Source: Candidatus Iainarchaeum sp. | GTDB taxonomy: Archaea; B1Sed10-29; WALL01; JAGHAM01 | Reading direction: 5' to 3' | DNA length: 64,000 nt | NCBI GenBank assembly: GCA_021161465.1 | Contig: JAGHAM010000004.1 | Location: forward strand, 3,035 to 67,034 | Shown: positions 1 through 64,000 of the stretch, one piece after another | How positions within the stretch are numbered: the first letter of the stretch is position 1 | Layout: each line of letters starts with the position of its first letter | Translations under genes and position numbers: made by a program | Notes under the pieces: model-generated | Told to the model about the DNA's origin: nothing | Seen by the model: the letters and a program-made list of their open reading frames with translations, nothing else | Databases searched by the model: none

Positions 1-41
1 TTGCTATGCAATCCGTCAGGTGAAATTCCCGGCTGGCGCAC

Positions 42-968
42 TTATCTCATCGCTTTCTTAGCATTAAGCTTGTTGGGATTGACTAATGTGTATACACTAA
101 TTTCTCTGCGTCCCACTGTGCCCCTGAGCCCCTTCCGTGGTTTTTCCTCAAGCACTCTTTCTCTTTTCAATCCAAAAGAGGAGGGGTTCAGCTTAAATTC
201 AGTAATTAAATCAGTTATCAGAAACCCACCTTTTTTGAGTCCATATACTATGTTAGCTAGAGCTGCTGCACCAAATTCTCTGGCATGTTGCAGATTTTCA
301 GATAGTTTCCTAGCTTGCTCCTCATTGATTGTTAGCCTAATTGGTTCCCCGGCTTGTATCCTCCTTACCTCTTTTGAATACTCCAAGAAATCTTTTTTGC
401 TTTTGAATAAGAAACTCTGATGGAGGTTTATACAAATGGCAAGGTCTGCTTTTTCAAGTGGGGCTGATACAACTATGTCCTGCTTACCTGCTCTTATGGG
501 GCCATTTCTATTCGGTAGTAGCTCTGGTGGAATATCCATCGCATAAACAGATACTGCCTTTACCTTGCCTGCTAGGTTCACCGTTTTCTTGCCTAACTCC
601 TTTTTTTCAATCTCTGGAAAGAAGTTTTTCAAATATTCTTTAGCTTCATCTTCTACAGCTAGTTTGATTTTCTTAGCTCTCAGGGATTTTATGTTCTCCG
701 TTTTGATATCGAAAATGTTTATCCTGTAATTTTTACCCTTTAGCACATTCGCTATTTCTAGATGTTCTGTCGGGTGGAACCCCTCACTTTGGCCTCCAGA
801 ACCAAATATATGCACGATTGGCTCTTTTGGAAGCGGAAGTTTTTTTAGTTCTTTTATTACCTTCCTGTTCCTACCAAAATAAGTGGTTGGAGATGCGAAA
901 GTCTTTCTTCTCACTCTCTCCCGTATACCTTTCTCTATAAGCTCTCCTTCCGGCATTGGAACCAACAA
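42..968 (-). CDS. conserved hypothetical protein (308 aa)
   Basis: Long ORF with a convergent/divergent arrangement relative to its neighbour. No family motif I can name with confidence (GSGGQSEG segment, basic N-terminus). The overlapping + strand ORF 1..420 is judged spurious. Confidence 0.4.
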   Translation of the reverse strand: MLVPMPEGELIEKGIRERVRRKTFASPTTYFGRNRKVIKELKKLPLPKEPIVHIFGSGGQSEGFHPTEHLEIANVLKGKNYRINIFDIKTENIKSLRAKKIKLAVEDEAKEYLKNFFPEIEKKELGKKTVNLAGKVKAVSVYAMDIPPELLPNRNGPIRAGKQDIVVSAPLEKADLAICINLHQSFLFKSKKDFLEYSKEVRRIQAGEPIRLTINEEQARKLSENLQHAREFGAAALANIVYGLKKGGFLITDLITEFKLNPSSFGLKRERVLEEKPRKGLRGTVGRREISVYTLVNPNKLNAKKAMR

Positions 969-1001
969 TCATTAAATACTTGCGTTTCTTAATAAAAGGT
1001 T

Positions 1002-1529
1002 ATGGGAATTTCAAATCTAATTTATGACTCCTGGATGAAGGATGCGCAATACAAGAAATATAGTGGGATATTACCAATGCTCAAGCGCGCTGGTGTGCAG
1101 TTTGGCAAGATGCTTGATGTTGGCATTGGCACTGGTTTATTTGAGGATTACCTTAAAGGTCAAGGCGCCAAATTCGATGCGATAGGCATAGAGCCAGACG
1201 AGAAGATGAAAAGGGAAGCGGAGAAGAAGGGTTACAAAGTTACCGTTGGGACTTCGGAGAGCTTGCCATTTGAGGATTCAACTTTTGATTTTGTGGCTTG
1301 CATCGATGCTCTCCATCTAGCAAAGGATAAAAGGAGAGCCATAACGGAGATGCTCCGTGTGCTGAGGCCGAGAGGGTTTTTGCTTGTGTCGCATTTTTGT
1401 AACACATTCAACGCTGGGGAAGTCACTAAAACTCTCGAGTCGGCTACTGAAGGGCTGAATATCGTTGACAAGAAGATGGTCGGCCAGAATGATGCTGAGC
1501 TTGCCGTTGCATTTCTCATTAGGAAGTGA
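1002..1529 (+). CDS. class I SAM-dependent methyltransferase
   Basis: Motif I 'LDVGIGTGLF' followed by an acidic residue and the 'LRPRGFL' post-II region typical of Methyltransf_11/25. Confidence 0.6.
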   Translation: MGISNLIYDSWMKDAQYKKYSGILPMLKRAGVQFGKMLDVGIGTGLFEDYLKGQGAKFDAIGIEPDEKMKREAEKKGYKVTVGTSESLPFEDSTFDFVACIDALHLAKDKRRAITEMLRVLRPRGFLLVSHFCNTFNAGEVTKTLESATEGLNIVDKKMVGQNDAELAVAFLIRK

Positions 1530-1954
1530 CACCAATGGGAAGGCCAGTACAAAGAAAGAAACAGGTAATTCGTGATGGAGTCATAATTTACGATATTCCA
1601 GAGCTAAATCTAGATGAGGATACCCGGAAGAAAGTTAAAGAAGTCCTTGAATGGCATGGAAATGAGCTTCTGAGAATAACACGAGAAATGCACGATGAGA
1701 TATCTAAAGTTAAGAAAAAGAGTTGGCAGGAGCATATGCGTGTTCAGTCTGAAAAGAGGCTACCAAGAACGAAAGAAGTTGAACTTCACAACAAGCTTGT
1801 GGAGAAACTGAATTCAATTAACCTTGGTGAGGAAAATCTGCGTAGGTTACGGGTTTTTCTAAGGGTTCATACTAACCATGCCATTGGCGAGGTATATACT
1901 ATCTTTAAGAGGGGTTACAAAAAGCCAGAAAGATTTGAAATAAGGATGAAATAA
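1526..1954 (+). CDS. hypothetical basic protein (142 aa)
   Basis: ORF whose start overlaps the stop of the upstream methyltransferase (ATGA-type coupling). Lys/Arg-rich. Confidence 0.4.
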   Translation: MTPMGRPVQRKKQVIRDGVIIYDIPELNLDEDTRKKVKEVLEWHGNELLRITREMHDEISKVKKKSWQEHMRVQSEKRLPRTKEVELHNKLVEKLNSINLGEENLRRLRVFLRVHTNHAIGEVYTIFKRGYKKPERFEIRMK

Positions 1955-1974
1955 CTTCTGGTGCTTAATCCTAC

Positions 1975-3009
1975 TCACCATAGAATCCTGAAACCCTTGG
2001 AGGTTAACACACCAGTGTGCTCCAGCCTTGCTCCCCCAATACCAGGTATAGCGAGACCTGGCTCAATTGTGAAGACCATACCTTTCTCTAGAATGTCTTT
2101 GCTTTCACTGCTTAAGCTTGGGTATTCGTGGATGTCAAGTCCAACACCATGACCAAGTCCATAGGGCCAGTATTTTGCGTATTTCCCGAAGAACTTGTTG
2201 GTTGCTTCGTAGAGTTCTCCTGCAGTCATCCCAGGCTCTACTATGTCGCGACCAAGCGCGTTTGCTTGCTCGACTAGCTCAAGGAGCTCTTTTTTCTTTG
2301 CGTTGGGCTTGAGACAGTAACTACGTGTAAAATCAGAGCAATAACCGTTCCAGCGCGAGCCCGTGTCAACTATAACGGTGTCCGTTGGCTTTATCCTCTT
2401 CTCAGTTGCTCCAGTATGCACCAGCAAGGTGTTCCTTCCTGAGGCGACTATTGGTTCAAATGCCAGCCCCGCGCCCTTGCGATAGTAAAAACTTGTGATG
2501 TCTGCGAAGATATCGCGTTCACGCTTTCCCTCCTGTATGCCATCTTCCGCAATTCTAAATGCTCTTTTGGTTATCGCGGCTGCCTTTCTCACAGCCTTCA
2601 GTTCTGTCTGGGTTTTAATTGCCCTAATCAACGAAAGCTCCTTGCTGACATCAACCAGCTTTGCACCAGGCAGATATTTCCTCAGCCGTTTTCTAACGCG
2701 TTTGAGTGCGTTTACACTAAAATAGTCTCCGTTAAATCCTATCCTCTTTCCCCCGGCTTTGCCCATAAGCTTGTAAGCTGTTTCCCGTTCTTCTCTTTTG
2801 TATTTCCTGACAGATGCTTTCTGGTTGTAGTCCCCTACAACAACAAAAGGAGACGAGTTAAATTGCCAGTAGAAGACTCCGGAAACAATAGCATCCACAC
2901 CAGCGTAATACTGGATGTTCCTATCAGGGTTGTCACCACTGCTTGCAATCAGCAGTGCATCACATTTGCCTTCAAGCTTCTCGCGAGCTTTCTTTAGAGT
3001 GGAGTTCAT
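1975..3009 (-). CDS. Xaa-Pro aminopeptidase / prolidase (peptidase M24)
   Basis: C-terminal pita-bread signature 'HGVGLDIHEYP', plus upstream metal-ligand Asp/His/Glu context typical of M24B. Confidence 0.75.
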   Translation of the reverse strand: MNSTLKKAREKLEGKCDALLIASSGDNPDRNIQYYAGVDAIVSGVFYWQFNSSPFVVVGDYNQKASVRKYKREERETAYKLMGKAGGKRIGFNGDYFSVNALKRVRKRLRKYLPGAKLVDVSKELSLIRAIKTQTELKAVRKAAAITKRAFRIAEDGIQEGKRERDIFADITSFYYRKGAGLAFEPIVASGRNTLLVHTGATEKRIKPTDTVIVDTGSRWNGYCSDFTRSYCLKPNAKKKELLELVEQANALGRDIVEPGMTAGELYEATNKFFGKYAKYWPYGLGHGVGLDIHEYPSLSSESKDILEKGMVFTIEPGLAIPGIGGARLEHTGVLTSKGFRILW

Positions 3010-3021
3010 AGTCTTTTTTTA

Positions 3022-4347
3022 GTGCTGGATGTTATTAGTCTTTTCGTTAGGCATAAGAATAAAATTATGGTTGTCCACAATACAGCCATGGCAGCTATAG
3101 CAAAATTTACCAAAGAGGAGGCACTTGATTACCACAAGAACAATTTTCCTGGGAACGGGAAGATAGAGGTAAGGAGCAAGGTGCCAGTCCAGACTTTCAA
3201 GGATTTGACTTTAGCTTATACGCCTGGTGTTGCAGAGCCGTGCAAGGAGATTCACGCTAACCCAGATTTAGTTCACGACTACACGACAAAGGATAACATG
3301 GTGGCAGTTGTCACTGATGGAACTGCAATACTTGGGCTTGGTGATATTGGTCCAGAGGCTGGTCTTCCTGTTATGGAGGGAAAATCCGTCCTGTTTAAGA
3401 GCCTGGCTGGCGTTGATGCATTCCCTATTTGTCTTTCAACTAAAGACCCCGATAAGATTATCGAAACTGTTGAGTATCTCGCCCCATCGTTTGGTGGGAT
3501 AAACCTGGAAGATATATCAGCTCCGAGATGCTTCTATGTTGAGGAAGAGCTCAAGAAGAGGATGGATATACCTGTATTCCATGACGACCAACATGGCACT
3601 GCCGTGGTTACTCTCTCAGGGCTCTTAAACGCGCTGAAGCTTGTTGGGAAGAAGATTAATGAAATAAAGGTTGTATTTAGTGGGGCTGGAGCCGCGGGAA
3701 TTGCGTGCTCAGAATTCTACATGAGCGCTGGTGTGAAGGACCTGATAATCTGTGACAGCAAGGGCACAATCTATGATGGAAGAGAGGAAGGTATGAATCC
3801 ATATAAGGAGAAGATAGCCAAGGTAACGAACAAGGAGGACGTTAGAGGAAACCTTGCGGATGCTATGAAGGGGGCAGATGTGTTTGTTGGTGTTTCCGCG
3901 CCGGGAATAGTGACCGAAGATATGGTCAGGTCCATGGCTGACGACCCGATTATTTTTGCATGCGCGAATCCCGTTCCTGAAATCATGCCAGAGAAAGCAT
4001 TGAAGGCAGGGGCCAAAGTTGTCGCCACAGGCAGGTCTGACTATCCAAACCAGATAAACAACGTGCTTGGCTTTCCTGGAATCTTCCGTGGGGCCTTAGA
4101 TGTCAGAGCCAGTGACATCAATGAGGAGATGAAGTTTGCTGCAGCCAGGGCTATAGCTTCATTGGTGTCCGAAGACGAGCTGAGGCCAGATTATATAATC
4201 ACCACTCCAATAGATAAGCGAGCAATGCCAGCTGAGGCAGCGGCAGTTGCTGAGGCAGCTATGAGAACCGGTGTGGCACGGCTAAAGGTTGACCCGGAGG
4301 AAGTTGCTGAGAGAACCAGGAAGTGGAGAACCCTGGAGCTGGAATGA
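3022..4347 (+). CDS. NAD(P)-dependent malic enzyme (malate dehydrogenase, decarboxylating)
   Basis: N-terminal 'LAYTPGVAEPC' and Rossmann 'VFSGAGAAGIA' motifs characteristic of small archaeal/bacterial malic enzymes. True start probably an internal Met (about 3067 or 3088), since the gene is divergent from 1975..3009. Confidence 0.75.
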   Translation: MLDVISLFVRHKNKIMVVHNTAMAAIAKFTKEEALDYHKNNFPGNGKIEVRSKVPVQTFKDLTLAYTPGVAEPCKEIHANPDLVHDYTTKDNMVAVVTDGTAILGLGDIGPEAGLPVMEGKSVLFKSLAGVDAFPICLSTKDPDKIIETVEYLAPSFGGINLEDISAPRCFYVEEELKKRMDIPVFHDDQHGTAVVTLSGLLNALKLVGKKINEIKVVFSGAGAAGIACSEFYMSAGVKDLIICDSKGTIYDGREEGMNPYKEKIAKVTNKEDVRGNLADAMKGADVFVGVSAPGIVTEDMVRSMADDPIIFACANPVPEIMPEKALKAGAKVVATGRSDYPNQINNVLGFPGIFRGALDVRASDINEEMKFAAARAIASLVSEDELRPDYIITTPIDKRAMPAEAAAVAEAAMRTGVARLKVDPEEVAERTRKWRTLELE

Positions 4348-5029
4348 GGATGGCTTGAACCCTTAAAGAGCTTGGCAAAAACAGAAGTACTAAATTTATT
4401 CCAAAAATGCTTAACGGAATTGAGCTACAGATAGAGCATTATCTCGATGAATTCCCAGGAGATGAGCCAATAGAGAAACCATGGGAAGCTGTAAAAAAAG
4501 CCTTTATCGATCCAATTTACAAAACAAAGAGTGAAGGAAATAAGAAAGGTATGGAGAGAATATACTAAAGACAGTAATTGGAAAGGGCTAATTAAAAAAT
4601 TAAGTGATTTTTCACTCGAAAAGGGCGTACATAAGAAAACCCCAATTGAGCCTTTTGATAAAACAAAATTAAAATTGGTGGCAATTGACTTCATTTCTTG
4701 AATTCAGGATCCTGTTTCACTCAAACTTTAAAAGGATAAGTTAAATGTAAAATTATGGTCCAATACGAATTCTGTTTGAATTTCAATGGCATAAGGCGTA
4801 TAGAACCAAAAGGTGTCAAATATGGCAGGCCTATCGAAGACTCGTTTGAAGAGATAAATTGTCCTTATTATTTGGAGAAAGGAGTTGCTGGATTAATGGG
4901 AATGAACCTGGACTTTCTCACTCTCGACGGTGAGAAAACCAACAGGACAACAATCTAACGAAAAGATATTTAAACCCCATATACCCAACTAAATATGGCT
5001 CAAGTTAAGTTACAAAAAGGTGAATCAAT

Positions 5030-6610
5030 ATGAAAAAACTTTTGACTCTCTCAATACTAACATTGTTCGCAATTGTTCTTATTGGCTGCGTGGAAGATCA
5101 GGGCCCCGGTCCTGGGTCTACGGGACAGGCGACCTTTGAAGTACTGGTTTCTGATCAGCCTTCAAACATATCTGACTTTGACTTACTTGAAGTAACTCTC
5201 TCGAAAATAAGGGTTTTCAAGTCCGGAGACAACACCGGCTTCGAAGAATTTTCTCCTGCAGTCGAAACATTTGATTTAACTCAGTTGCAGGGAGGCAATG
5301 CTTTAAGTCTTATCAACACAACCCTTCCCCAAGGAAACTACACCAAAATAGAATTTCATGTAACCAACATCACTGGAATCGTTGACAACGAGACCGTGGA
5401 AGTGAAAGTCCCATCAGAGAAACTTATGATAACCCAGGACTTCGAACTAACCGGCAACCAGACAACCTCTTTCGTCTTCGACATGACTGTTATCAAGAAA
5501 GGCACCGGTGACTACAATCTGCTCCCAGTAATCTCGGAGAGCGGCGTGGTCGGAAAGCAGGTTCAGAATGTCAAGAGAGTTAAAGCAACTGAAATGATTC
5601 AGAAGATGCAGGAAAAGAGAGAGAAACACGGACTGGCAAAGCAGAAGGAAAAACCGGAGACCCCAGGTAAAAATGAAACAACTCCCCCTGAAACTCCCAG
5701 GCCGAAAAAAGGTTCTTTCGAACTCCTGATTTCAGATGAGAACAATGCCATCGGAGAATTCGAGACCCTGACTGTCGACCTGAGTAAAGCCAGGGTTTTC
5801 ATGGCGGGAAACGATGATTCAGGAAACCAGACCAACACCAATGGAACCGGAGTTAACGGTAGCCAAAACAACAAGACTGGTGGACAGGGCTTCTCTGAAA
5901 TCGCTCTTGATGTTACAAGTCTTGATCTGACCACTCTCCAGGGCGACAACGCCCTCAGCGTTCTCAACACCACCCTAGAGACAGGAAAGTACACTAAAAT
6001 GGCACTCTATGTGGACAGCGCCTCTGGAACGGTCGACAACGAGACGGTAGATGTTAAAGTACCATCCGGAAAGCTTATGATAACTAAGAACTTCGAGGTA
6101 ATGGAGGGGGAGACAACCTCTTTCGTCTTCGACATAACGGTTATCAAGAAAGGTAACGGAGACTACAACCTCCTTCCAGTAATCTCAAAGAGTGGAGTCC
6201 TTGGAAAAGACGTTATGAGCGTTAATAGGACCAGAATCCGCAATGAGACTGAGGCTGGAAAGCCCAACGAGAAAGGCAACCAAACCCGTAACGAGACCGA
6301 GCAAATGGGCAAGGAAGAACGCTGCACTGAAAGCGGTGGAAATGTTACCACAGCAATGTGCTGCCTCTCATCAGAAGACTTCCCGAACACCTGTGTCATA
6401 GGTGCTTGTGGTTGCTCACCTGAAAACAGCCACGAAGTCGAGTTCTGTGACTGCGGTGAGGAAAAGTGCTTTAACGGTTCAGCGTGTGTGCCAATCGAGA
6501 CGGGCAATCAGACAGAACCCGGAAACGAAACTGTTCCCCCAGGCAACCAAACTGAATCAGGAAACGATACCGAACCGGGCAACCAGACCAATGGTAATCA
6601 GACTGCCTGA
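5030..6610 (+). CDS. secreted lipoprotein with tandem ~200-aa duplicated domain, Cys-rich module and NxT-rich tail
   Basis: Signal peptide plus lipobox-like 'LIGC'. Two internally repeated segments ('...TSFVFDMTVIKKGTGDYNLLPVISESGV' / '...TSFVFDITVIKKGNGDYNLLPVISKSGV'). C-terminal CxxC-rich block, then 'GNQTEPGNETVPPGNQTESGNDTEPGNQT' repeats. Confidence 0.6.
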   Translation: MKKLLTLSILTLFAIVLIGCVEDQGPGPGSTGQATFEVLVSDQPSNISDFDLLEVTLSKIRVFKSGDNTGFEEFSPAVETFDLTQLQGGNALSLINTTLPQGNYTKIEFHVTNITGIVDNETVEVKVPSEKLMITQDFELTGNQTTSFVFDMTVIKKGTGDYNLLPVISESGVVGKQVQNVKRVKATEMIQKMQEKREKHGLAKQKEKPETPGKNETTPPETPRPKKGSFELLISDENNAIGEFETLTVDLSKARVFMAGNDDSGNQTNTNGTGVNGSQNNKTGGQGFSEIALDVTSLDLTTLQGDNALSVLNTTLETGKYTKMALYVDSASGTVDNETVDVKVPSGKLMITKNFEVMEGETTSFVFDITVIKKGNGDYNLLPVISKSGVLGKDVMSVNRTRIRNETEAGKPNEKGNQTRNETEQMGKEERCTESGGNVTTAMCCLSSEDFPNTCVIGACGCSPENSHEVEFCDCGEEKCFNGSACVPIETGNQTEPGNETVPPGNQTESGNDTEPGNQTNGNQTA

Positions 6611-6615
6611 CTAAG

Positions 6616-7110
6616 GTGAGTCCAATACCTGAAGAGTTTTCCAGGGGATATCTTGGTGAGATAACTGTTAAGAAGGGACCCGTAAAAATCCCTTTGTCTG
6701 TTTACAGGAGAGGGTCCCTTCCCAGAGTAATTAAAGGAAAGCCCCCCTTGGAGAAAATACAGGAGCTCCTCCACAAACCCCCTCCATCTGAGGTTCACGC
6801 GGAGCCGAAAACCGCTGATGAGATATCTTCACTCATTCATAACCAACTTGCTATTCACCTGAAAGCACATCGTTTCATAGGTGAGAACTGGATTAAGACG
6901 CCTGTAGGTGAGTCTAAGGAAAAGCTGGCGGAGGAGCTTAACAAAAAGTTTCCAGATGCTGAGTTCGTGCATAAGGGCTACTGCGATGTGGACTTGTCTG
7001 GTAAGATTGTGAAGCTTAGCTTTCATGAGAGGACTAAACCTGAGAAGAAGACTCTCTCTGAACTAATAAGGTCCATCTCAGAGAGTGAATGGGAAATAGT
7101 TAAGGATTAG
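6616..7110 (+). CDS. hypothetical protein (164 aa)
   Basis: ORF with no recognisable motif. Confidence 0.4.
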   Translation: MSPIPEEFSRGYLGEITVKKGPVKIPLSVYRRGSLPRVIKGKPPLEKIQELLHKPPPSEVHAEPKTADEISSLIHNQLAIHLKAHRFIGENWIKTPVGESKEKLAEELNKKFPDAEFVHKGYCDVDLSGKIVKLSFHERTKPEKKTLSELIRSISESEWEIVKD

Positions 7111-7124
7111 CAGCATTTGTTGCT

Positions 7125-8060
7125 TTATACCAATGTCTTTCCTTTATCCATTATCAGCTTGTCATCAAACCAGATAGTTGGTTTATCTATTACAAAATCT
7201 TGATGGATATCAGCATCGATGTTGCCACTAAGGCTCTTTGAGTCGCCAATGGCTACATGGCAGGTGCCAAACACCTTCTCGTCCTCTATCACCTTTCCGC
7301 TTAACCTTGCACCGGGGTTTGTCCCTATTGCGAATTCTGCTAGGTATCTGCCGTTTCTTATACTCCAGAAATAATTCTTGACTTTTGGGTCAGTTATATT
7401 GGTCACGTAATTATTTCTGGCTATGAACTTGGTGCCTTTCATGCATTTGAACGTTGGGAACTGTGTGTTGTATGGCGACCAGTGGCCATTGAGGTTTTTA
7501 GGCACAAAAGCAGTTTCACCAGCTGGCAGGTTTGACAGCGAGCCTTTTTTGCTTATGTCCCCATCATCCAGTAAGAACCTCTTCCCACCAATTTCAGTGG
7601 TAAACTCGGTATTTTTTGCTTTTACTTTCACAACTTTGGTTTTATTCAGTAGACGCGCGAGCTTTTGGTTTTCCTTTTTTATCCAGCTGTAGTCTGCACT
7701 CATTCCACGAACGAACATCTCTTCTGTCATTTCGGGGAGGGTTGCGATTCGCGCTCCTCTCCTCTTAGCGGCTCTCACAGCATTGGTGTGCGTCAATGAG
7801 TACTTGGTTGGGCAGTAAAGAATGTCAGCTTTCCTCATGGTTTCTGCAACAAGTTTTGGTGGCTCAAGGCCATGCTGTCCAGTTGGTTGGATTACAAGCA
7901 TAAGTGCGTTGCAACTCTCACTCGCTGCTTTGAACAGCGCGTTGCCAACGTCTAGGGTTAGCTCGTCAGTTACAACTAATAGGAGTTCCTTCTTTCTGGG
8001 TTTTGATAGCAGAATTGCCTTGCGCGCTGCCTTCATCAGGGAATTAGATACAGATGCCAT
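7125..8060 (-). CDS. aminopeptidase-like protein (M29/AmpS-like)
   Basis: Segments 'AEFAIGTNPGA' and 'GTCHVAIGD...GNIDADIH' resemble thermophilic aminopeptidase (M29) signature regions. Assignment by eye only. Confidence 0.45.
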   Translation of the reverse strand: MASVSNSLMKAARKAILLSKPRKKELLLVVTDELTLDVGNALFKAASESCNALMLVIQPTGQHGLEPPKLVAETMRKADILYCPTKYSLTHTNAVRAAKRRGARIATLPEMTEEMFVRGMSADYSWIKKENQKLARLLNKTKVVKVKAKNTEFTTEIGGKRFLLDDGDISKKGSLSNLPAGETAFVPKNLNGHWSPYNTQFPTFKCMKGTKFIARNNYVTNITDPKVKNYFWSIRNGRYLAEFAIGTNPGARLSGKVIEDEKVFGTCHVAIGDSKSLSGNIDADIHQDFVIDKPTIWFDDKLIMDKGKTLV

Positions 8061-8149
8061 AGTTCTCTTACGAGTTAGTTATATTTATTTCATATGGAAA
8101 CTCTGGAGAACCACCTATTCTTTTATATCTTCCCGTCAAAACACCATGC

Positions 8150-8905
8150 ATGAAAAACTATCTGTTTGTTCTTGTGATAGCTGCTTTCCTAACTATGGGC
8201 TGTGTCAACAATGGAGAGCAGACTAATCCATCTTTAGGAAAGGGATATATAGCAGTTTATAACTTCAGCTCGCGTGTTGACTTGAACATGAATGGCACTT
8301 TTGTCCCATCAGCTTCCAGTGTGCACCCTATGACAGTAAGGCACTCAGGGGATAGGACGAAGGTGAGTATCGGCATAATGGGTTCTAATACGTCTCTGCT
8401 TGATAGTTATATAACCCCAGATGGGAACTTTACGTGCAGGAATTTCCCAATACAACAGTGTGTGAAAGATGAAATCACAGCAAGACCTCCAACGGAGATG
8501 GGCGTATATATGAAAGAACTCAAGGACAAAGGATTTTTAACGGTTTTGGCAACTAACACCCGAAAGGTAAATGGTTTCGATTGCAAGGAAGAGATTTACA
8601 CTGTCAACGATGTACCTGCTTATCTGAATTATATTAATTTCAATAAATCACAGGCGATTCCAATTGATGTTAAAATAGATGAGGTAAAAATGACCTACTG
8701 TGAGAAAGATGGTTTGACTGTTTCATATTCATCAGCATTAAATGCCGTTGTGAACAAGACATCCGCGCGGAGCTATCTCCTTAGCACAGGCACAAATGAG
8801 TCTGCTAATCCCATACCCGATTCCATAGTCTCAAATGTTTCTTATACTCTAATCTCACTTGATAAAGATGTTGAGATAGCTAATATGGAACTAACCCCGC
8901 CGTGA
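8150..8905 (+). CDS. secreted lipoprotein, hypothetical
   Basis: N-terminal hydrophobic signal with 'LTMGC' lipobox. Several NxT/S sequons. Confidence 0.5.
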   Translation: MKNYLFVLVIAAFLTMGCVNNGEQTNPSLGKGYIAVYNFSSRVDLNMNGTFVPSASSVHPMTVRHSGDRTKVSIGIMGSNTSLLDSYITPDGNFTCRNFPIQQCVKDEITARPPTEMGVYMKELKDKGFLTVLATNTRKVNGFDCKEEIYTVNDVPAYLNYINFNKSQAIPIDVKIDEVKMTYCEKDGLTVSYSSALNAVVNKTSARSYLLSTGTNESANPIPDSIVSNVSYTLISLDKDVEIANMELTPP

Positions 8906-8921
8906 TAGCCATTACAGAAAA

Positions 8922-9143
8922 CTAGTGTTTGATATCTTTTGGGCTTACTGTTGTGGGTTTCGCGCTCTCAGGGATTATTAGCTCAGAGGCAGGTCCAGAG
9001 GTTGGTTTTTTCTTGCTTGCACAGATGGTGCACAATCCTTCAGCGGTGTAGTGCTCTGCACAGACATGACGCCCGCATTTTGAGCAGGTGTATAAATGCT
9101 TTGCTGGCTTCCCACAGATGTCGCAGGTACCTGCTATTTCCAT
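8922..9143 (-). CDS. small zinc-ribbon protein
   Basis: Four CxxC pairs (CDICGK...CSKCGR...C..H...CTIC) within 45 aa. Confidence 0.5.
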   Translation of the reverse strand: MEIAGTCDICGKPAKHLYTCSKCGRHVCAEHYTAEGLCTICASKKKPTSGPASELIIPESAKPTTVSPKDIKH

Positions 9144-9175
9144 ACTTACCTTTATAAAAGCAAAACAATAAAACT

Positions 9176-10273
9176 TTGTTGGTTTTTATGGTCTCCTGGA
9201 AGCTTTTCAGCATCGCTGGAATCGATATAAAACTGCATTGGACAACTTTGCTTCTCCTTGGATTGTTTCTTGTCCTCAGCGTTAACTCATTCTTGATACT
9301 CCTTCTCTTGTTTATTTCAATAACTTTCCATGAGCTTTCGCATTCGCTGGTTGCAAAAGGCAACGGAGTCAAAATCAGCCAGATAATACTTCTGCCTATC
9401 GGTGGGATGGCCGTGATGAAGAATGCAGTGATAGACCCAAAAGTGGAGTTCAAGATGGCCATAGCGGGGCCTTTGTTCAACTTTGCAGTTTGTGGCTTAA
9501 TCCTAATCGCAGCATATCTGTCCGGCAGCAGCAACCTGATTTACTCCATGGGTTACTGGAACGAGAGGCTGGCAGGCGATATACTACAGGACATTGGACC
9601 GATGATGGTTTCATCATTGTTCTGGCTCAACTTCTTGCTGGGTGCATTCAATCTATTCTTCCCTGCGCTGCCCTTGGATGGAGGCAGGGTGTTGAGGGCA
9701 CTGCTGGCGATGGTTATGGACTATGTCAAGGCAACCAGGATTGCAACAGTTATATCAATGTTCCTTACTATACTGCTATTCTTGGTGTCTTTAGTGAGCA
9801 TGAACCTGATACTGCTCTTGATATCTATTTTCATATTCTTTGGAGCAAGGTCTGAGATGGAGTTTGCTGTATCCCACCGGTTGCTTAGAAAGATTCCAGT
9901 TTCAAACTTAATGAGAAAAAATTTTCTCATGGTTGATGAGAACACGCCTTTGGATGCTCTGGTTGCCGATATGATTGCGTCGAGGTCACTGGTGGCTTTC
10001 TCAAAGGAGGGGAAGAACATAACTGCAGTTTCGATATACAAGATAGGAGAGGTTCCAAAACAAAGATGGGGGCGGATGAAGTTCAAGGACCTGGCTGTGG
10101 TGATAAAACCTGTAAGCCCTGGTACGCAGGTGGTGACGGCTCTGACACGTATGGGTAAAGAGGGTTTTGAGGCTTTGCCTGTGGTTGATAACTATCATGA
10201 AGTAGTTGGCTGCCTTTACAAGAGAGATATTGACACAATTCTGGAACTCCTGAAAGTGACAAAGCTTTCTTAG
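9176..10273 (+). CDS. site-2 protease (peptidase M50) with C-terminal CBS domain pair
   Basis: Transmembrane HExxH 'FHELSHSL', 'ALPLDGGRVL' LDG motif, and a C-terminal CBS pair. Confidence 0.75.
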   Translation: MLVFMVSWKLFSIAGIDIKLHWTTLLLLGLFLVLSVNSFLILLLLFISITFHELSHSLVAKGNGVKISQIILLPIGGMAVMKNAVIDPKVEFKMAIAGPLFNFAVCGLILIAAYLSGSSNLIYSMGYWNERLAGDILQDIGPMMVSSLFWLNFLLGAFNLFFPALPLDGGRVLRALLAMVMDYVKATRIATVISMFLTILLFLVSLVSMNLILLLISIFIFFGARSEMEFAVSHRLLRKIPVSNLMRKNFLMVDENTPLDALVADMIASRSLVAFSKEGKNITAVSIYKIGEVPKQRWGRMKFKDLAVVIKPVSPGTQVVTALTRMGKEGFEALPVVDNYHEVVGCLYKRDIDTILELLKVTKLS

Positions 10274-10327
10274 GCTTCTGCACGACAGACAGTTTTTTTA
10301 ATCCTGATTCTCACTAATAACTGGCAA

Positions 10328-10734
10328 GCTGGGGTGGCGGAAGTTCACGAGCAGGCAAGCTCGAGAAGTTCAGTTCACGAGCAGGCAAGCTCGAGAAACG
10401 CAATCCGGTTCAACGCGCCGGCCTCGAGTAGCCGCAAAATCGGCTAGCGCTTTAGGCGTCTCACGCTCCGCGTGAGAGCACCAGGTGTGGCCGTAAAATC
10501 GGTTCACGCGAACCGTAAAATCGGTTCACGCTTTGGGTGTTGCGCTACGCGCAAGCACCAGGCGGATGATTAAGGACTTAGTCTAAACCTAAGTGAAAAA
10601 TAACAGGTGCTAGACTTTGTCCAAGTGCCTTACGCTATATGTAAGGCAGGCATCCTGAAAGCCGGTGGGCGCAAGCCCGTGCAGGTTCAAACTGTTTCGT
10701 CTCCGTATGAAACAGGAAATTCCTGCCCCCAGCG
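10328..10734 (+). tRNA. tRNA-Ser(CGA) candidate interrupted by three introns (D-loop ~62 nt, anticodon 37/38 ~231 nt, T-loop 59/60 ~29 nt)
   Basis: Perfect 7-bp acceptor GCTGGGG/CCCCAGC with G73. U8-G9 and a 3-bp D-stem GCG/CGC with a GGTTCAA D-loop remnant. Anticodon stem CCGGC/GCCGG, loop CTCGAG|A. Type-II variable arm TGGGCGCAAGCCCGT (GNRA hairpin). T-arm GCAGG-TTCAAA[intron]T-CCTGC. Hand fold only. Confidence 0.45.
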
Positions 10735-10775
10735 TACCCTTCAACAAACATGTATACACTATAGTAACTATATAA

Positions 10776-11018
10776 TTGGCTATAGTTAAGGTGTTCTGTA
10801 TGGCGACGACTATACAGATAAGCGAAAAACTTAGAGAGGAATTAGCAGCTAGGAAGCTCTACGAAAAAGAGAGTTATGAAGAGGTCATCAATGACCTGCT
10901 TGAGGACACTATGGAACTTTCAGAAGAAACCAAAAGAGAGATAGAGCAAGCGAGGAAGGAGATAAAAGAAGGAAAAGTTTACGCCATGGCAGAGATTAAA
11001 AAGGAGCTAGGGTTGTAA
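10776..11018 (+). CDS. small antitoxin-like protein (80 aa)
   Basis: Small acidic coiled protein immediately upstream of a RelE/ParE-like reading frame (10 nt gap). Confidence 0.4.
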   Translation: MAIVKVFCMATTIQISEKLREELAARKLYEKESYEEVINDLLEDTMELSEETKREIEQARKEIKEGKVYAMAEIKKELGL

Positions 11019-11027
11019 ATGTATGAG

Positions 11028-11147
11028 ATAATTTTCTCTGCCACCTCAAGAAAGAAATTGAAAAAGTTGGATAAGAACACTCAATCTAGAATCTTATCCT
11101 CTTTGGAGCGAATAAGAATTAGACCGGAATTTTTGTAAGACGCTTGG
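11028..11147 (+). pseudogene. truncated RelE/ParE-family toxin remnant (39 codons)
   Basis: Translation 'MYEIIFSATSRKKLKKLDKNTQSRILSSLERIRIRPEFL*' matches the N-terminal third of RelE/ParE toxins (..I.FS..A.K.LKKLDK..Q.RI...LE.L). Premature stop; not in the ORF track (<60 aa). Confidence 0.4.
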
Positions 11148-11468
11148 TCTTGAAGTTTCTCCAAAAGCAAAGCAATCACAAACCATGCCACTCTTGTTTC
11201 CATCGTTGTAATACCTAACATAAAATCCCTTTGGGCTTAAGTCATATGCTACAAATATATGTGGCTTCCAGACAATCTTGGGTGTAGGCTTGACTTTTGG
11301 GCTACTGGCTTCATGGGTTATATTTGCATCGTATACTTTGCCAACAACTTTTTCTGTAATTCCCTAGAGTGTTCACATCGAGAATGCTTGACAGACCCGC
11401 TACTAGGACAAACAAAATTAGGATAGTCAGAGCACCAATCACCAGAAACTGCTTTTTGCCTACCAGCA
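11094..11468 (-). pseudogene. frameshifted small secreted protein gene (candidate)
   Basis: Minus-strand ATG at 11468 gives a signal-peptide-like 'MLVGKKQFLVIGALTILILFVLVAGLSS..', which terminates after an A5 run. An 89-codon continuation without a start codon follows in another frame ('..VYDANITHEASSPKVKPTPKIVWKPHIFVAYD..'). Confidence 0.3.
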
Positions 11469-11511
11469 TAAACCTTTAGTAGACACCTCAATAATAAGTT
11501 TTCTCTCCATC

Positions 11512-11823
11512 ATGTTTTTAGTGTTAGTTAGCTATAAGCTGTGTATGTCCTCCAAGAGCGCAAGGATAACAGTGAAGGCTACGCCAGGGGCGAAAAACTT
11601 TAGCATTACCGGCTTTAACGAGTGGACAGGTGAGCTTGAGGTAAAACTGAAAAACCCGCCTCTAAAAGGGAAAGCTAACCAAGAGCTTATTCACGAGCTT
11701 GAGAAAGTGCTGAATGCTGAGGTCAGGTTGCTTTCCGGTGAAAAAAGCCGGAGGAAGCAAGTTGAGGTTTTAGGCAAGAGCCAGGATGAAGTGCGTGTCT
11801 TAATCAAGAGTTTTAAAGTATGA
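11512..11823 (+). CDS. UPF0235/DUF167 (YggU-like) protein
   Basis: 'ITVKATPGAKNFSITG...ELEVKLKNPPLKGKANQELIHELEKVL...VRLLSGEKSRRKQVEV' matches the DUF167 pattern (..v.a.P.a.kn.i.g.....l.v...app.eGkAN..l...l...l.....v....G..sr.K.v.i). Real start probably the internal Met near 11548. Confidence 0.55.
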   Translation: MFLVLVSYKLCMSSKSARITVKATPGAKNFSITGFNEWTGELEVKLKNPPLKGKANQELIHELEKVLNAEVRLLSGEKSRRKQVEVLGKSQDEVRVLIKSFKV

Positions 11824-11849
11824 GGGGTATAATCATATAGGGTGGGTTC

Positions 11850-12806
11850 ATGGAAAAACAGTTCATAAGTGAGCTTAAGACTAATGACACAGTTAACTCT
11901 TACTTTGCCGTCAAATACAAGCGCCCGGTTAAACCTTACAAAAAAGGTAATATGTTCAAAGTTGGTTTGTCTGACAAGACTGGTGAGATTGACCTAACTT
12001 ACTGGGGTGGCACCAACCAGGATAAGGTTAAGCAGCTGTGGAGTTCTTTTGATATTGATGACGTGGTTCTCGTGAATGGTGTTGTTAGCGAGTATCAGGG
12101 AGAGAGCAAGATAGATGTTAATGAAGGTGTCGGGAAAATATCAAAAACCAGCGAGTATAATATCGCTGATTTGGTTGCAGTCTCGGAGAGAGACCTTGAT
12201 GAGATGGCTTCAGAGCTAATGAGTAAAGTTGAGGAAGTGAAGGACCCTTATTTAAGCAAGCTTTTGCGCGCTTTCTTTGAAGACGCAAAGTTCATGGAAA
12301 AGTTCAAGAAAGCCCCTGCAGCCATGTATATGCACCATGCTTATGTTGGTGGGCTCCTGGAGCATACTCTACACGTCCTTAGCCTATGTGAGGCAATATA
12401 CAAGATATATCCCAAGATGGACCATGATTTGCTTGTGACTGGGGCAATCCTCCATGATATAGGGAAAACTAGGGAGTTTATGGTTGGAACCAGCATAAAA
12501 GTTACCGAGGAGGGGATGCTGAGGGGACACCTGGTTATAGGCGAGGAGATGGTTATAGAAAAAATGAAGGGCATCCTTGGATTCCCAGAGACGCTTATGA
12601 TGAAGGTCGCGCATATAATTTTAAGCCACCATGGCAATGGTGAGTTTGGTTCGCCTAAGAACCCACAGTTCCCAGAAGCAGCTGCAGTGCACTATGCTGA
12701 CGAAATGGATTCAAAGATTGATCAATATGTTAGCATAAAGGAGGATACTGACAGCACGGACTTTAGGATATACACAAAGAGGCTTGGCGAGCTTTACTTG
12801 AAGTGA
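11850..12806 (+). CDS. HD-domain phosphohydrolase with N-terminal OB-fold (YhaM-like)
   Basis: HD motifs 'HTLHVL...AILHDIGK' and 'HIILSHHG', preceded by an OB-fold-like N-terminal 100 aa. Confidence 0.65.
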   Translation: MEKQFISELKTNDTVNSYFAVKYKRPVKPYKKGNMFKVGLSDKTGEIDLTYWGGTNQDKVKQLWSSFDIDDVVLVNGVVSEYQGESKIDVNEGVGKISKTSEYNIADLVAVSERDLDEMASELMSKVEEVKDPYLSKLLRAFFEDAKFMEKFKKAPAAMYMHHAYVGGLLEHTLHVLSLCEAIYKIYPKMDHDLLVTGAILHDIGKTREFMVGTSIKVTEEGMLRGHLVIGEEMVIEKMKGILGFPETLMMKVAHIILSHHGNGEFGSPKNPQFPEAAAVHYADEMDSKIDQYVSIKEDTDSTDFRIYTKRLGELYLK

Positions 12807-12843
12807 ATTGCTTGTTTAATAGCCCACTAGCTACACATAAAAT

Positions 12844-12851
12844 TTTATATT
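12844..12851 (+). promoter_or_regulatory. TATA-box-like element upstream of alaS
   Basis: TTTTATAT about 45 nt upstream of the alaS ATG. Confidence 0.25.
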
Positions 12852-12896
12852 CTGTAGCACTTAATTCAACAAATCCGGTGCGAGAGTTGTAACGAT

Positions 12897-15587
12897 ATGC
12901 CAAAAAACAAGAAGGATGTCATGGAACTTCTTAGAAAGAAACCAGACGAGTACTGGAAAGTGGACCTATTCGAAGAAAGGGGATTTAAGCGCCAGAAATG
13001 CCCTTCCTGTGGGACCTACTTCTGGAGCATTAACGAGAGGGAGAACTGCAGCAGCCCGCCGTGTGGAGACTACGAGTTCATAGGAAAGCCGCCAACCAAA
13101 AAGAGCTTCGACCTGATTAAGGCTTGGCGCGCGATAGAAAAATTCTTCGTCAAGAATGGCCATACCTCAATAAACCGTTATCCGATAATATGCAGATGGT
13201 TTCCCGGACTTTTCTTCACTGTGGCAAGTATAGTTGATTTCCAGCGCTCTGTTGGCGGGAAGCCAGTTTTTGAGTTTCCAGTTGACCCATTGGTCGTTCC
13301 TCAACCGTGCCTGCGTTTTAATGACATACCAAACATAGGCGTGTCCGGAAGGCATATGAGCAGCTTTACCATGGTTGGACAGCATACAAAGAAATACTGG
13401 AAGGACAGGTGCATTGAGCTCGACTATGAACTAATGACCAAAGTTTTTGGAATCCCAGAAGACAAAATTGTCTTCACTGAGGACATCTGGGTTGGACCAA
13501 GCGCATTTGGGTCATCACTGGAGTATCTGGTGGACGGTCTTGAGCTGGGCACGTCAGTATTTACATCGTTTTGGGGGACTCCTGATAATTTCAAGCCAAT
13601 GGATGAGAAAGTGATTGACATGGGTGCAGGCCTGGAGCGGTTTACCTGGATTTCACAAGGTACCCCAACTATATATGATGCTTCATACGGGCCCGTGATA
13701 GCAAAGCTGAAGAAGACTGTAGACTACGACAAAGAGCTTTTTACCAGGTATTCAAGGTTAAGCGGCAGGATAGATGCAGATAAGATGAACCCGCGGAAGG
13801 CATTTGAGGGGGTTGCAGGCAAGCTTGGTGTTTCAGTAAAAGAATTAGAGACGAGCATAGGACCACTACAGGCTGTGTATGCAATAACAGACCATGCTAA
13901 GGCGCTAACGTTTGCCATAGCGGATTCTGGGTTGCCGAGCAATGTTGGCGGTGGCTATAACCTTCGTGTCCTCTTAAGAAGAGCCTTGAACCTGATAAGC
14001 AAATATAATTTGGATTTCACGCTGAATGATGTTTGTGAGAAACATGCTAAATACCTAAAGCCGGTGTATCCATCCCTTGCAGAGAACCTTGATGAAATAA
14101 ATGAAATCCTTGATGTCGAGAAGAAGAAGTATGAAAGGTCTCTTGACAGGGCCAGGCGGGTCGCAAGGACGATAGTGTCTAAGTCAAGAAAAGTCCCCAA
14201 GGACAGGATGATACAGCTTTATGAGTCTCAGGGGGTCACTCCTGAGTTGCTGAAACAGGTTGCTGAGAGTGAAGGGAAGGACATAGAAATAGCTGAGGAC
14301 TTTTATTCAAGCTTGACTGCAAAACATTCGAAGGATGCTAGCGCTGAGTTCGTTGAGGTCGATGCTCCAAAGACTGTGAACCTGTATTATAGCCAGCCAG
14401 AGGCAAAGGAGTTTACTGCTAAGGTCTTGAAGAATTTCAAATACCAGGGCAAAAACTGGGTCATACTGGACAGGACATTATTCTATGCTGAGAAGGGTGG
14501 CCAGGACCATGACACTGGCTGGCTTGATGGGAAAAGAGTCATAGATGTTCAGGATATTGGTGGGGTTGTTCTTCACCAAGCTGAACCATTACCGGAAGGA
14601 AAAACTGTCAAGGGCCAAATAGATTGGGATAGGCGTATTATCCTTAGAAACCATCACTCTGCAACACACATAATCAACGGTGCGTGCCGCCGTGTGCTTG
14701 GTAACCATATCTGGCAGGCTGGTGCGTGGAAGGGGATAGACAAGGCCCATCTTGATATAACCCACTATGAGAACCTCTCACAGGAGCAGATAGACAGGAT
14801 TGAGAAGCTGGCGAATAAAGTAGTGCAGGAGAATAGACCTGTGACACAGAATCTAATGCCAAGGACAGAGGCTGAGAGCAAATATGGGTTTAGGCTTTAT
14901 CAGGGAGGAGCTGTACCTGCTGCAGAGCTTTACATAGTTGAGGTTAAGGACTGGGATGTTGAAGCTTGTGGGGGGACTCATGTCAGCAGGACCGGCGTTA
15001 TAAAGAAAATAGTGATTTCAGGAACAGAGAAAATCCAGGATGGCATTGTAAGGGTTCATTTCCTAGCTGGTGAACCAGCTTTGGAGTATCTAAAGAAAAT
15101 GGATTCTCTGCTTAAGGAAACTGCAGGCCTGCTTGGTGTTAAGGAGAGTAAAGTTCCAGAATCAGTTAAAAAGCTGTTGAGCAAGTGGAAGTCAAAGCGT
15201 AAGGAGTTTGAGAGGTTTTTGAAGAAGACGGCAGAGGAGAAGTCAAATGATATAAATCCAATTGAGTTAGATGGAGTCAAGGCGTATGTTTCTGTTGTTG
15301 AAGGGGTAGACATGCTTGGTTTAAGGGAGGTCTCCAAAAAGTTAGGCAACGATGACTCGTTTGTTTTCCTTGTAAGCGACAGGGGTTTTGTATTTGCAGC
15401 TGCTGGAAAGAATGTTATAGAGAGAGGCATAAATGCGGGGAAGATTGTTAGGGAAATAACTGGTTCCTATGGAGGAGGGGGTGGAGGACCACCCGAGAAA
15501 GGGGAAGGTATGATAAAGGATAGCACCTCTTTGGAGCAGTTGGTTGATGATGTAAAGGGTAAGCTTAGGAGGGCTTTGAATGGTTAG
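12897..15587 (+). CDS. alaS: alanyl-tRNA synthetase (archaeal type)
   Basis: 896 aa. Archaeal AlaRS N-terminal catalytic region, editing domain HxxxH/CxxxH ('HHSATHIINGACRRVLG', 'ACGGTHV'), and C-terminal DHHA1-like 'GGGGGGP' region. Confidence 0.9.
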   Translation: MPKNKKDVMELLRKKPDEYWKVDLFEERGFKRQKCPSCGTYFWSINERENCSSPPCGDYEFIGKPPTKKSFDLIKAWRAIEKFFVKNGHTSINRYPIICRWFPGLFFTVASIVDFQRSVGGKPVFEFPVDPLVVPQPCLRFNDIPNIGVSGRHMSSFTMVGQHTKKYWKDRCIELDYELMTKVFGIPEDKIVFTEDIWVGPSAFGSSLEYLVDGLELGTSVFTSFWGTPDNFKPMDEKVIDMGAGLERFTWISQGTPTIYDASYGPVIAKLKKTVDYDKELFTRYSRLSGRIDADKMNPRKAFEGVAGKLGVSVKELETSIGPLQAVYAITDHAKALTFAIADSGLPSNVGGGYNLRVLLRRALNLISKYNLDFTLNDVCEKHAKYLKPVYPSLAENLDEINEILDVEKKKYERSLDRARRVARTIVSKSRKVPKDRMIQLYESQGVTPELLKQVAESEGKDIEIAEDFYSSLTAKHSKDASAEFVEVDAPKTVNLYYSQPEAKEFTAKVLKNFKYQGKNWVILDRTLFYAEKGGQDHDTGWLDGKRVIDVQDIGGVVLHQAEPLPEGKTVKGQIDWDRRIILRNHHSATHIINGACRRVLGNHIWQAGAWKGIDKAHLDITHYENLSQEQIDRIEKLANKVVQENRPVTQNLMPRTEAESKYGFRLYQGGAVPAAELYIVEVKDWDVEACGGTHVSRTGVIKKIVISGTEKIQDGIVRVHFLAGEPALEYLKKMDSLLKETAGLLGVKESKVPESVKKLLSKWKSKRKEFERFLKKTAEEKSNDINPIELDGVKAYVSVVEGVDMLGLREVSKKLGNDDSFVFLVSDRGFVFAAAGKNVIERGINAGKIVREITGSYGGGGGGPPEKGEGMIKDSTSLEQLVDDVKGKLRRALNG

Positions 15588-15737
15588 TGTGAGAAGTTCT
15601 GATTCGAGGAAAATTCTAAAGGAAGCCGGAGCAATCTTAGGAGTCAGCCCAGAAGAAGTCCCAAGGACTGTGAAGAAGCTATTGGAAGAAACCCACAAAT
15701 TAGAAAAAAGTATAAGACACCTTTAAATAACATAATA

Positions 15738-15745
15738 TTTAAATA
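15738..15745 (+). promoter_or_regulatory. TATA-box-like element (TTTAAATA) upstream of 15774/15777 start
   Basis: Archaeal TATA consensus TTTAWATA about 32 nt upstream of the ATG. A second copy lies at 15722-15729. Confidence 0.3.
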
Positions 15746-15773
15746 AATCAGCCCCTTATTCTATTTTGGTGAG

Positions 15774-18230
15774 TTGATGAAACACAAGATACTTTTTGGT
15801 ATCCTCATAGGACTATCAATCATGTTTTTGGTTGGTTGTGTTGGAGAACAAGGCGCTCCGAGTCACCAGAGCTTGGAGGTTTCTGTTTATGATTCCAACT
15901 CAAGTTCCCCTCTTGCTGGGACTCCTGTCATTCTTTATAATTCCTCCAACAAGGTGATTGCCACTAGTGTTACAGATTCTAGTGGCCATGCCTCGTTCGA
16001 TGTTTCTCCTGGCGACTATTATATCAAAGTAAATACAACAGGGTTCAATGAGAAGAGAAAAAGCGTTTCTATTGGCCCTATAGAAACCACCGTTGTTGAT
16101 GTGGGTGTCAGGAAACTTGGTGAATGCCTCGAGAAGTGGTCTTGCACTGACTGGGGCCCATGCACTAACGGGAAACAAACTCGTATGTGTATGGATGTCA
16201 ACGACTGTAATACAACATATAATAAGCCATCTGAGGAGCAGGCATGCAATTCTTTGGAGTGCTCTGCAAATTCAGAGTGTGATGATGATAACCCGTGCAC
16301 AACTGATAGCTGTACAGATGGCAAGTGTATCTACTCCCCCATAAAGTCATGCACCAGTGGTGATGGTTGTTGCCCATTTGGTTGTTCATATAACAACGAT
16401 AAGGATTGCCCAGAAGCTGACCAGTGTTCAACCAATACAGACTGCAACGACAATAACCCTTGCACTTTTGACAGTTGTGCTGGCTCACCAAAGGTTTGCA
16501 TTCATTCAACCATAATAAGTTGTTCTGACAACGATGATTGTTGCCCATCTGGCTGTAGTTATGTGGATGACAACGATTGCATGCCTGTTGATAAGTGTAA
16601 GCTCGATTCTGACTGCGATGATAATAATGCATGCACAGTGGACACCTGTTCAGGTATCCCAAAGGTTTGCCGTCATTCAACATTAACAGCATGTATTTCT
16701 GGTGATGGTTGTTGCCCAAGCGGTTGTAACCCGGCTGATGACGCTGACTGCAGGGAATGTGAGACAGACGGGAACTGCGATGATGGTAATCCCTGCACTA
16801 ACGACACCTGTGTATCCTGGGTCTGCGAGCACACAGTTTCTAGTGAGGGTTTATCGTGTGGTGAAGGGAAAGTTTGTTGTGGAGGAGAATGCAGGAGGGC
16901 ATGCTCTTCTGCCCAGGATTGTGCTGACTGGTTCGAGGATAACAATGAAAGCTTTGACTCCAACTGTACTGAATTCTCCTGTACCGACCCCGGCAACTGC
17001 TGTTATGCTAATTGCATTATAAGTGTTTCCCCGTGTGGTCCAGAGGACGGATGTTGTCCTTCTAACTGCAATTCTGAGGAGGACCCTGATTGTGAGACTT
17101 GTACTGATGAGTGCGATACTGAAGGCACGACCCAATGCAACGGTAACACCTTGGAGTCCTGCGGTAACTGTGATGGAGATTCCTGCCTTGAATGGTGCAA
17201 TCCTGACGACTGCAGTGACTGCTCCTGCGATTGCGGTAATTACTCCTCTGACCAGGATGAATCAGCGGTAAACTGCAGTGATGGAATAGACAATGACTGT
17301 GATGGCCTAATAGACTGTGATGACGTTGATTGTGTTTCTTATTGCGGTGAGTGTGAGCCTGGAGAAACCAAGGTTTGTGATAACCAGGAGGGAGTTTGTA
17401 AGGGTTCGGAGCAAACCTGCACTCATGAAGGAGACTGGCCCGGCTGTGTCTACACGTCAATTAATGGTTATGAGTCAGCAGAAGCCACCTGTGATGATGG
17501 GCTGGACAATGACTGTGATGGCCTGACTGACTGCGACGACCCTGACTGCAGTAATTCACCGGAATGCCAGGAGGACAGTTCTGTCAACTTTAAGGCGCGT
17601 TGCATAATGACTTATCCACCGGCGGGAGGTAATCAGTGTGATTTCTACTTTGACAATGTTGGAGAAGGTCATGTGCTCGAACCCTTCAAAGTAGATATGA
17701 AGACCAATGGAACTGCCAGACCATGGGGCCTAGGTAGTATTACTGTTAATCTGAAAGATGAAACCGGAGCCGGATGGACAAAACTCTTGAGATTGCCCTT
17801 AAACTCTTCTTACTGGACTGCTGAGGGAATATGCAGCAAAAACTCAGGCATAGAAAAAGTCGCGAAATGTGATTCGAGTGGTGAAGTACTGGAGGAACAT
17901 GTGTGCGGAGAAGGAAACGACTTTTCGGTTGGAATGGAAGACTATTTGAAGATAAAGCTTTCTGTTGACAGCCTAACGCTTTCCATTGAGGACGGTCTGA
18001 TGTATGAGTATGGTGGTTTCTTTGCTGGAGGGTCACAGTCCTTAGATGCTGAGATGGTTATACCAGGTAATTCTTATGTCATGGTAACTTGCGACTGGTT
18101 GGACACAGGCGAACTTCCATTGCTCTTGGAGATGGTTGTGGACCCTGATAACAGAATTTTGGAATCGGATGAAAGTGATAATGTCGATTCACTCTTCTTG
18201 ACAAGCGTAGGACAGACAAATTGCTTTTGA
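15774..18230 (+). CDS. large secreted lipobox protein: Ig-like/CarboxypepD_reg-like N-domain, ~6 Myxococcus-type Cys-rich repeats, MopE-like DNDCDG motifs, CARDB-like C-terminus
   Basis: Signal peptide 'LVGC'. Repeated 'CxDDNPCTxDxCxxGxCxH...CxSGDGCCPxGC...DxDC' modules. 'CSDGIDNDCDGLIDCDD' and 'CDDGLDNDCDGLTDCDD'. C-terminal '...VDPDNRILESDESDN' CARDB-like ending. Real start likely ATG 15777. Confidence 0.7.
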   Translation: MMKHKILFGILIGLSIMFLVGCVGEQGAPSHQSLEVSVYDSNSSSPLAGTPVILYNSSNKVIATSVTDSSGHASFDVSPGDYYIKVNTTGFNEKRKSVSIGPIETTVVDVGVRKLGECLEKWSCTDWGPCTNGKQTRMCMDVNDCNTTYNKPSEEQACNSLECSANSECDDDNPCTTDSCTDGKCIYSPIKSCTSGDGCCPFGCSYNNDKDCPEADQCSTNTDCNDNNPCTFDSCAGSPKVCIHSTIISCSDNDDCCPSGCSYVDDNDCMPVDKCKLDSDCDDNNACTVDTCSGIPKVCRHSTLTACISGDGCCPSGCNPADDADCRECETDGNCDDGNPCTNDTCVSWVCEHTVSSEGLSCGEGKVCCGGECRRACSSAQDCADWFEDNNESFDSNCTEFSCTDPGNCCYANCIISVSPCGPEDGCCPSNCNSEEDPDCETCTDECDTEGTTQCNGNTLESCGNCDGDSCLEWCNPDDCSDCSCDCGNYSSDQDESAVNCSDGIDNDCDGLIDCDDVDCVSYCGECEPGETKVCDNQEGVCKGSEQTCTHEGDWPGCVYTSINGYESAEATCDDGLDNDCDGLTDCDDPDCSNSPECQEDSSVNFKARCIMTYPPAGGNQCDFYFDNVGEGHVLEPFKVDMKTNGTARPWGLGSITVNLKDETGAGWTKLLRLPLNSSYWTAEGICSKNSGIEKVAKCDSSGEVLEEHVCGEGNDFSVGMEDYLKIKLSVDSLTLSIEDGLMYEYGGFFAGGSQSLDAEMVIPGNSYVMVTCDWLDTGELPLLLEMVVDPDNRILESDESDNVDSLFLTSVGQTNCF

Positions 18231-18243
18231 TACCAACTAAACT

Positions 18244-18251
18244 TTTAAATA
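18244..18251 (+). promoter_or_regulatory. TATA-box-like element upstream of leuS
   Basis: TTTAAATA about 38 nt upstream of the probable ATG at 18290. Confidence 0.3.
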
Positions 18252-18280
18252 AACTCCCACACTAATAAAAGGAAATCTAA

Positions 18281-21115
18281 GTGTTATCTATGCCAGCCTA
18301 CAAACACGAAAAGGTAGAGTTAAAATGGCAGAAAGAATGGGAAAACGCCGGGCTTAGCCAAGCCGATGCAGATCCAGAGAGAGAAAAGTACTTCTTGATA
18401 TTTGCCTATCCAGGAATCTCGGGCTTCCTTCATGTTGGCCATATGCGAGGCTACTCCTATTCTGACATCATCACTAGGTACAAGCGAATGCGCGGATTCA
18501 ACGTGCTCTTCCCAGCTGGCTTTCACGCCACTGGTATTCACGCTGTGGCGATAGCCGAGAAAATCAAGCGTGGCGATAAAAAATTAATCCAATATTTCAA
18601 GGACAATGGGGTTTCTGATAAGCAGATAGAGAAGTTCAAGGATTACAATGAGGTTGTAAAGTTTTTCTCAAAGGTTTACGTTGACGAGTACTGGAAACGC
18701 TTTGGGTTTCTCATAGACTGGAGGAGGCTTACGAGTACACTGCACCCAGGCTACCATAAGTTCATCCAGTGGCAGTTCAGGAAGCTGATGCAGCAGGGCT
18801 TACTAGTGCAGAAGGAGTACTATGGAGCTTTCTGTCCTCATTGTGGGCCGGTGGCAGTTGATGCAACTGAGACAGACTTGCAGAGGGGCGGAAATGCAGA
18901 GAAACTAGAGTTCACATTGTTGAAGTTCAAGTACGGAGATTCTTACCTAGTGGCTGCAACCTTAAGGCCTGAAACCATCTATGGCCAGACTAACATGTGG
19001 GTAAGGCCGGATATCAACTACGTGAAAGTTGAGGTAGATGGGGAGAAATGGATAGTTAGTGAGGAATGTTCTAAGGCTTTAACCGAGCAGGGAAAGAAAG
19101 TAAAGGTTCTGGAGGAAGTGCCTGGAAAAAGCATGATAGGAAAATACTGCCACGCGCCTGGCATAGATGGGGATATAATCATATTACCTTCTGATTTCCC
19201 CGACCCAAAGATAGGGACGGGCCTTGTTACTAGTGTACCTTCTGATGCACCTTACGATTACATCGCCTTGAAGGACCTACAGGGAAATCCAGGAGAGTGC
19301 AGAAAGTATGGGATTGACCCAGAGAAGGTTAAGGCGATAAAGCTGATACCAATAATCAAGTCCAAGGGCTATGGAGAATTCCCCGCAGAGGAAATTGTTG
19401 AGAGGATGGGTATAAAGAGCCAGCGCGAGACTGAGAAATTAGAGGAGGCTACCAAGGAGATATACAAATTGGGCTACCACACAGGGGTAATGCGCGAGAA
19501 CTGTGGGCCTTACGCAGGTATGCGAGTTGAAGAAGCCAAGGATGCTATGAAGGAGGACCTAATCAAGAAAGGTCTTGCCGACGTGTTCTATGCTTTCTCT
19601 GAGCCCGTGGTGTGCAGGTGTGGGAGAGATGTCGTCATAAGGAAGATAACTGACCAGTGGTTCATAAAATACAGTGATGAGTCTTTAACGGAGAAGTCAA
19701 AGCTGCATGCTGAAGGCATGAACATCTTCCCGGAGGATTACAAGAGGGAGATACCTGCGGTTCTGGATTGGTTCCAGGATAGGCCTTGTGTCAGACAGGG
19801 CTCTTGGCTCGGGACAAAGTTCCCATTCGATGAGAAATGGATTATAGAACCTATTTCAGACTCGACACTTTATCCAGCTTATTATGTTGTTTCTATCTAT
19901 GAGAACAATGGAGTAATCAAGCCAGAGGAGATGACCGAGGAATTCTTCGATTATGTTTTCTTGGGGAAAGGGGAACCAAAGAAACCAATCTGGAAGAGGA
20001 TAAGGGAGGATTTTGAATACTGGTACCCTCTTGATGTAAATTTGGGCGGCAAGGAGCACAAAACCGTTCACTTCCCTGCTTTCCTTATGAACCATGTTGC
20101 TATCCTACCTGGAACCTACTGGCCGAGGGGAATATTCGTGAACTGGTGGGTTTTGGGAAAGGCCGGTTCTAAAATAAGTAAGAGCAAGGGCGGGGCCGAG
20201 GCAATACCCGATATACTTGAAACTTACTCAGCTGACTCTATCAGGCTTTACTATTCTCATGTGGCTTCTCCGTTCCAGGACATCTATTGGGATGCTGACA
20301 CAGCCTTCAAGTACAAGAATGCTCTGGAACGTGCCTATGTAATATGTGAAACCCTCTCTGGACTGAAAGGCGGGAAATCAAGAATAGATAGCTGGCTGGA
20401 ATACAATTTCAATGAAAGCCTGAGGGAAGCAACTGACGCTATGGAGAACTATGACCTGAGAGTCGCCTCCGATGTAATTTTTTATGCCATACCGCGTATC
20501 CTCAACTGGTACCAGAGGAGAGGGGGAGAAAACACTAAGATGCTATCTTGGGTGTTGAGGGATTGGGTCAGATTGATGACTCCCTTCACCCCTCACCTTG
20601 CTGAGGAGATATGGCACTCGGTGCTTGGTGAGAAGAACCTAGTTTCGGTTGAGTCCTGGCCAAAAGCACGCGAGGTAGAAGCTGATGAGAGAGTGAATGA
20701 AGAAGAGGAGCTGCTTAGGGATATCCTAAGCGATACGCGTGATATATTCAAGCTGGTTGGTGGGAAGCCTTCAAAAGTTTTCATCTACACACCAGCTAAA
20801 TGGAAGTGGCAGGTTATTGGGAAGGTTAGGGGTAAAGAACGCGACTTCAAAGCATGCATACAGGCGGTAGCGGCTGACCAGGAGCTAAAGAAGGATGGGC
20901 CACGATTCATTAAGGCGATATTCAAGAAACTTCCTGGCTATTCGAGCAAACCCCAGATAGATGAGTATGATGGCCTAAAGAGCGCTGAGCTATTCCTCTC
21001 CGAGGAGCTTGGAGTTCCTGTAAAGGTTTTCAGAGAGGAGGACCCCAAGAAATACGACCCTACTGGGAAAGCATCTAAAGCGCTACCACTTTACCCTGCA
21101 ATATATGTAGAATAA
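18281..21115 (+). CDS. leuS: leucyl-tRNA synthetase (archaeal/eukaryal type)
   Basis: 944 aa. HIGH motif 'HVGHMRGY', KMSKS motif 'KISKSKG', CP1 editing insertion. Probable true start ATG at 18290. Confidence 0.9.
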   Translation: MLSMPAYKHEKVELKWQKEWENAGLSQADADPEREKYFLIFAYPGISGFLHVGHMRGYSYSDIITRYKRMRGFNVLFPAGFHATGIHAVAIAEKIKRGDKKLIQYFKDNGVSDKQIEKFKDYNEVVKFFSKVYVDEYWKRFGFLIDWRRLTSTLHPGYHKFIQWQFRKLMQQGLLVQKEYYGAFCPHCGPVAVDATETDLQRGGNAEKLEFTLLKFKYGDSYLVAATLRPETIYGQTNMWVRPDINYVKVEVDGEKWIVSEECSKALTEQGKKVKVLEEVPGKSMIGKYCHAPGIDGDIIILPSDFPDPKIGTGLVTSVPSDAPYDYIALKDLQGNPGECRKYGIDPEKVKAIKLIPIIKSKGYGEFPAEEIVERMGIKSQRETEKLEEATKEIYKLGYHTGVMRENCGPYAGMRVEEAKDAMKEDLIKKGLADVFYAFSEPVVCRCGRDVVIRKITDQWFIKYSDESLTEKSKLHAEGMNIFPEDYKREIPAVLDWFQDRPCVRQGSWLGTKFPFDEKWIIEPISDSTLYPAYYVVSIYENNGVIKPEEMTEEFFDYVFLGKGEPKKPIWKRIREDFEYWYPLDVNLGGKEHKTVHFPAFLMNHVAILPGTYWPRGIFVNWWVLGKAGSKISKSKGGAEAIPDILETYSADSIRLYYSHVASPFQDIYWDADTAFKYKNALERAYVICETLSGLKGGKSRIDSWLEYNFNESLREATDAMENYDLRVASDVIFYAIPRILNWYQRRGGENTKMLSWVLRDWVRLMTPFTPHLAEEIWHSVLGEKNLVSVESWPKAREVEADERVNEEEELLRDILSDTRDIFKLVGGKPSKVFIYTPAKWKWQVIGKVRGKERDFKACIQAVAADQELKKDGPRFIKAIFKKLPGYSSKPQIDEYDGLKSAELFLSEELGVPVKVFREEDPKKYDPTGKASKALPLYPAIYVE

Positions 21116-21138
21116 GATTGCCTAGAGTATACTAGCTA

Positions 21139-22326
21139 TCAGCGCGTTCGCTTTCTTTTTGGTTTAGCTATCTTAGCAAGGCGCTTTGCTAGGAGTTTTG
21201 TTTCACCGCTATATAATATATCTGAGGCACGGGTGGTTAGGTCCCTTAGCTCTTTTGTCCTTCCTGTTCTACCACCGCGGAATATCTCATGGACTACTCT
21301 ATCTAGTTCTCTCATTTCTGTGGTGCTTTTTGGCAACTTAAGTCCGGTTTTCTCCTCGATTTCTCTTGCCTGTCCACCAGCTATCTTCTTGCCAAGGACA
21401 TCTGTTAGCCCTCTTTTATACAGCCTTCTCACAGCGCTGAACATCTGTGGCCGTGTGCTTTTGGTTGCTATATATGTTGGTTCTTTGTGGCTGTCCAGCC
21501 TGGAGTTCATATTGTTTATCGCGTTTCTCATAGCCTCTATATCAATCATTTCAGATGGCGTTAGCAGTTTGTCCCTGTGCTTCTCAAGTATCTTCCTGGC
21601 TTCATTGATGTCTTTCCCATCAAGGTTTTGGAGGTACCCACTGTGGGAGGTTATCTTTCTCAGTTTTTTCATTTCGGTCTCTGATAAAACTATACCTTCT
21701 GTTTTCCTTGGTTTTCTGCGTGGTTTCCCTTGTGCTTTCTTCTTGCTTGGTTTCTTTCTGCTCGGCTTCTTAGTGCTTTTGGTTTTCTTCTTTTTAGGTT
21801 TTGAAACCTTAGGGGTTGGTTCAGGGGTGGCTAGTTGTTCCTTCTCTTTGAGTTTTTCTTCCAACTCTCTTATCTTATTAGTGAGGCTTTCTCTCTCCCT
21901 TTCGTGCTCTTCCATAAGTTCAGTCAGGCGTCTTTCTGCAAGTTTCATGATGGTTTCATTTTTAAGTTTGTCATGTCCCCTGTCAAGCATCCATCCCCAT
22001 GCAAACTGGCCTATTTTCTTCTCTTTTCCGGTTTGCAGCTGGTAGGCACGCTGGTCTTCTTCAGTCCTTATCCTGCTGAAAATGGGCCTATGGCTCCTGA
22101 AATAAGTTATGCCCTCTTCCGTTATCACTTCGCGCTCGTGTGGCCGCAGCACCTTGGCCATTACCCTTCCCCAAATATCTTTTCCAGAAACACGCTTAGC
22201 TCTTTTTTCAATGATTCTTGACATCCTTCTTTCAGGACTGAAAAATGAATATTTCTTTTTAATGATTTTACTATGCTCTCTAGCCTTGCCGGCATCATAT
22301 AATTCTATCTCCCCAGACCTTGCCAT
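21139..22326 (-). CDS. hypothetical protein with Lys-rich linker and helix-hairpin-helix-like C-terminal region
   Basis: Low-complexity 'KPKKKKTKSTKKPSRKKPSKKK' linker and 'LTDVLGKKIAGGQAREIEEKTG' HhH-like segment. Function not assignable. Confidence 0.4.
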   Translation of the reverse strand: MARSGEIELYDAGKAREHSKIIKKKYSFFSPERRMSRIIEKRAKRVSGKDIWGRVMAKVLRPHEREVITEEGITYFRSHRPIFSRIRTEEDQRAYQLQTGKEKKIGQFAWGWMLDRGHDKLKNETIMKLAERRLTELMEEHERERESLTNKIRELEEKLKEKEQLATPEPTPKVSKPKKKKTKSTKKPSRKKPSKKKAQGKPRRKPRKTEGIVLSETEMKKLRKITSHSGYLQNLDGKDINEARKILEKHRDKLLTPSEMIDIEAMRNAINNMNSRLDSHKEPTYIATKSTRPQMFSAVRRLYKRGLTDVLGKKIAGGQAREIEEKTGLKLPKSTTEMRELDRVVHEIFRGGRTGRTKELRDLTTRASDILYSGETKLLAKRLAKIAKPKRKRTR

Positions 22327-22329
22327 CTT

Positions 22330-23064
22330 CTAGGACCTCCTCCTGGTAGTTAAGAGCTCTCTTGGTATCGGCTCTACCATATACTCGCTTAATTTTTTCA
22401 ACTTGGCAAAGCTTTGAATCTCTCTTGGTATGTCCGCCTCTGGGAACTTAGTATAGAGTTGTTTCATAAACTCAGCGGATATGAACCCTTTTGATATCCA
22501 TTCTTCCTTGATGGTTTTTTGTATTGGAGTTTCAATTGGTGTTACAACTTTAAGTGATGGGCTCACAGGCTTGTCAGACGCGCTCTCAATCTTTTTCAGG
22601 GCTTTGTCTATCGTGTAATTGAATACAACTGTAGAATACTCATTGCTTATTGAAATTCCCCAGAGTTTTGAAATCTCGGGTGCCAGCCTTTCCTTTACGT
22701 TCTTTGGTAGCTCTTCAAATTTTTCTCTAATACTTATGAATTCTGGTTCATTGAATTCTTCCGGGTGCAATCCCTTAAGCTTCTTGAGAGCCATATAATA
22801 CTCTGCTGTGGATTTCCCACTTTCTAACTTTTTCGCGTATTCCAGATACTCAGAACGATTCTTTATGTTTTTTATAACATCACTAACGCTAACTCCTCTT
22901 CTTACTATTGGCGGGATGAACCGAAAATCTTCTTTTGTTATGGCTTCCTGTGGTTTCAATGATTTGTAGCTTCTGATGGCCCTAGCTGCCATCAACCTAT
23001 TGTCTAATTCGCTAATTTTCTCATCAAGCTCAACAAGCTTTGCATGGAGGTTATCCTTTTTCAT
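22330..23064 (-). CDS. hypothetical protein (244 aa)
   Basis: ORF 4 nt downstream of 21139..22326 on the same strand (likely operon). Confidence 0.4.
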   Translation of the reverse strand: MKKDNLHAKLVELDEKISELDNRLMAARAIRSYKSLKPQEAITKEDFRFIPPIVRRGVSVSDVIKNIKNRSEYLEYAKKLESGKSTAEYYMALKKLKGLHPEEFNEPEFISIREKFEELPKNVKERLAPEISKLWGISISNEYSTVVFNYTIDKALKKIESASDKPVSPSLKVVTPIETPIQKTIKEEWISKGFISAEFMKQLYTKFPEADIPREIQSFAKLKKLSEYMVEPIPRELLTTRRRS

Positions 23065-23288
23065 TTAAATCCCTTAACTCGGTATGCATTATTAAATATA
23101 CACGTTCTCATTTAAATATCTTTGCAATAATATTACATATGTATTCTTCCATTCTCCTATGCCATACTAAATCAGTCTGCCCGTCTGTCATCACAGCGTT
23201 AGCTCAGAACTCATAGGGCTCATCATCTGATGTTGATTGTCCCATAATTGGAATAAAAGGCTTCTGGTGATGTATCAGTTATTGACAA

Positions 23289-23837
23289 TCAATCCTTCCT
23301 ATGCTGTGTCTTCATCCCTCTGGTCCTGAAGAATCCTTTGTCATAAACTTTGCCATACTTTTCGTAAATTTGTTTTCCGCCATCTCTAAGCCAACCACCA
23401 CTAATCGGTAGCCCGTGTTTCTTGGCAGCATACCTAAGAAGTTTGGCTGCGAGGAACAGTGGCTTCTCCCTTTTCTTCTTGTATACACCTTCTTCAGTAA
23501 CATGACCACTGATAATTTTTGTATCTCTGAATTTTGGCCTGACGAATATTTCATGAACGAATAGTGTTTTACCTGCATTGCGGTTGATATCTTTTTTAGC
23601 GATGGGCTTGACTGTTATGAACCCTGAATACTCTCCCTTTGTTCTTTGCAGATAAGTAAAAATTTCGCCTTTGGTTTGAGATTCAGTTTTATTCTTAAGC
23701 CAGCCTTCCACTGCTTTTCTTGTAGTTGCATATCCTTTGTTTTCAACCCATTCCCGGCGCATCTTCTTTAGGGTTTCAATGTGTTCTGCATCTTCAGGAT
23801 CGAACAAGATATGCTCTACTTTACCTTTTCCACCCAT
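23289..23837 (-). CDS. conserved hypothetical protein, paralog of 32514..33077 (possible degenerate GNAT-like fold)
   Basis: Shares 'EYSGFITVKP', 'FVHEIFVRPKFR', 'LAAKLLRYAAKKHG.P..G.WL' and 'EKYG..Y..GFFR.RGMK..HRK' blocks with the 32514 protein. Confidence 0.5.
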   Translation of the reverse strand: MGGKGKVEHILFDPEDAEHIETLKKMRREWVENKGYATTRKAVEGWLKNKTESQTKGEIFTYLQRTKGEYSGFITVKPIAKKDINRNAGKTLFVHEIFVRPKFRDTKIISGHVTEEGVYKKKREKPLFLAAKLLRYAAKKHGLPISGGWLRDGGKQIYEKYGKVYDKGFFRTRGMKTQHRKD

Positions 23838-23871
23838 CTATATGCTTTATGAAGCAATGATATAAAATTGG

Positions 23872-24567
23872 TTACTCTGTTTTTCCAAAATCTGTTTTCA
23901 TCAGCTCATTTTTTGGTTTTCCCATTGCAATCATCCCAGCCAACACTGCAATCAACCCACCTTCTATCACACTAGCTACTAGTACGCCAAGTGCAAGACC
24001 AACTAGCCATCCAAGGAAACCTAGGATACCTGCATCCAATCCGAAGGAGTTAACAACAGCGCTAAAAGCTTTCCCTAAAGCCCTTCCTAGTTTATCAATT
24101 GAAAATCCACTGTATTGGAAAAACGTGTGGATGGCATTTATGAAGACAAAAATTATACTAAGCGCCTTACTAATCAAACCAATTATGAGTCCGAACAGAG
24201 AACCTGCAAAAAATGCTTGCTTGAGCGTTTCTCCATAATTTTTTACTGTGGTCCATCCTATCCAAAGCGTCAGCACCATGCACATGCTAGTGTAAAACCC
24301 AAGAGCTGAGCTACCTAACCAATCTCCTTGGAATATCGAGACACCTTCTCTCCACCCGCTGACTGGGACCACCAAGTTAACTACTCCCATAAAGATTGCA
24401 AAAGTTGCCCAAACAACAACTAAGAGCAAGGGAAGTTTCATTCTTCCGAATAGCTTGCCTATGTTTCCAGAGGATTTCTTAGGTTGAGTAGGGACATTGG
24501 GAGCAGTCTCTGTAACCATGACCTGAGGTTTTTTTATTTCAGTTTCTCCAACCATTACATTCACCAA
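23872..24567 (-). CDS. integral membrane protein, hypothetical
   Basis: Five or six hydrophobic helices. Co-directional with, and 35 nt upstream of, the 23289 gene. Confidence 0.5.
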   Translation of the reverse strand: MVNVMVGETEIKKPQVMVTETAPNVPTQPKKSSGNIGKLFGRMKLPLLLVVVWATFAIFMGVVNLVVPVSGWREGVSIFQGDWLGSSALGFYTSMCMVLTLWIGWTTVKNYGETLKQAFFAGSLFGLIIGLISKALSIIFVFINAIHTFFQYSGFSIDKLGRALGKAFSAVVNSFGLDAGILGFLGWLVGLALGVLVASVIEGGLIAVLAGMIAMGKPKNELMKTDFGKTE

Positions 24568-24665
24568 CTAACTAAAAACCAAGCTAATTTTTAAATTTTT
24601 TGGGTCATAGCCAAGGCAACTGTGAGATTCTTAACGTTATCTTTTTAAATTCAAAATACGTTTAG

Positions 24666-27644
24666 GTGATTATGATAACCCGAAATCTATGTGTTTTGCT
24701 GTTTTTCACCACTCTTTTGCTCTTTGTAGGATGTCTTGAGCCTCAGGAAACTGATAAAAATGTTCAGTTTTTAGTTTATGATACAACTCCAAGCAACGTT
24801 CTTGAGGGAGCTTCAATAACCATTTCAAATAGTTCTGGTGTATTTACCTCTCTCACAACAGATACATCTGGGGTTGTTTTTCTCCGACTTCCTCCAGGTG
24901 AGTACAGAGCCGAAGTTTCAAAGGAAGGATATCAAGGAAGACAGTTTAAATTCACAGTTTCTGGAAATACTTTCGTTACCTTGGATGCACCATTAGAAAG
25001 GATGAAACCATGTGTTGAAAACTGGTCCTGCTCAGAGTGGAGTTTATGTATCAATGGGACTCAAACTAGGAGTTGTATAGACAGTAATCACTGCAATACA
25101 ACTGAGAATAAGACTATTGAAGAGCAATCATGCACTCCACCTGAGTGCCAGATAAATTCTGACTGCAATGACAGTAATCCATGCACTACTGACTCTTGTG
25201 TAGATGGAACTTGCAAGCATGAAACGATAACCAAGTGTAAGTCCGGAGACAAATGCTGTCCAAGTGGGTGCACTCATGATAAAGACAGTGATTGCCTACA
25301 ATTAGTTCGATGCAACTCTACGTCTGACTGTGACGATGGAGATTCGTGTACACTTGACATTTGCTCAGGGAATCCAAGAGCATGTTCACATGTGAAGGTA
25401 ACTGCCTGTTCTGACAATGATGGTTGTTGTCCAGCGGGGTGTACTTACAAGGCCGATGATGATTGTGAACCAGTGGACGAATGTCAAACAGATGCTGACT
25501 GTGATGATAGCATACCCTGTACAAAGGATACTTGTTCAGGCGCTCCAAAAACATGTTCTCATGCCATGGTTACTCAATGCGTAGACAATGACAGTTGCTG
25601 CCCTGAGGGTTGTAGTTATCTCAACGACACAGATTGTCCTGAAACAGATGAGTGCTCAACGGATTCTGACTGTGATGATGGTGTGAACTGTACTCTAGAT
25701 ACATGTTCTGGAACTCCAAAGGCATGCCACCACACTCACATCACTACTTGTCAGTCTGGCGATGGCTGCTGCCCAGAAGGGTGCAACTATCTCAACGATA
25801 CGGACTGTCCAAATCTTGACCAGTGCTTAACCAATGCTGATTGCGATGACAACAACGTTTGCACTATGGATGTATGTAATGGAACTCCAAAGATGTGTTA
25901 CAACCTTCCTATTACTGAATGTCGGGATAATGATGGCTGTTGTCCATCTGGGTGTTCGTATGTGACCGATAACGATTGTAGTCAACAGGAGGTCACGGAG
26001 ACGCTTTATGTGGGAGACTTTGCTGTTGTTGGAGGCCTACCCATTTACCTACAATCAGTAACAAGATCATATATGCCCGGTGTGATTGGTAGTGCAACCA
26101 TGCTGGTTGGTGGGAAGAAACTTTCACTTAATGATGGTGATGCATTCCCTGGGGATGAGAACTGGAAAGTTAAAGTGACTACCGGTGCAACAGGCCAATG
26201 CCCGTCAGGTATGACCTGCAGCAATGGCTACATAGACTACATAACTCTGTACTATGATAAAACCCTCCAGCCATCGGATAAGGTAACAAAGATTGTTGGT
26301 CCAAATCCAAATCATTATTTCGAGTTGTCCTATGATGGTGATGAAGTTTCAAGAGGTGTATGGGACTCTGAAAGTGTGAGTTTGAAAGCAATGAACTATG
26401 GGTGCTTAGACAAACTTACATACACAGATGGAACGTATGAAAAGGCTTATGCGGTCGACATGAACTCCAATGATGGTCTTACCACAGCATTCCTTGCTGA
26501 TGGAAACGGCGGTGTTAGTGATGGTTCTAACCCACTAGATTTGCAAGAAGGAGATATCTTCTTCGTGGAGAACACGCCTGTTTATATAAACTCAATAGCT
26601 ATGTCTACTTCCCCATACAACTCCAAGGTAACCTTTACGGTCGGCTACGGAGCAACTGACGGCAAGACCTCTACCAAAGATGTTACTGGCGATGGGTGTA
26701 CAACTTCTGGTGGATGGGTATACTGTACCCCAACAATACTGGCGACGACCGTTGGCTTGAACTGGACCTTTAACATTTCGCAGTACTCTGAACCCATCCT
26801 CCATGTCCTAAGCGGAGCAGACAACGTACTCAACACAAAGTATGGTTCTTTGACTTGGCAGTCCGATAATCATGTCTTGTTTTCCAGCATGACTTTTAAG
26901 GATTCTTATAACCAAGAGTTCCTCGTTAAGCGACCGAGCTGTATGAGTACAGGATTGAAAGTTACAGATACGAGCGAAACTATGATATATGTTGACCAAT
27001 CTGGCACACATCCAGAATATGAATACAATAAATTCCATGAAACAGCTGGGGCTTGGATCGAGTCTGTAGATGATGACACGATAAAATTCGTTAATCCAGA
27101 ACATGCTCCAAGGACCGAGAGAGTTACGCTGTGTAAATTGGAGAGTGGCTCCTCTGGTTGCGAAATTAAAGATTTAGATTGGAATTATGGCATTACTCCC
27201 TCAAACAAGTTAGTCATTGACCACGATCAGGGTTTAGTTTTATCATCTTTCCCGTACAACGGTTCTGATTATGACTACAGCGAAACAGTCGTTGCGGGCG
27301 ATTCAACGATTCCCCTCTACTATGAGGAAGGAACCGATTTCCATGGTGTTTACTTCTCTGATCTCAAACCACAGAAGTATTATTATCGATTAGATTTCCT
27401 GGATAACTTCCCCATTGGTTTGGAGGCACATTCGCCAGAATTAAAATTTTTAGGTAGTGATTATACACTAACCAAAGTTGGTTCGACGGAGGTTGATCTA
27501 GTGGATGGTGCTAACTTGCTTTTGGGTGTTGGCTCTTGTCAGGATGTACCTTATCAAGGGCATACCTACAATCTATGTGTGATTAGTATAGGGTTTAATG
27601 ATGAAACTGAAACTGGATTTGCATCTATACGAGTTATTCAATAA
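24666..27644 (+). CDS. large secreted lipobox Cys-rich repeat protein (paralog of 15774..18230) with ~560-aa unique C-terminal domain
   Basis: Same architecture as 15774: signal 'FVGC', CarboxypepD_reg-like domain, 'ENWSCSEWSLCINGTQTRSC' module, six 'CxDxxxCTxDxCxGxxxxCxH...DGCCPxGC' repeats, then a large beta-rich domain. Confidence 0.7.
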   Translation: MIMITRNLCVLLFFTTLLLFVGCLEPQETDKNVQFLVYDTTPSNVLEGASITISNSSGVFTSLTTDTSGVVFLRLPPGEYRAEVSKEGYQGRQFKFTVSGNTFVTLDAPLERMKPCVENWSCSEWSLCINGTQTRSCIDSNHCNTTENKTIEEQSCTPPECQINSDCNDSNPCTTDSCVDGTCKHETITKCKSGDKCCPSGCTHDKDSDCLQLVRCNSTSDCDDGDSCTLDICSGNPRACSHVKVTACSDNDGCCPAGCTYKADDDCEPVDECQTDADCDDSIPCTKDTCSGAPKTCSHAMVTQCVDNDSCCPEGCSYLNDTDCPETDECSTDSDCDDGVNCTLDTCSGTPKACHHTHITTCQSGDGCCPEGCNYLNDTDCPNLDQCLTNADCDDNNVCTMDVCNGTPKMCYNLPITECRDNDGCCPSGCSYVTDNDCSQQEVTETLYVGDFAVVGGLPIYLQSVTRSYMPGVIGSATMLVGGKKLSLNDGDAFPGDENWKVKVTTGATGQCPSGMTCSNGYIDYITLYYDKTLQPSDKVTKIVGPNPNHYFELSYDGDEVSRGVWDSESVSLKAMNYGCLDKLTYTDGTYEKAYAVDMNSNDGLTTAFLADGNGGVSDGSNPLDLQEGDIFFVENTPVYINSIAMSTSPYNSKVTFTVGYGATDGKTSTKDVTGDGCTTSGGWVYCTPTILATTVGLNWTFNISQYSEPILHVLSGADNVLNTKYGSLTWQSDNHVLFSSMTFKDSYNQEFLVKRPSCMSTGLKVTDTSETMIYVDQSGTHPEYEYNKFHETAGAWIESVDDDTIKFVNPEHAPRTERVTLCKLESGSSGCEIKDLDWNYGITPSNKLVIDHDQGLVLSSFPYNGSDYDYSETVVAGDSTIPLYYEEGTDFHGVYFSDLKPQKYYYRLDFLDNFPIGLEAHSPELKFLGSDYTLTKVGSTEVDLVDGANLLLGVGSCQDVPYQGHTYNLCVISIGFNDETETGFASIRVIQ

Positions 27645-27665
27645 AAAGAAAGGAGGAGGTTAAAA

Positions 27666-28124
27666 TTAACCTCCCTTGGCGCAACCATGTGACATTTCCG
27701 TACCGGTGTTCAAGTCGGTCATTATATAACACACTTTTTCATTGTTCTTGTCAAAGTAGTAATCCCACTTCATCTTCTGTCCGCCTTGCTCATACATCCC
27801 AACAGCATGACACATTTGTTGCCCATCATACTCTCCAAATCCTTTGATTTCGAAGGACATGCTCTCGGTTTCTCCGCCTGCTCCACCGGCATAGTTCCAC
27901 TGTGCCCCTGGTGCACACCAATCACCTGTTCCGCTAGAGGTTCCACCAGTTTCCTGTTGCCCTCCAGTTCCTTCAGAAACAGTTTCTCCATTTGTACTGG
28001 TGTTCTGAGCATTCTCATTGTTGGACATTGATGGCTCTTGTGTTGTTCCTTTTGTGGATGTTCCAATGCAGCCCATCATGACTACTGCAAACAGTAGGAT
28101 AGTTATTGCTAAAATTGTTTTCAT
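27666..28124 (-). CDS. small secreted Gly/Thr-rich lipoprotein
   Basis: Signal peptide with 'MMGC' lipobox, then a low-complexity T/G/S-rich linker. Confidence 0.5.
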   Translation of the reverse strand: MKTILAITILLFAVVMMGCIGTSTKGTTQEPSMSNNENAQNTSTNGETVSEGTGGQQETGGTSSGTGDWCAPGAQWNYAGGAGGETESMSFEIKGFGEYDGQQMCHAVGMYEQGGQKMKWDYYFDKNNEKVCYIMTDLNTGTEMSHGCAKGG

Positions 28125-28198
28125 AAAGAAATCACCATTTGTTCCAAATTTTGCAGTTTATTCTTAATAAACCTGCTTCGCTTACACGTAGTAAAAAG

Positions 28199-28415
28199 GG
28201 CCGCGGCCGGGAATTTCCTACCCAACTCACAATCGTGTGTGGGGTTAGGAGGGGCGCAGCCCCTCTTTTTGAACCCGGGCCAGGGGATTTCTGCAAGATG
28301 CAGGATTATCGTCTACCCCCCATAGATGGATTGCGTAGCAATCCTCTGGGGTTAGAAGGGGCGCAGCCCCTCTTTCCACAGTCCCCTATACTAGCCAGGC
28401 TATACAACCGCAGCC
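28199..28415 (-). tRNA. tRNA-His(GUG) candidate with anticodon-loop intron (~85 nt) and T-loop 59/60 intron (~56 nt)
   Basis: On the minus strand: G-1 + acceptor GCTGCGG/CCGCGGC with C73. U8. D-stem GTAT/GTAT (G-U) with D-loop AGCCTGGCTA. Anticodon stem GGGGA/TCCCC, loop CTGTGG|A (anticodon GTG). Variable TGGC. T-arm CCGGG-TTCAAA[intron]T-CCCGG. Confidence 0.5.
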
Positions 28416-28447
28416 ATAGGTTAATTTTTAGAACAAGGTTGTTTAAA

Positions 28448-28699
28448 TTATTTCTTAAGTTTCTTGTAGCTGTATTCTACTTCATAGTGTTTCATCAACT
28501 TTTCAGCAATTTTTTGACCAGATTCTATCAGAGGTTGCCCGTACCTTTTGCCTATCCTTGTGCGAAATTCAACTTTACCAATAAATCTATAATGTTCTGG
28601 AGCAACTTTAAGGGCTTCCTCTTTAGATAATCCCAGTTCTACCCTTTTTCCGAACATTCTTGCTGCTTTAAAATCGTGTTCTTTAATCTTGGATTTCAC
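28448..28699 (-). CDS. hypothetical small basic protein (83 aa)
   Basis: ORF only. Confidence 0.35.
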   Translation of the reverse strand: MKSKIKEHDFKAARMFGKRVELGLSKEEALKVAPEHYRFIGKVEFRTRIGKRYGQPLIESGQKIAEKLMKHYEVEYSYKKLKK

Positions 28700-28727
28700 A
28701 GTTGCTTTATGTTAGTGAGGTTTAAGT

Positions 28728-29897
28728 TTATTTACGGGTTTTCATGAAATCTTCTATTCTGCTGAATGCTTCCTCTAGAACACCCTCTGGTGGCAGTGTG
28801 ACTATCCTAAAGTGGCCTCTTCCATACTCACCAAAGCCAGAACCAAAAACAGTTAGCACGTATTTCTCCTTCAACAAATCGAGAACCCATTTTTTGTCAT
28901 CAATGTTTCCATCCCCTATCTTAGGGAATGCATAGAAGGCTCCTTTTGGCTTAACACAAGGGAGCCCTATCTCATTGCATCTTTCATAGCAGTAGTTTGC
29001 CCTTTTCATTATCTTCCTTTTATTTTCTTCTAGGAAATCTCTTGGGCCATTTAACACTTCAGCCATCGCAAATTGAGCAGGCGTTGGGGCACAGAGATGG
29101 TTCCTAGCCTCCGCCGCGCAGGCATTGTAGAGCTCATCGCTGTTGTAAAATATACCATACCCTATCCTCCACCCAGTGGCGAAGAAGTTCTTGGACATAC
29201 CGTTCATTTGAACCACACTTGCACCAGCATCTACGGCTATCCTTGTTAGACAAGTGTATTTCTCAAACGTGAGTTCATCGTAAATCTCATCAGAAGTTAT
29301 GGTTAATTCGTTGTCAACAGCCAAATCAACTATTCCTTTAAGGGTTTCCTTTGAGTATACTGCTCCAGTTGGGTTGTTGGGGTTTATCACAGATATAATT
29401 TTAGTTTTAGGTGTAATCTTCTCTTTAATATCCTCCAAGTCAGGGTTCCACCCATTTCCTTCATCACATTTGTACTCTATGGACTTCCCACCAAAATATT
29501 TTGGGAAGGATAAATAAAGTGGATATGATGGGCTTGGTACTAGGGCCTCATCTCCTTTTTCGATGAGTGCACCAAAAACATACTGGATGAGCGGGCTTAC
29601 ACCATCGCCAACTATAACTCTTTCTTCGTCTACATCCAAATCATTTAACCTTTTTTCTCTTTTGGCAATTTCCCGTCTTGCTTCTGGTGTGCCACCACTG
29701 TCAGCATAGTAATTTTTACCTTCTCTTATCGCCTTTATGTATGCATCTTTGGCATATCCTGGAGCATCAAAGTCATATCCTCCCGGGTCGCCTATGTTTA
29801 ATTTTAGTATCTTGTGGCCCCCCTTTTCAAGCTCTCTCGCTGGGAGGACAACGTCTCTTATGGCGTATTCAAGTGTTGAAATCCTTTTGGCAATCAT
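28728..29897 (-). CDS. PLP-dependent aminotransferase, class I/II (aspartate/alanine aminotransferase family)
   Basis: 'NPNNPTGAVY', 'SKNFFATGWRIGY' (Lys-carrying SK motif), 389 aa. Confidence 0.8.
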   Translation of the reverse strand: MIAKRISTLEYAIRDVVLPARELEKGGHKILKLNIGDPGGYDFDAPGYAKDAYIKAIREGKNYYADSGGTPEARREIAKREKRLNDLDVDEERVIVGDGVSPLIQYVFGALIEKGDEALVPSPSYPLYLSFPKYFGGKSIEYKCDEGNGWNPDLEDIKEKITPKTKIISVINPNNPTGAVYSKETLKGIVDLAVDNELTITSDEIYDELTFEKYTCLTRIAVDAGASVVQMNGMSKNFFATGWRIGYGIFYNSDELYNACAAEARNHLCAPTPAQFAMAEVLNGPRDFLEENKRKIMKRANYCYERCNEIGLPCVKPKGAFYAFPKIGDGNIDDKKWVLDLLKEKYVLTVFGSGFGEYGRGHFRIVTLPPEGVLEEAFSRIEDFMKTRK

Positions 29898-29977
29898 ATG
29901 ACCACCAGTTCTCCATTTTTACATTTGGCCCTTAATAACTTATTGGTTTTTATATTGGATTTTCTTAAGCCCTATTT

Positions 29978-30907
29978 ATGTTTTGGAGATTGTCAAGTTG
30001 GATAGCAATCCTAATGCTTGGGTTGGTTGTTGGGATATTCCTAAATGAAGAGAAGAACAGGTTTGTGTTTAAGTTTTTGTTGGGTCTGGTCTTCGCAGTT
30101 ATCCTAAATCTATCTCTAAAATTCATCTTCAATATACCAAGATATATTGGCTTTGGGCCCGCCTTCCCCTCATTTCATGCACAGATGGCTTTTTTTATAG
30201 CTGTTATGGCATCGCTTGAAAAACCGAGGCTTGGATGGTTCCTGCTACCTTTAGCTGGCCTCATATCTTTTTCAAGAGTGGCTCTTGGCTTTCACTTGCT
30301 CGGTGAGGTAGTTGCGGGGGCTTTCCTTGGAACTTTAGTGGCTTATTGGTTTTTTAAGGTGAAGTTATCGGCTGTTTATCGTAAGGAGTTGGCAAGGCAG
30401 TTGGTTCATCTCTCTGGTATCCTGCTGGTGCCTTTGGCGATAATCTTGCCTGAAAAAATTGCCGGGGCGCTTTGCTTTCTTGCAGCACTTTTTATAATCT
30501 TTGCTCCATGGACACCAGTAGCCAGAATAGCAAAAGCCTTCCAGCGATTCAGGGAGAGAGGGTATAGGGGTGCATTCTACTTCTTCCTTGCTTCAGGGTT
30601 TGTCTTATTTGTTTTTCCATTTGAGGCTGCAGCTGCTGGCATAATTGCTTTAAGTGTTGGAGATTCTATTGCGACGATTTATGGAAGACACATTGGGAAG
30701 ATACATCTGTTCAAACATAAATCACTGGAAGGGAGCCTTGCTTGTTTTCTATTCGTTTATGCTGCAGTAGTGTTTATTTTGGGGCGTGAGCTAGCATTAC
30801 CCATTGCACTTACAGGCACCTTTGTAGAACTTTTTCCATGGTTTGATGATAATCTTTTGATACCTCCTGGTGTTGCCCTTGTCACCTACCTTGTACGTTT
30901 AATTTAG
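29978..30907 (+). CDS. membrane protein: N-terminal PAP2-like phosphatase domain fused to CTP-transferase/dolichol-kinase/CarS-like domain
   Basis: PAP2 motifs 'PSFHAQMAF' and 'SRVALGFHLLGEV'. C-terminal 'GDSIATIYGRHIGK....KSLEGSLA' signature of the CTP_transf_1 superfamily. Confidence 0.55.
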   Translation: MFWRLSSWIAILMLGLVVGIFLNEEKNRFVFKFLLGLVFAVILNLSLKFIFNIPRYIGFGPAFPSFHAQMAFFIAVMASLEKPRLGWFLLPLAGLISFSRVALGFHLLGEVVAGAFLGTLVAYWFFKVKLSAVYRKELARQLVHLSGILLVPLAIILPEKIAGALCFLAALFIIFAPWTPVARIAKAFQRFRERGYRGAFYFFLASGFVLFVFPFEAAAAGIIALSVGDSIATIYGRHIGKIHLFKHKSLEGSLACFLFVYAAVVFILGRELALPIALTGTFVELFPWFDDNLLIPPGVALVTYLVRLI

Positions 30908-30946
30908 CCCTGCAAAAGCTTAAATACCGCTTTTGAGTAGCATTTC

Positions 30947-31906
30947 ATGATGTTATCCTTGGGCAACGGGGTGCAGTATAAGGATTTGCTCTTTGACCCT
31001 ACCAGAAAGGCAGCTGATGGATTAGTGCTCATATCGCATGCACATTCAGACCACGCTAGGCAACATGATACGACTACAATTATGACACCAGAAACCTCAA
31101 AGATTACAGGGATAACAGGTAAGGTGTTGTCTTATGGGAAAACACACCAATTTGGGGAATTTAGGATAACGCCATACCCGGCTGGGCACATAATTGGTTC
31201 AGCACAGTATCTAGTTGAGGATGGCAAAACTATAGTTTATACTGGAGATTTCAGACTAAAGGATAGCATACTCTTTCCAGGGGCTGAACCCCTTAACTGC
31301 GATGAGCTTGTCATAGAGTCCACATTTGGCTCGCCAGAGTATACCTTTCCTGACCCATATGATGTTTACAAAGATATGTCAGGTTGGGTGTCTAAAAACC
31401 ACTCTAGGGGGCGGATAGTGCTAATTGGGGCATACTCCATTGGGAAGGCTCAAGAGATAACCCGAATGCTGAACGAATATACGGCTATAACCCCTCTGGT
31501 TCACCCGAAAATAAAAGCAGTGAATGATACGAGTGTGTTATCTGGTGTCAAATTAGGGGACTACCTGTCATTGGATTCTGAGGAAGCAAGGGAGATTTCA
31601 AGAGAGCCATTTGTTGCCTTGCTACCCCACAGGATGATTTCTAGAAATACTATCGAAAGTGTCATGCTACAGACAGGGCGAGATGTGGTTGCATGTGTCG
31701 CGACTGGGTGGGCCGGGCGTTTCAGCAGGTTTAAGGCATTTCCATTAAGCGACCATGCTGACTTCAATCAGCTCGTTGACTATGTAGAACACGCAGAACC
31801 CAAGAAGGTTTATACTACCCACGGTTTCGCAAAAACACTTGCAAGCCAGCTTAGTCATAAAGGATTCAATGCAAAGCCACTTGAAAAAGCCAACAGGCAG
31901 AGTTAG
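30947..31906 (+). CDS. metallo-beta-lactamase-fold nuclease (beta-CASP family)
   Basis: 'LISHAHSDHA' HxHxDH, 'YPAGHIIGSA', 'TGDF' and a downstream His/Asp beta-CASP-like block. 319 aa. Confidence 0.6.
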   Translation: MMLSLGNGVQYKDLLFDPTRKAADGLVLISHAHSDHARQHDTTTIMTPETSKITGITGKVLSYGKTHQFGEFRITPYPAGHIIGSAQYLVEDGKTIVYTGDFRLKDSILFPGAEPLNCDELVIESTFGSPEYTFPDPYDVYKDMSGWVSKNHSRGRIVLIGAYSIGKAQEITRMLNEYTAITPLVHPKIKAVNDTSVLSGVKLGDYLSLDSEEAREISREPFVALLPHRMISRNTIESVMLQTGRDVVACVATGWAGRFSRFKAFPLSDHADFNQLVDYVEHAEPKKVYTTHGFAKTLASQLSHKGFNAKPLEKANRQS

Positions 31907-31974
31907 GCAGCTTCCTTCAGGGGTGTAGTTTTTTATACCAGAACAAGATAACTCTTAATATTGAGGCGGTAGTT

Positions 31975-32478
31975 ATGGCTGAACTTAAGAAACAAGCGCA
32001 TTTCAAGGATATCCCCAAGATTGTTGTATTGCATGCTATTGAATCTATATCGGCAGCATTGATACAGGATGCGAAATACAATTATGGGAGAGAGTTTGGA
32101 TTTGATTCCAGCCTTGAGATGAAAGAGGCACAAGGCTTGGTTGAGTCATCAGTTAAATTTTTTCCATACACCTACAATTTCAGGTGGTTGGTTGCCCCTG
32201 ATGAAGGTGGTTATCTAGTTACGTTTATAGGCAAGACTCCTGGCAGCTGGTGGGAGTTTCTGTACTCAATGGACAAAAAGCTTGATAACCTCATGGAGAC
32301 ACAGTGGGCTGCCTTGATAAACTTTGGTATTGGCTATCTAACGGCTAAGTATTACACTAAGAGTGTTAAGTCGCCTGGCCCAACATCTCCACCAAAAGAG
32401 CACATAAAGAAGGCTAGAAACAAGCTGGTTCAGAAGATTGGTAAAGAACAAAAGAAGACACCCATCGATAAGAGATAG
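31975..32478 (+). CDS. hypothetical protein (167 aa)
   Basis: ORF only. Directly precedes paralog B. Confidence 0.4.
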   Translation: MAELKKQAHFKDIPKIVVLHAIESISAALIQDAKYNYGREFGFDSSLEMKEAQGLVESSVKFFPYTYNFRWLVAPDEGGYLVTFIGKTPGSWWEFLYSMDKKLDNLMETQWAALINFGIGYLTAKYYTKSVKSPGPTSPPKEHIKKARNKLVQKIGKEQKKTPIDKR

Positions 32479-32513
32479 AAACATATTAATAGTTTTTATT
32501 AATCAATCTTCTC

Positions 32514-33077
32514 ATGGTTTCTAAGAAGAGGATACACATTTTCAAGTTTAATCCAGATAGCAAAGAACATCTGCAAGCTTTAAGGGAACTAGTTGAGGAC
32601 AGCATGATGGACAGTGTTTTTGAAGATTACTTAACCAATGGTAAATCAGATAGACTGAATGGGCATTCGTCATGGGTAACGAGTATGAAGGCTCACCTAC
32701 AAAAGAAAGGCAAGGTAATAACCTATCTACAAAAGGTTGATGAAGAATACTCTGGTTTTATTACGGTTGAGCCAAAGAAGAAGGAGAAGAAGACGTTCGT
32801 TCATGACATATTTGTGCGACCAGAGTTCAGAGAAACATATGTTGAGGAATACCCAAAAGAGCTTGGCGGCCCACTCAAGAAAAGGCGTGAGCAGCCATTG
32901 ATGCTTGCAGCGAAACTTTTACGGTATGTGGCAAAAACCCATGGATTCCCACTTGATGGGATATGGCTCCCGCCACACGGTGAAAGGGCTAACGAGAAGT
33001 ATGGTGAAAAATATAACGCTGGCTATTTTAGATTACGGGGGATGAAAGCCAGACACAGAAAGAAAAGAGAAATCTAG
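32514..33077 (+). CDS. conserved hypothetical protein, paralog of 23289..23837
   Basis: See 23289. Conserved blocks are present throughout the length. Confidence 0.5.
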   Translation: MVSKKRIHIFKFNPDSKEHLQALRELVEDSMMDSVFEDYLTNGKSDRLNGHSSWVTSMKAHLQKKGKVITYLQKVDEEYSGFITVEPKKKEKKTFVHDIFVRPEFRETYVEEYPKELGGPLKKRREQPLMLAAKLLRYVAKTHGFPLDGIWLPPHGERANEKYGEKYNAGYFRLRGMKARHRKKREI

Positions 33078-33514
33078 TTTGAGAGGTCTATGGTGTGGCT
33101 TAGTCTCTCTCCTGTTTTTGGGTGGAACCCAAACAACACAAACTTGGCATTTTTCAAACCCTTTAAATCAACCTTGCCCTTCAGCTCTTTTAGGACTTCT
33201 TTTGGGTTTATCTTGGACGGTTCTTCAATATACCTAAGGAATAGGCTGCCATAAGCGACTCTCGGCTTTAGTGGTTTCTTTGACATAGCGGTTTCTTTTA
33301 TACCCTCAAAATAAGCTATGAAATATGGGTTGTCTTTTGTTGGCTCGTGACTGTATCTATTTATAGCTATTCTCTTGTCTCCAGTGTATCCTCTTGATGG
33401 GTCATTTATGAATTTGGATAGCTCAGAGGCTCTGCGCCAGCCTGGTCTCTTTCTCTCAAGCCTCTTTAGGTTTTCGAATACTACGCGCGTTTGTCCTCTG
33501 GGCTTTCCTGGCAT
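33074..33514 (-). CDS. hypothetical protein (146 aa)
   Basis: ORF with a basic N-terminus. Confidence 0.4.
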   Translation of the reverse strand: MPGKPRGQTRVVFENLKRLERKRPGWRRASELSKFINDPSRGYTGDKRIAINRYSHEPTKDNPYFIAYFEGIKETAMSKKPLKPRVAYGSLFLRYIEEPSKINPKEVLKELKGKVDLKGLKNAKFVLFGFHPKTGERLSHTIDLSN

Positions 33515-33566
33515 AGTTTAAAGTTGTGCTCAGTGATTTAAAAGCATTTGTGTTTTTAGGAGGTTT

Positions 33567-33956
33567 TCATCGTCTGTTTTTGGACCTTGTTATCTCGCTA
33601 ATCTCGACCAGGAGCGCGCCTTTGCATGCCAACCCTTTCTTTGCTTTCAGCTTTTTGCAAAGCTGGAACCATTTTCCCTCACTGAAGTATTTGCATTTTC
33701 CTGAGAATTGGTATCCCTCATAGTTCTTATCCCATGCAACTAAGGCCACATTGCTGTTGTCTTGGATATTCTCCAAGGTTGTTTTCATGTAGGTGTCACA
33801 CAAAAGTATCTTGTTTTTGCCTATTACTTTGTAGCAGGTAATTGCGATAACATGGGGCTTGCCTTTTTTCGTAGTAGCAAGAGCAATGGGTTTACCCTCT
33901 ATGAGTTCTTTAATGTGAGGGCTAATTTCTTTCATGACTACCATAACTAAAGGCAC
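33567..33956 (-). CDS. pyridoxamine 5'-phosphate oxidase-like FMN-binding split-barrel protein
   Basis: Size and pattern ('IALATTKKGKPHVIAITCYKV...KILLCDTYMKTT...VALVAWD') typical of PNPOx-like/flavin-reductase-like proteins. Confidence 0.5.
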   Translation of the reverse strand: MPLVMVVMKEISPHIKELIEGKPIALATTKKGKPHVIAITCYKVIGKNKILLCDTYMKTTLENIQDNSNVALVAWDKNYEGYQFSGKCKYFSEGKWFQLCKKLKAKKGLACKGALLVEISEITRSKNRR

Positions 33957-34063
33957 ATATATAAATCTTCTCGAGGCTGGTATGGTTAGTTCTATGCGTG
34001 CGGAGATGAGCTGGTGAGCTGCATTCGAAATGCTTAATTAGTTTCCTTTCTAAAAGTCAACAT

Positions 34064-35245
34064 ATGCTTGGAGAGGATTTTATTGATGTCGGGAAGAGAG
34101 TTAAGGAGGAAGGGCTCTCTAGGCTTAAAAAAATCCATAGTTATTATTTCCAATGCCTCAAGTTGGTTGATACAATTGAGGACCAGAAGTATAAAGCAGA
34201 GCAGCTGAAGGGGAGAGATTTAGTCATTAGGAATAAGCATGCTAAGAGGACAGCAAAAACCATAAAGAGGATAAACCAATTGTTTGGCGTGATAAATCAG
34301 TCATTCCTGAGGGGTGAGCTAAAAGATTTTGAGGGGAAAGCATTTGCTGTTGCAATCCAACAGTCACTGAAGGAAGGGGTTTCATCAATTTCTAGGCCAA
34401 CCTGTGCTACGTGCCACATACAAAGGCTTGAGCCCATGGCTGGAACCACGAGTGAAGCGAGGAAAGCCTTAAGCCAGCTGGATAAATTGGTTCTTTTGTA
34501 TGAAGACTACGAGAAGAAAAGGCAGGCTCTGGATAAGAGGATAAAGGGGCTTAAGGGAGATATACATAACATTGAGAATAAAATGAGGGAACTACAGAAA
34601 GTTAGCGAAACTCTAAAGGAAATAAAAGACAGTGATAAGCTGATTAAAGACTACGAGCAGTTGGGGCAGCTCTTGGAGAACTATGAGTCTATCAGAAGGA
34701 AGCGTTTGTCACTCCTTGCAACCAAACCTGTGCCGGATTTGGTGAAAGCATTTTATAGCGATAAAAAATCTGGTGAGATTGGTTTTCCTATACCAAATGA
34801 CGAGAAAGCTTTAAAGGAACTTTCTGCTGTTGCCAGTCACGACTGCCCCAACTTTTCTGCAGGACAGCTACTTGAGTGTCTAACTTACAATGATAAAAAG
34901 CTATCTCATATGACCCCAGAACCAACAAAACTAAAGCAACTAGTCTTGGATAACCATAACTGGCTTTCAAGCGTAGATGGGCTACCCAATTCTGACTTCC
35001 TAAAGTTAACTATGGAGAGCTCAAAGGCAGATGTGGAAAAGGCCGGAGAGTTTCTGAGGGTTGACAAGGAGCTAATCGATGAAATAAAGAATCTGGTAGA
35101 AACTGTTGATGCTAAAGAAGCTGTAAGGGCTAAAAGTTTAATCTTAAAATCAAAGCAGGAGTCTATGAGCCAGCTTAGGGAAAAATGGGAGAGCGCCAGC
35201 AAGGAGTTAGCTAATCTACTGAAGATAAAACAAAACTATTTCTAA
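34064..35245 (+). CDS. coiled-coil protein, hypothetical
   Basis: Long heptad-rich segments. No enzymatic motif. Confidence 0.4.
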   Translation: MLGEDFIDVGKRVKEEGLSRLKKIHSYYFQCLKLVDTIEDQKYKAEQLKGRDLVIRNKHAKRTAKTIKRINQLFGVINQSFLRGELKDFEGKAFAVAIQQSLKEGVSSISRPTCATCHIQRLEPMAGTTSEARKALSQLDKLVLLYEDYEKKRQALDKRIKGLKGDIHNIENKMRELQKVSETLKEIKDSDKLIKDYEQLGQLLENYESIRRKRLSLLATKPVPDLVKAFYSDKKSGEIGFPIPNDEKALKELSAVASHDCPNFSAGQLLECLTYNDKKLSHMTPEPTKLKQLVLDNHNWLSSVDGLPNSDFLKLTMESSKADVEKAGEFLRVDKELIDEIKNLVETVDAKEAVRAKSLILKSKQESMSQLREKWESASKELANLLKIKQNYF

Positions 35246-35247
35246 CC

Positions 35248-35781
35248 TCAAAGTTCTTTGACCACGAATTTTTTACCTTGCATTCCTTGTTTTGGGAACC
35301 CTAGGCAGATGGTCAGGTCCGCGTCAACCTCCAATTCTGTGCCAATACCCGTTGGCACATCGACACTTACGATGAATACGCCTGCTTTCTTCCTGGCGTT
35401 TATTTCATTGACCAAACCCCTTATTGGTTCTCGCAGTTCCCCTTTGATGCCTATCCCAAGCAGGCAGTCGACTATGCAGTCAAAGCCATCTATAGAATCC
35501 ACAAACCTATCTGGAGATAGCTTTTCTCTATTAATCTCGGCCTCTGTGGTTTTGGTTTCAAAAGGAGCATACACTTTCGAATCTGGCAGGTGTCGTGCAG
35601 CCGTGAAGCAATCACCCCCATTGTTGCCTGAGCCGCATATAAACACAATATTACTGCATACACCTTGTTTCATAAGCTTCTTTAGTTCCTCTGCCACAGC
35701 CTTCCCTGCGTGTTCCATAAGCTGTAGGTGGTCCTTGCCTTTCTCCCAGGCGCGCATCTCTTCAACTGTAACGAATTTCAT
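35248..35781 (-). CDS. NAD(P)H-hydrate epimerase (YjeF N-terminal domain)
   Basis: 'IVFICGSGNNGGDCFTAARHL' signature of the YjeF_N family. Confidence 0.7.
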   Translation of the reverse strand: MKFVTVEEMRAWEKGKDHLQLMEHAGKAVAEELKKLMKQGVCSNIVFICGSGNNGGDCFTAARHLPDSKVYAPFETKTTEAEINREKLSPDRFVDSIDGFDCIVDCLLGIGIKGELREPIRGLVNEINARKKAGVFIVSVDVPTGIGTELEVDADLTICLGFPKQGMQGKKFVVKEL

Positions 35782-36023
35782 TTTTCTCCCTTCTGTAACA
35801 TTCTAACCAATTCACTGAATTTTAGCATTCTGTGTTTTGGAAGTTCCTCCTCAAACTTACCTAAGTCCGCTTCTATGCTATTTGGTGATAGAAAGTGAAT
35901 CATACCTACTTTATAGTCAATCTTACCAGCCCGCATTCCATCTACCATAAGTTTTGCAGTTGGCTCCTCGGGCATGTGATTTATTGATTTATCTAATTTA
36001 AAACTTTTGCACAGATAATACAA
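35778..36023 (-). CDS. hypothetical small protein (81 aa)
   Basis: ORF overlapping the start of the YjeF-N gene by 4 nt. Confidence 0.3.
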   Translation of the reverse strand: MYYLCKSFKLDKSINHMPEEPTAKLMVDGMRAGKIDYKVGMIHFLSPNSIEADLGKFEEELPKHRMLKFSELVRMLQKGEK

Positions 36024-36124
36024 GTTGTAATGGTGTACCTACCATCCCTGTTTCATCTGCAGGATTTATTAATGATAGCTGTGTAACTAACACTTAGTGG
36101 TCAGGGATTAAAGGAGTTATAAAA

Positions 36125-36784
36125 ATGGCTGATATAGATTTAGAGGCTGCGAAGGAGAGGATTAGGAAAGCAGCACGTGGTGAGCGTAGTGAAACCACTG
36201 TTAAGCTATGGTTCGATATCCTGCCCAAAGATGTTCAGGAAAAACTTAGGAAGGATGATGAAATAAGGGATCTCCTACCGAAGTTATTTGAGGCCAAGCC
36301 AAAGGCGAGGCGCAGGTCTCCAAAAATCAAATTAGAGCCTGGCGAATTCTCATCGTTTATAGGTAAACATGCTGATGATATAGTGCAATCCTATGATGCT
36401 CTGGTTGAAAAGATAAAAGAGCGTGGTAGGGGCTACAAGTATCGGAAGCCAACATGGTCGGAGTTTATGGAAGAAATGGCCAATAGGGGTGTTCCTAAGG
36501 ATGTACTTAGTCGTATGCAGAAGAGTTTCGGAAATCAGGAGAGGTATACCGGTAGGAAACTAAAGTTCATGTTCCAAAAATCCGCGGAAATCAGTGATGC
36601 TATACTGGAAGTAGCCTATAAACATGAGGCTAAGGACTTTAGGGTGGAAAGAATGTCATTGAGAGAACTATCAAGGCACCCCCGCATAAAAACAGATATC
36701 ACTACGCTAAAAAGGAATCTAAGAAAGATGAAAGAGGTTCCCGTTGTAAAGAAGTTTATACAACACCATAAATACAGAGTGTAA
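36125..36784 (+). CDS. hypothetical basic protein (219 aa)
   Basis: ORF only. Confidence 0.4.
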   Translation: MADIDLEAAKERIRKAARGERSETTVKLWFDILPKDVQEKLRKDDEIRDLLPKLFEAKPKARRRSPKIKLEPGEFSSFIGKHADDIVQSYDALVEKIKERGRGYKYRKPTWSEFMEEMANRGVPKDVLSRMQKSFGNQERYTGRKLKFMFQKSAEISDAILEVAYKHEAKDFRVERMSLRELSRHPRIKTDITTLKRNLRKMKEVPVVKKFIQHHKYRV

Positions 36785-37039
36785 TTGTTCTGCTTATCTT
36801 CTAACTCTCTTCCTGTGCCCTAGACATTTCTGTCATCAATACCCAACGTTCTTGATAGTTTTGAGAACTTCTTCTCAACGTGTTTTTATCTATTCTTTGT
36901 ATCTATATACGTGCTCTCTTGCTAATTCCTGGGATTCACAGGTTAGTATTACTGAGGCAGACATTTTAAGTTGGTAAATGAAAAATCTAAGAGGCTATCC
37001 CTTCAGATGCAAGGTAAAAGACTATTTGTTCATAAATTA

Positions 37040-37969
37040 TTAAGGCAGGCTTGAAAAGTTACCAATCCCTGTCTTATCCATCCCTTTCACAAGTTCAACT
37101 AGACTCTTAATATCCCTTTCAACCTCTTCTGGTTTTGGTTTGCCGGCACTGATTACCGTGTATTTTCCTATACCTCTATCCGTAAGCTTTAGCTTAAAGC
37201 TTCGATTCACTAATGGTAAAATTGTCCTTCTTGTTCTTGAATCTAAGTAGCCTTTACATTTCACTTCATCGTTTGTTAAGACTAAAACTCTTGAATCAAA
37301 CTTTGCATCCCCCGTTTTAGCTTCATTAAATCCAGAAGGTTTCTTGATAAATGACTCTATTAATGGTTTTGGTTTCATGTGTATTAAGAAATCACCATCT
37401 GGTTCTTCGTCCTCCTCATACTTTGTTACAAGTATAGATGTTTCATATATATCCATAAGCTCCCCATAAGATATCCTACAGGGAAGCCTGCACAGTATAT
37501 TATAGTTATCTATCCTTCCAGTTAGGATGTTAACACTTTCATCTTTGCCTTTAATCCTATCCCTCAAGCTTGATTTCTTTTTGTACACATATACTGTTCC
37601 ACCAAAGTCTCTTGCAATCCTAATCAATCTTTTTATGACCCTCCAATCATTTTCAATGCCTACGGTAAGAGTCCATGGGAAAACGATAATGAGTATTGAT
37701 AAGAGTAACAACCAAAAAACAATCTGTAGGCCTTCATTGCTCAAAAGTTTTGAACCATGAGCTATACTGTTGTAAACTACTAGAGACCCGAAGGAAACCA
37801 AAAAAATGAAAATCAGCGTAAGCTTTATTCTTGATTTCATTTTTTCTTTCTTTGAAACAGTTCTAAATACGTAGTCGCCTCTAAGGTCATATAATTTTGA
37901 GTCATCTGGAATCTCTATATAAACATTCCCAGCTAATACTCTCTTCATGGAATAATAGGAAACGTCCAT
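37040..37969 (-). CDS. membrane-anchored hypothetical protein
   Basis: Two N-proximal TM helices and a soluble C-terminal domain. Confidence 0.45.
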   Translation of the reverse strand: MDVSYYSMKRVLAGNVYIEIPDDSKLYDLRGDYVFRTVSKKEKMKSRIKLTLIFIFLVSFGSLVVYNSIAHGSKLLSNEGLQIVFWLLLLSILIIVFPWTLTVGIENDWRVIKRLIRIARDFGGTVYVYKKKSSLRDRIKGKDESVNILTGRIDNYNILCRLPCRISYGELMDIYETSILVTKYEEDEEPDGDFLIHMKPKPLIESFIKKPSGFNEAKTGDAKFDSRVLVLTNDEVKCKGYLDSRTRRTILPLVNRSFKLKLTDRGIGKYTVISAGKPKPEEVERDIKSLVELVKGMDKTGIGNFSSLP

Positions 37970-37977
37970 ACTTTAAA

Positions 37978-38766
37978 TTATTTAGTCCTCTTTCCAACAT
38001 TTTTAATGGTTTCGAAAGCCCTGTTTGCGAATTCATCGCTTACCTGAATCCAGTGTGTTAGCCACTCACCAACACTCATAGCTGGCTGGACTACAGTTTT
38101 AACAGCTTTGCTACTGTTTATGCCTTTAATAGTTTTGGCTGTTTTTGATATCTCTCCACCACGCGAGGCAACCCTCCCTGTAGCAGACAATCCTCTTGCT
38201 GATACTCCCTGACCTTTAACCAAAGCGCCTTGTGTTTTTGCTAGAGCACTTTCAGTCCTAACAGCAAGGCCTTCAACTCTGGTTACCATACCCTGAAGTC
38301 TTGCCAGCCTTGTTATAACAGCAAGGCCACCAAGGATAGGAAGTAGTTCAGTCACAAGTATAAACCCATCTATGCCGTCAGCCGTGTTTTCGTTTCCATG
38401 GTAAAATTCAACCGAGCGCCAGAGCAGGTATGCAATACCTGACGCGCTGAGTAAGATTGTGCCTACCATTATTACTTGCTCATCTTCCAGAAAACTTGCC
38501 CAGACTAAAACAAAGGCGCCAGAAACAGCTAAAGTAGTCATAGCCTTGTATGGCTCATAAAGTGATTCTTTCAAGAAATTTCCCATGCGGTGCAGTTTAA
38601 AGACAACTCGTAATGCACCAAGAACAAGCATTAAAATCCTGCTGATAGTCCTCAAGGGGTGTCTTATCACCCAGAAGATACCCTTAACTAGCTCAATGAG
38701 GGACTTCCCCCATCCTTTAAAGACGCGAACCACGCCACGCGCGAATCGCCCCAAAACTTTTTGCAT
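37978..38766 (-). CDS. integral membrane protein, hypothetical
   Basis: Multiple TM helices. 8 nt upstream of the 37040 gene on the same strand. Confidence 0.45.
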   Translation of the reverse strand: MQKVLGRFARGVVRVFKGWGKSLIELVKGIFWVIRHPLRTISRILMLVLGALRVVFKLHRMGNFLKESLYEPYKAMTTLAVSGAFVLVWASFLEDEQVIMVGTILLSASGIAYLLWRSVEFYHGNENTADGIDGFILVTELLPILGGLAVITRLARLQGMVTRVEGLAVRTESALAKTQGALVKGQGVSARGLSATGRVASRGGEISKTAKTIKGINSSKAVKTVVQPAMSVGEWLTHWIQVSDEFANRAFETIKNVGKRTK

Positions 38767-38980
38767 TCAATATTATTGCATAGTTTGCCTATAAAAAGAT
38801 TATCTCCGTTGAGAGGAATCATCGAAGTAGGCTTATAAGGACCATGAGAAACTGCAACATTGACGGAAGATTTATATTGTTACATAAAATAGGACTTGAT
38901 CTAAGTTGAGGGCGTAGATCTTCACGTGCGTGAGTAGGTTCCTTCTCTATTAAATTCAACTTCGAATAAAATTAGGGTAT

Positions 38981-39607
38981 ATGTCTTCCAGTATCCGTTC
39001 TGAAAAACGAAGAAGATTTGAATTTGCCAGTTTCCTGTTCTTCTTTCTCTCTAGTGCTTTATTGGCGATGCCAGTATACCCTATATCCCACGAGCTCGGT
39101 CACTACATAATTGCTTGCTCGTTCGATTGTTCCAAGGTTGAAAAGTTGAACATACTTTTAACATGGAATTCGCTCTTTACACCAAGAGGCAATATGTATG
39201 TTAAATTCAGGGAGGATTATCCTTTTGGGTATCCCACATGGCAATCGATTTTAATAGCAATAGGGGGATTCTTAGCAGAAGCAACGGTGATACTCTTAGG
39301 TTCGCTTGCTTTTCTGCTCATTCGAAATTTCAGACTCCGTCAGTTTTTATTTGGCTTCATCTTCTGGGGAATGCTTGAGACCACCTTGGTTTCTCCTTTG
39401 ACACTCCCAAGTGCATTAGTGGATTTTGCTGTGGTGCTTAAGACAGATTTTGGTCTTAGTGGGATTACCCTCTCTGGAGCATTATTACTTATCTTCACGG
39501 CTATACTAGTTCTCTGGCTTATACTTGCAGTTAGGTTGATAGAGAAAACTAAGCTTGAGCCATTAGCGACTTTGCTGTCAAAAATAAAGAAGAAAGCACG
39601 TTGGTAG
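38981..39607 (+). CDS. membrane protein with HExxH motif (possible intramembrane metalloprotease)
   Basis: 'ISHELGHY' HExxH located next to a TM helix. About 5 TM segments. Confidence 0.4.
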   Translation: MSSSIRSEKRRRFEFASFLFFFLSSALLAMPVYPISHELGHYIIACSFDCSKVEKLNILLTWNSLFTPRGNMYVKFREDYPFGYPTWQSILIAIGGFLAEATVILLGSLAFLLIRNFRLRQFLFGFIFWGMLETTLVSPLTLPSALVDFAVVLKTDFGLSGITLSGALLLIFTAILVLWLILAVRLIEKTKLEPLATLLSKIKKKARW

Positions 39608-39647
39608 TACTGTGTCAAATCTATCCTGCAGTACCATTTGAGACTTT

Positions 39648-41138
39648 CTAGTTTCCTTTCATTTCCCACAGCTTCGTGCAGATGTCTTGAACCTTGACGC
39701 GCACTTGTTCAGTGGAGTCGCGCATGCGGATTGTTACCGTGTTATCCTTTAAAGTGTCAAAGTCGATGGTTATGCCAAATGGAACCCCTATCTCGTCAGC
39801 TCGCGCGTATCTCCTGCCAATGCTACCCGTGCCATCGTAAAACACTCTGAACCCAACACTACCGAGCATATTGTAAACTTCCCTGGCCTTTTCTGGCAAT
39901 CCGCCCTTATTGACTAGTGGATAGACGCTAACGTCATATGGCGCTACAACACTTGGTAGCTTAAGGTAATTATATTTGTGCTTCTCATCTGGCTCTGCGA
40001 GGGAGTTGTCTAAAATCAAGAAAACATTTCTGTCGACACCAAAAGAAAGTTCCAACACGTGTGGCAGGCACTTTTGGCCATCTCCATAACTAACTTCCAT
40101 AGTTTCGCCAGTGATCTCCTGATGGCCTTTTAAATCGTGGTCAGTCCTATAATGGAACCCAGCAACCTCAACCCACTTGTCTAGTGACGGCGAGTAGCAC
40201 TCAAGGTCGATGTGATACTTGTTGTAAAATGCTTTCTCTTTCTCACTGAGCTGGTGAAGTCTGAAGTTGTCCTTATTGAAACCCATGGACTCCATAAACT
40301 GGCACATTTTGGCTAGATGGAACACAAAGAAAGGTTCCATCCCAAGCTTCTTGGTAGCTTCCTTTCCAGTTATCATTATAGGATTCTTTGTCCCTTCCAG
40401 TAAGATGTTCATCTCCTGTTTCTCCACATGGTCAAAAGGAACTTCTGGTAACTTGTCAGGGTCGAAGAAGATTTGTAGTTCAGCCTGGGTGAATTCCCTG
40501 GCGCGCAACACCCCCTGCCTTGGACTTATCTCATTCCTGTAAGCCCTGCCAACCACGGCAAGGCCTAGGGGCAGCCTCTGGCGGTTCACCCTGAACTCGC
40601 GCTTGAATGCGGCATATGCTCCCTGGGCAGTTTCAGGTCTAAGATATGCAGTAACTATGTCATCTCCAGTTCCAACCTGAACTGGGAACATCAGCGTAAA
40701 AGTTTTTATCTCCTTGAACTCTCCCCCACATTTTGGGCAACGGATGTTGTGCTTTTTTATGAGCTTGCTAAGTTCTTCGGCAGTGACGCCTTCAAAGGTT
40801 TCGTGAAGCACATCCTCAACTATATGGTCGGCCCGCACGCGCTCACCGCATTTAGAACACTCAGCCACCGGGTCGAAGAAATGTTCTAAATGACCACTGC
40901 CCTTAAAAACCTTTTCAGGCATTATGGTGGTTGGTTCTATCTCATGGAAATTGTCGTTTAGAGCAAGGAAAAAAGTTCTCCAGTAGTTCTCCCATCTATG
41001 CTTTATCTCACTCCCAATACTGCCGTAATCATAAAATCCGGATATGTTGCCATGGAATTCACTATTTGGGTAAATTACTCCTCTTTGTAGCAGGATTTTG
41101 TTCAGAAGCTCAATGCGATTTATGTCCTTGTTGGGCAT
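39648..41138 (-). CDS. glyS: glycyl-tRNA synthetase (archaeal/eukaryal alpha2 type)
   Basis: 'FHGNISGFYDYGSIG' class II motif-1 region typical of GlyRS, plus a Zn-ribbon-like CxxC...CxxC insertion. Confidence 0.85.
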   Translation of the reverse strand: MPNKDINRIELLNKILLQRGVIYPNSEFHGNISGFYDYGSIGSEIKHRWENYWRTFFLALNDNFHEIEPTTIMPEKVFKGSGHLEHFFDPVAECSKCGERVRADHIVEDVLHETFEGVTAEELSKLIKKHNIRCPKCGGEFKEIKTFTLMFPVQVGTGDDIVTAYLRPETAQGAYAAFKREFRVNRQRLPLGLAVVGRAYRNEISPRQGVLRAREFTQAELQIFFDPDKLPEVPFDHVEKQEMNILLEGTKNPIMITGKEATKKLGMEPFFVFHLAKMCQFMESMGFNKDNFRLHQLSEKEKAFYNKYHIDLECYSPSLDKWVEVAGFHYRTDHDLKGHQEITGETMEVSYGDGQKCLPHVLELSFGVDRNVFLILDNSLAEPDEKHKYNYLKLPSVVAPYDVSVYPLVNKGGLPEKAREVYNMLGSVGFRVFYDGTGSIGRRYARADEIGVPFGITIDFDTLKDNTVTIRMRDSTEQVRVKVQDICTKLWEMKGN

Positions 41139-41287
41139 GAAAACCCCCTGCTTAGAATAAGGAAGGAGAATTATTTAAGGATGGTGGTGGAGTTAGAAGT
41201 GTTGGATAATCATTTTATCAATACTATACTTAGATGGGATATCCTAATTCATATAGAAGTCGCGAATATAGATGAGCACATCTAATC

Positions 41288-42187
41288 CTATTTAATTCGT
41301 CGTTCAGATTTGGTGCTCCTATTCTTCAGGATAATAATAATTATTACTATAATCAATACTAGGAATGCAAGTGAGAACAAGATACCAATCACTAGGACAT
41401 ATACCCAAATACCCGAGAGCCAGTCGTTGTTGGTTGTTACATCATTTGGCATTGGTTTTTCAGGATACCAGCCACTGTTTGAGTAATCCTCCTCAGACCA
41501 ACTACTGCTGGAATATGTGTCATACGAATCATTAACAATACTGTACTCAACTCTATCTATGTACAAGGGTTTTCCCATAGAATGTATTCCCTTGCAAGAT
41601 CCTTGTGCGTTTGAGAAGGTATCCCAATGGTCTGTCCCACCTCCAAGCCAAAATCGAAATCCACCATAGTAATCAGTAAAATCAGATTCTAAACTTACAT
41701 TTTCTACTTCTCCATCAATACTTATACATCCCACACCCTTACTAATCCATACCCTAATATCATAAGTTCTCCCTGTTTCAATCTCTTCATAAGCGGTATA
41801 CCTTGTCTTATATCGATTTCCAGCTCCATCATAGAAACCAGCCCTGATGCCATTTTCACTTACGCTGTCTGTGTCCCAGCTATATTGCATGAACACTTCT
41901 TTTCCATTTCTTCCTAGCAAACCAAATTTGGCTGATGTAGCATATACTTCTGGGGTAGAGTTATCCACTTTGAAGGAGAAAGAAAATGAGGGTTCGTTTG
42001 TTTGAATCATATTTACTGGTGGCACATATGCTTGAATGTTATATGGGGCCCTTGTACACTTCCAGTTCCAGTTATACTGTTTATATCCTACCTTAACCCA
42101 ATTATATTCGGATGTATTGCCTTTTAGGACTGCAGCATAGCTAGTTGCTACCAGAAATATTGCAAGGAGAAAGGCAAGCTTTTTCAC
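41288..42187 (-). CDS. secreted protein with C-terminal TM anchor (lectin/LamG-like beta domain?)
   Basis: N-terminal signal 'LAIFLVATSYA'. C-terminal 'ILFSLAFLVLIIVIIIIILKNRSTK' anchor with a basic tail. Confidence 0.5.
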   Translation of the reverse strand: MKKLAFLLAIFLVATSYAAVLKGNTSEYNWVKVGYKQYNWNWKCTRAPYNIQAYVPPVNMIQTNEPSFSFSFKVDNSTPEVYATSAKFGLLGRNGKEVFMQYSWDTDSVSENGIRAGFYDGAGNRYKTRYTAYEEIETGRTYDIRVWISKGVGCISIDGEVENVSLESDFTDYYGGFRFWLGGGTDHWDTFSNAQGSCKGIHSMGKPLYIDRVEYSIVNDSYDTYSSSSWSEEDYSNSGWYPEKPMPNDVTTNNDWLSGIWVYVLVIGILFSLAFLVLIIVIIIIILKNRSTKSERRIK

Positions 42188-42264
42188 CAGTTAAAAAATA
42201 ACAATACAATATTTAAACTTTCCCCTTTTATCCTTTGATGGATGATAGTTCTAACTACAAATAA

Positions 42265-44208
42265 GTGGAAACAGTTAAAAAGCTTGCTCTACATAACCCC
42301 TGCACTATAAAGGGGATAAAAATGCGAGTTAGTGTTGTTGCTATTCTTATGATTTTTTTTGCTGTCATTATGGCAGGTTGTGTTAACGACAATGGAGGAA
42401 GTACTGTAGGAAATAATGTTTCATGCGACCCTCCATTGAGAGTAATTGGCGGCCATTGCTGCCTTGACCAGGATAACGATGGTGTGTGTGATACCAATAT
42501 TTCCAATCCTGTAAGCACACCTGTTGCCAATGAGAGTCCTATCAGCAATGGAAGCGCCCCTAATGTAACCCAACCAGTTGAAAACCATACAGGAAACCAG
42601 ACAATTAATGGAACAGGCCCTGGGAACAATACACACCAGCCAAATGGGACAGTTCCATCTGTTGCAAATAACACTGGGAATGAATCGAATGCGAGTATCA
42701 ATGGAACTATAGGGAATACAACAAATGGAACGAGTGCACAAGAAACGCCAGCATTCAGCGTTCGATGCCATCTACCTTATATAACTGATAATGATGGCTG
42801 CTGCCTGGATGCAAATGAGGATGGAGCCTGTGACGAGATAGAAGATGCTGCACCATGTGGAGATGGTGTCTGCACTGAAGATGAGATGGATAGTTGCTGT
42901 ACTGATTGTGGTTGCCCTGAAAACCAAACATGTATAGATGATGAGTGCATATCCACCATTAATATATCAGTAACTGCCATCAATCTCTTCAAGACTCCAA
43001 AAATACCACCTAGTTTTTGTGGAGATGGCATCTGTGGCAGTGGGGAGACGACAGATAATTGCTGCACTGACTGTGGGTGCCCAACAGGTATGTTCTGCAG
43101 CAGTGATGGTTGTAAAGTTTTCACCATCCCCAACCAAATACACGGATTCATCCCCTTAGGCCCGACAAACACGACAAACGACACGGGAACTCCATGGATT
43201 GTTGTTACGATTGATGAAATACAGATGCACACATCTGGTGATGGCAGTGGTCCAGGGGAGTTGATGTTCTACAGCCAGACGAAGAGTGGTAATGTTACCC
43301 AACTAGTGAAATGGCCAGTTGGTGGTTATAAAGCCATCTGGAAGGACAGTGTTCTCCTTGCCGGGAAGAGAGAAGCAGTTCCTCTTTTTGCACTTCCGGA
43401 GGCAAGCATGGGTGATTCACTTGATATACACATGTTGTTTGGAGAATCAGATTTGCCTAGCGTTTTGCCATTTATTGGCTGCGACCTTACTATCCCTCAG
43501 GTAAAATCTTTGTTCCATCTAAGTGATTGCAATAAGGATTCTGATGACCCCATATGGGTCGTGCTGCTTTCCAACACAATATTCAAGCCATTCCTTGCCT
43601 TGGTGGATGCGATAGGTGGTAACCACTGCCACACAAATGATTTCCTTGGTGAGTTGCACACTACAGTTACTAGCCCAAGTTGGAGCATTGGTCAGCAACA
43701 TGTTGATATGAATGATCTTTCAGTCAATTATACCATCAGGCGGGTGTATGTGCACCCAGATGATAAATTGACACTTAAACTTAAAGGTGTGAAGATAATT
43801 GATGATGCTGATAGTGGCAATAATCCCGGCGAAATCTTAGGATGGGGCCGTTTCGCTTCTGCCCTCACTGCAAGCTCCTTTGGAACAGGCATGTACGAAG
43901 ACTATCAGAAAATCTTCGACTTGGGGCAACGTCAGGTGGAAGGTCCGGCTAATCTGAATGTGGACTTATCTGGGGATAGCTATACAGCTGTGGGCAAACC
44001 ATTCCTGTATGCAGAACTAGACCTGTTTGACAGAGATTCTAGATGTTCCCAACCAAATGGCATGAAGTACACTTGCTATTACTCACCGAAGGTGGAGGAA
44101 GTTGGTATAACAAGCTTGTTGCTATTCCAGAATGATAGTTCAGGTGAATTCACCATTGATAGTGGTGGGGTTGGAAGCGCTGAGACGACTTGGGAACTGA
44201 GCAAATAA
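42265..44208 (+). CDS. secreted Cys-rich protein with very sequon-dense linker and repeated 'CCTDCGCP' modules
   Basis: Signal/lipobox 'MAGC'. About 25 NxT/S sequons within about 100 aa. 'SCCTDCGCPENQTCIDDEC' and 'NCCTDCGCPTGMFCSSDGC' repeats. Confidence 0.6.
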   Translation: METVKKLALHNPCTIKGIKMRVSVVAILMIFFAVIMAGCVNDNGGSTVGNNVSCDPPLRVIGGHCCLDQDNDGVCDTNISNPVSTPVANESPISNGSAPNVTQPVENHTGNQTINGTGPGNNTHQPNGTVPSVANNTGNESNASINGTIGNTTNGTSAQETPAFSVRCHLPYITDNDGCCLDANEDGACDEIEDAAPCGDGVCTEDEMDSCCTDCGCPENQTCIDDECISTINISVTAINLFKTPKIPPSFCGDGICGSGETTDNCCTDCGCPTGMFCSSDGCKVFTIPNQIHGFIPLGPTNTTNDTGTPWIVVTIDEIQMHTSGDGSGPGELMFYSQTKSGNVTQLVKWPVGGYKAIWKDSVLLAGKREAVPLFALPEASMGDSLDIHMLFGESDLPSVLPFIGCDLTIPQVKSLFHLSDCNKDSDDPIWVVLLSNTIFKPFLALVDAIGGNHCHTNDFLGELHTTVTSPSWSIGQQHVDMNDLSVNYTIRRVYVHPDDKLTLKLKGVKIIDDADSGNNPGEILGWGRFASALTASSFGTGMYEDYQKIFDLGQRQVEGPANLNVDLSGDSYTAVGKPFLYAELDLFDRDSRCSQPNGMKYTCYYSPKVEEVGITSLLLFQNDSSGEFTIDSGGVGSAETTWELSK

Positions 44209-44250
44209 AACCAATGTGGAGGATGGGGGGCAAACGTAGTGTTTTGGGAA

Positions 44251-45363
44251 CTACCTTCCCCTCCCTTTATTTTTAATCAAGGCGCGGTAAACCTGACTTA
44301 GCTTCAAGGGCCTTCCAGCTATTGGATTCTCCCTATGAACCTTATACTTTTTCGATAGCCTCTCAAGCTCTGGGATTTCAAAACCTTGCGCGGTTGTACC
44401 CTCAAGTATTAATTTTCCAGTGTTTACGTTTATTTTTCCAAGAAGCCATCCATCGATATGTATTTCGGCCTCAATACTGTCTGCTAGGTCTTTGTAATCT
44501 TTAATATTCCTGATGCTGTCTTCAGTCCCGGCACTGAAGAGCTCCACTTTCCCATACCTCTCTAACGCTGGCTTTATATCATCAAAGAATATTTTGGATA
44601 CTCCTCTTGCATGCTTTTTAAGCTCTTTCATTGTTTCGTTATGGCTTTTCTTGGCTTCCTCAACGTCTGGAAGGTTAAATAGTTCAATCCCTCTTACCTC
44701 AGTTGGGTACTCCTCAATTCTCTTTACCCTGCCCCTTTTGGTTGATATGGCTGTTTTCCTCATAGTTATAGATGAATCTTCTCCGATGGGCCAGAAGTCC
44801 GGTACCCCTTCAAGCTCGCGCATTCTTCTCTGCAGTTTTGTAAGTGCTTTCTCAAGTTTTTTGCTTCCCTTATACTTCTTGAACAAAGGGTAGTTGTGTT
44901 TTGTAACCGCTGCAAGATAAGCTATTGGCCTTAACTCTTTTTTTATCTCTTTTATCTCGTTTATGAGACTCTTCTCTAGTTCTTTGTCTCTTGGTTTTGG
45001 TAGGAAACTACCTTCGGTGTAGAGCCAGAGGCGAGGGTTAGTTGGCGAGAATGAGAAGACTTTCCTAACTTTTGATTCCCAGCTGCGTTTCTTTTTATTT
45101 ATGTATTCCAAGCTGAAAAGAGATAAATCCAAGTCATGGTGCTCTATTGGCTCTTTCAGCGTTTCAATGGTTACCATCCTGTGCGTGGCTTTCTTTGCTT
45201 CTTTCAGTACATCTGGAGAGAGCTCTTTCTTGTTCTCTTCAATTGCCTTCTTAATTATCCCAACCCTATAATGGCTAATAGTGTACCTATTCTTGTCCCA
45301 AAGATGCTCTAAAGACTTCTCATGGGTCTTTAGCTTCTTATGGACTTCACGCCTGTAAGCCAT
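44251..45363 (-). CDS. hypothetical protein (370 aa)
   Basis: ORF only. Charged, helical. Confidence 0.4.
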   Translation of the reverse strand: MAYRREVHKKLKTHEKSLEHLWDKNRYTISHYRVGIIKKAIEENKKELSPDVLKEAKKATHRMVTIETLKEPIEHHDLDLSLFSLEYINKKKRSWESKVRKVFSFSPTNPRLWLYTEGSFLPKPRDKELEKSLINEIKEIKKELRPIAYLAAVTKHNYPLFKKYKGSKKLEKALTKLQRRMRELEGVPDFWPIGEDSSITMRKTAISTKRGRVKRIEEYPTEVRGIELFNLPDVEEAKKSHNETMKELKKHARGVSKIFFDDIKPALERYGKVELFSAGTEDSIRNIKDYKDLADSIEAEIHIDGWLLGKINVNTGKLILEGTTAQGFEIPELERLSKKYKVHRENPIAGRPLKLSQVYRALIKNKGRGR

Positions 45364-45444
45364 GTATATATTTTTGCATACTTCTTTTAAACTACTTTCT
45401 CCGCTGCAAGTTTATGGGCCACATAAAAATTTAAATACGCCTTT

Positions 45445-46575
45445 ATGCATAAGTGGAATTCCATGTTCTCGGGGGGTTTAAAGAAAGCAGTTAAGGTATT
45501 TGTTTTTCTTGCTGCAATCTACACCTTCCTTTTAAGTATCCATCTGTTGTCATCTGGGCTTAAGAGGCTCGGCAGTGGCTTCGTTAAGTCACTTATAAGC
45601 TCAACTTCCGACCCATTGACCGGGCTTTTTGTTGGTATCCTAGCGACGAGTGTCATCCAATCTTCTTCAGCTACAACTTCCATGGTGGTTTCTCTAGTTG
45701 CGGCAAATCCTGCGTTCCTACCAAACGCTGTCCCTATAGTTATGGGTGCGAATATTGGCACGACTGTGACGAATATCCTGGTTTCCTTTGGCCATATGAC
45801 CAGGAGAAAAGAATTCAAGAAAGCTCTTGCAGGAGCAACCGTTCATGATTTCTTCAATCTAATAGCGGTGACTATTTTGTTCCCAATTGAATTGTTATTT
45901 CATCCTTTGAGAACTATGGCAATTTTCCTTGGCAATGAATTTGCTGGGCTCGGTGGGTTGACTATGGTTTCTCCATTGAAGCTTGTGCTTTCCCCTGCTT
46001 CTGATTTTATAGTTTCGTTTTTGTCCCAGCTTCAACCGCTGTGGTTTGCTAATGCAGCGGTAATAGCTGCCGCAATAGGTTTGTTGATATTCTCGCTGAA
46101 TACTATTGTCCAGTTAACGCGTCGCTTTGCTGAGGCAATCCAGGAGAACATATTCGATAAATACCTCTTTAAAGCAGCGCTCCTTTCGTTCCTTATAGGC
46201 TTGCTTCTAACTGCCATAGTGCAGTCTAGTTCTGTCACTACGTCCATGTCTGTTCCACTGGTTGGTTCTGGTTTGATAACTGTAGAGCAGGTGTTCCCTT
46301 ATGTGCTTGGGGCAAATGTGGGTACAACTGTGACCGCTCTCCTCGCTGCACTTGGAACTGCTTCAAAAGAGGCTGTGCAAATAGCTCTTGTACATTTACT
46401 TTTTAATGTGGTTGCTATTTGTTTAATTTACCCGTTCAGGTTTGTTCCTATCTCACTTGCGAAACGGCTTGGAGAGCTAGCATCCGAGAAGAGGAAGTAT
46501 GCAATAGCTTACGTGGTGACTGCTTTTTATATAATTCCAATCATTTACATAATACTAACAAATTGGGGTGGTTAA
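45445..46575 (+). CDS. Na+/phosphate symporter (NptA/PNaS family)
   Basis: Two 'GANIGTTVT'/'GANVGTTVT' repeats characteristic of Na/Pi cotransporter II-related proteins. Confidence 0.75.
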   Translation: MHKWNSMFSGGLKKAVKVFVFLAAIYTFLLSIHLLSSGLKRLGSGFVKSLISSTSDPLTGLFVGILATSVIQSSSATTSMVVSLVAANPAFLPNAVPIVMGANIGTTVTNILVSFGHMTRRKEFKKALAGATVHDFFNLIAVTILFPIELLFHPLRTMAIFLGNEFAGLGGLTMVSPLKLVLSPASDFIVSFLSQLQPLWFANAAVIAAAIGLLIFSLNTIVQLTRRFAEAIQENIFDKYLFKAALLSFLIGLLLTAIVQSSSVTTSMSVPLVGSGLITVEQVFPYVLGANVGTTVTALLAALGTASKEAVQIALVHLLFNVVAICLIYPFRFVPISLAKRLGELASEKRKYAIAYVVTAFYIIPIIYIILTNWGG

Positions 46576-47241
46576 GTGGTTTTCAAGGATATTGTCGATG
46601 CTTTTACCAAGAGCAATATGGTGAAACAGACCTATGAGGAGGTTGGTGAGATGCACCATGAACTTGAAAGGATGTTTAAGGAGGCAAGGAACTGTCTGGT
46701 TGGTGGTGGCACTATCAATAAGGTTGTAGAGGAGGATGTCTTGGTGAACAAAAAACAAATTCATATTAGAAAACAGATTATAAACTACTTAGCGATGAAT
46801 TCTGCCCCAGATGTAACTGCAGCATTAGAGTTAGTTGAAATAGCTAGTGAATATGAGCGCATTGGGGACTACTGTAAAAATCTATCTCAGCTTGAAACCA
46901 TATATGGTATAAATTTGTCCAATGATAGTCCAAGCAAGAAAATTATCGAGATGACAGATTTGATAGAGGAGGAATTCCATTTAGTCCACGATGCTGTGAA
47001 ATATGAGGATGAAAAACTGGCTAAAAAGTGTGAGAAGCGCCACAAGGAGATGAAAGTCCTTCATCAGGAACTTATAGAGTGCATAAAAAAACATCCTGAG
47101 ATGAAGGCTGTCAAAGCCGCAGTGTATTCGTCAGCTGGGACCTACTGCAGGCGAATAAGCGCGCACCTTAAGAATGTATCCACAGCTGTGACGAACCCAT
47201 TCCCAGAGATGGGTTTCAGGCTTGGCAAATATACCGACTAA
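46576..47241 (+). CDS. PhoU-like phosphate-uptake regulator domain protein
   Basis: Start abuts the stop of the transporter. Helical PhoU-like repeats with 'E.ERIGDY' motif ('EYERIGDYCKN'). Confidence 0.55.
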   Translation: MVFKDIVDAFTKSNMVKQTYEEVGEMHHELERMFKEARNCLVGGGTINKVVEEDVLVNKKQIHIRKQIINYLAMNSAPDVTAALELVEIASEYERIGDYCKNLSQLETIYGINLSNDSPSKKIIEMTDLIEEEFHLVHDAVKYEDEKLAKKCEKRHKEMKVLHQELIECIKKHPEMKAVKAAVYSSAGTYCRRISAHLKNVSTAVTNPFPEMGFRLGKYTD

Positions 47242-47265
47242 CTTGCAAAACACATAAGCCTTTTT

Positions 47266-48126
47266 ATGTTAACAGTGAAAAATATAATGTTGGTATTCAT
47301 GGACTTTAAAAAACTCAGAGAGAAGGCATTTAAGGAAACTATTAATGAAGTTCGCAAGGAGAAGAAAGAAACTGATAACCTTGTTGTCCAGGCTGTTGAG
47401 GCGATAGATGAGCTTGATGATATCACGAATATCATAGTTGAGAGAGTGAAGAACTGGTATGCCTTCCACTACCCAGAGCTTGAAAAGCTCGTGAAGGATC
47501 CTATGCTATACCTGCTTATAATAAAGGAGATTAAATCGAGAGACCAAATGCTCGCTGAAAAACTCGAGAGGTTTGTCGGGCCAGAACGGGCAAAAGCTAT
47601 TGCAGAGAAAGCTGTTGGGTCTATGGGGGCCGAGATTGTAGATAAAGACCTGCAAAGGCTTGTACATCTGGCAGAGCTTGGGATTCATGCAAGACAAGAA
47701 AGGGATGAGTTGGCCGATTACATAGAAGAGAGGACAAAAGAAATCACACCAAACCTTCATGCTATGCTTGGTGGTATGCTTGCTGCAAGGCTTATAGCGA
47801 GAGCAGGTTCACTTGAGCGGCTAGCTAAAATGCCTGCCAGCACCGTGCAGGTACTGGGCGCGGAGAAGGCATTGTTTGCACATCTGCGTAGGGGTGTTCC
47901 TTCTCCAAAGCATGGTTTGATATTCCAGTTCCCACAGATAATCCAGTCCCCAAAGAAGCAGCGTGGGAAGATATCCAGGGCGCTGGCTGGGAAGGTTTCC
48001 ATAGCAGCCAAGGAGGATTTCTTTGGAAATAAGGATATAAGCAAAGAACTAATTCAAAGCTTTGAAAAGCGGGTTGAGGCTATAAAGGAGGGAGCATCAA
48101 AGAAGAAGGGTGGCAAGCATGAATGA
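47266..48126 (+). CDS. Nop5/Nop56-family C/D box snoRNP protein (short archaeal form)
   Basis: Nop domain 'MLGGMLAARLIARAGSLERLAKMPASTVQVLGAEKALF...HGLIFQ'. True start probably the Met at about 47299. Confidence 0.8.
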   Translation: MLTVKNIMLVFMDFKKLREKAFKETINEVRKEKKETDNLVVQAVEAIDELDDITNIIVERVKNWYAFHYPELEKLVKDPMLYLLIIKEIKSRDQMLAEKLERFVGPERAKAIAEKAVGSMGAEIVDKDLQRLVHLAELGIHARQERDELADYIEERTKEITPNLHAMLGGMLAARLIARAGSLERLAKMPASTVQVLGAEKALFAHLRRGVPSPKHGLIFQFPQIIQSPKKQRGKISRALAGKVSIAAKEDFFGNKDISKELIQSFEKRVEAIKEGASKKKGGKHE

Positions 48127-48775
48127 AATCTTTCATAATGTTTTCCGTGAAGGCAACAAACTTTACACAAAGAACTTAGTTCCTGGGCAACGGGTTTACG
48201 GAGAAAAACTTTTGGAAACTGGCCGGGGAGAGCTGAGGGAATGGAACCCAAACAGGTCCAAGCTGGCTGCGGTGATACTAAAGGGCTTGAAAACGTTTCC
48301 ACTCAAGCAAGATTCAAAGGTGCTCTATCTCGGTGCTGCCCAGGGAACCACTGCATCACACGTTAGCGATGTAGTGGACAAAGGTTATGTTATCTGTGTT
48401 GATGTATCCTCTAAGGCTATGGAGGAGCTGATACCTCTGTGCGAATCCCGCCAGAATATGCTTCCGGTTCTTGGAGATGCTAACAGGCCTGGAGAGTATG
48501 CTAAGTATACTCTTGGAATTAATATGATTTATCAGGATGTTGCCCAACCAAACCAAGCTAAAATACTGCTAAAGAACGCTTCACTGCTTGATCCAGGGGA
48601 GTACGCTATCTTATGTATTAAAAGTAGGTCAATAGATGTTGCAGAAGACCCAAAGAAAATCATCAAAAAAGAGTTGGAATCCGTTTCTGATGGTTTTTTT
48701 GTGAGAGAGGTGATTGACCTCGAGCCATACCACATGGACCATGCACTAGCTGTGTGTGAGAAAAAACTTAGTTAG
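48110..48775 (+). CDS. flpA: fibrillarin-like rRNA/tRNA 2'-O-methyltransferase
   Basis: 'VLYLGAAQGTTASHVSDVV' SAM-binding motif of fibrillarin. Start overlaps the Nop5 stop. Confidence 0.85.
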   Translation: MASMNEIFHNVFREGNKLYTKNLVPGQRVYGEKLLETGRGELREWNPNRSKLAAVILKGLKTFPLKQDSKVLYLGAAQGTTASHVSDVVDKGYVICVDVSSKAMEELIPLCESRQNMLPVLGDANRPGEYAKYTLGINMIYQDVAQPNQAKILLKNASLLDPGEYAILCIKSRSIDVAEDPKKIIKKELESVSDGFFVREVIDLEPYHMDHALAVCEKKLS

Positions 48776-49737
48776 GCCAGGTTATAGTCAATTATGCGCT
48801 TCATCATCACGAAGGGCTGTGCTCCACCAATCAAGCTATCACCGATGTAAAAGGAGGGGGCTACTATGGCTCCTTCTTTTATTGCCAGCTGGTAGTCTCC
48901 CTGTACTGTGCTTACCTTTTCCCCGTTTCCAAAGCATGTGTTGAACTCTTCCATATCGAGACCAACCTTCATAGCATAGCTCTTTAAGTCTTCGTCAGAC
49001 AGTGCATCCTTCAAAGATTCTGGATCCCAGTTATCATAAAGCACATCATGATATTCCCAGAATTTACCTTGGTCATAAGCGCATTCTGCTGCCTCTGCTG
49101 CCCTTTCTGACCTAGGGTGTATGCTTGTGAGCGGGAAGTTGATGAATACATATTTTGCCTTGCCAGTGTCAACATAATCTTTTATGATTTTCTTGTAGGT
49201 TGTTCTGTAGAAGTTCCTGCAGTATGCACAGTCGAAATCACCAAATTCAACTATCGTGAGCTTTGCTGACATATTTCCCTTTATGGGCTGTCCATCAAGG
49301 TTTATCTTCGATGGCGACAGTTCAGGTGTCATTAAAACAAAGTATATCTTTTCTATCTTTAGGGTTCTGTCATCCACCCTGACTTCTATAATCTTTAGGC
49401 CTTCGTTTGTTTTAGCTTCATAGTCTACAAGCCATTTGCCATTAGCGAAATTGTATCTGGTATTTTTTATTGAACCGCCGTATCTAAGGCGTGTCAGAGT
49501 ACTTAGCACAAGATGGTTCACATCATTATTTGTCCTTATTGGAAGGATTATGTTGGAAACAGACGAGGAGGGCACATTCATGTTGCATACCCTCTCCTCT
49601 TTTAGCACTTGACTGGTTCCAGCAAGTATGCCAATCATCAGGGTTGCTGAGATAAATACAATTATCAAATACCATGTTCCCGGAGGTATATCCCATGGAC
49701 ATTCTTCGCTCAGCAACTTCTTGAGCTTTTCCATCAT
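48772..49737 (-). CDS. membrane-anchored thioredoxin-fold DsbA-like oxidoreductase
   Basis: 'FGDFDCAYCRNFY' CxxC active site, with an N-terminal TM helix. The ORF-track N-terminal extension to 49818 overlaps the tRNA 3' exon and is probably not translated (start at 'MMEKLKK'). Confidence 0.6.
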   Translation of the reverse strand: MMEKLKKLLSEECPWDIPPGTWYLIIVFISATLMIGILAGTSQVLKEERVCNMNVPSSSVSNIILPIRTNNDVNHLVLSTLTRLRYGGSIKNTRYNFANGKWLVDYEAKTNEGLKIIEVRVDDRTLKIEKIYFVLMTPELSPSKINLDGQPIKGNMSAKLTIVEFGDFDCAYCRNFYRTTYKKIIKDYVDTGKAKYVFINFPLTSIHPRSERAAEAAECAYDQGKFWEYHDVLYDNWDPESLKDALSDEDLKSYAMKVGLDMEEFNTCFGNGEKVSTVQGDYQLAIKEGAIVAPSFYIGDSLIGGAQPFVMMKRIIDYNLA

Positions 49738-49757
49738 GTTATTACTCCATTTGTAGG

Positions 49758-50188
49758 TGGGCGCGAAGGGACTTTCCACCCCAATAGGGGGTTTGAGGCG
49801 CACCAACCTTCCCTGCACACATGGATTTGATAACCTTCTATCTCCATGCAGGTACCCTCTGCAGGGTTAGAGGTTCGTCCAGACCATAAGTCTAAACGTG
49901 TGCACCCTTTTCTTCCTGCGTATCGGGTGGCCTCGTGCCACCCCTGCAGGTTTAGAGATTCGTTCTAGACTGTAGGTCTAGAACGGGTGCAACCCTCCTG
50001 GTGCAACCAATCTTCCTACAATCGGGATACGGATGATATTCCATCCCCATGCAGGTTTAGAAAGGGTGCAACCCTCCTGGTGCAACCAATCTTTCGAACC
50101 CTCGGCCTCAGGTTATCCTCAGCCACGCTGAGTGTACCAGAACGGGCCTTATAAGACCTGCGCTCTGACCTGGCTAAGCTACGCGCCC
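49758..50188 (-). tRNA. tRNA-Ile(UAU)? candidate with anticodon intron (~35 nt) and very long (~320 nt) T-loop 59/60 intron
   Basis: Minus strand: acceptor GGGCGCG/CGCGCCC with A73. UA. Canonical D-arm GCTT-AGCCAGGTCA-GAGC. Anticodon stem CAGGT/ACCTG, loop CTTATA|A. Variable AGGCC. T-arm GAGGG-TTCGAA[intron]T-CCCTT. The intron carries two 28-nt direct repeats. Confidence 0.4.
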
Positions 50189-50296
50189 ACATTTATGGTT
50201 TAGCGCTTTATATATTTAAAACCTACTTTAGTGATTATCTCCTTTATATTCGTTTTACCAGCACTTTTTTAATGTAGTTAATCTTAATTTTCCCCT

Positions 50297-50932
50297 ATGG
50301 TGTTTTGGGATCTTGAATCAAAACGTCAGTCAATACATCTGGTTTTTGGGGTATTGTTTGCATTTATTGTGTACATGTTGAAACCCGAGCAGAGCTTTGC
50401 ATTTTTACTTGGTGGGGCAGCTTTGACTCTCCTGTTATCGTTGGAGATATCTGAGGGTAGGAAGGTTCCTGTGTTTTACTGGGTTGTTAGGCATACAGAA
50501 AGGGCGAACAATAAACCAGGCAGTGGGGTGACGTGGTACTTCTTTGGAGTTTTGCTGACATTCTCAATATTTTATTTCTATTTCAATGTGCCGAAGGAGA
50601 TAATTGTAGCATCCATGTTGATTCTCGCTATTGGGGACTCAGTTTGCACAGGGCTTGGGAGAAAGCTTGGCAGAAGGCTCCTACCCAAGACACAGACAAA
50701 ATCATGGGCGGGTAGTGGGCTCGGATTCTTATTTTCATTCTTAGGCGCGTCTGTGCCCCTGGCTAATATTTTCCCGCCAGAGCAAACAGTGACCATCGCA
50801 CTGATTGGTGCAGCTGTTGGGATGCTAACAGAAGCATATCTAAGGAAGCTCAATGATAACTTAACTATCCCAGTAGTTTCATGTGCTGCGATGAGCTTAG
50901 CAGCTTATTGGCTTGGTTGGATTGCAATTTAA
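50297..50932 (+). CDS. membrane protein of CTP-transferase/dolichol-kinase/CarS-like family
   Basis: 'GDSVCTGLGRKLGRRLLPKTQTKSWAGSGLGFLF', the same signature as the C-terminal half of 29978..30907. About 6 TM helices. Confidence 0.45.
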   Translation: MVFWDLESKRQSIHLVFGVLFAFIVYMLKPEQSFAFLLGGAALTLLLSLEISEGRKVPVFYWVVRHTERANNKPGSGVTWYFFGVLLTFSIFYFYFNVPKEIIVASMLILAIGDSVCTGLGRKLGRRLLPKTQTKSWAGSGLGFLFSFLGASVPLANIFPPEQTVTIALIGAAVGMLTEAYLRKLNDNLTIPVVSCAAMSLAAYWLGWIAI

Positions 50933-50995
50933 GATAATAGTGTCTTAGCCGCCACCTTGACAGCCCTCATCATAAAGGCGCCACAAGATTGCACT

Positions 50996-51481
50996 CTAAG
51001 GTAATGGTGTCTTAGTGAGATCAGCCCGGGTTACCAATCCTAGCAGTTTGCCATTCTCCACCACAGGCAGATGTGTTAACTTCTTTTTGGACATTATATC
51101 AGCTGCTTCAGTAACATGCATCTCAGGCTTTGCGGTTACTGGACTTTTGTCCATAATGTCTTTCACTCTATTGTGTTTCAGTTTGCTGAATTCATTTTCC
51201 GCTTCATCTATCTCCGCCCACAGGTCTTCAGCTACTTCAATTACATCGAACGGTGAAGGCAGAATAAGCTCGGCTCCAAACTCATGGACTTCCATGAACT
51301 TTAGAATTTGTTCGTTTGTCAGCAGCCCTACGAGTTTGCCTTCCTCAACCACTGGTGCCCCGCTTATTTTTTCTTTCTTAAACTTTCTTATTGCATCAAC
51401 TATAGGCTCATTTGGGCTTAGCGTTATTGGTTCTTTTATCATTACATCCTTGACCAGCATGAAGAATATAACGCAGCACAA
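50996..51481 (-). CDS. CBS domain pair protein
   Basis: Two CBS repeats ('ISGAPVVEEGKLVGLLT', 'LTHLPVVENGKLLGLVT'). Confidence 0.7.
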   Translation of the reverse strand: MCCVIFFMLVKDVMIKEPITLSPNEPIVDAIRKFKKEKISGAPVVEEGKLVGLLTNEQILKFMEVHEFGAELILPSPFDVIEVAEDLWAEIDEAENEFSKLKHNRVKDIMDKSPVTAKPEMHVTEAADIMSKKKLTHLPVVENGKLLGLVTRADLTKTPLP

Positions 51482-51714
51482 CTATTAAAAACTTTTGGGG
51501 AGAAAGAGCAGACGATTTTTATGAAGCGGAGCTGTCCTCCTGATCATACTATCACCCTCTTGCTTACTATAATGGGGGCAAATCAATTGTGACATGATAA
51601 GGACAGAACATATAAAGGAAAATTGCATCGAAGACGTTAGGTCAGCGAAAAGGTAAGAAACACTTAAAAAGCATGGAGTCTAAAATATATGAGTAATTCT
51701 GTAAAGGTGTTCAA

Positions 51715-52005
51715 ATGAAGGTTAAAGACTTACAGGTTAGAAAATCTGTTGATTCTATCGAATTGGAGATAGTTAGTATTGATGAGCCGAGGACTTGGTC
51801 GAACCCACGTGGTTCTGGAAGGGTTGCTTCTGCAACGGCTAAAGATGATACTGGTGAGGTTAAACTGACTCTCTGGAATGATGACATTGACAAGGTCAAG
51901 AAAGGAGATACAATAGTCATAGAAAATGGATGGGTTGGAGAGTTCCAGGGAGAGAAGCAGTTATCCACAGGAAGGTACGGGAAGCTCACGGTTAACCCAA
52001 AATAA
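51715..52005 (+). CDS. single OB-fold nucleic-acid-binding protein (SSB/RPA-like)
   Basis: 96 aa, 'VSIDEPRTWSNPRGSGRVASATAKDDTGEVKLTLWND' OB-fold pattern. Confidence 0.5.
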   Translation: MKVKDLQVRKSVDSIELEIVSIDEPRTWSNPRGSGRVASATAKDDTGEVKLTLWNDDIDKVKKGDTIVIENGWVGEFQGEKQLSTGRYGKLTVNPK

Positions 52006-52033
52006 TAAAAAACATCACCGGTAAAACAATCTT

Positions 52034-53701
52034 ATGCTTGAGTTTAGAAAGCAGGTAGCTGTTGCCTTGTCAAAGGCCTCTGGCGTTGAAGTCAAGCCCA
52101 GGGAATTGACCATACCACCAAATCCAGAGTTAGGTGACTTATCTTCTAATGTGGCTTTTCAGCTTCCTGGGAACCCGAAGGAAAACTCGGAGAAGATAGC
52201 TGGGAGGATAAAACCGAGAGGGCTTATTTCTAAAGTTGAAACCAAGGGACCTTACATAAACTTCTTTCTAAACTGGGCCGAATTCAATCGATTGACCATA
52301 GCTACTGCACTGAAACACAATTATGGTAAAAACACGGACTACACAGGGAAGACAGCAATGGTTGAATACAGCCAACCAAATCCAAATAAGCCTCAGCATG
52401 TTGGGCATTTGAGAAATAACCTTCTAGGCATGGCAGTTTCAAATATACTGGAAGCTAACGGTTGGGAGGTTGTTAAAGCTAATCTTATAAACGACCGTGG
52501 CATCCACATATGCAAGGCCATGCTTGGATACCTCAAGTGGGGGGAGGGCAAAGAGCCCAATGAAAAGCCAGACCACTTCGTTGCTAAGTTTTACCAGCGC
52601 TTTGTCATGGAGGAGGCTAAGGACCCTGAGCTAACTAAGGAAGCCCAGGAGATGTTGAGGAAGTGGGAAGCAGGTGACCCACAGGTAAGGGCGCTATGGA
52701 GGAAGATAGTAGATTGGGCCTATAAAGGCTGGAACGAGACTTACTCCATGACAGGGACTGAGTTTGACGTTTGGTTCTACGAAAGCGAGACGTATCTGGA
52801 TGGAAAGAGGATTGTTGATAGTGGTTTGAAGAGAGGGGTGTTCAAGAAGGCTGATGATGGGAGTGTTTATGCAGAACTTGAACCAGAGTTGCCGAATAAA
52901 ACAGTGCTCCGTTCAGATGGAACTTCTATTTACATAACTAACGATTTAGCTCTTGCAAAGAGAAAGTTTGAGAGCTATCCGTTGGATAAGAGTATTTATG
53001 TGATTGGCTCCGCTCAAAATACTTATATGAAACAGCTTTTCAGGATTCTAAAGCTGCTTGGTTTTGAGTGGTCGGATAAGTGTTGTCATTTATCCTATGG
53101 TATGGTTTCATTGCCAGAAGGGAAGATGTCTTCAAGGCTTGGCAGGATGATTTACGCTGATGACTTGCTGGATGAAGTTATCAACCTGGCGGAGAAGGAA
53201 GCCGAGAAAAAGGGTATCAGCGAGGATGTTAAGGAGACGGCTAAGCACGTTGGGCTGGCTGCTATCAAATTTAACTTTCTGAAGGTTAACCATAGGAAAG
53301 ACATATTGTTTGAGAAGGAAAAGGCAGTTTCGTTTGAGGGAGATACCGGGCCTTATGTGCAGTATGCCCATGCTAGGTGCAATCAAATAATTGAAAAACT
53401 TGGCAGCTATGGAAAGCCAAATTACTCCAAGCTGACAACACTCCACGAGCGCGAACTCGTGAAGAAGATAAGTGAGTTCCCTGAGATTGTGAGGGAGTGT
53501 GGGGAAACTCTTGAGACACACCCTATAGCTAATTATCTGCTTGAGCTGACGCACACGTTCTCTGATTTCTATGCTAATTGCCCCGTGATACAGTCCAGAG
53601 GCTCTTTAAGGGCAGCTCGTGCTGATTTGGTGAAAGCAACTAAGGGAGTTCTATCTACTGGATTAAGCTTGCTTGGTATAAAACCATTGGAGAAGATGTG
53701 A
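52034..53701 (+). CDS. argS: arginyl-tRNA synthetase
   Basis: 'YSQPNPNKPQHVGHLRN' HIGH region. C-terminal DALR anticodon-binding-like region. 555 aa. Confidence 0.85.
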   Translation: MLEFRKQVAVALSKASGVEVKPRELTIPPNPELGDLSSNVAFQLPGNPKENSEKIAGRIKPRGLISKVETKGPYINFFLNWAEFNRLTIATALKHNYGKNTDYTGKTAMVEYSQPNPNKPQHVGHLRNNLLGMAVSNILEANGWEVVKANLINDRGIHICKAMLGYLKWGEGKEPNEKPDHFVAKFYQRFVMEEAKDPELTKEAQEMLRKWEAGDPQVRALWRKIVDWAYKGWNETYSMTGTEFDVWFYESETYLDGKRIVDSGLKRGVFKKADDGSVYAELEPELPNKTVLRSDGTSIYITNDLALAKRKFESYPLDKSIYVIGSAQNTYMKQLFRILKLLGFEWSDKCCHLSYGMVSLPEGKMSSRLGRMIYADDLLDEVINLAEKEAEKKGISEDVKETAKHVGLAAIKFNFLKVNHRKDILFEKEKAVSFEGDTGPYVQYAHARCNQIIEKLGSYGKPNYSKLTTLHERELVKKISEFPEIVRECGETLETHPIANYLLELTHTFSDFYANCPVIQSRGSLRAARADLVKATKGVLSTGLSLLGIKPLEKM

Positions 53702-54634
53702 GTGCCAAAGCTGTCCGATTTAGGTGAACGTGAGGTCATCAGAAGGGTTCGGAGACTTCTGAAGAGGCCAGGCATATTGACTCAGCTTGATGAGGATGCT
53801 GAGATATTCAAAACAAAAGGCTTTTTAGCGGTGACAACGGAGTTGCATGTTGCAGGCACGCACTTTAGAAGTTCAAGTCCTGTTAGTGTAGGAAAGCGCG
53901 TTGTAGTTTCAACACTCACTGACCTGCTGGCCAAGGGCGCGCTACCACTTTATTTCATGACTAGCATCGGCTTGTCTAGTGATACCGACTATGAGTTTGT
54001 GAGAAAGTTATACAAGTCTATGTCCGACTCTTTGAAAGAATTTAACGCGTTTTTAATCGGTGGTGACACAGTTGAATCCAACCAGTTGGTCATCGGCACC
54101 ACAGCGATAGGCAGGGTGAAAGGGAAACCCTTGTTGAGAAAAAATGCCCGGGTGGGGGATAAGGTGGTGGTTACAGGCGAGATAGGTAACGGCGCGCTTG
54201 GCTATCTGCTCTTGAAAAAAGGGCTGGCAGGACCCAGGAAGTTTGTGAGGGCACAGCTTGAGCCGAGTGTGGACTTTAGGCTCTGCAAACGTTTGATGTC
54301 CAGGGCTAATGCTGGCATAGACATCTCAGACGGTCTCGCTTTTCAACTGGCAGAGGTTGCGAAACAATCGGAGAAGAGAATAACTATTTTCGAGGATGAA
54401 TTACCAGTGGACTCACACTTGCCAAAGCTTTGCAAAGAAAACAACTTCAACTTGGACGAGGTGCTTTTTCACATAGGAGATGATTACCAGGTGCTTTACA
54501 CGATGCCTAACCCACCGAAGGGCGCGCTTGTTATAGGAGAAGTTGAGCGCGGGAGTGGATTGTTCATAAAAAGAAAGACAGGTGAAATCCAGCCGTTGAA
54601 TGGTGAAGGCTGGGAGAGTTTCAAGCGTCATTGA
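53702..54634 (+). CDS. thiL: thiamine-monophosphate kinase-like (AIR synthase-related family)
   Basis: 'LSDLGEREVIRRV', 'DDAEI', 'VTTELHVAGTHF', 'STLTDLLAKGALPL', 'IGGDTV', 'VGDKVVVTGEIG' fit the ThiL pattern. Start abuts the argS stop. Confidence 0.6.
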   Translation: MPKLSDLGEREVIRRVRRLLKRPGILTQLDEDAEIFKTKGFLAVTTELHVAGTHFRSSSPVSVGKRVVVSTLTDLLAKGALPLYFMTSIGLSSDTDYEFVRKLYKSMSDSLKEFNAFLIGGDTVESNQLVIGTTAIGRVKGKPLLRKNARVGDKVVVTGEIGNGALGYLLLKKGLAGPRKFVRAQLEPSVDFRLCKRLMSRANAGIDISDGLAFQLAEVAKQSEKRITIFEDELPVDSHLPKLCKENNFNLDEVLFHIGDDYQVLYTMPNPPKGALVIGEVERGSGLFIKRKTGEIQPLNGEGWESFKRH

Positions 54635-54664
54635 TTTAAACTACATATACTAAAATTTTAGGGC

Positions 54665-54831
54665 GGACGCGTAGCCTAGCCAGGATTGTTCCGTGGCAAC
54701 AGCTCATGGAATCCTGATAGGGCACCGGCCTTCTAAGCCGGCTATCGGGGGTTCAAAATAAGGAGGAGGGACACGTTCCCTCCTCCCTTATAAGCCCTTC
54801 TCCTTTGCGAGTGAGTTTCCCTCCGCGTCCG
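54665..54831 (+). tRNA. tRNA-Arg(UCU) with D-loop intron (~32 nt) and T-loop 59/60 intron (~60 nt)
   Basis: Acceptor GGACGCG/CGCGTCC with G73. U8 A9. D-stem GCCT/GGGC, D-loop AGCCAGGA[intron]TA. Anticodon stem CCGGC/GCCGG, loop CTTCTAA. Variable CTATC. T-arm GGGGG-TTCAAA[intron with 12-bp hairpin]T-CCCTC. Confidence 0.6.
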
Positions 54832-54872
54832 CTTCTTATTGTTATTTAAGTTACAATGAACAAAATAACATT

Positions 54873-55613
54873 ATGCCCGGGAAGCTTGGTCATTCGATTT
54901 ATACAGGTGAAATGAAGCTTAGGGAAAGTTTGATAGAGCATTTTGGGAAGCCTGATGATTACAGTGGAAGCTTGGTCGACTACAACAAGCTTCATGAGAA
55001 GACTATACAACTAAAAATAGACAATCTTTTGAAGAGGCTGAAGTCAAAGGGAGTTCTAAATGAGGACAAGACTGTGAGAATCTTGGATATAGGCTGCTGG
55101 AAGGGCCAGGCGCTTTCTGAAGTAAAAGATTACATAGAAAAGAAAGGTTTTAATGTGGAAGCTTATGGTGTAACACTCGTTAAGCATGACAAGCAGTCAG
55201 CAATGAAAAATGGCTTGAAGATAGTGACTGCGGATGCTGAGAGATTGCCGTTTCCAGATAACTATTTCCACTTGGTCTTATCAGTACATTCTATAGAGCA
55301 TATGTATGACAAGCTTAAGGTTATTGAGGAGGCCCATAGGGTTTTAGCACCGGAAGGGCTTGCCACACTCCACGTGAGAACTCGAAGTTTTGCTACGGAC
55401 GAAGGAAAGCCAATAAGCTTGCGCGTGCTGGCAGAGCGCATACCATCTGGAAAGTTGGTGAATCTGCAAAAGGGTTATTCAAACTTAATTGAATTTACCA
55501 AGAGAAGGGGAGAGAAGCTTAACTTCCATCTTAAAATGGTCAAGTTCGCTAGGAAATCGCCTTCCGGGGGCAGTGTTTCCTTCTATGGACCAGACCGAAA
55601 AGAATTTAAATGA
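54873..55613 (+). CDS. class I SAM-dependent methyltransferase
   Basis: 'RILDIGCWKGQA' motif I, 'LKIVTADAERLPF' and 'LAPEGL' motifs (Methyltransf_11-like). Confidence 0.6.
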   Translation: MPGKLGHSIYTGEMKLRESLIEHFGKPDDYSGSLVDYNKLHEKTIQLKIDNLLKRLKSKGVLNEDKTVRILDIGCWKGQALSEVKDYIEKKGFNVEAYGVTLVKHDKQSAMKNGLKIVTADAERLPFPDNYFHLVLSVHSIEHMYDKLKVIEEAHRVLAPEGLATLHVRTRSFATDEGKPISLRVLAERIPSGKLVNLQKGYSNLIEFTKRRGEKLNFHLKMVKFARKSPSGGSVSFYGPDRKEFK

Positions 55614-55632
55614 TTTTTGCTTTATTGATGGT

Positions 55633-55929
55633 ATGGGAATTGGTAGGTTCGAGAAAAGGCTAATAGCTTCAGCTAAGCTAGCCAGCATGGAGAAGTACGG
55701 TTATTGCTATTCTGAGGATTTGGCTGTAGTTAAGGAGTACTTGCGCGATGAGGTAGAGATTGAAGAGTCTGAAGGCAACAGGGTTACTGTAACACGAAAT
55801 GGGATTTCATTTGAAATTGACGTAAGGGGCATGGTGCCTAAGAAAACAGAGGTTGCCAGTTGGGCTATCCAACCTGCAGAGGAAAGAAGAGGTAAATGGG
55901 TTTCAGTTTTTGACCCCGCAAACCACTGA
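55633..55929 (+). CDS. hypothetical small protein (ORF 55489..55929 trimmed to a non-overlapping Met)
   Basis: The track ORF overlaps the methyltransferase by 125 nt. An internal Met near 55633 gives a non-overlapping 98-aa product. Weak. Confidence 0.25.
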   Translation: MGIGRFEKRLIASAKLASMEKYGYCYSEDLAVVKEYLRDEVEIEESEGNRVTVTRNGISFEIDVRGMVPKKTEVASWAIQPAEERRGKWVSVFDPANH

Positions 55930-55980
55930 AGGATGCTCTCCTTTGCTAGCAAGGACTGCAGCTTTGTTTATCTGTAGAGG

Positions 55981-58314
55981 TTAGTCCTTCTCTATTACCT
56001 TGCCTGTCATGCTATCTAGAACTAGTTCTCTGTTTCCGCTTTTTGATGAAAATATGGCGTAATAAACCGGTTTGTATATGAAGGACTTGTCCCTTATCTT
56101 AACCTCACCAAACAGTGCAGGTATGTCCGAAACAGAACTGTCTGGTATGGTTGGCTTTTCTGTGATTCCTGTGCTTTTCTCCATTACGAGTTCAGTCTCC
56201 AGCGATGTAAACTCAGGTGTTACTAACTTTTCCGGCAGGTTAAAGTCATATTTGAGCGAGTAAACGCCTTTTTTATCTTTCTTGAGCTTCCCCTCATCAA
56301 CGAGCTCATCGCTCTCCTTCATAGTGTCTGCTTCGCTTAACCCCGAGAACTTGGACAGGCTCTTAACACTTGCCTTCTTGCCTTTCCTGAGTGCGACTAT
56401 CACCTTTCTTTTTTCGGGAGGCATTTCCAAAAGTTTCTTCACACCTTTGGTTGTTGTTAAGTTGCCATTTTTTATCCCGATTATCTCTCCGGTGATACCA
56501 TCTATATAGCATACACTCCTCCTGAAGCCACCCTTCTCAAAGTAATCGTATTCCAGCTTGTATATTGGCGAATATCTAACTCCAAACTCCTTCAGGTTCT
56601 CCTCATTTCCAACCAACCCAAACAGCTTTTTCCTCCTCTTTGATTCAAGAATCACCCTAGCTTTGTCTTCATCTATTTTGCCCTTAAGCACAAGCACTTC
56701 CTCAACATCAGTTCCCTCAGGAGAGGGTTCATAACTTTTTGGAACAAGGTAATCGCCGTCAAGCTTGTAGTCTCCAGCTGTGAGCTCTTGGACAAGGTCC
56801 TTACTTTCTATCTTGGTTTTATACCTCTTGTTTATTGTCCTTACCAGTTGGTCGACCTGCCTGAGATGGACCCTTTTGAAGTCTCCAATCCTTTTGATAA
56901 GGGTTTTAATCAGGAAGTCTTTAACTTCCTCTGGCTTTATGCCTTCCTCAAAGCTGACTGACCTAGCTTCCCTACCCTCATGCTGGGAGAACCTTGGTCT
57001 TACTTTCATGACAAAAGCCCTTGAAGTGGAATCGCTTCTGTCGCCGACGAGGCAGTGACCTATCGGGAGTGACCTTATGAATTTTGAATGCTGATACTCT
57101 TTTGGTATCATGGTAGGCATCCTTTTCAAGACTGCTTTCAAGTCATCATCGAAGACAAGCTTATGGCATAGCAGAATATCTAGTTGTGAGAGCACTTTGG
57201 TGTCTATTGCAGATGGTTGCTGGGTTGCAAACACCAGTGAGCAACCAGGCCTCCTGCCTTGTTTTACATACTCTATCAGTGGGTCGCTTGCGGGTGTCTT
57301 AGCACCGCTTGGTATCAGGGTATGTGCCTCATCTATGAAGAGCCAGGTTGGTGGGATTCCGGTTTCAAGCATGTCCTCCATCTCCACCGCAAATTTCTTC
57401 ATGGAGGTCTTCCTGGCAGACAGTTTTCTGGCGTTTAAGATTTTTCTGGCAAGGATTCCTATTACCAGGGAGGAAACTTTTTCCTCAAGGAAGCTTATGT
57501 CTATTATTGATACTTCCCCCTCCCTACATAACTCTATTAGCGGTGTTCCTGTTTCAGTAAACACTCCCCATGATTTGGCTGCTTCGAACCTTGAGATTAT
57601 GGCTCTCCTCGAGCTCTTGCTGAAACCTTTCTTCCCGGACACTATCTCCTCGCTTTCACTTAGGCAGGTTATTATGTCATCTATACTGTAAACCTCCGTC
57701 TTTGGAGGCAGCCTTTTCCCATCTTTAGTTGTATAACCCTCCCTAACATTTTCAAGGGTTTTTTCAAGTAGTAAACCCTTTGGGGAAAACCTGTCAATAT
57801 CAAAGGTAATGCACCAGTCATCTACAGTTAAGTCTGCTGGCCTGAGTGCAAAGCTTCTGTCGTAAGTGTCCTCTGGAAGTGTGTTTCTTACACCATGTGG
57901 CACAAAGACAGACACGTTGTCCACCCCTTTTGGGGTTTGCCCCATTCTCACAAGCTCGTCAAGCTCGCGCTCTTCCTGGTTTGGGTGTTTCATCGACCAG
58001 TAGATTCCTATTGGATCGATTATGACGCTAGCGACGTTTGGATTTTTGAAAACTAGTTCCTCTGCGATTACACCCAATGAATAGCTTTTGCCGGAGCCTC
58101 TCGCCCCAACTATGAATACCACGTGTGGTGCTATAGCATCCATATACACAAAGCTGCCGTAGTTCTCCTGCTCAGCTATCTTTCCCATCAGGAGCGCGCC
58201 GTCTCGCTTGTATTTCTCGTGTATGCTCTTATCTCTCCCTATAAAGAAGGCTCTGCCTGAATCATCTGTTAATGCTTTTAATGGCTCATTTACTCTTGGG
58301 CTAAATGTGGGCAT
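55981..58314 (-). CDS. HerA/FtsK-like DUF87 P-loop ATPase with ~300-aa C-terminal extension
   Basis: Walker A 'GARGSGKS', 'VIIDPIGIYW' (DUF87 'DpeGEY'-like), Walker B 'WLFIDEAHTL'. 777 aa. Confidence 0.65.
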   Translation of the reverse strand: MPTFSPRVNEPLKALTDDSGRAFFIGRDKSIHEKYKRDGALLMGKIAEQENYGSFVYMDAIAPHVVFIVGARGSGKSYSLGVIAEELVFKNPNVASVIIDPIGIYWSMKHPNQEERELDELVRMGQTPKGVDNVSVFVPHGVRNTLPEDTYDRSFALRPADLTVDDWCITFDIDRFSPKGLLLEKTLENVREGYTTKDGKRLPPKTEVYSIDDIITCLSESEEIVSGKKGFSKSSRRAIISRFEAAKSWGVFTETGTPLIELCREGEVSIIDISFLEEKVSSLVIGILARKILNARKLSARKTSMKKFAVEMEDMLETGIPPTWLFIDEAHTLIPSGAKTPASDPLIEYVKQGRRPGCSLVFATQQPSAIDTKVLSQLDILLCHKLVFDDDLKAVLKRMPTMIPKEYQHSKFIRSLPIGHCLVGDRSDSTSRAFVMKVRPRFSQHEGREARSVSFEEGIKPEEVKDFLIKTLIKRIGDFKRVHLRQVDQLVRTINKRYKTKIESKDLVQELTAGDYKLDGDYLVPKSYEPSPEGTDVEEVLVLKGKIDEDKARVILESKRRKKLFGLVGNEENLKEFGVRYSPIYKLEYDYFEKGGFRRSVCYIDGITGEIIGIKNGNLTTTKGVKKLLEMPPEKRKVIVALRKGKKASVKSLSKFSGLSEADTMKESDELVDEGKLKKDKKGVYSLKYDFNLPEKLVTPEFTSLETELVMEKSTGITEKPTIPDSSVSDIPALFGEVKIRDKSFIYKPVYYAIFSSKSGNRELVLDSMTGKVIEKD

Positions 58315-58349
58315 CGCTAATATATACTGAAGGGTAATATAAATAAACT

Positions 58350-59342
58350 ATGGCCTTGAAGAGGACTACTATTGAGTTGGCCAATGAGCTTATAGACTGG
58401 TATGCTAAATCAGGCAATTTGCACAGGAAGGTTTCGCTTGAGGCTTTCAGGGATGCCTATAATGTTAGAACAAGCTATGAAGGTCTTAAAGATCTAATGC
58501 TACAGCTATCATATGCATCTATCCCACTCGAGGGCGGTAAATTCGATTTGAGGAAGGTTCCAAAGACGCACAGGAGAAGGGTTGAGGCATTACGGGAGGA
58601 ATTAAAAAAAGGCAACATAGACATCAAGCAAGCCGAAGCCGCTGCCCGCAAATTTTTAGCTCATCCGCTTGGCGAGAGGATGAGGGACTTGAATCCAATG
58701 GAGGATGAAGAAATCGAGAGGATGCAAAAGCGGTTTGAACTGAGCATGAATAAGGCAATGTCCATATTGACAGAATCTATGAACGCGCATCCTGCTAGGG
58801 CATATAGCATAATGTGGAAGGCACTTGGGGGGAAAATACATGATGAAATACCAATTATAATGAGGAGTTCAAACAAGGGGGAGTTAAGGGATTATTTGAG
58901 AAAGTTTTGGAACGTTAGTTATCTCAAGGCTGATGCCTTTGTCCAGTACAAGAAGGCCGACAGCCATATAATAGACCTATACAAGAACCATTTGGATGAT
59001 ATCCCAGATGAAGCGTTGAGACACACCGTAGAGAACCTATATCGCAGCGTTAGAAGGTACCCATGGGGCAAGCGCAAATCTGCAATCCCTACCAAATCTA
59101 AGGCCGGGATGTCTAAGAGAGATTTTATCAATGGCTATAAATCCTTTGGCATTGAAATAAGGTTGAAGCCTGAAGAAGCGAAATTACCAGAATACAAAAA
59201 GAAGCTCATATTGTTTGGTAGGCATCTCAATGCTGGAACCGCTATATACAAAGAAGCTATGAAGAAAAGAAAAGAGATAGGCCCATTAATTAGGGCTAAA
59301 GAAAAAATGAAATCTGCCCATAAGCGGGCAGAATTAAAATAA
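58350..59342 (+). CDS. hypothetical basic helical protein (330 aa)
   Basis: Divergent from the DUF87 ATPase (35-nt spacer). No motif recognised. Confidence 0.4.
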   Translation: MALKRTTIELANELIDWYAKSGNLHRKVSLEAFRDAYNVRTSYEGLKDLMLQLSYASIPLEGGKFDLRKVPKTHRRRVEALREELKKGNIDIKQAEAAARKFLAHPLGERMRDLNPMEDEEIERMQKRFELSMNKAMSILTESMNAHPARAYSIMWKALGGKIHDEIPIIMRSSNKGELRDYLRKFWNVSYLKADAFVQYKKADSHIIDLYKNHLDDIPDEALRHTVENLYRSVRRYPWGKRKSAIPTKSKAGMSKRDFINGYKSFGIEIRLKPEEAKLPEYKKKLILFGRHLNAGTAIYKEAMKKRKEIGPLIRAKEKMKSAHKRAELK

Positions 59343-59359
59343 AAGAAAAAGAGGAGGGT

Positions 59360-59728
59360 TTAATCTTCTTCCTCCAAGACTTCCTCTTCAATTTCTAAGG
59401 TTTCTTTACCTGTTTCAGGTGATTCTTCCTTTGCTTTTTCCTCCTTCTTCTCAGCTTTCTCTTTTATTTCCTTAGCTGAGCTTATCTCTTCAACAGGTTC
59501 GCCGCTGTCTTCACTCATTTTTAAAACAGAGTCTGCAAGCGATTTGGCTATTCCACCCTCGTCAGGGAAACCAAGACCTCTCTTATATCTCCTTTGCCCA
59601 TCAGGGGTGAAGTATCCCTTGGATAGTGAAATGAAGTAATTTCCATTTACTTCTTTTCTCGCTACTTCAATGAAGTTGTTCGTTCCATACTTTATTTCTT
59701 CTGCCTTAATTGTTGTGTATTCTACCAT
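59360..59728 (-). CDS. hypothetical protein with acidic C-terminal tail
   Basis: 122 aa, 'EKKEEKAKEESPETGKETLEIEEEVLEEED' tail. Confidence 0.4.
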   Translation of the reverse strand: MVEYTTIKAEEIKYGTNNFIEVARKEVNGNYFISLSKGYFTPDGQRRYKRGLGFPDEGGIAKSLADSVLKMSEDSGEPVEEISSAKEIKEKAEKKEEKAKEESPETGKETLEIEEEVLEEED

Positions 59729-59806
59729 TCTGTCTCACCTTGGTTGTTAGTGCGTTGTTTTTGAATCTATCTGTTTAAAAAACTTATCTCTAAGGTTTGC
59801 CTAGGG

Positions 59807-60871
59807 GTGTTCAACAACATAAATCCTTTTATTCTCGGAAATCTACAAATTCCAAGGGAGTTTATGTGGGACTACGAACCTAAAATCATTAAAGATGAAA
59901 AGCCATTGTTGGAAGCCTTTGTGCCTGAGCATGTGTTGCACAGAGAAGGGCAGAAACAGCTTTTGGTTAGCGCGCTGAAGCCAGCTTTAGCCGGGCGCAG
60001 GGCAGTGGACTCCTTCTTCTATGGGCCCTGCGGAACCGGTAAGACGCTATTGGCAAGGTGGCTTTTGAACGAGTTAGAGAGCCATTCATCCAAGGTGCAG
60101 ACTGTATACGTTAACTGCTGGAAAAACAACACGGCGTACACCTGCCTTTCGTCTATACTCAAGGAGTTGGGGGTTTTTACCACATACAGGCAGGCAACTA
60201 GTGAACTGTTAAAACAGCTTGAGGTGGAAGCTAGGGAGAAAGCAACAGTGGTATGTCTTGATGAGGTGGATTCTTTGGAGGACAAGGAGCTTCTCTATAG
60301 CATGTCACGCTCTGGTGTTGCCTTGCTTTTGATATCTAATGACCCCTATGCACTGGTTGACTTGGACTTAAGGATAAAGAGCTCTTTAAGACCGGAGCCT
60401 GTTGAGTTCCCAGCGTATAAGACTGTTGAGATATTCGATATACTGATGCAGAGGAGGTCATACGCGTTTGTGCCAGGGACTGTTGATGATATAGTCCTTA
60501 AGCTAGTTGCTAGGCTATCTGATGGCGATGCAAGGGTGGCCTTGGAAACATTGAGGCGTGCTGCTTTGCTTTCCGAAGAGCGCGGTGAAGATAAGGTCAC
60601 AAGCACAAGTGTGAAGGAAGTGTTTAAGACTACAGGAAACCTTCGCAAGAGTGAAGCCCTAAAGCGCCTGAACGAGCATGAGAAGGCCTTGTACCAGATA
60701 ATTGAGGGCAAGAAAAAAATATCCACAAAGAGGTTGTTTGAAGAGTACACAAAGATAGTAGAAAATCCTGCTACAGATAGGACTTATCGCAATTATATGA
60801 ACCATCTGGTCAAGCTTGGGCTGGTTAAAGCTACTGGTGAGCTTACAGGGAGAAAATACGAGCTAGTTTGA
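59807..60871 (+). CDS. cdc6: Orc1/Cdc6 replication initiation protein
   Basis: 'FVPEHVLHREGQ', Walker A 'GPCGTGKT', Walker B 'VVCLDEVDSL', C-terminal winged helix. Probable start at the Met near 59867. Confidence 0.8.
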   Translation: MFNNINPFILGNLQIPREFMWDYEPKIIKDEKPLLEAFVPEHVLHREGQKQLLVSALKPALAGRRAVDSFFYGPCGTGKTLLARWLLNELESHSSKVQTVYVNCWKNNTAYTCLSSILKELGVFTTYRQATSELLKQLEVEAREKATVVCLDEVDSLEDKELLYSMSRSGVALLLISNDPYALVDLDLRIKSSLRPEPVEFPAYKTVEIFDILMQRRSYAFVPGTVDDIVLKLVARLSDGDARVALETLRRAALLSEERGEDKVTSTSVKEVFKTTGNLRKSEALKRLNEHEKALYQIIEGKKKISTKRLFEEYTKIVENPATDRTYRNYMNHLVKLGLVKATGELTGRKYELV

Positions 60872-60924
60872 TCGATATAGTCAAGTTTTTTAATTCCTTG
60901 TTCCCTTAGGTATACTGGTGTGTT

Positions 60925-61494
60925 ATGCCAACGCATGAAAAACCAAAGGAGTTCCGAAAGCCTGAGAGGAGATGGCCAACAAAACTCGCGAGAATACAAA
61001 TACATGTTTCGGACCCAGAAGGATTAAAACACGTTGGGGTCAGGGGTTACAATGTTCTACAGATTTCTAAAAGGGGCTTATCTCCTGCACCGCTAACGAC
61101 ACCATCAACACGAGAGGTCGAAGAGGAATTCATAAAGAAAGCTAAAAATTTTGGTGTATCAAGCAATCGTTCAAAGATGCCTTCACTCCAACTCAAGGAG
61201 AGAGTGGGTAAAGACATCATAGCCCATACGGTTGTTGAAACGGGGAAAGGTAAAGCTTTTGTAGCAGAATGGACCCGAAAACACTTGGACTCAGAAACAG
61301 ATAGAAGAAGTGGAGTGGAGCGTCTTGTTGTTTTCAACGACCATCCGGAAATATACCAGAAAGTTCTTGAGAAAGAGGGTATTGAAGGCGTACTTAAACT
61401 ACTTGAGGCCCATAACAAAGGTAGGACATTATGGGAGAAGCTTATAAAGCCAAGGATAGACAGGACTAAACGAAACACTCTCGTAAAACTTTGA
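60925..61494 (+). CDS. hypothetical protein (189 aa)
   Basis: ORF only. Confidence 0.4.
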   Translation: MPTHEKPKEFRKPERRWPTKLARIQIHVSDPEGLKHVGVRGYNVLQISKRGLSPAPLTTPSTREVEEEFIKKAKNFGVSSNRSKMPSLQLKERVGKDIIAHTVVETGKGKAFVAEWTRKHLDSETDRRSGVERLVVFNDHPEIYQKVLEKEGIEGVLKLLEAHNKGRTLWEKLIKPRIDRTKRNTLVKL

Positions 61495-61517
61495 TGACAA
61501 AAAAGAGAAGTGTGTGA

Positions 61518-62267
61518 ATGATAGTTGGGATAGACCCTGGGACAACAGTTGGGTTTGCTGTCCTTGACTTGGATGGAAATCCAGTGAAGGTAGGCAGCTT
61601 TAAGAATAAGTCCATTGACGACCTGGTGAGGATTCTATCTAGCTATGAGCCTGTTCTGGTTTCATCTGATGTTGCTAAGGTTCCAGAAGCTGTTAAAAAG
61701 GTGGCCATTGCATTTAATGCAACTGTTTTTCACCCAACTGAGAACTTGCAGATTGAGGAGAAGGTAAAGTTGATTAGAGGCCATAGCGTTTCTAATGTTC
61801 ACGAGCGTGATGCTCTTGCAGCTGCCATTAAGGCTTACAAGCATTACTCCTCCAAGCTAAGGAAAGCTAAAAAGCTTGCAGCGGAGAGACAAGAGGATAT
61901 ACTCCGCGCTGCCCTGCGTGAAGTTAGGTTGTCGGATGTAGCTGAGCCACACCCGGCAGATAGCAAAGAAAACACTGCTGGGATAGCGGAGGTCAGAAAG
62001 GAGCTCGGCATTGAGAAGAAAAAAGCAATCGAGCTGGAGAGGAAAAACAAAGAGCTAAGAAAGAGGCTTGCAGTGGCAAATAAGAAAATTTCGGTGTTAG
62101 AAAGAAAACTTGCAAGGGTGGAGAAATTTTCACAAAAAGAGGAGGTTGCCAGAGAACACAAGGAAGAGAAACATGCCTCCATCACCGAGTTGGAACCTGA
62201 TGAGGTCGAGAAACTATTCTTAGAGTATAAGAAAAACCCTAAGAAGATAGCTAATCTAGGGCAATAA
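61518..62267 (+). CDS. RNase H-fold YqgF/RuvC-like protein with C-terminal coiled coil
   Basis: 'MIVGIDPGTTVGFAVLD' resembles the YqgF/RuvX/RuvC N-terminal catalytic strand. C-terminal heptad-rich region. Confidence 0.4.
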   Translation: MIVGIDPGTTVGFAVLDLDGNPVKVGSFKNKSIDDLVRILSSYEPVLVSSDVAKVPEAVKKVAIAFNATVFHPTENLQIEEKVKLIRGHSVSNVHERDALAAAIKAYKHYSSKLRKAKKLAAERQEDILRAALREVRLSDVAEPHPADSKENTAGIAEVRKELGIEKKKAIELERKNKELRKRLAVANKKISVLERKLARVEKFSQKEEVAREHKEEKHASITELEPDEVEKLFLEYKKNPKKIANLGQ

Positions 62268-62415
62268 GTATCACTATTTCTGCAACTATGAAGAAGACTG
62301 AAAACCAAGCAACCATTTCTGGTGTTATCTCTATCCCACCACCAGAGGTATCAAAATATCTAACCAATCCTGCGGCACTGGTTGGCCCCTGCACTGGGTT
62401 TGACTTAATCTTCAT
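62251..62415 (-). CDS. secG: preprotein translocase subunit Sec61beta
   Basis: Manual translation (not in the ORF track): 'MKIKSNPVQGPTSAAGLVRYFDTSGGGIEITPEMVAWFSVFFIVAEIVILIALD'. The '..AGLVRYFD.....I.P..V...S..FI' pattern plus a single C-terminal TM helix is typical of archaeal Sec61beta. Confidence 0.6.
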   Translation of the reverse strand: MKIKSNPVQGPTSAAGLVRYFDTSGGGIEITPEMVAWFSVFFIVAEIVILIALD

Positions 62416-62426
62416 TTAAACCAAAC

Positions 62427-63947
62427 TTATTTAGCTGTTTTCTTGTTTAAATCTTTTTTGTTTTTGCTATGGTGTTTTTTATGCTTCTTCTTGTAGTAAA
62501 AGAACAGTATCACAACTACAATCAACAGTATCACACCAACAACTATCAAAGCAATCACAACCCCAGCTATCAGTCCAAATTCACCTAGTATTGGATGGGC
62601 TTCTCCTTCTGTTTTGAAACCTATATAGAAGGTTGTGCTGTTCTCGCTGTCTGCCCGGTAAACACGCAATGAACCCTTAACTGGCTTGAAGGCCATAGTT
62701 TCATTTGAGATGGCTACCTTACGACTATTAAACTTGTAGTCATCTTCACATTCGGGTGTGTTTGCACTGCAGAACACGAAAGAGCTGTTTTCAGGTAGCC
62801 AGTCAATTCCCTGGACGTTTATCTGGTCTTTTATGTCACCCAAAGTTAAGGAGCCTTCCGTTGTGAAGTCGAGGTTTGCTGAAGCTGGCTCTCCGGGAAG
62901 GCTTTGATTCAACAAAGAGAGTATCGCTGAGAGTGTTGAGTTTTCATCAGGGGACAAAATTCTATAAAGCTTGCAATTGTCAGAGCAGGCAGTTAAGTTA
63001 TCTGTACCATTCTCCTTGTCACATTCTTCTCCATCAACAACAAGCCCATCTCCACATATTGGCACGAGAGAGTTGCAGTCCTTACATTCAAATCCGGGTG
63101 TGTAATTCTGTGATGCACTGGTTTGCTTCGTGTCGCATAACTCACCCTCAACAACAAGCCCATCTCCACATATTGGTGTCATGTTCATACAATCGCTGGA
63201 GCATTTGAAGCCTTTGGTTACATTGCTCTTATCACACACTTCGTCACCAGCTATTATACTATCCCCACAGGTAGTTTCAAGCTTGCAGTCTGATGTGCAA
63301 TTGTAGCCATATGGCACGTCTTTATCACCATCACACTCTTCCCCATTTTCTTTGTCTACTTTACCATTCCCACAATAAGGGGGCACCTCAAGGTAGGCTT
63401 TTGTGCTCATGTCATAAACCTTGTCTAGAGGCATCTTGGTTATTGTCTCTCCATTTATTGTTATGTCCTTTATCTCCCATGTATACTCTCTGTCTCCTAT
63501 TGTATCCGCACCCATAAACACTATGGTTAAGTTGTCAAAGAGGCACTCTGTTGACTTTATGTCCATTTTAATGGTTTTCCACTCATTGTTTTTGAAGGCC
63601 TCCTCTTTCGGGTCGCCATTGGTGTAACTATCTACTGCTGGTCCGTCTGCAATCCTCCCTGGCAATAGCAAGTTTTGTGAACCCGAACTACAAAATACTC
63701 CATAGGCCTCCTGTGTGCTGCCAAGCCAGTTGCACTCAAAGTGAACATGGCATAGGTGACTTTGTGAGGGGTAGGGGAGAAATGAAAAAGTGTTGGTTAT
63801 GAAACCCGGCTTTTCAACCGTTGCATTTTCATATCCATAGATAAATCCAAAGAAGTTTGGCCCATCGTTGTTTTCACCTTCACCAGTCTTCACAGCCAGT
63901 GCATGGTTGTCGAAGTCCAAATCTATATTTGGGGCATTTACCCTCAC
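62427..63947 (-). CDS. secreted Cys-rich Myxococcus-repeat protein with C-terminal TM anchor
   Basis: Repeats 'PICGDGLVVEGELCD', 'PICGDGLVVDGEECD', 'CGNGKVDKENGEECD', 'TCGDSIIAGDEVCD'. C-terminal 'GVVIALIVVGVILLIVVVILFFYYKKKHKKHH'. The 5' end lies near the window edge. Confidence 0.65.
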   Translation of the reverse strand: MRVNAPNIDLDFDNHALAVKTGEGENNDGPNFFGFIYGYENATVEKPGFITNTFSFLPYPSQSHLCHVHFECNWLGSTQEAYGVFCSSGSQNLLLPGRIADGPAVDSYTNGDPKEEAFKNNEWKTIKMDIKSTECLFDNLTIVFMGADTIGDREYTWEIKDITINGETITKMPLDKVYDMSTKAYLEVPPYCGNGKVDKENGEECDGDKDVPYGYNCTSDCKLETTCGDSIIAGDEVCDKSNVTKGFKCSSDCMNMTPICGDGLVVEGELCDTKQTSASQNYTPGFECKDCNSLVPICGDGLVVDGEECDKENGTDNLTACSDNCKLYRILSPDENSTLSAILSLLNQSLPGEPASANLDFTTEGSLTLGDIKDQINVQGIDWLPENSSFVFCSANTPECEDDYKFNSRKVAISNETMAFKPVKGSLRVYRADSENSTTFYIGFKTEGEAHPILGEFGLIAGVVIALIVVGVILLIVVVILFFYYKKKHKKHHSKNKKDLNKKTAK

Positions 63948-64000
63948 CTTTGCAGTTAGTTCCCATGAATTGCCTGCAGGGTGTGGGATTATCGTTGAAA

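Follow-up and report, generated by a model that had tools for sequence, protein, structure and literature searches.

Both introns of a tRNA-His(GUG) gene in the 64-kb stretch of DNA that we analysed (the window) begin with the same 29-nt structured RNA module, and sequence comparisons indicate that a family of archaeal tRNA introns has this module as its conserved 5' element. Archaeal tRNAs with multiple introns are already established, as are 59/60 introns in DPANN archaea, relaxed bulge-helix-bulge (BHB) motifs and introns that are nearly identical although they occupy different sites (PMC3239211, PMC5829648, PMC4090602). The gene is a well-supported further case of this kind, and its distinctive feature is a short structured intron module that is conserved across three archaeal phyla and has been copied within one gene.

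The pre-tRNA-His(GUG) gene is complete and occupies 217 nt on the minus strand, from G-1 at position 28415 to C73, which faces it, at position 28199, as determined both by reading the sequence and by the call made on its spliced product. CCA is not encoded. Read along the minus strand, the first part of the gene is G(-1) GCUGCGG UU GUAU AGCCUGGCUA GUAU A GGGGA CUGUGG, followed by an 87-nt intron, and the rest is A UCCCC UGGC CCGGG UUCAAA, a 55-nt intron, and U CCCGG CCGCGGC C(73). Exon 1 (28376..28415) comprises G-1, the 5' strand of the acceptor stem, the D-arm, the 5' strand of the anticodon stem and C32-G37 with the anticodon GUG. Exon 2 (28268..28288) comprises A38, the 3' strand of the anticodon stem, a 4-nt variable loop, the 5' strand of the T-stem and U54-A59, and exon 3 (28199..28212) comprises U60, the 3' strands of the T-stem and the acceptor stem, and C73; all three are on the minus strand. 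When both introns are removed in silico, ARAGORN calls the resulting 75-mer tRNA-His(gtg), and the cloverleaf is restored, with G-1 opposite C73. The acceptor stem has 7 bp, one of them U-G, the anticodon stem and the T-stem have 5 bp each, and the D-stem includes two G-U pairs. All of its stems are perfectly complementary and the anticodon loop is intact. Excising just one of the introns in silico did not yield a correct tRNA-His. An earlier note on this DNA had read the locus as a minus-strand tRNA-His(GUG) gene with G-1/C73, interrupted at the canonical position and in the T-loop, and this reading holds; it had estimated the intron lengths at about 85 and 56 nt, where the actual values are 87 and 55 nt.

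In the unspliced 64-kb window, ARAGORN reported no tRNA and Rfam reported none at its gathering thresholds, and no Rfam family matched the tRNA-His locus even at E ≤ 5. We attribute the failure of these raw scans to disruption of the gene by its introns rather than to absence of the gene. The whole gene and its flanks are identical in an independent ENA scaffold (ERZ23499370), save for a run of Ns upstream of the gene, and the locus is therefore not a one-off misassembly. An oligo-T run on the minus strand at 28193..28197, two bases past C73, is a likely archaeal transcription stop, and similar T-runs follow the orthologous genes in two related contigs (L021 and L026). Upstream, the A/T-rich sequence AAUAAUUUAAAC (28441..28452, minus strand), approximately 26-37 nt before G-1, is a candidate TATA-box-like promoter element; comparable A/T-rich boxes are found upstream of the tRNA-His orthologues. 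We consider it highly probable, on this sequence evidence, that the locus is a functional and probably single-copy tRNA-His(GUG) gene of a member of Candidatus Diapherotrites (DPANN), from whose transcript two protein-spliced BHB introns must be removed. The neighboring aminotransferase is 100% identical to a protein that NCBI assigns to a Candidatus Diapherotrites MAG.

Intron 1 (28289..28375, minus strand, 87 nt) lies at the canonical position 37/38, and direct reading of the sequence places it in a strict hBHBh' motif. Its 4-bp central helix is formed by C32-U35 (CUGU, 28381-28378) and GCAG (28294-28291), just before the 3' site. Each strand carries a 3-nt bulge next to this helix, GG/A on one and AA/A on the other (slashes mark splice sites), and the anticodon stem and AAGA:UCUU serve as outer helices. 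Placing the intron at 37/38 yields the anticodon GUG with G37 and A38. In constrained folds, the structure with this BHB imposed is about 3 kcal/mol less stable than the cloverleaf-constrained MFE and is compatible with formation of the module hairpin; the unconstrained MFE fold of the pre-tRNA adopts neither the cloverleaf nor the BHBs. The central helix and the 3-nt bulges are kept in all five orthologues compared (L020, L021, L022, L026 and L003), with wobble-compatible changes in the 3' strand of the helix, which is GCAG in L020, L022 and L003, ACGG in L021, and GCGG in L026. The excised intron is predicted to form a circle in which the end UUGCAGAA is joined to the start AAAGAGG. From these comparisons, we conclude that intron 1 is the ancestral canonical tRNA-His intron, common to the relatives of this gene.

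Intron 2 (28213..28267, minus strand, 55 nt) lies in the T-loop and has a relaxed BHB. A run of As permits several placements, and we place it at 59/60 because four orthologues have the T-loop UUCAAAU, which is reproduced only by UUCAAA/intron/U; this placement also draws on constrained folding. In the constrained fold, the central helix consists of three pairs, U54-A, U55-A and C56-G, made with the G-A-A of GGAAAU/U, followed by an A-G mismatch. The 3' site is in a 3-nt bulge, AU/U, directly before the T-stem. A junction loop of 5 nt, adjacent to the hairpin of the module, contains the 5' site, and there is no terminal h' helix. The predicted circular junction is GGAAAU/AAGAGG. This motif, as read from sequence and fold, resembles the hBH type: the epsilon2 endonuclease of ARMAN-2 is reported to cleave 59/60 introns, including ones with relaxed hBH motifs (PMC3239211).

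The orthologous genes date the two introns relative to each other. Two Diapherotrites relatives (L020 and L021) keep the gene order of the window (aminotransferase, PAP2, RMMBL and tRNA-synthetase genes), with tRNA-His adjoining the same aminotransferase gene, and in two others (L026 and L022) tRNA-His is close to an aminotransferase homolog. The aminotransferases of the relatives are approximately 56-62% identical to that of the window. All four tRNA-His genes have the 37/38 intron only, and an intact UUCAAAU T-loop. Because these four orthologues carry the canonical intron alone and their T-loops are uninterrupted, intron 2 is, on the sequence evidence, a lineage-specific gain in the window's lineage. 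The four genes and a fifth module-bearing His gene, from Thermoplasmata, all splice in silico to tRNA-His, and all show the GUG anticodon and G-1/C73. In the Thermoplasmata relatives L030-L032, tRNA-His is not retained beside the HPS gene.

Both introns begin AAAGAGGGGCUGCGCCCCUYCUAACCCCA, and the two copies are identical at 28 of 29 sites. Copy 1, in intron 1, is AAAGA-GGGGC-UGC-GCCCC-UUCUAACCCCA (28347..28375, minus strand), with its hairpin at 28370-28358, and copy 2, in intron 2, is AAAGA-GGGGC-UGC-GCCCC-UCCUAACCCCA (28240..28268, minus strand), with its hairpin at 28263-28251; they score 48.7 and 47.1 bits, respectively, with a covariance model of the module (CM R1). Under the 59/60 model, the first A of copy 2 is the exon nucleotide A59. 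When up to three mismatches are allowed, there are exactly two copies of the module in the 64-kb window, compared to 0 expected from 100 shuffles. The earlier note had put the length of the repeat at 30 nt; the module is indeed present in each intron, but the 30th base differs and 29 nt are shared. Aligning the two introns, as that note had proposed, recovers the 29-nt module, but beyond it the similarity is not significant (scores as good were reached by 37 of 500 shuffles). The unit shared by introns 1 and 2, as far as sequence similarity can define it, is demonstrably the module and not the whole intron. The single difference between the copies is UUCUAA versus UCCUAA, and it is matched in the downstream partner strand, which is GGGGUAGA in intron 1 (UAGA) and GGGUAGG in intron 2 (UAGG).

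A recognisable but diverged module stands at the start of the canonical intron in each of the four Diapherotrites orthologues: AAAGAAGGGGCUUUGCCCCUUUCUAAACCCC in L026, AAAGAAGGGCUUCGCCCUUUCUAAACCC in L020, AAGGAAUGGUUGCACCUUUUCUAAACUC in L021, and AAAGAGGGGUUUUCACCCCCUCUACCCCC in L022. Identity between these genes and the window gene is 88-95% in the exons and 67-80% in the module (taken as the first 30 bases of the intron), and falls to approximately 35% in the rest of the intron, which is unalignable. This pattern indicates that the module is under a constraint that the remainder of the intron escapes. Throughout the family, the module is made up of AGA, a G/C hairpin of 5-7 bp, and then UYCUAACCCC. 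Its hairpin varies in sequence (GGGGC/GCCCC, AGGGC/GCCCU, GGGGU/ACCCC and AUGGU/ACCUU) and covaries, with compensatory changes from G-C to A-U at the outer pair and from C-G to U-A at the closing pair. In total, 98% of cells are paired, two pairs show double changes, and the true register clearly beats slid registers. When five members of the family were analysed with RNAalifold, the module hairpin alone was supported. The UUCUAA segment is nearly invariant and single-stranded in the module, whatever its pairing partner.

The tRNA-His gene is not the only disrupted tRNA gene in the window. By combining the module model with a search for T-arm words, we found three further hidden tRNA genes: a tRNA-Ile(UAU) gene (50188..49758, minus strand) whose canonical intron is 35 nt long and whose 59/60 intron spans 321 nt, a tRNA-Arg(UCU) gene (54665..54831, plus strand) with a D-loop intron and a 60-nt 59/60 intron, and a tRNA-Ser gene (10328..10734, plus strand) with three introns, including a 29-nt 59/60 intron. 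The 321-nt tRNA-Ile intron consists of tandem units, each of which starts with AGA, a hairpin and UUCUAAACC. The 29-nt intron of tRNA-Ser has the same 3' end, AGGAAAU/U, as intron 2 of tRNA-His. Another intron of the tRNA-Ser gene, of approximately 270 nt, lies in the anticodon loop, and the anticodon is CGA or UGA. All four window tRNA genes are thus disrupted by two or three introns each, one of which is at 59/60 in every gene and always shows the same 3' geometry. The position and geometry of tRNA-His intron 2 match those of the T-loop introns in the other three genes and in two genes from outside the window (L002 and L005, described below).

We scanned 185,579 species-representative genomes and the JGI metagenomes with degenerate patterns of the module. 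In both scans, every genuine copy was located at the 5' end of a tRNA intron, 0-2 nt past the 5' cut, and all the module-bearing genes splice in silico to proper tRNAs. The module is present in the 37/38 introns of tRNA-His(GUG) genes on several related contigs that we label Thermoplasmata, on the basis that their neighbor gene is 100-73% identical to NCBI proteins labelled Thermoplasmata or Thermoplasmatales. It is also present in the 59/60 introns of tRNA-Gln(CUG) and tRNA-Ile(UAU) genes, both in a MAG that carries the label Candidatus Micrarchaeota and in metagenome contigs that match it. The module of intron 1 is identical at 27 of 27 sites to that of the Micrarchaeota tRNA-Ile intron, which is as close as it is to the module of intron 2. 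It differs by only 1-2 nt from the Thermoplasmata His copies, yet the His exons are just 77% identical to those of the Thermoplasmata gene. In the Micrarchaeota MAG, the T-loop introns of tRNA-Gln and tRNA-Ile (L002 and L005) are homologous to each other from end to end (none of 500 shuffles scores equally well). A literature search turned up no description of the module or of Diapherotrites tRNA introns.

Searches with CM R1 found nothing above noise outside tRNA introns, either in the window (with filters off) or in approximately 340 kb of related archaeal loci. Two scans of viral contigs returned either no match or chance matches in phage coding regions. A few bacterial contigs (L001, L008-L010, L012 and L019) contain chance G/C hairpins that match the loose pattern; the bacterial and phage matches have no flanking tRNA context, and they score 16-18 bits or are never associated with tRNAs. 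Copies of a MITE outside tRNA genes, the case that the earlier note had set against its own reading, were looked for in the window, the related loci and the viral contigs, and none was found. We rejected a MITE or another generic dispersed repeat as an identity for the module, which has no terminal inverted repeats, no target-site duplications, and no intergenic or coding copies in the DNA searched. Like MITE and REP elements it is a short G/C-rich hairpin repeat with several copies, but unlike them it occurs in tRNA introns alone, where it immediately follows the 5' splice site in every case.

The suggestion in the earlier note that an intron had spread is supported by the absence of the T-loop intron in the four orthologues, by the occurrence of the module at the head of introns in other tRNAs and at other positions in other genomes, and by the failure of the searches to find MITE-like copies outside tRNA genes. 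We propose that the second copy of the module would have arisen through copying at the DNA level into the T-loop site, either by transposition of an intron (the canonical intron or another member of the family) or by gene conversion of an existing 59/60 intron. The donor may be intron 1, which is 107 nt upstream, or another family member, or intron 2 may result from gene conversion acting on a pre-existing 59/60 intron. No single donor can be named, because the parts of the introns outside the module are dissimilar and the module is equally close to the Micrarchaeota Ile copy. The near identity of the two copies within this gene, compared to 67-80% identity between orthologues, argues for a recent event or for ongoing homogenisation.

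To become a mature tRNA, the transcript would be cut by the splicing endonuclease EndA at both bulges of each BHB, strict at 37/38 and relaxed at 59/60, and an RtcB-type ligase would then join the exons and circularise the introns. A Pfam search of 40 ORFs from the window found no match to a tRNA-intron endonuclease (EndA) and no ligase gene. Lying directly 3' of the 5' cut, the module could supply or hold the G-rich strand beside the 5' splice site, and by locking the intron into a defined hairpin it could allow the BHB and the body of the tRNA to fold correctly. Its role is most likely structural: it would present the 5' splice site and prevent the G-rich strand from pairing wrongly with the body of the tRNA. 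Constrained folds of both window introns allow the module hairpin and the BHB to coexist. The near invariance of the single-stranded UUCUAA is unaccounted for by a purely structural role.

Some known RNA elements were considered as identities for the module and rejected. It is not part of a box C/D guide RNA carried by the introns, which have no C (RUGAUGA) or D (CUGA) boxes and no Rfam match at E ≤ 5; the same Rfam scan does recover a box C/D sRNA elsewhere in the window, at 23170-23230. It is not a K-turn or L7Ae site: by eye, the stem does have GA before it, but UUCUA, its 3' flank, does not provide the required G-A. The module hairpin also looks like the anticodon arm of tRNA-His (GGGGA/UCCCC), a likeness that we treat as coincidence, since it fails in the Thermoplasmata genes.

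Beyond descent by copying with a structural role, the pattern allows other readings. The introns may form a horizontally mobile family of BHB introns that moves between tRNA genes, intron positions and archaeal phyla, with the module as the conserved end of the mobile unit. We regard this as a real but minority possibility. It fits the observation that modules from different phyla resemble each other more than the window's module resembles those of its relatives, the full-length homology of the two T-loop introns (Gln and Ile) from the Micrarchaeota MAG, and the tandem module-bearing units in the T-loop intron of the window's tRNA-Ile; in addition, contact between ARMAN and Thermoplasmatales has been noted as a route for lateral gene transfer (PMC3239211). 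No copy was found on viral contigs or outside tRNA genes, however, and no transposase or reverse transcriptase is associated with the introns. The His 37/38 intron occupies the same position in the same gene in both phyla, a pattern that old vertical inheritance combined with selection explains equally well, and the pattern comes from a handful of genomes whose sampling required the consensus sequence.

The module may instead be a functional RNA element–a binding site for a protein or RNA, a conformational switch, or a function of the circular intron–that is kept by selection and not just by descent, although we think this unlikely. In the introns with strict BHBs (L002, L005, L003-type and L026), the GAGGGG strand has two possible partners: the module's own 3' strand, which gives the hairpin, and a stretch rich in C and U that adjoins the 3' splice site and gives the h' helix. 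The recurrence of these proximal and distal partners in L002, L005, L003 and L026, and analogously in the window's tRNA-Arg intron, is consistent with a switch in which the G-rich 5' strand would alternate between them and so time or order splicing. A function of this kind would also fit the much greater conservation of the module than of other intron sequence, the compensatory changes in its hairpin, the constancy of UUCUAA regardless of pairing, and the close matches to the Micrarchaeota and Thermoplasmata modules despite the divergence of the His exons. But no known motif fits the module (there is no Rfam match at E ≤ 5, and there are no C/D boxes or K-turn flanks), close relatives tolerate substantial change in it, the T-loop intron of the window's tRNA-Ser does without any module, and nothing points to a partner.

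A combination of these two readings is that the module of 25-29 nt (AGA, a G/C hairpin and UUCUAACCCC) is an undescribed functional or mobile RNA element able to seed introns at BHB-competent sites such as T-loop 59/60, which the sequences make conceivable but which we hold to be improbable. If it were true, DPANN archaea and neighboring Thermoplasmata would exchange a mobile BHB intron whose conserved 'end' is the module, and the tRNA-His gene would show the donor and the new insertion side by side.

Two other explanations fare much worse. One is that insertion of a repeat into the T-loop killed the gene, leaving a pseudogene, with a working tRNA-His gene located elsewhere. The BHB of intron 2 is indeed relaxed, ARAGORN and Rfam both miss the gene, and our view is limited to 64 kb of the genome. 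Nevertheless, this is very unlikely, since all four tRNA genes in the window are interrupted exactly at 59/60, with the same 3' bulge geometry, and four pseudogenes are implausible. Moreover, the stems, the G-1:C73 pair and the anticodon loop of tRNA-His are intact, the gene has the same aminotransferase neighbor as the sole His gene observed at that place in relatives, and the independent assembly is identical. The other, that the module is a generic hairpin repeat scattered across the genome (MITE, REP or terminator-like) and present twice by chance, or an assembly artefact, has almost nothing to recommend it beyond the similarly shaped G/C hairpins that occur by chance in bacterial contigs under the loose pattern, and is contradicted by the lack of further strict copies in the window, by the confinement of all CM matches above noise in the related archaeal loci to tRNA introns, by the low scores or lack of tRNA association of the bacterial and phage matches, and by the identical locus in a second assembly.

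We return to an ancestral canonical intron and a lineage-specific T-loop intron that share a copied module, and compare this arrangement with known systems. The closest parallel is Candidatus Micrarchaeum acidiphilum ARMAN-2 (PMC3239211, PMC3488258). It is a DPANN archaeon with 37/38 and 59/60 introns, several introns in one gene, relaxed motifs at 59/60, a tRNA-Ile(UAU) gene with a canonical intron, and disruption of a large share of its tRNA genes, on which tRNA finders fail. It belongs to a different phylum from the Diapherotrites studied here. Cleavage at relaxed 59/60 motifs was demonstrated in vitro for ARMAN-2. Unlike our results, the available text on ARMAN-2 reports no conserved module common to introns at different positions. 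More generally, EndAs with extra loops accompany heavy tRNA disruption in DPANN archaea (PMC5829648).

In Thermoproteales, similar introns at different positions have been read as the result of transposition (PMC4090602, citing Fujishima 2010), and these introns are interpreted as gained late, at the DNA level, with the requirement for a BHB setting the possible targets. As in the tRNA-His gene, highly similar sequences occur at different positions and in different tRNAs, and they are absent from the orthologues of related lineages. The Thermoproteales introns, as described there, are similar over their whole length, in contrast to the 29-nt 5' module shared here, both copies of which are in one gene. 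Those families are also described within one order, whereas the module extends to a Micrarchaeota MAG and Thermoplasmata contigs. The disruption of all four tRNA genes in the window groups this genome with ARMAN-2 and Thermoproteales, whose tRNA sets are heavily disrupted. A third comparison is the pre-tRNA-Trp intron of Haloferax and other Euryarchaeota (PMC4090602), which is likewise at the canonical position and has internal sequence that is conserved across lineages because of a function it carries. The Trp intron carries a box C/D guide RNA, whereas the His introns have no C, D, C' or D' boxes, and no guide function can be proposed for them.

The tRNA-His locus amounts to a natural experiment, in which one essential gene holds two introns with a common 5' module, one ancestral and the other lineage-specific, and four orthologues without the new intron are available for comparison. 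To our knowledge, the gain of protein-spliced tRNA introns in archaea has been described only as a pattern, in Thermoproteales. Because they are invisible to ARAGORN and to Rfam at its gathering thresholds, the four window tRNA genes help to explain the 'missing tRNAs' of DPANN genomes (PMC5829648). Other genes of the window code for Nop5, for fibrillarin and for aminoacyl-tRNA synthetases, AlaRS and ArgRS among them. Together with the box C/D sRNA and a neighbor gene that matches Diapherotrites, these genes identify the window as chromosomal DNA of a DPANN archaeon.

A tRNA-Ile(UAU) gene, 431 nt long (49758-50188, minus strand), lies hidden in the window; its T-loop intron consists of units that each open with a diverged form of the module, the 29-nt element that heads both introns of tRNA-His. 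This intron, at 59/60, is 321 nt long (50092-49772, minus strand) and comprises roughly four units in tandem, each 79-105 nt in length and starting with AGA, a hairpin and UUCUAAACC; within it, a 44-nt repeat recurs at a spacing of 79 nt with 93% identity. The gene has a second intron at position 37/38 (35 nt, with a 4-nt 3' bulge; 50149-50115, minus strand), and ARAGORN identifies the spliced form as tRNA-Ile(tat). The tRNA-Ile(UAU) gene overlaps the mechanical start of a DsbA-like ORF (48772..49818).

A distant module-like arrangement, scoring 12 bits with R1 (the covariance model of the module), occurs in a hidden tRNA-Arg(UCU) gene at 54665-54831 on the plus strand. Its 60-nt T-loop intron at 59/60 (54758-54817, plus strand) opens with a long hairpin and, after it, CUUAUAAGCCC, and its D-loop intron is about 30 nt; spliced forms pass ARAGORN as tRNA-Arg(tct). 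Another hidden gene, for tRNA-Ser, is about 407 nt long (10328-10734, plus strand) and contains three introns: one of about 61 nt in the D-loop, consisting of two 25-nt repeats in tandem; one of about 270 nt in the anticodon loop, which contains internal repeats; and one of 29 nt in the T-loop at 59/60 (10692-10720, plus strand). The anticodon reads CGA or UGA according to which splice sites are chosen, and ARAGORN accepts both products.

In Thermoplasmata contigs (L003, L004, L006, L007, L011 and L013-L016), tRNA-His(GUG) has a canonical intron of 42-51 nt in which the module varies at nothing but its hairpin loop and a single C/U position. Strains differ in the intron's 3' half (GGAAUCCCUU, GCAGAACCUCUU, GCAGAAUCCGGAAUCCCUU), with complementarity to GAGGGG kept. 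In a related Diapherotrites MAG (L022, GCA_021162685.1; positions 11650-11860), a 16-nt copy of the 5' end of tRNA-His (GGCUGGGGUAGUAUAG) precedes the complete gene by about 200 nt, and the hairpin-rich spacer between them has its own internal repeat, UCGUAGUGUGGCA, present twice. An insertion or integration event at the tRNA gene may have left this duplicate as a scar.

A mechanical ORF of 163 aa (28139-28630, plus strand) spans the entire tRNA-His gene in antisense. It is annotated as a gene (6856-7347) on an ENA scaffold, ERZ23499370, that is identical in sequence across the tRNA-His gene apart from a run of N upstream of it, and is almost certainly spurious.

A clean archaeal box C/D sRNA lies at 23170-23230 on the minus strand, with boxes C (AUGAUGA), D' (CUGA), C' (GUGAUGA) and D (CUGA) and two 12-nt guides; it scores below the Rfam gathering threshold (30 versus 38 bits). 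An orthologue sits at approximately 3668-3730 in L026, another Diapherotrites relative, shortly downstream of tRNA-His. Genes for Nop5 and fibrillarin are at 47266-48775 in the window. Two very large, secreted-looking proteins are encoded on the plus strand (15774-18230 and 24666-27644), both with an N-terminal CarboxypepD_reg/SpaA-like domain and the second additionally with a long array of repeats of the Cys-rich CxDxxxC type. Both resemble the cell-surface proteins typical of DPANN genomes.

Follow-up and report, generated by a model that had tools for sequence, protein, structure and literature searches.

Introns at position 59/60, in the T-loop, are already known in archaeal tRNA genes, including that for pre-tRNA-Cys(GCA) of ARMAN-2 and the multi-intron tRNA genes of Thermoproteales. 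The ARMAN-2 endonuclease cuts a 59/60 intron in vitro within a relaxed hBH motif (PMC3239211), and the relaxed forms hBH / HBh' are the motif accepted by broad-specificity endonucleases (PMC4090602). The locus analyzed here lies in a 64-kb stretch of DNA (hereafter the window) and resembles these cases in its T-loop position, in the use of the T-stem as outer helix, in its 3-nt bulges and in the additional canonical 37/38 intron of the same gene; its host, too, is a DPANN archaeon with heavily disrupted tRNA genes (PMC3239211, PMC5829648). It differs in size, since the T-loop intron has 321 nt here, compared with 13 nt in ARMAN-2 pre-tRNA-Cys(GCA) and <100 nt in archaeal tRNA introns generally (PMC4033280), and in its interior, which consists of four head-to-tail units with many stable hairpins; cleavage here is predicted. 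As delimited from the sequence, the intron is several times as long as its counterparts in relatives. Our literature searches found no published archaeal tRNA intron this large, which is no proof that none exists.

The interrupted gene itself corresponds to the tRNA-Ile(UAU) ('Ile3') of ARMAN, Nanoarchaeum equitans and Korarchaeum cryptofilum, where UAU reads AUA without an agmatidine-modified CAU tRNA, and its exons show no essential difference from these. ARMAN lineages possess tRNA-Ile(UAU) and lack both TiaS and tRNA-Ile(CAU) (PMC3239211); in ARMAN-2 this gene is interrupted by a 25-nt intron at the canonical 37/38 position (PMC3239211, PMC8450103). In Thermoproteales, 'intron transposition' has produced families common to different tRNAs and positions (Fujishima et al. 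2010, as described in PMC4033280 and PMC4090602). As far as that description goes, the hairpin-plus-linker module found here in two tRNA-His introns and the tRNA-Ile T-loop intron is comparable, with the differences that the copies stack in tandem within one intron, instead of or besides spreading, and that the host belongs to DPANN and not to Crenarchaeota. The Euryarchaeota tRNA-Trp intron (~100 nt), which is spliced by the endonuclease and has a box C/D guide RNA inside it, is likewise an unusually long tRNA intron with internal structure; it differs in possessing C/D boxes and in its position at 37/38.

Archaeal rRNA-gene bulge-helix-bulge (BHB) introns reach hundreds of nucleotides, and some contain homing-endonuclease ORFs. 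They are of similar size and are excised by the same machinery, and the endonuclease can therefore handle long inserts. The intron described here differs from them in its tRNA host gene, its lack of an ORF and its tandem-repeat interior.

Gene structure and exons

A sequence-only reading of the window had placed at 49758-50188 a tRNA gene, tentatively tRNA-Ile with anticodon UAU, split by a T-loop insert of ~320 nt. These limits proved exact; the locus lies on the minus strand and comprises three exons (39, 22 and 14 nt) and two introns, one of 35 nt at 37/38 and one of 321 nt at 59/60 (Table 1). Splicing in silico yields a perfect 75-nt cloverleaf, which ARAGORN calls as tRNA-Ile(tat) with 21/21 stem pairs; the conserved D- and T-loop bases are intact, and CCA is not encoded at the 3' end. 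That a second intron at 37/38 would give the anticodon UAU, as had been supposed, agrees with the ARAGORN call and with all eight orthologous genes, the window included, in which the loop reads CUUAUAA (8/8).

Table 1. Features of the tRNA-Ile(UAU) locus and its surroundings (window coordinates; a slash within a sequence marks a cut)
Feature	Coordinates	Strand	Extent	Content	Basis
TATA-box-like element TTTAAATATATAAAG	50206..50220	-	centre ~25 nt upstream of tRNA position 1		
Exon 1	50150..50188	-	tRNA positions 1-37	acceptor 5' strand GGGCGCG, D-arm, anticodon stem 5' strand, loop CUUAUA, anticodon UAU	in-silico splicing and ARAGORN; orthologue alignment and pair counts
Intron 1	50115..50149	-	35 nt, canonical 37/38		reported by ARAGORN after removal of intron 2
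Exon 2	50093..50114	-	tRNA positions 38-59	anticodon stem 3' strand, variable loop AGGCC, T-stem 5' strand GAGGG, T-loop UUCGAA	in-silico splicing; orthologue alignment and pair counts
Intron 2	49772..50092	-	321 nt, T-loop 59/60		
Unit U1	50014..50092	-	intron positions 1-79	first copy of GAUUGGUUGCACCAGGAGGGUUGCACCC; hairpin 1 (AGGAGGGU-UGC-ACCCUUUCU), linker AAA, CCUGCA...UUGUAGG hairpin	
Unit U2	49914..50013	-	intron positions 80-179	second copy of 28-nt repeat; extra perfect hairpin GUUCUAGAC-CUACA-GUCUAGAAC, linker CUCUAAA, CCUGC...GCAGG hairpin	
Unit U3	49810..49913	-	intron positions 180-283	copy more diverged; hairpin GUUUAGAC-UUAUG-GUCUGGAC, linker CUCUAAC, CCUGCA...UGCAGG hairpin; alternative BHB-like 3' site GGACGA/ACCUC, cut after 49875	
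Unit U4	49772..49809	-	intron positions 284-321	short terminal unit, matches 3' half of ancestral intron; linker CUCAAA, hairpin 2 CCCCC-UAU-UGGGG, then U-GGAA-AG	alignment to L018, L023 and tRNA-His introns; BHB scan
Exon 3	49758..49771	-	tRNA positions 60-73	U60, T-stem 3' strand CCCUU, acceptor 3' strand CGCGCCC, discriminator A73	inverted repeat, ARAGORN, pair counts
DsbA/thioredoxin-like gene	48772..49737	-		separate from tRNA; ATG 49737, GGAG at 49748-49745	

The distant 3' strand of the T-stem and acceptor stem had been matched to the 5' part of the gene, and 11 of the 12 pairs formed by this 12-mer are indeed Watson-Crick pairs. A 12-mer able to complete both stems, with G-U allowed, arises by chance ~3.5 times per shuffled 64-kb window over both strands, with ~0.014 expected within 500 nt downstream. 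The TATA-box-like element is a putative promoter for the whole gene, and TTTAAATA-type elements also stand upstream of exon 1 in the orthologues. The predicted junction sequences are GTCTTATA/AACCTGAGG for exons 1 and 2, GGGTTCGAA/TCCCTTCGCG for exons 2 and 3, and ...GGGGTGGAAAG/AGATTGGTTGC... for a circular intron.

Orthologous genes in related archaea

An orthologous gene occupies the syntenic site in seven related archaeal contigs (L018, L019/L020, L021+L017, L022, L023, L024 and L027), with a dolichol-kinase-like gene and the fibrillarin/Nop cluster as neighbours of every orthologue. The 37/38 intron is present in all of them with 31-40 nt, and intron 1 of the window shares 92% identity with its counterpart in the closest relative. 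The T-loop intron is missing from L024 (neighbour-protein identity 53%) and from the more distant L027, of which the 5' part is available; it has 53 nt in the JGI contig L023 (58%), 49 nt in L019 (65%), 57 nt in L018 (70%) and at least ~196 nt in the closest relative, L021+L017 (85%), a lower bound since both contigs (Logan ERR14788039) end within the long intron. The shorter intron of L018, L019/L020, L022 and L023 is orthologous and sits at the same T-loop position. One orthologous site in graded relatives, with the intron absent, short, long or very long, thus offers a concrete system for studying the gain, movement and growth of tRNA introns.

When six orthologues were spliced, 100% of 126 pair cells were paired, against 25-58% in slid controls. 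Changes on both sides were observed at four stem pairs, three of which lie in the acceptor stem and bridge the intron between exons 1 and 3. Between the window and the closest relative, which has a long intron too, the exons are 96% identical (the 3' exon, seen in L017, completely so), whereas intron 2 shows 43-70% and the flanks 62-73% identity; the three exon differences amount to a compensatory change from A-U to G-C in the anticodon stem and one variable-loop base. The conservation of the exons alongside the divergence of intron 2 and the flanks therefore indicates, as judged from these alignments, purifying selection on tRNA-Ile in lineages with the long intron. Exon structure, orthology and covariation are direct observations.

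The search for relatives was extended by a fibrillarin scan of genome contigs, which returned only distant archaea (41-49% identity, mostly Asgard lineages), and by a protein-profile scan of metagenome contigs, which added L025-L030, of which L027 was useful. An exact-pattern scan of metagenome contigs with the anticodon-arm 20-mer gave no match; because L023 contains that 20-mer, this collection evidently does not include the sample of L023.

The sequence-only reading had left two explanations for the insert. An exceptionally long 59/60 intron is what the comparison favours, given the shorter orthologous introns at the exact position, the shared junction motifs and the conserved, covarying exons. 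Invasion by a foreign or dispersed repeat element is not supported: neither the 64-kb window nor 30 loci contain a further copy of the insert, viral contigs gave 0 matches, and the repeats are head-to-tail units resembling the lineage's own intron.

Predicted splice junctions and folding

A BHB scan found at intron 2 an outer helix of 5 bp, a central helix with 3/4 pairs, where G57 faces a G, and barely any inner helix (~1 bp), and at intron 1 an outer helix of 5 bp, a central helix with 3/4 pairs (A35 opposite G) and an inner helix of 4 bp. Neither intron has the strict hBHBh' motif, which requires a pair of 3-nt bulges, a central helix of 4 bp and a further helix on either side. BHB prediction at both junctions, as had been suggested, thus yields a relaxed motif at 59/60, with the splice sites in 3-nt bulges beside a helix (hBH / HBh'), and a near-canonical motif at 37/38.

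In intron 2, U54-U55-C56 pair with GAA in U4, and AG/U forms the 3' bulge containing the predicted splice site. The resulting layout (T-stem, AG/U bulge, UUC/GAA helix, AA/A bulge, then hairpin 1) is common to the orthologues and to the tRNA-His and tRNA-Arg genes of the window. The 3' junction GGAA-N-N/U followed by the T-stem recurs in the tRNA-His gene and in a tRNA-like gene near 10684 of the window, and full 4-bp central helices occur in tRNA-Arg, L019 and L023.

The region folds far better than its shuffles (z = -6.6). When the fold is constrained to the cloverleaf and BHB, its energy is -174.9 kcal/mol, ~16 higher than the unconstrained -191.2 kcal/mol, and the internal helices of the intron could therefore compete with tRNA folding. 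In addition, the insert contains mimics of the 3' junction in U2 (GAACGA/AUCUC) and U3 (GGACGA/ACCUC), which could misdirect cleavage.

Units within the long intron

Intron 2 has a GC content of 52%, against 43% in the window, and its interior is made up of four head-to-tail units, U1-U4, of 79, 100, 104 and 38 nt, delimited by hand and with MAFFT. These units align with one another and with the introns of L018 and L023, and the U1/U2 boundary is kept in L017. Tandem Repeats Finder gave no report on intron 2, because the units differ by too many indels. The two 28-nt direct repeats noted earlier were recovered in exactly two copies (50064-50091 and 49985-50012; 0 expected) and belong to a 44-nt repeat with 93% identity. 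CTAAACCTGCA, which had been counted three times, has two exact copies and a third with a mismatch, and this motif alone is within chance (1.58 expected; 25/100 shuffles reach 3).

Between the units and the ancestral intron, similarity extends over short stretches (~25-40 nt) and a profile search recovers it weakly: an nhmmer profile of four related introns matches the Ile intron with E = 0.12 and 4.2 over the whole window, and MAFFT could not bring the short introns into structural register. The repeat anatomy is observed directly, as is that of the junctions, and the length of intron 2 apparently goes back to a short ancestral intron that was copied repeatedly. The possibility that the units each open with a degraded 3'-exon copy (AUUGGUUGCACC vs UCCCUUCGCGCC) was left unproven, the segment being more reminiscent of a partial copy of hairpin 1. 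The segment likened to the 3' exon precedes the first unit too.

Intron 2 contains no ORF and, on either strand, no TATA-like motif and neither the C (RUGAUGA) nor the D (CUGA) box of a box C/D guide RNA. With Rfam at an E-value threshold, 49600-50350 produced just two matches, both at chance level (E = 0.48 and 8.6), and no family for the insert; no curated covariance model for a self-splicing group I/II intron or another described RNA family matched it. A CRISPR-like mini-array was dismissed, as there are only two good repeats, located inside a tRNA precursor and without cas context.

A probable functional gene and its alternatives

We consider the locus, with a probability of roughly 0.8, to be a functional gene that supplies a DPANN archaeon (deposited as 'Candidatus Diapherotrites archaeon') with its AUA decoder, tRNA-Ile(UAU), and whose introns are removed by the archaeal splicing endonuclease. 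The gene would be transcribed from the TATA-type promoter upstream of exon 1 as a single ~430-nt precursor, in which the 35-nt intron at 37/38 would be held in the near-canonical BHB motif and the 321-nt intron at 59/60 in the relaxed motif, with the T-stem GAGGG/CCCUU as outer helix and U54-U55-C56 paired with the GAA located four to two bases ahead of the end of intron 2. The tRNA splicing endonuclease would excise both introns, cutting intron 2 within the 3-nt bulges at A58-A59/A and A-G/U60, and tRNA ligase would join the exons. Because recognition would involve only the two ends of intron 2, its interior would be free to grow. The four head-to-tail units would derive from an ancestral two-hairpin intron of ~50-57 nt, a form still present at 59/60 in relatives, and growth would have been under way before the split from the closest sampled relative. 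The steps that we infer here are co-transcription, cleavage at the named bonds, ligation, and growth by duplication. Splicing of this intron, if it occurs, would mean that the archaeal endonuclease copes with more than six-fold growth and with a great deal of internal structure, as long as the two short elements at the junctions are kept.

An AUA-decoding role is consistent with the UAU anticodon in an elongator tRNA body, conserved among relatives; no second Ile-like gene is present within the 64-kb window. Decoding of AUA without agmatidine would have a DPANN precedent in ARMAN.

Points that weigh against this explanation as a whole are the relaxed BHB at 59/60, the competing internal structure, the junction mimics and the weak similarity of the units to the ancestor.

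A variant of the functional-gene explanation, compatible with it, is stepwise (nested) splicing, which we regard as rather unlikely. An inner piece of 219 nt (50093-49875) would be removed first, through a strict hBHBh' motif formed by the 5' half of the T-arm and GGACGA/ACCUC of U3, regenerating UUCGAA, and the remaining ~101 nt would then be removed at the true 3' junction. This is the best strict motif of the region (central helix 4/4, outer helix 4 bp (GAGG/CCUC), inner helix 6 bp including 3 wobble pairs), a weaker equivalent exists in U2 (cut after 49960), and archaeal tRNA introns that lie close together are known to be removed one after another (PMC8450103). However, ~90,000 position pairs were scanned, among which many motifs arise by chance; by a rough estimate ~0.1 such match is expected, and more given the bias of the intron to T-arm-complementary sequence. 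The site is also not conserved, because the L017 equivalent GGAACGU/UCCCA has an outer helix of only 2 bp, and the step is required by no observation.

It is unlikely, in our view, that the excised intron is itself functional, as a stable, structured circular RNA of 321 nt whose repeated hairpins bind a protein or serve as a scaffold or sponge, such that the expansion is adaptive and not tolerated. The fold, far better than shuffles (z = -6.6), would fit this idea, as would the retention of a long intron in two lineages and the recurrence in each unit of hairpin, YCUCUAAA linker, hairpin and AAG while the stems differ (CCUGCA/UGYAGG vs CCCCC/GGGG); archaeal tRNA introns are circularised (Danan et al. 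2012, as cited in PMC7565381), and the tRNA-Trp intron is a precedent for function (PMC4090602). On the other hand, the interior diverges rapidly, with large indels and an identity of 43-70% in the comparison of the two closest genomes, 0-57 nt suffices in relatives, the Rfam and box scans found no known RNA family or box motifs in the insert, and the retention of hairpins in the units is expected from recent duplication alone.

That the gene is decaying or disabled, the repeat expansion having broken the T-arm so that the tRNA is no longer expressed and AUA is read by another tRNA elsewhere, appears improbable. The intron is more than three times the usual upper size for archaeal tRNA introns, the relaxed BHB is combined with competing internal structure and decoy sites, and our view is limited to 64 kb of the genome. 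Nevertheless, the cloverleaf retains its 21 stem pairs and the conserved bases of the D- and T-loops, the promoter element is kept, exon identity far exceeds that of the intron (96% vs 43-70%), with a compensatory double change in the long-intron relative, and the gene is syntenic and the sole copy in each relative examined, with no second copy in the window.

A split gene, with one transcript for exons 1 and 2 and another for the 14-nt 3' part that are then trans-spliced, in the manner of Nanoarchaeum or Caldivirga split tRNAs, is highly improbable: the two parts are widely spaced for a tRNA gene and split tRNAs are known in a DPANN archaeon (PMC4033280), but the parts are colinear on one strand 321 nt apart, the insert has no TATA-like element on either strand as a candidate promoter for the second part (the single element lies at 50220-50206), and at this position the orthologues carry a short intron in cis. 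Equally remote is an artefact in which the assembler wrongly joined or collapsed repeats, since, although short-read assemblies of the same and related organisms break within the intron (L015, L016, L017, L021, L022), L016, an independent assembly of another sample, matches the last 282 nt of the intron and exon 3 exactly, the further assembly L015 matches the last 186 nt, and the longest repeat (44 nt) is below typical read length; residual uncertainty is confined to the number of U1-type units.

Other tRNA genes and annotation of the window

No tRNA is detected on the raw 64-kb window by ARAGORN, whether introns (0-400 nt) are permitted or not, or by Rfam at gathering and E-value thresholds. 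By hand, at least three tRNA genes (Ile, His and Arg) and a fourth tRNA-like gene fragment were recognized, each with a T-loop intron. Routine tRNA annotation is likely to miss a non-canonical intron of 321 nt, and the Ile locus belongs to the sort of hidden disrupted gene that is suspected to account for 'missing tRNAs' in DPANN and Asgard genomes (PMC5829648). Tentative tRNA-like spots at 40476 and 35554-35578 were dropped, as they look like coding sequence.

The likeness of the insert to the introns of the neighbouring tRNA-His gene, pointed out from the sequence alone, was substantiated by the motif AGGG-N3-9-CCCNTYCTA, whose 4 matches in the window (0.11 expected) all lie in His or Ile introns. 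The module AGRGGGN..CCCYUYCUAA occurs in the two tRNA-His introns and the tRNA-Ile T-loop intron of the window and of relatives. We speculate, with considerable doubt, that in this lineage the introns constitute a modular family that is actively proliferating, with copies that move from one tRNA gene or position to another (His 37/38, His 59/60, Ile 59/60) and also insert or duplicate within introns; the Ile locus would then be a stepwise record of how such introns are gained and grow, from 0 through ~50 and ~200 to 321 nt, and its product a structured circular RNA of unusual size that may have gained its own function.

Downstream of the tRNA gene, the ORF start at 49818 of the DsbA-like gene had been suspected to be wrong. 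The gene begins at ATG 49737, 21 nt past the tRNA 3' end, and not at GTG 49818, and the deposited 321-aa protein is 100% identical from MMEKL.

A tRNA-Ile(UAU) gene interrupted at two positions

The three exons listed in the table, when joined in silico, give a 75-nt sequence that ARAGORN folds into a flawless tRNA-Ile with anticodon UAU, as the sequence-only reading had proposed on the assumption of an intron at 37/38. When the 321-nt insert alone is removed, the program also calls intron 1 (35 nt) at its canonical position; in the raw 64-kb window, no tRNA was called by ARAGORN (intron mode on or off) or Rfam. The 12-mer closing the T-stem and acceptor stem is expected about 0.014 times in 500 nt downstream, with G-U allowed. 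The sole promoter-like element lies about 25 nt upstream of position 1, and its equivalents occur in tRNA-Ile orthologues.

Features of the tRNA-Ile locus and other RNA genes in the window
Feature	Positions	Strand	Description
Dolichol-kinase-like gene	50297-50932		neighbour of tRNA-Ile
Promoter-like element	50220-50206		TTTAAATATATAAAG
tRNA-Ile exon 1	50188-50150	minus	acceptor GGGCGCG, U8 A9, D-arm GCUU-AGCCAGGUCA-GAGC, anticodon stem CAGGU, loop bases CUUAUA
tRNA-Ile intron 1	between exons 1 and 2	minus	35-nt insert (37/38)
tRNA-Ile exon 2	50114-50093	minus	A-ACCUG, variable loop AGGCC, T-stem GAGGG, UUCGAA
tRNA-Ile intron 2	between exons 2 and 3	minus	321-nt insert (59/60, T-loop)
U1	50092-50014	minus	head-to-tail unit of intron 2
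U2	50013-49914	minus	head-to-tail unit of intron 2
U3	49913-49810	minus	head-to-tail unit of intron 2; more diverged
U4	49809-49772	minus	corresponds to 3' half of ancestral intron
tRNA-Ile exon 3	49771-49758	minus	U-CCCUU-CGCGCCC-A
tRNA-His(GUG)	28198-28415	minus	in-silico splicing and ARAGORN
tRNA-Arg(UCU)	54665-54831	plus	in-silico splicing and ARAGORN
tRNA 3' part, long variable arm (Ser/Leu type)	about 10380-10735	plus	59/60 intron of about 28 nt (CUGUUUC...GAAACAGGAAAU)
Box C/D sRNA candidate	23170-23230	minus	

Splice junctions and a possible two-step removal

Both introns were scored against the bulge-helix-bulge (BHB) definition of a 4-bp central helix with a 3-nt bulge on either side, each containing a splice site; at 37/38, this motif involves anticodon bases one and two (PMC4090602). 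The scan found a near-canonical motif at intron 1: C32-U33-U34 lie in the central helix, where A35 faces G, and the flanking helices have 5 bp (outer) and 4 bp (inner). At intron 2, the outer helix is the T-stem (5 bp), U54-U55-C56 are paired with GAA (49776-49774), and A58-A59|A and A-G|U60 form the bulges. Because G57 stands opposite G and a continuous inner helix is nearly absent, this junction is of the relaxed (hBH) type and not the strict one (hBHBh'). In vitro, the ARMAN-2 endonuclease cleaves an intron at 59/60 whose motif is of the relaxed hBH type (PMC3239211), which is the kind of substrate found here. Intron 2, tRNA-His and the tRNA-like gene near 10684 share the 3' end GGAA-N-N|U among the T-loop introns of the window, and the same design, with a complete 4-bp central helix, is seen in tRNA-Arg and in two relatives, L019 (UUCG/UGAA) and L023 (UUCA/UGGA); the minimum-energy fold of L023 by itself contains the T-stem, a 3-nt bulge and a helix. 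The whole precursor folds far better than shuffles (z = -6.6). As a caveat to the proposed splicing, the minimum-energy fold without constraints is more stable than the cloverleaf-plus-BHB fold by about 16 kcal/mol.

The interior of intron 2 contains look-alikes of its own 3' junction. The best, 50094 with 49875, is a strict hBHBh' motif that pairs the 5' half of the T-arm with GGACGA|ACCUC in U3, and a weaker BHB-like one uses GAACGA|AUCUC in U2 (49960); both segments are similar to the T-loop and the 3' strand of the T-stem after splicing (UUCGAAUCCCU). The strict motif would allow intron 2 to be removed in two steps, but its conservation does not extend to L017, the closest relative's 3' part, and it may have arisen by chance. 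The segments in U2 and U3 could be decoys, duplicated T-arm relics or stepwise splice sites.

Orthologues and selection on the exons

Homologues of the dolichol-kinase-like gene form a graded identity series, and each fetched homologue contig carries the same tRNA-Ile(UAU) gene, with fibrillarin/Nop, dolichol-kinase-like and CBS-domain genes as shared neighbours. The loop CUUAUAA is retained in every orthologue, as is an intron of 31-40 nt at 37/38. The series records the growth of the T-loop intron, a point in which this locus differs from known cases.

T-loop introns of tRNA-Ile orthologues, with identity of the neighbouring protein to that of the window
Locus	Neighbour identity	T-loop intron
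L027 (5' part only; contig ends in T-loop)	more distant	apparently none
L024	53%	none
L023	58%	53 nt
L019/L020	65%	49 nt
L018	70%	57 nt
L022	70%	start like L018; contig ends
L021 (5' part) and L017 (3' part), same sample	85%	at least about 196 nt; both contigs stop inside
Window	reference	321 nt

A pseudogene reading of the locus is disfavoured by this comparison. Across six aligned spliced genes, every one of 126 pair cells is paired, falling to 25-58% when the 3' partners are slid as a control, and both-sided changes occur at four pairs, three of them acceptor pairs linking exons 1 and 3 across the intron. The exons are 96% identical to those of the closest relative, which is also long-introned, and differ only by one base of the variable loop and, in the anticodon stem, a compensatory A-U to G-C change; intron 2 reaches 70% identity in its best block and 43% elsewhere, and the flanks 62-73%. 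The exons thus show the pattern left by selection acting on a tRNA. Invasion by a repeat element, the other alternative of the sequence-only reading, found no support in the sense of a foreign or dispersed element, as no further copy of the insert occurs in the window, any fetched locus or viral contigs.

A T-loop intron built of tandem units

The ancestral form, seen in L018, L023 and the T-loop intron of tRNA-His in the window, consists of A-AGA, hairpin 1 (AGRAGGGN-loop-NCCCUUUCU), a linker AAA, hairpin 2 (CCCC-loop-GGGG) and N-GGRAA-N. In the window this form has been extended to four head-to-tail units. Each starts with an HP1-like segment, sometimes followed by an extra hairpin; then come a YCUCUAAA linker, a hairpin of the type CCUGCA...UGYAGG or CCCCC...GGGG, and AAG. 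U4 would supply the functional 3' junction. The first 40-44 nt are near-identical between U1 and U2. The two 28-nt direct repeats noticed earlier are present in exactly two copies (0 expected), within a 44-nt repeat of 93% identity; of the three claimed copies of the 11-mer CTAAACCTGCA, two are exact and the third has a mismatch, a count not significant taken alone. The suspected likeness to the His introns holds: the hairpin-1-plus-linker pattern AGGG-N3-9-CCCNTYCTA occurs four times in the window against 0.11 expected, always in tRNA introns (two His, two Ile), and in the fetched loci only in orthologous Ile introns. Since the U1/U2 boundary (GGAAG-AU(U)GGUUGCACCAG...) is also found in L017, the expansion is older than the divergence of the two closest genomes. 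The insert has no Rfam family match and, on both strands, no C or D boxes, TATA-like element or open reading frame.

Two independent ENA assemblies from two samples match the locus exactly, over intron 2 positions 40-321 plus exon 3 (L016) and 136-321 plus exon 3 (L015). Both contigs begin within intron 2 at its repeats, as is usual for short-read assemblers at real repeats; only the count of U1-type units is left slightly uncertain. Five independent short-read contigs of this organism and its relatives (L015, L016, L017, L021, L022) all end within the tRNA-Ile T-loop intron, and assemblies at this locus are systematically broken by its repeats or hairpins.

Proposed pathway and comparison with known systems

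We propose that the upstream promoter would yield a single precursor, in which the splicing endonuclease would cleave both BHB motifs, relaxed or near-canonical, and a ligase would join the exons and probably circularise the introns. CCA would be added post-transcriptionally, since the gene does not encode it, and the mature tRNA would read AUA. The interior of intron 2 would play no role in recognition and would therefore be free to grow, presumably by tandem duplication.

A tRNA-Ile(UAU) without TiaS is established in ARMAN, N. equitans and K. cryptofilum (PMC3239211, PMC8450103), and 59/60 introns and multi-intron tRNAs are already known in DPANN and Thermoproteales. In contrast to the archaeal tRNA introns described as <100 nt (PMC4033280), intron 2 measures 321 nt, and its interior is a tandem array, unlike known archaeal cases; a eukaryote tRNA intron of 323 nt was called 'very large' (PMC8450103). 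No archaeal tRNA intron of comparable size turned up in the literature searched, which does not prove absence. Related intron sequences common to several tRNAs have been termed 'intron transposition' (PMC4033280).

The DsbA-like neighbour

A GTG start at 49818 would overlap exon 3 and had rightly been doubted: the start codon of the DsbA-like gene is ATG 49737, preceded at 8 nt by GGAG, and its product is 100% identical to a MAG-deposited protein of 'Candidatus Diapherotrites archaeon' (DPANN). Only 21 nt (49737-49757) separate it from the tRNA 3' end, with no TATA-like element in them, and the same gene order occurs in L017 and the distant L024. One possibility is that the mRNA is co-transcribed with tRNA-Ile; another is that it starts inside intron 2. 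A weak TTATCAAA lies at about 49832-49825.

Other RNA genes in the window

The window holds at least three tRNA genes and the tRNA-like 3' fragment near 10684, with a T-loop intron in every one; automatic annotation would make this genome look tRNA-poor. The tRNA-His introns (about 87 nt at 37/38; 55 nt at 59/60) open with a nearly identical module, AAGAGGGGCUGCGCCCCUYCUAACCCC, and look like the same intron sequence copied into two positions of one gene. tRNA-Arg carries a D-loop intron of 32 nt, and its intron at 59/60, 60 nt long, has a complete 4-bp central helix (UUCA/UGAG). A 5' part of the Ser/Leu-type tRNA was sought and not found; upstream of the 3' part, 10440-10560 contains direct repeats (CGTAAAATCGGTTCACGC and GCACCAGG, two copies each) and may represent further introns or a split arrangement. 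The box C/D sRNA candidate, whose Rfam matches (sR12, sR2, sR41, sR1) all fall under gathering scores (best 30.1 bits vs 38), carries clear C, D', C' and D boxes (AUGAUGA...CUGA...UGAUGA...CUGA).

Follow-up and report, generated by a model that had tools for sequence, protein, structure and literature searches.

The question raised by positions 54665-54831 (+) of the window, as we call the whole 64-kb stretch of DNA that was analysed, is whether a sequence that carries the parts of a tRNA together with two inserts is a gene, and how a tRNA could be made from it. With regard to the first point, this is a real tRNA-Arg(UCU) gene, consisting of three exons and two short inserts. The initial annotation had reported a full set of tRNA elements, and each of them was found (Table 1). 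ARAGORN called no tRNA anywhere in the raw 64-kb window, and Rfam gave no tRNA match to the raw gene at either the gathering score or E≤10, also in a search confined to 221 bases; hairpin matches without meaning were all that this 221-nt region gave. When both inserts were deleted in silico, the resulting 75-nt product was called as tRNA-Arg(tct) by ARAGORN and has a canonical cloverleaf.

Table 1. Features of the tRNA-Arg(UCU) locus, of the other tRNA and aminoacyl-tRNA synthetase genes in the window, and of the intact orthologues. Positions refer to the window unless another locus is named.
Feature	Position	Strand	Remarks
Putative promoter box TTTAAA	54635-54640	+	TATA-type; about 25-30 nt 5' of the mature end; predicted function
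Exon 1	54665-54686	+	acceptor 5' strand, U8 A9, D-stem 5' strand, D-loop A14 G15 C16 C17 A17a G18 G19 A20 U20a
Intron 1, 32 nt	54687-54718	+	D-loop, between U20a and A21; relaxed HBh' motif
Exon 2	54719-54757	+	A21, D-stem 3' strand, A26, anticodon arm, variable loop, T-stem 5' strand, T-loop 54-59
Intron 2, 60 nt	54758-54817	+	T-loop, 59/60; relaxed hBH motif
Exon 3	54818-54831	+	U60, T-stem 3' strand, acceptor 3' strand, G73; CCA not encoded
Putative transcription stop	54832-54850	+	T-rich trailer CTTCTTATTGTTATTT; predicted function
Acceptor stem GGACGCG / CGCGTCC	54665-71 / 54824-30	+	7 bp
U8 A9	54672-73	+	
D-stem GCCU / GGGC	54674-77 / 54720-23	+	U13.G22
Anticodon stem CCGGC / GCCGG	54725-29 / 54737-41	+	
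Anticodon loop CUUCUAA	54730-36	+	anticodon UCU 54732-34
Variable loop CUAUC	54742-46	+	5 nt
T-stem GGGGG / CCCUC	54747-51 / 54819-23	+	5 bp
Discriminator G73	54831	+	
Arginyl-tRNA synthetase (ArgRS)	52034-53701	+	Pfam tRNA-synt_1d, DALR_1, Arg_tRNA_synt_N; upstream of tRNA-Arg
AlaRS	12897-15587		
Class I synthetase, Leu/Ile/Val-type	18281-21115		
Class II synthetase	39648-41138		HGTP anticodon-binding domain
tRNA-Ser(UGA), class II, 407 nt	10328-10734	+	at least three inserts
Ser insert 1, about 60 nt	around 10345-10404	+	D-loop; tandem duplicate of GTTCACGAGCAGGCAAGCTCGAGAA
Ser insert 2, 231 nt	10425-10655	+	after C32 U33; CCGTAAAATCGGTTCACGC repeats
Ser insert 3, 29 nt	10692-10720	+	59/60; inner helix of 6-7 bp
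tRNA-His(GUG)	28415-28199	-	G-1:C73; two introns
His intron, 87 nt	28375-28289	-	37/38; strict hBHBh', 4-bp central and inner helices; clearest match of the BHB scan
His intron, 55 nt	28267-28213	-	59/60
tRNA-Ile(UAU), 431 nt	50188-49758	-	
Ile intron, 35 nt	50149-50115	-	37/38; sequence kept in two related genomes
Ile insert, 321 nt	50092-49772	-	59/60; three related tandem units, each ending GGAAG or GGAAAG
Intact tRNA-Arg(UCU), L029	9720-9794		
Intact tRNA-Arg(UCU), L028	9961-10035		
Intact tRNA-Arg(UCU), L027	9917-9991		

All combinations of D-loop and T-loop segment deletions were run through ARAGORN, and thousands of nearby ones gave tRNA-Arg(tct). Since this test alone leaves the exon borders unfixed, they were set by homology. 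The spliced 75 nt needed no gaps for alignment with intact tRNA-Arg(UCU) genes of archaea, 57-71 of the 75 positions being identical; the values were 64/75 for L027, 67/75 for Methanocaldococcus and 71/75 for the orthologue in L001, itself spliced by removal of one T-loop intron. A one-genome-per-species scan with an anticodon plus T-arm pattern supplied intact tRNA-Arg(UCU) references from Methanococcales, a Woesearchaeote and others, all of them unrelated archaea rather than relatives of the window genome. The D-loop of the spliced product reads AGCCAGGATA, as against AGCCTGGATA in the intact D-loops of L001 and Methanocaldococcus, and the T-loop is TTCAAAT in the spliced product as well as in the intact reference genes. 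As for structure, all 21 pairs of the cloverleaf (stems of 7, 4, 5 and 5 bp, with a 7-nt anticodon loop) form in the spliced sequence. In an alignment of 11 sequences the cloverleaf was 99.6% paired, and 11 of the 21 pairs had changed on both sides; this pairing was matched by none of 500 shuffles, and slid registers likewise fell far below it. The spliced sequence also has U8, A14, G18 G19, A21, U33, G53 U54 U55 C56, A58, C61, the anticodon UCU, C35 and A20, which in the D-loop of E. coli tRNA-Arg is an arginine identity element. With regard to the flanks, TTTAAA or TTTTAAA precedes the Arg, His and Ile genes of the window and the L001 orthologue (at about -25 to -32), the Ser gene having instead a T-rich TTTTTTTAAT at about -27 to -36. 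Oligo-T is the usual archaeal termination signal, and the trailer behind exon 3 is T-rich.

The host MAG carries the NCBI label Candidatus Diapherotrites; the Nop5 of the window is 100% identical to its protein MCD6414162.1, which is encoded there on a 77-kb contig. The best matches of the window ArgRS are DPANN proteins (80% and 64% identical in two assemblies, about 52% in Candidatus Micrarchaeota). The initial annotation had noted that double-intron tRNAs at 59/60 are known mainly from Thermoproteales and some DPANN lineages; this hint proved apt, as the source MAG is a DPANN archaeon and ARMAN-2 has documented introns at 59/60 (PMC3239211). The link of ArgRS with a tRNA-Arg(UCU) gene on its downstream side recurs in L001, L027, L028 and L029, whose ArgRS is 53-64% identical to that of the window. 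In L027, L028 and L029 (ArgRS 53-57% identical) ARAGORN called an intact 75-nt tRNA-Arg(UCU) at most about 250 nt downstream of ArgRS, with Rfam scores of 71.2 bits for L027 and 68.1 bits for L029. The gene in L001 (1.17-Mb contig, ERZ10759799, ArgRS 64% identical) has the acceptor GGACGCG of the window gene, an uninterrupted D-loop and a single 37-nt insert exactly at 59/60; the gene order there is ArgRS, AIR-synthase-like gene, one further ORF and tRNA-Arg, and the window has the same order minus the extra ORF. The D-loop insert was absent from every orthologue (L001, L027, L028 and L029). The orthologues thus form a series with no, one and two introns, by which both junctions are fixed independently of any folding rule or RNA data. 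No tRNA-Arg was seen near the ArgRS locus of L002 (ArgRS 63% identical), and metagenome scans for T-loop-interrupted and for D-loop-interrupted tRNA-Arg(UCU) found none. L028 also carries a tRNA-Arg(CCG) upstream of ArgRS. Just 5' of ArgRS in L027 there is a 168-nt tRNA-like gene (7792-7959, +) with good acceptor (GGGCCGG.../...CCGGCCT G), D-arm and T-arm; its anticodon region is longer by about 93 bases, and it was not called by ARAGORN.

Between the window and L001 the exons are conserved at 71 of 75 positions while ArgRS is only 64% identical, and introns and flanks are unalignable save for the TTTAAA box and a short 14-nt leader (AAAATTyTArGGC), which argues for purifying selection on the exons and against a pseudogene. 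A tRNA-Arg disabled by two insertions and decaying, with the working tRNA-Arg(UCU) encoded elsewhere, would suit the blindness of the standard finders to this gene, and a second copy is possible, the sequence at hand being 64 kb of the genome. We nevertheless regard such decay as very unlikely: all conserved tRNA positions and 21/21 stem pairs are intact, the exons have kept 95% identity with L001 although flanks and introns have diverged beyond similarity, and the site beside ArgRS is conserved. The other three tRNA genes of the window, including that for the single-isoacceptor tRNA-His, are interrupted alike, and since all tRNA genes of the window are interrupted in the same way, decay of all of them is excluded.

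How, then, could the inserts be removed? In bulge-helix-bulge (BHB) motifs each strand is taken to be cut behind the second base of its bulge. The defining feature of the family, according to a review (PMC4090602), is a central helix of 4 bp with a 3-nt bulge on either side. This arrangement, with symmetrical predicted cut sites, is present at both junctions of the Arg gene, and its geometry coincides with the exon borders set independently by homology. Brute-force BHB scans were noisy, with dozens of chance matches, and only motifs at homology-defined borders were relied on.

At the D-loop junction, the previously described 32-nt insert with a 7-bp CAGGATT/AATCCTG helix is real, the helix lying at 54681-87 / 54710-16. 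The central helix of the motif consists of the 4 bp CAGG 54681-84 / CCUG 54713-16, the bulges are AU/U at 54685-87 on the 5' side and AU/A at 54717-19 on the 3' side (3 nt each, the slash marking the cut), and the inner helix comprises 9 bp (54688-96 / 54704-12). The probability of finding these helices in exact register by chance is about 3e-6. Because the three unpaired bases A14-C16 part the D-stem from the central helix, the motif is of the HBh' form. The trinucleotide GAT recurs at either end of the insert, so that four cut positions would give an identical product; among these equivalent cuts, BHB geometry is found only at 54686/54687 with 54718/54719.

The T-loop had been described as broken after TTCAAA by about 60 nt, and the insert is exactly 60 nt long (54758-54817). 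The perfect 12-bp hairpin ascribed to it could not be upheld, as the quoted 3' arm TCCCTCCTCCTT is absent from the sequence; since the 3' arm in fact reads TCCCTCCTCCCTT, a single C bulges from the hairpin, which then has 14 bp (10 bp if only contiguous pairs are counted). In its 14-bp form this hairpin, P1, spans 54759-54790 with C54785 bulged, and it starts directly after the 5' bulge of the splice motif. A K-turn or C/D-box reading of the hairpin was rejected, the required GA/GA and box motifs being missing. The splice motif has the T-stem (54747-51 / 54819-23) as its outer helix, UUCA 54752-55 / UGAG 54812-15 as its central helix and 3-nt bulges of AA/A (54756-58, 5') and UU/U (54816-18, 3'), which place the cuts exactly at 59/60. 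The inner helix is a single U.G pair, or is replaced by P1, giving the hBH form; an alternative 11-bp inner helix (54760-70 / 54795-805), read by eye, would be more ordinary. The T-loop motif is the counterpart of the canonical 37/38 arrangement. By itself, its 4-bp helix has a chance probability of about 0.02. The helix covaries between the two orthologues that can be compared, with UUCA/UGAG in the window (A57-U, U54.G) versus UUCG/CGAA in L001 (G57-C, U54-A). In a small sample of seven 59/60 introns (window Arg, His, Ile and Ser, L001 Arg, and Ile of L030 and L031) at least three of the four central pairs are kept; U54, U55 and C56 pair with the intron 3' end in all seven, and the fold of T-stem, bulge and helix lies 0-6 kcal/mol over the free minimum of each.

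The initial reading of two non-canonical introns, one in the D-loop and one in the T-loop at 59/60, is thus supported as to number and place, the D-loop site being 20a/21; the motifs, however, are the relaxed HBh' and hBH forms, and the strict hBHBh' form is found at neither Arg junction. Of the outcomes that would have told against this reading, neither a lack of BHB-like motifs nor a failed ARAGORN call after in-silico removal of the inserts was encountered. A fold of the Arg precursor constrained to both motifs and the cloverleaf stems has -70.5 kcal/mol, versus -76.6 kcal/mol for the free minimum, a cost of about 6 kcal/mol; the free-energy minimum is a fold other than the BHB-compatible one.

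We consider it highly probable that the gene specifies a functional DPANN tRNA-Arg(UCU) and that its single precursor is spliced at both BHB-like motifs. In this process the TATA-like box would give one precursor of about 170 nt (the gene has 167 nt), the folding of which would present one BHB-like motif per insert. The archaeal tRNA splicing endonuclease would cut each 3-nt bulge behind its second base, releasing the D-loop intron by cuts at 54686/54687 and 54718/54719 and the T-loop intron by cuts at 54757/54758 and 54817/54818. A ligase of the RtcB type would then join the three exons into the 75-nt tRNA, and CCA would be added after ligation. As both motifs are relaxed (the D-loop motif has no contiguous outer helix, and a local hairpin takes the place of the inner helix in the T-loop motif), an endonuclease of broad specificity would be needed, as in ARMAN-2, and we predict that the host has such an enzyme. 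Where enzyme specificity is broad, relaxed BHB forms count as accepted members of the family. Pfam searches of about 55 ORFs from the 64-kb window revealed no splicing endonuclease and no RtcB ligase.

Genuine inserts might instead leave the RNA by another route than a BHB endonuclease, either by self-splicing (group I or II) or through an unknown nuclease. The motifs are relaxed, and group I introns are reported from DPANN archaea (PMC6125680), but a ribozyme would not fit into inserts of 32 and 60 nt, and no Rfam intron family was matched at E≤10. Such a route is also made very unlikely by the exact 3-4-3 geometry at both junctions and by the report that the ARMAN-2 endonuclease cuts a motif of the same type at the same position in vitro (PMC3239211). 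Hardly credible is the idea that the inserts are scars of mobile-element integration (disrupted att sites) or expansions kept in the mature RNA: tRNA genes are often integration targets and the 3-nt GAT repeat flanks the D-loop insert, but the adjacent genes code for an AIR-synthase-like protein and a methyltransferase rather than for an integrase or other products of a mobile element, the inserts have merely 32 and 60 nt, the tRNA 3' half is not duplicated, and retained inserts would disrupt the D-loop/T-loop interaction and displace A20.

In the window as a whole, a scan for an acceptor stem plus T-arm returned exactly four GC-rich candidates (Arg, His, Ile and Ser), in line with the four such genes counted by the initial annotation. 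After removal of the inserts, ARAGORN called the last three as tRNA-His(gtg), tRNA-Ile(tat) and tRNA-Ser(tga), having missed tRNA-His in its raw form. All four tRNA genes are multiply split, and all four have an insert at 59/60. Units B and C of the large Ile insert contain pseudo 3' splice sites able to pair with the real T-arm, and the Ile orthologues carry 59/60 inserts of 57 nt in L030 (8679-8513) and 49 nt in L031 (9039-8879). For the 231-nt insert in the anticodon region of the Ser gene no convincing BHB was found. Archaeal tRNA introns range from 11 to 129 nt according to a 2014 review (PMC4090602), a range exceeded by the 321-nt Ile insert and the 231-nt Ser insert; the portions of the tRNA-intron literature consulted here contain no mention of tandemly duplicated introns of 231-321 nt. 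Three introns per gene is the reported maximum, which the Ser gene would surpass if its duplicated D-loop units were separate introns.

Several of these introns share a module that lies right after the 5' splice bulge and consists of AAGA, a hairpin and UCUAA(A)CCC. It is found in His and Ile introns of the window (both introns in the case of His), in the Arg intron of L001 (7653-7689) and in the Ile intron of L030 (about 8590-8534, -), and the T-loop intron of the window Arg gene has a looser version, CTTATAAGCCC. The two His introns are identical at 28 of 29 positions (96%) over their first 28-29 nt (AAGAGGGGCTGCGCCCCTyCTAACCCCA), and the L001 Arg and L030 Ile T-loop introns, which belong to one genome, are identical at 27 of 28 positions by manual count (AAGAAGGGGCAAGyCCCTTTCTAAACCC) and resemble the His introns of the window. 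The module is common to different tRNA genes, to positions 37/38 and 59/60, and to genomes whose ArgRS are 64% identical. Part of it matches the anticodon-loop sequences CTTCTAA and CTTATAA, possibly by chance. BLAST searches of the introns against the window showed similarity within the His and within the Ile genes only, and none for either Arg intron. The module may have arisen by common descent, by copying between genes or from a structural need beside the 5' bulge. We tentatively suggest, as a possibility that is rather less than even, that structured tRNA introns form a family which is proliferating in this lineage and has expanded by tandem duplication, a 59/60 intron being present in every tRNA gene seen in this connection (4/4 in the window plus the interrupted Arg and Ile orthologues). 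If so, the module would be either a lineage-specific recognition element that replaces the inner BHB helix or the signature of introns copying themselves between tRNA genes.

The four split tRNA genes are interspersed with four aminoacyl-tRNA synthetase genes within the 64 kb (Table 1). Elsewhere in the window, 23170-23230 (-) resembles a C/D-box sRNA with the boxes AUGAUGA...CUGA...UGAUGA...CUGA; its best Rfam match, sR12, reaches 30.1 bits and stays below the gathering score of 38. The partner proteins Nop5 (47266-48126, +) and fibrillarin (48110-48775, +) are encoded in the window. Because gene finders overlook all four tRNA genes of the window, essential tRNAs will seem to be absent from genomes of this lineage. 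Missed tRNA genes in DPANN genomes were suspected by Kaneta et al. (PMC5829648). The chief value of the present locus lies in annotation and in the material it offers for studying intron spread. The orthologue series at one conserved, ArgRS-linked site is a clean natural record of the gain or loss of tRNA introns.

The architecture of the gene is established biology, in that tRNA introns of this kind, including those at 59/60, are documented in ARMAN-2, Thermoproteales and Methanopyrus. A very high density of non-canonical and multiple introns, as in the window, is described for the Asgard groups Atabeyarchaeia and Freyarchaeia, in which 92-95% of the tRNA genes are reported to have introns (PMC11291895). 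These groups belong to a superphylum unrelated to the window host, and the comparison is one of descriptions, not of sequences. Work by Sugahara in 2008 and by Fujishima in 2010, cited in PMC4033280, reportedly described tRNA genes with several introns in Thermoproteales as well as the transposition of introns there. The Thermoproteales are reported to have multi-intron tRNA genes and similar introns that have spread between genes (PMC4033280, PMC8450103). They resemble the window in that a gene may hold as many as three introns, at numerous positions of which 59/60 is one, and in sharing similar introns across tRNA genes, which may be compared with the 5' module; they differ in belonging to another phylum and in having an (alpha-beta)2 enzyme with the crenarchaeal loop. 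The pre-tRNA-Glu(UUC) of Methanopyrus kandleri, as reported by Kaneta et al. 2018 (PMC5829648), combines a relaxed HBh' D-loop intron with a second intron, as the window Arg gene does, and its D-loop intron apparently also lies just before A21, judging from an A21-G37 fragment. The second intron of M. kandleri is, however, the canonical one at 37/38, and the host is a euryarchaeon whose (alpha-beta)2 enzyme has a constrained specificity.

Close parallels come from ARMAN-2 (Candidatus Micrarchaeum acidiphilum), in which 56% of the tRNA genes are reported to be disrupted (Fujishima et al. 2011, PMC3239211). Its pre-tRNA-Pro(GGG), described in the same report (PMC3239211), shares with the window Arg gene a pair of non-canonical introns that includes one at 59/60, but there both introns lie in the T-loop (53/54 and 59/60) and have the strict hBHBh' form, whereas the second intron of the window gene is in the D-loop. 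For pre-tRNA-Cys(GCA) of ARMAN-2, a relaxed hBH intron at 59/60 is reported to be cut in vitro by the epsilon2 endonuclease (PMC3239211). Cleavage is thus demonstrated in that organism, and splicing of the window Arg gene is predicted from sequence; moreover, the Cys intron has only 13 nt, as compared with 60 nt and a stable hairpin after the 5' bulge in the window. In all other respects considered, namely a DPANN host, an intron at 59/60, the T-stem as outer helix, a relaxed hBH motif and many disrupted tRNA genes, the ARMAN-2 pre-tRNA-Cys is like the window tRNA-Arg(UCU).
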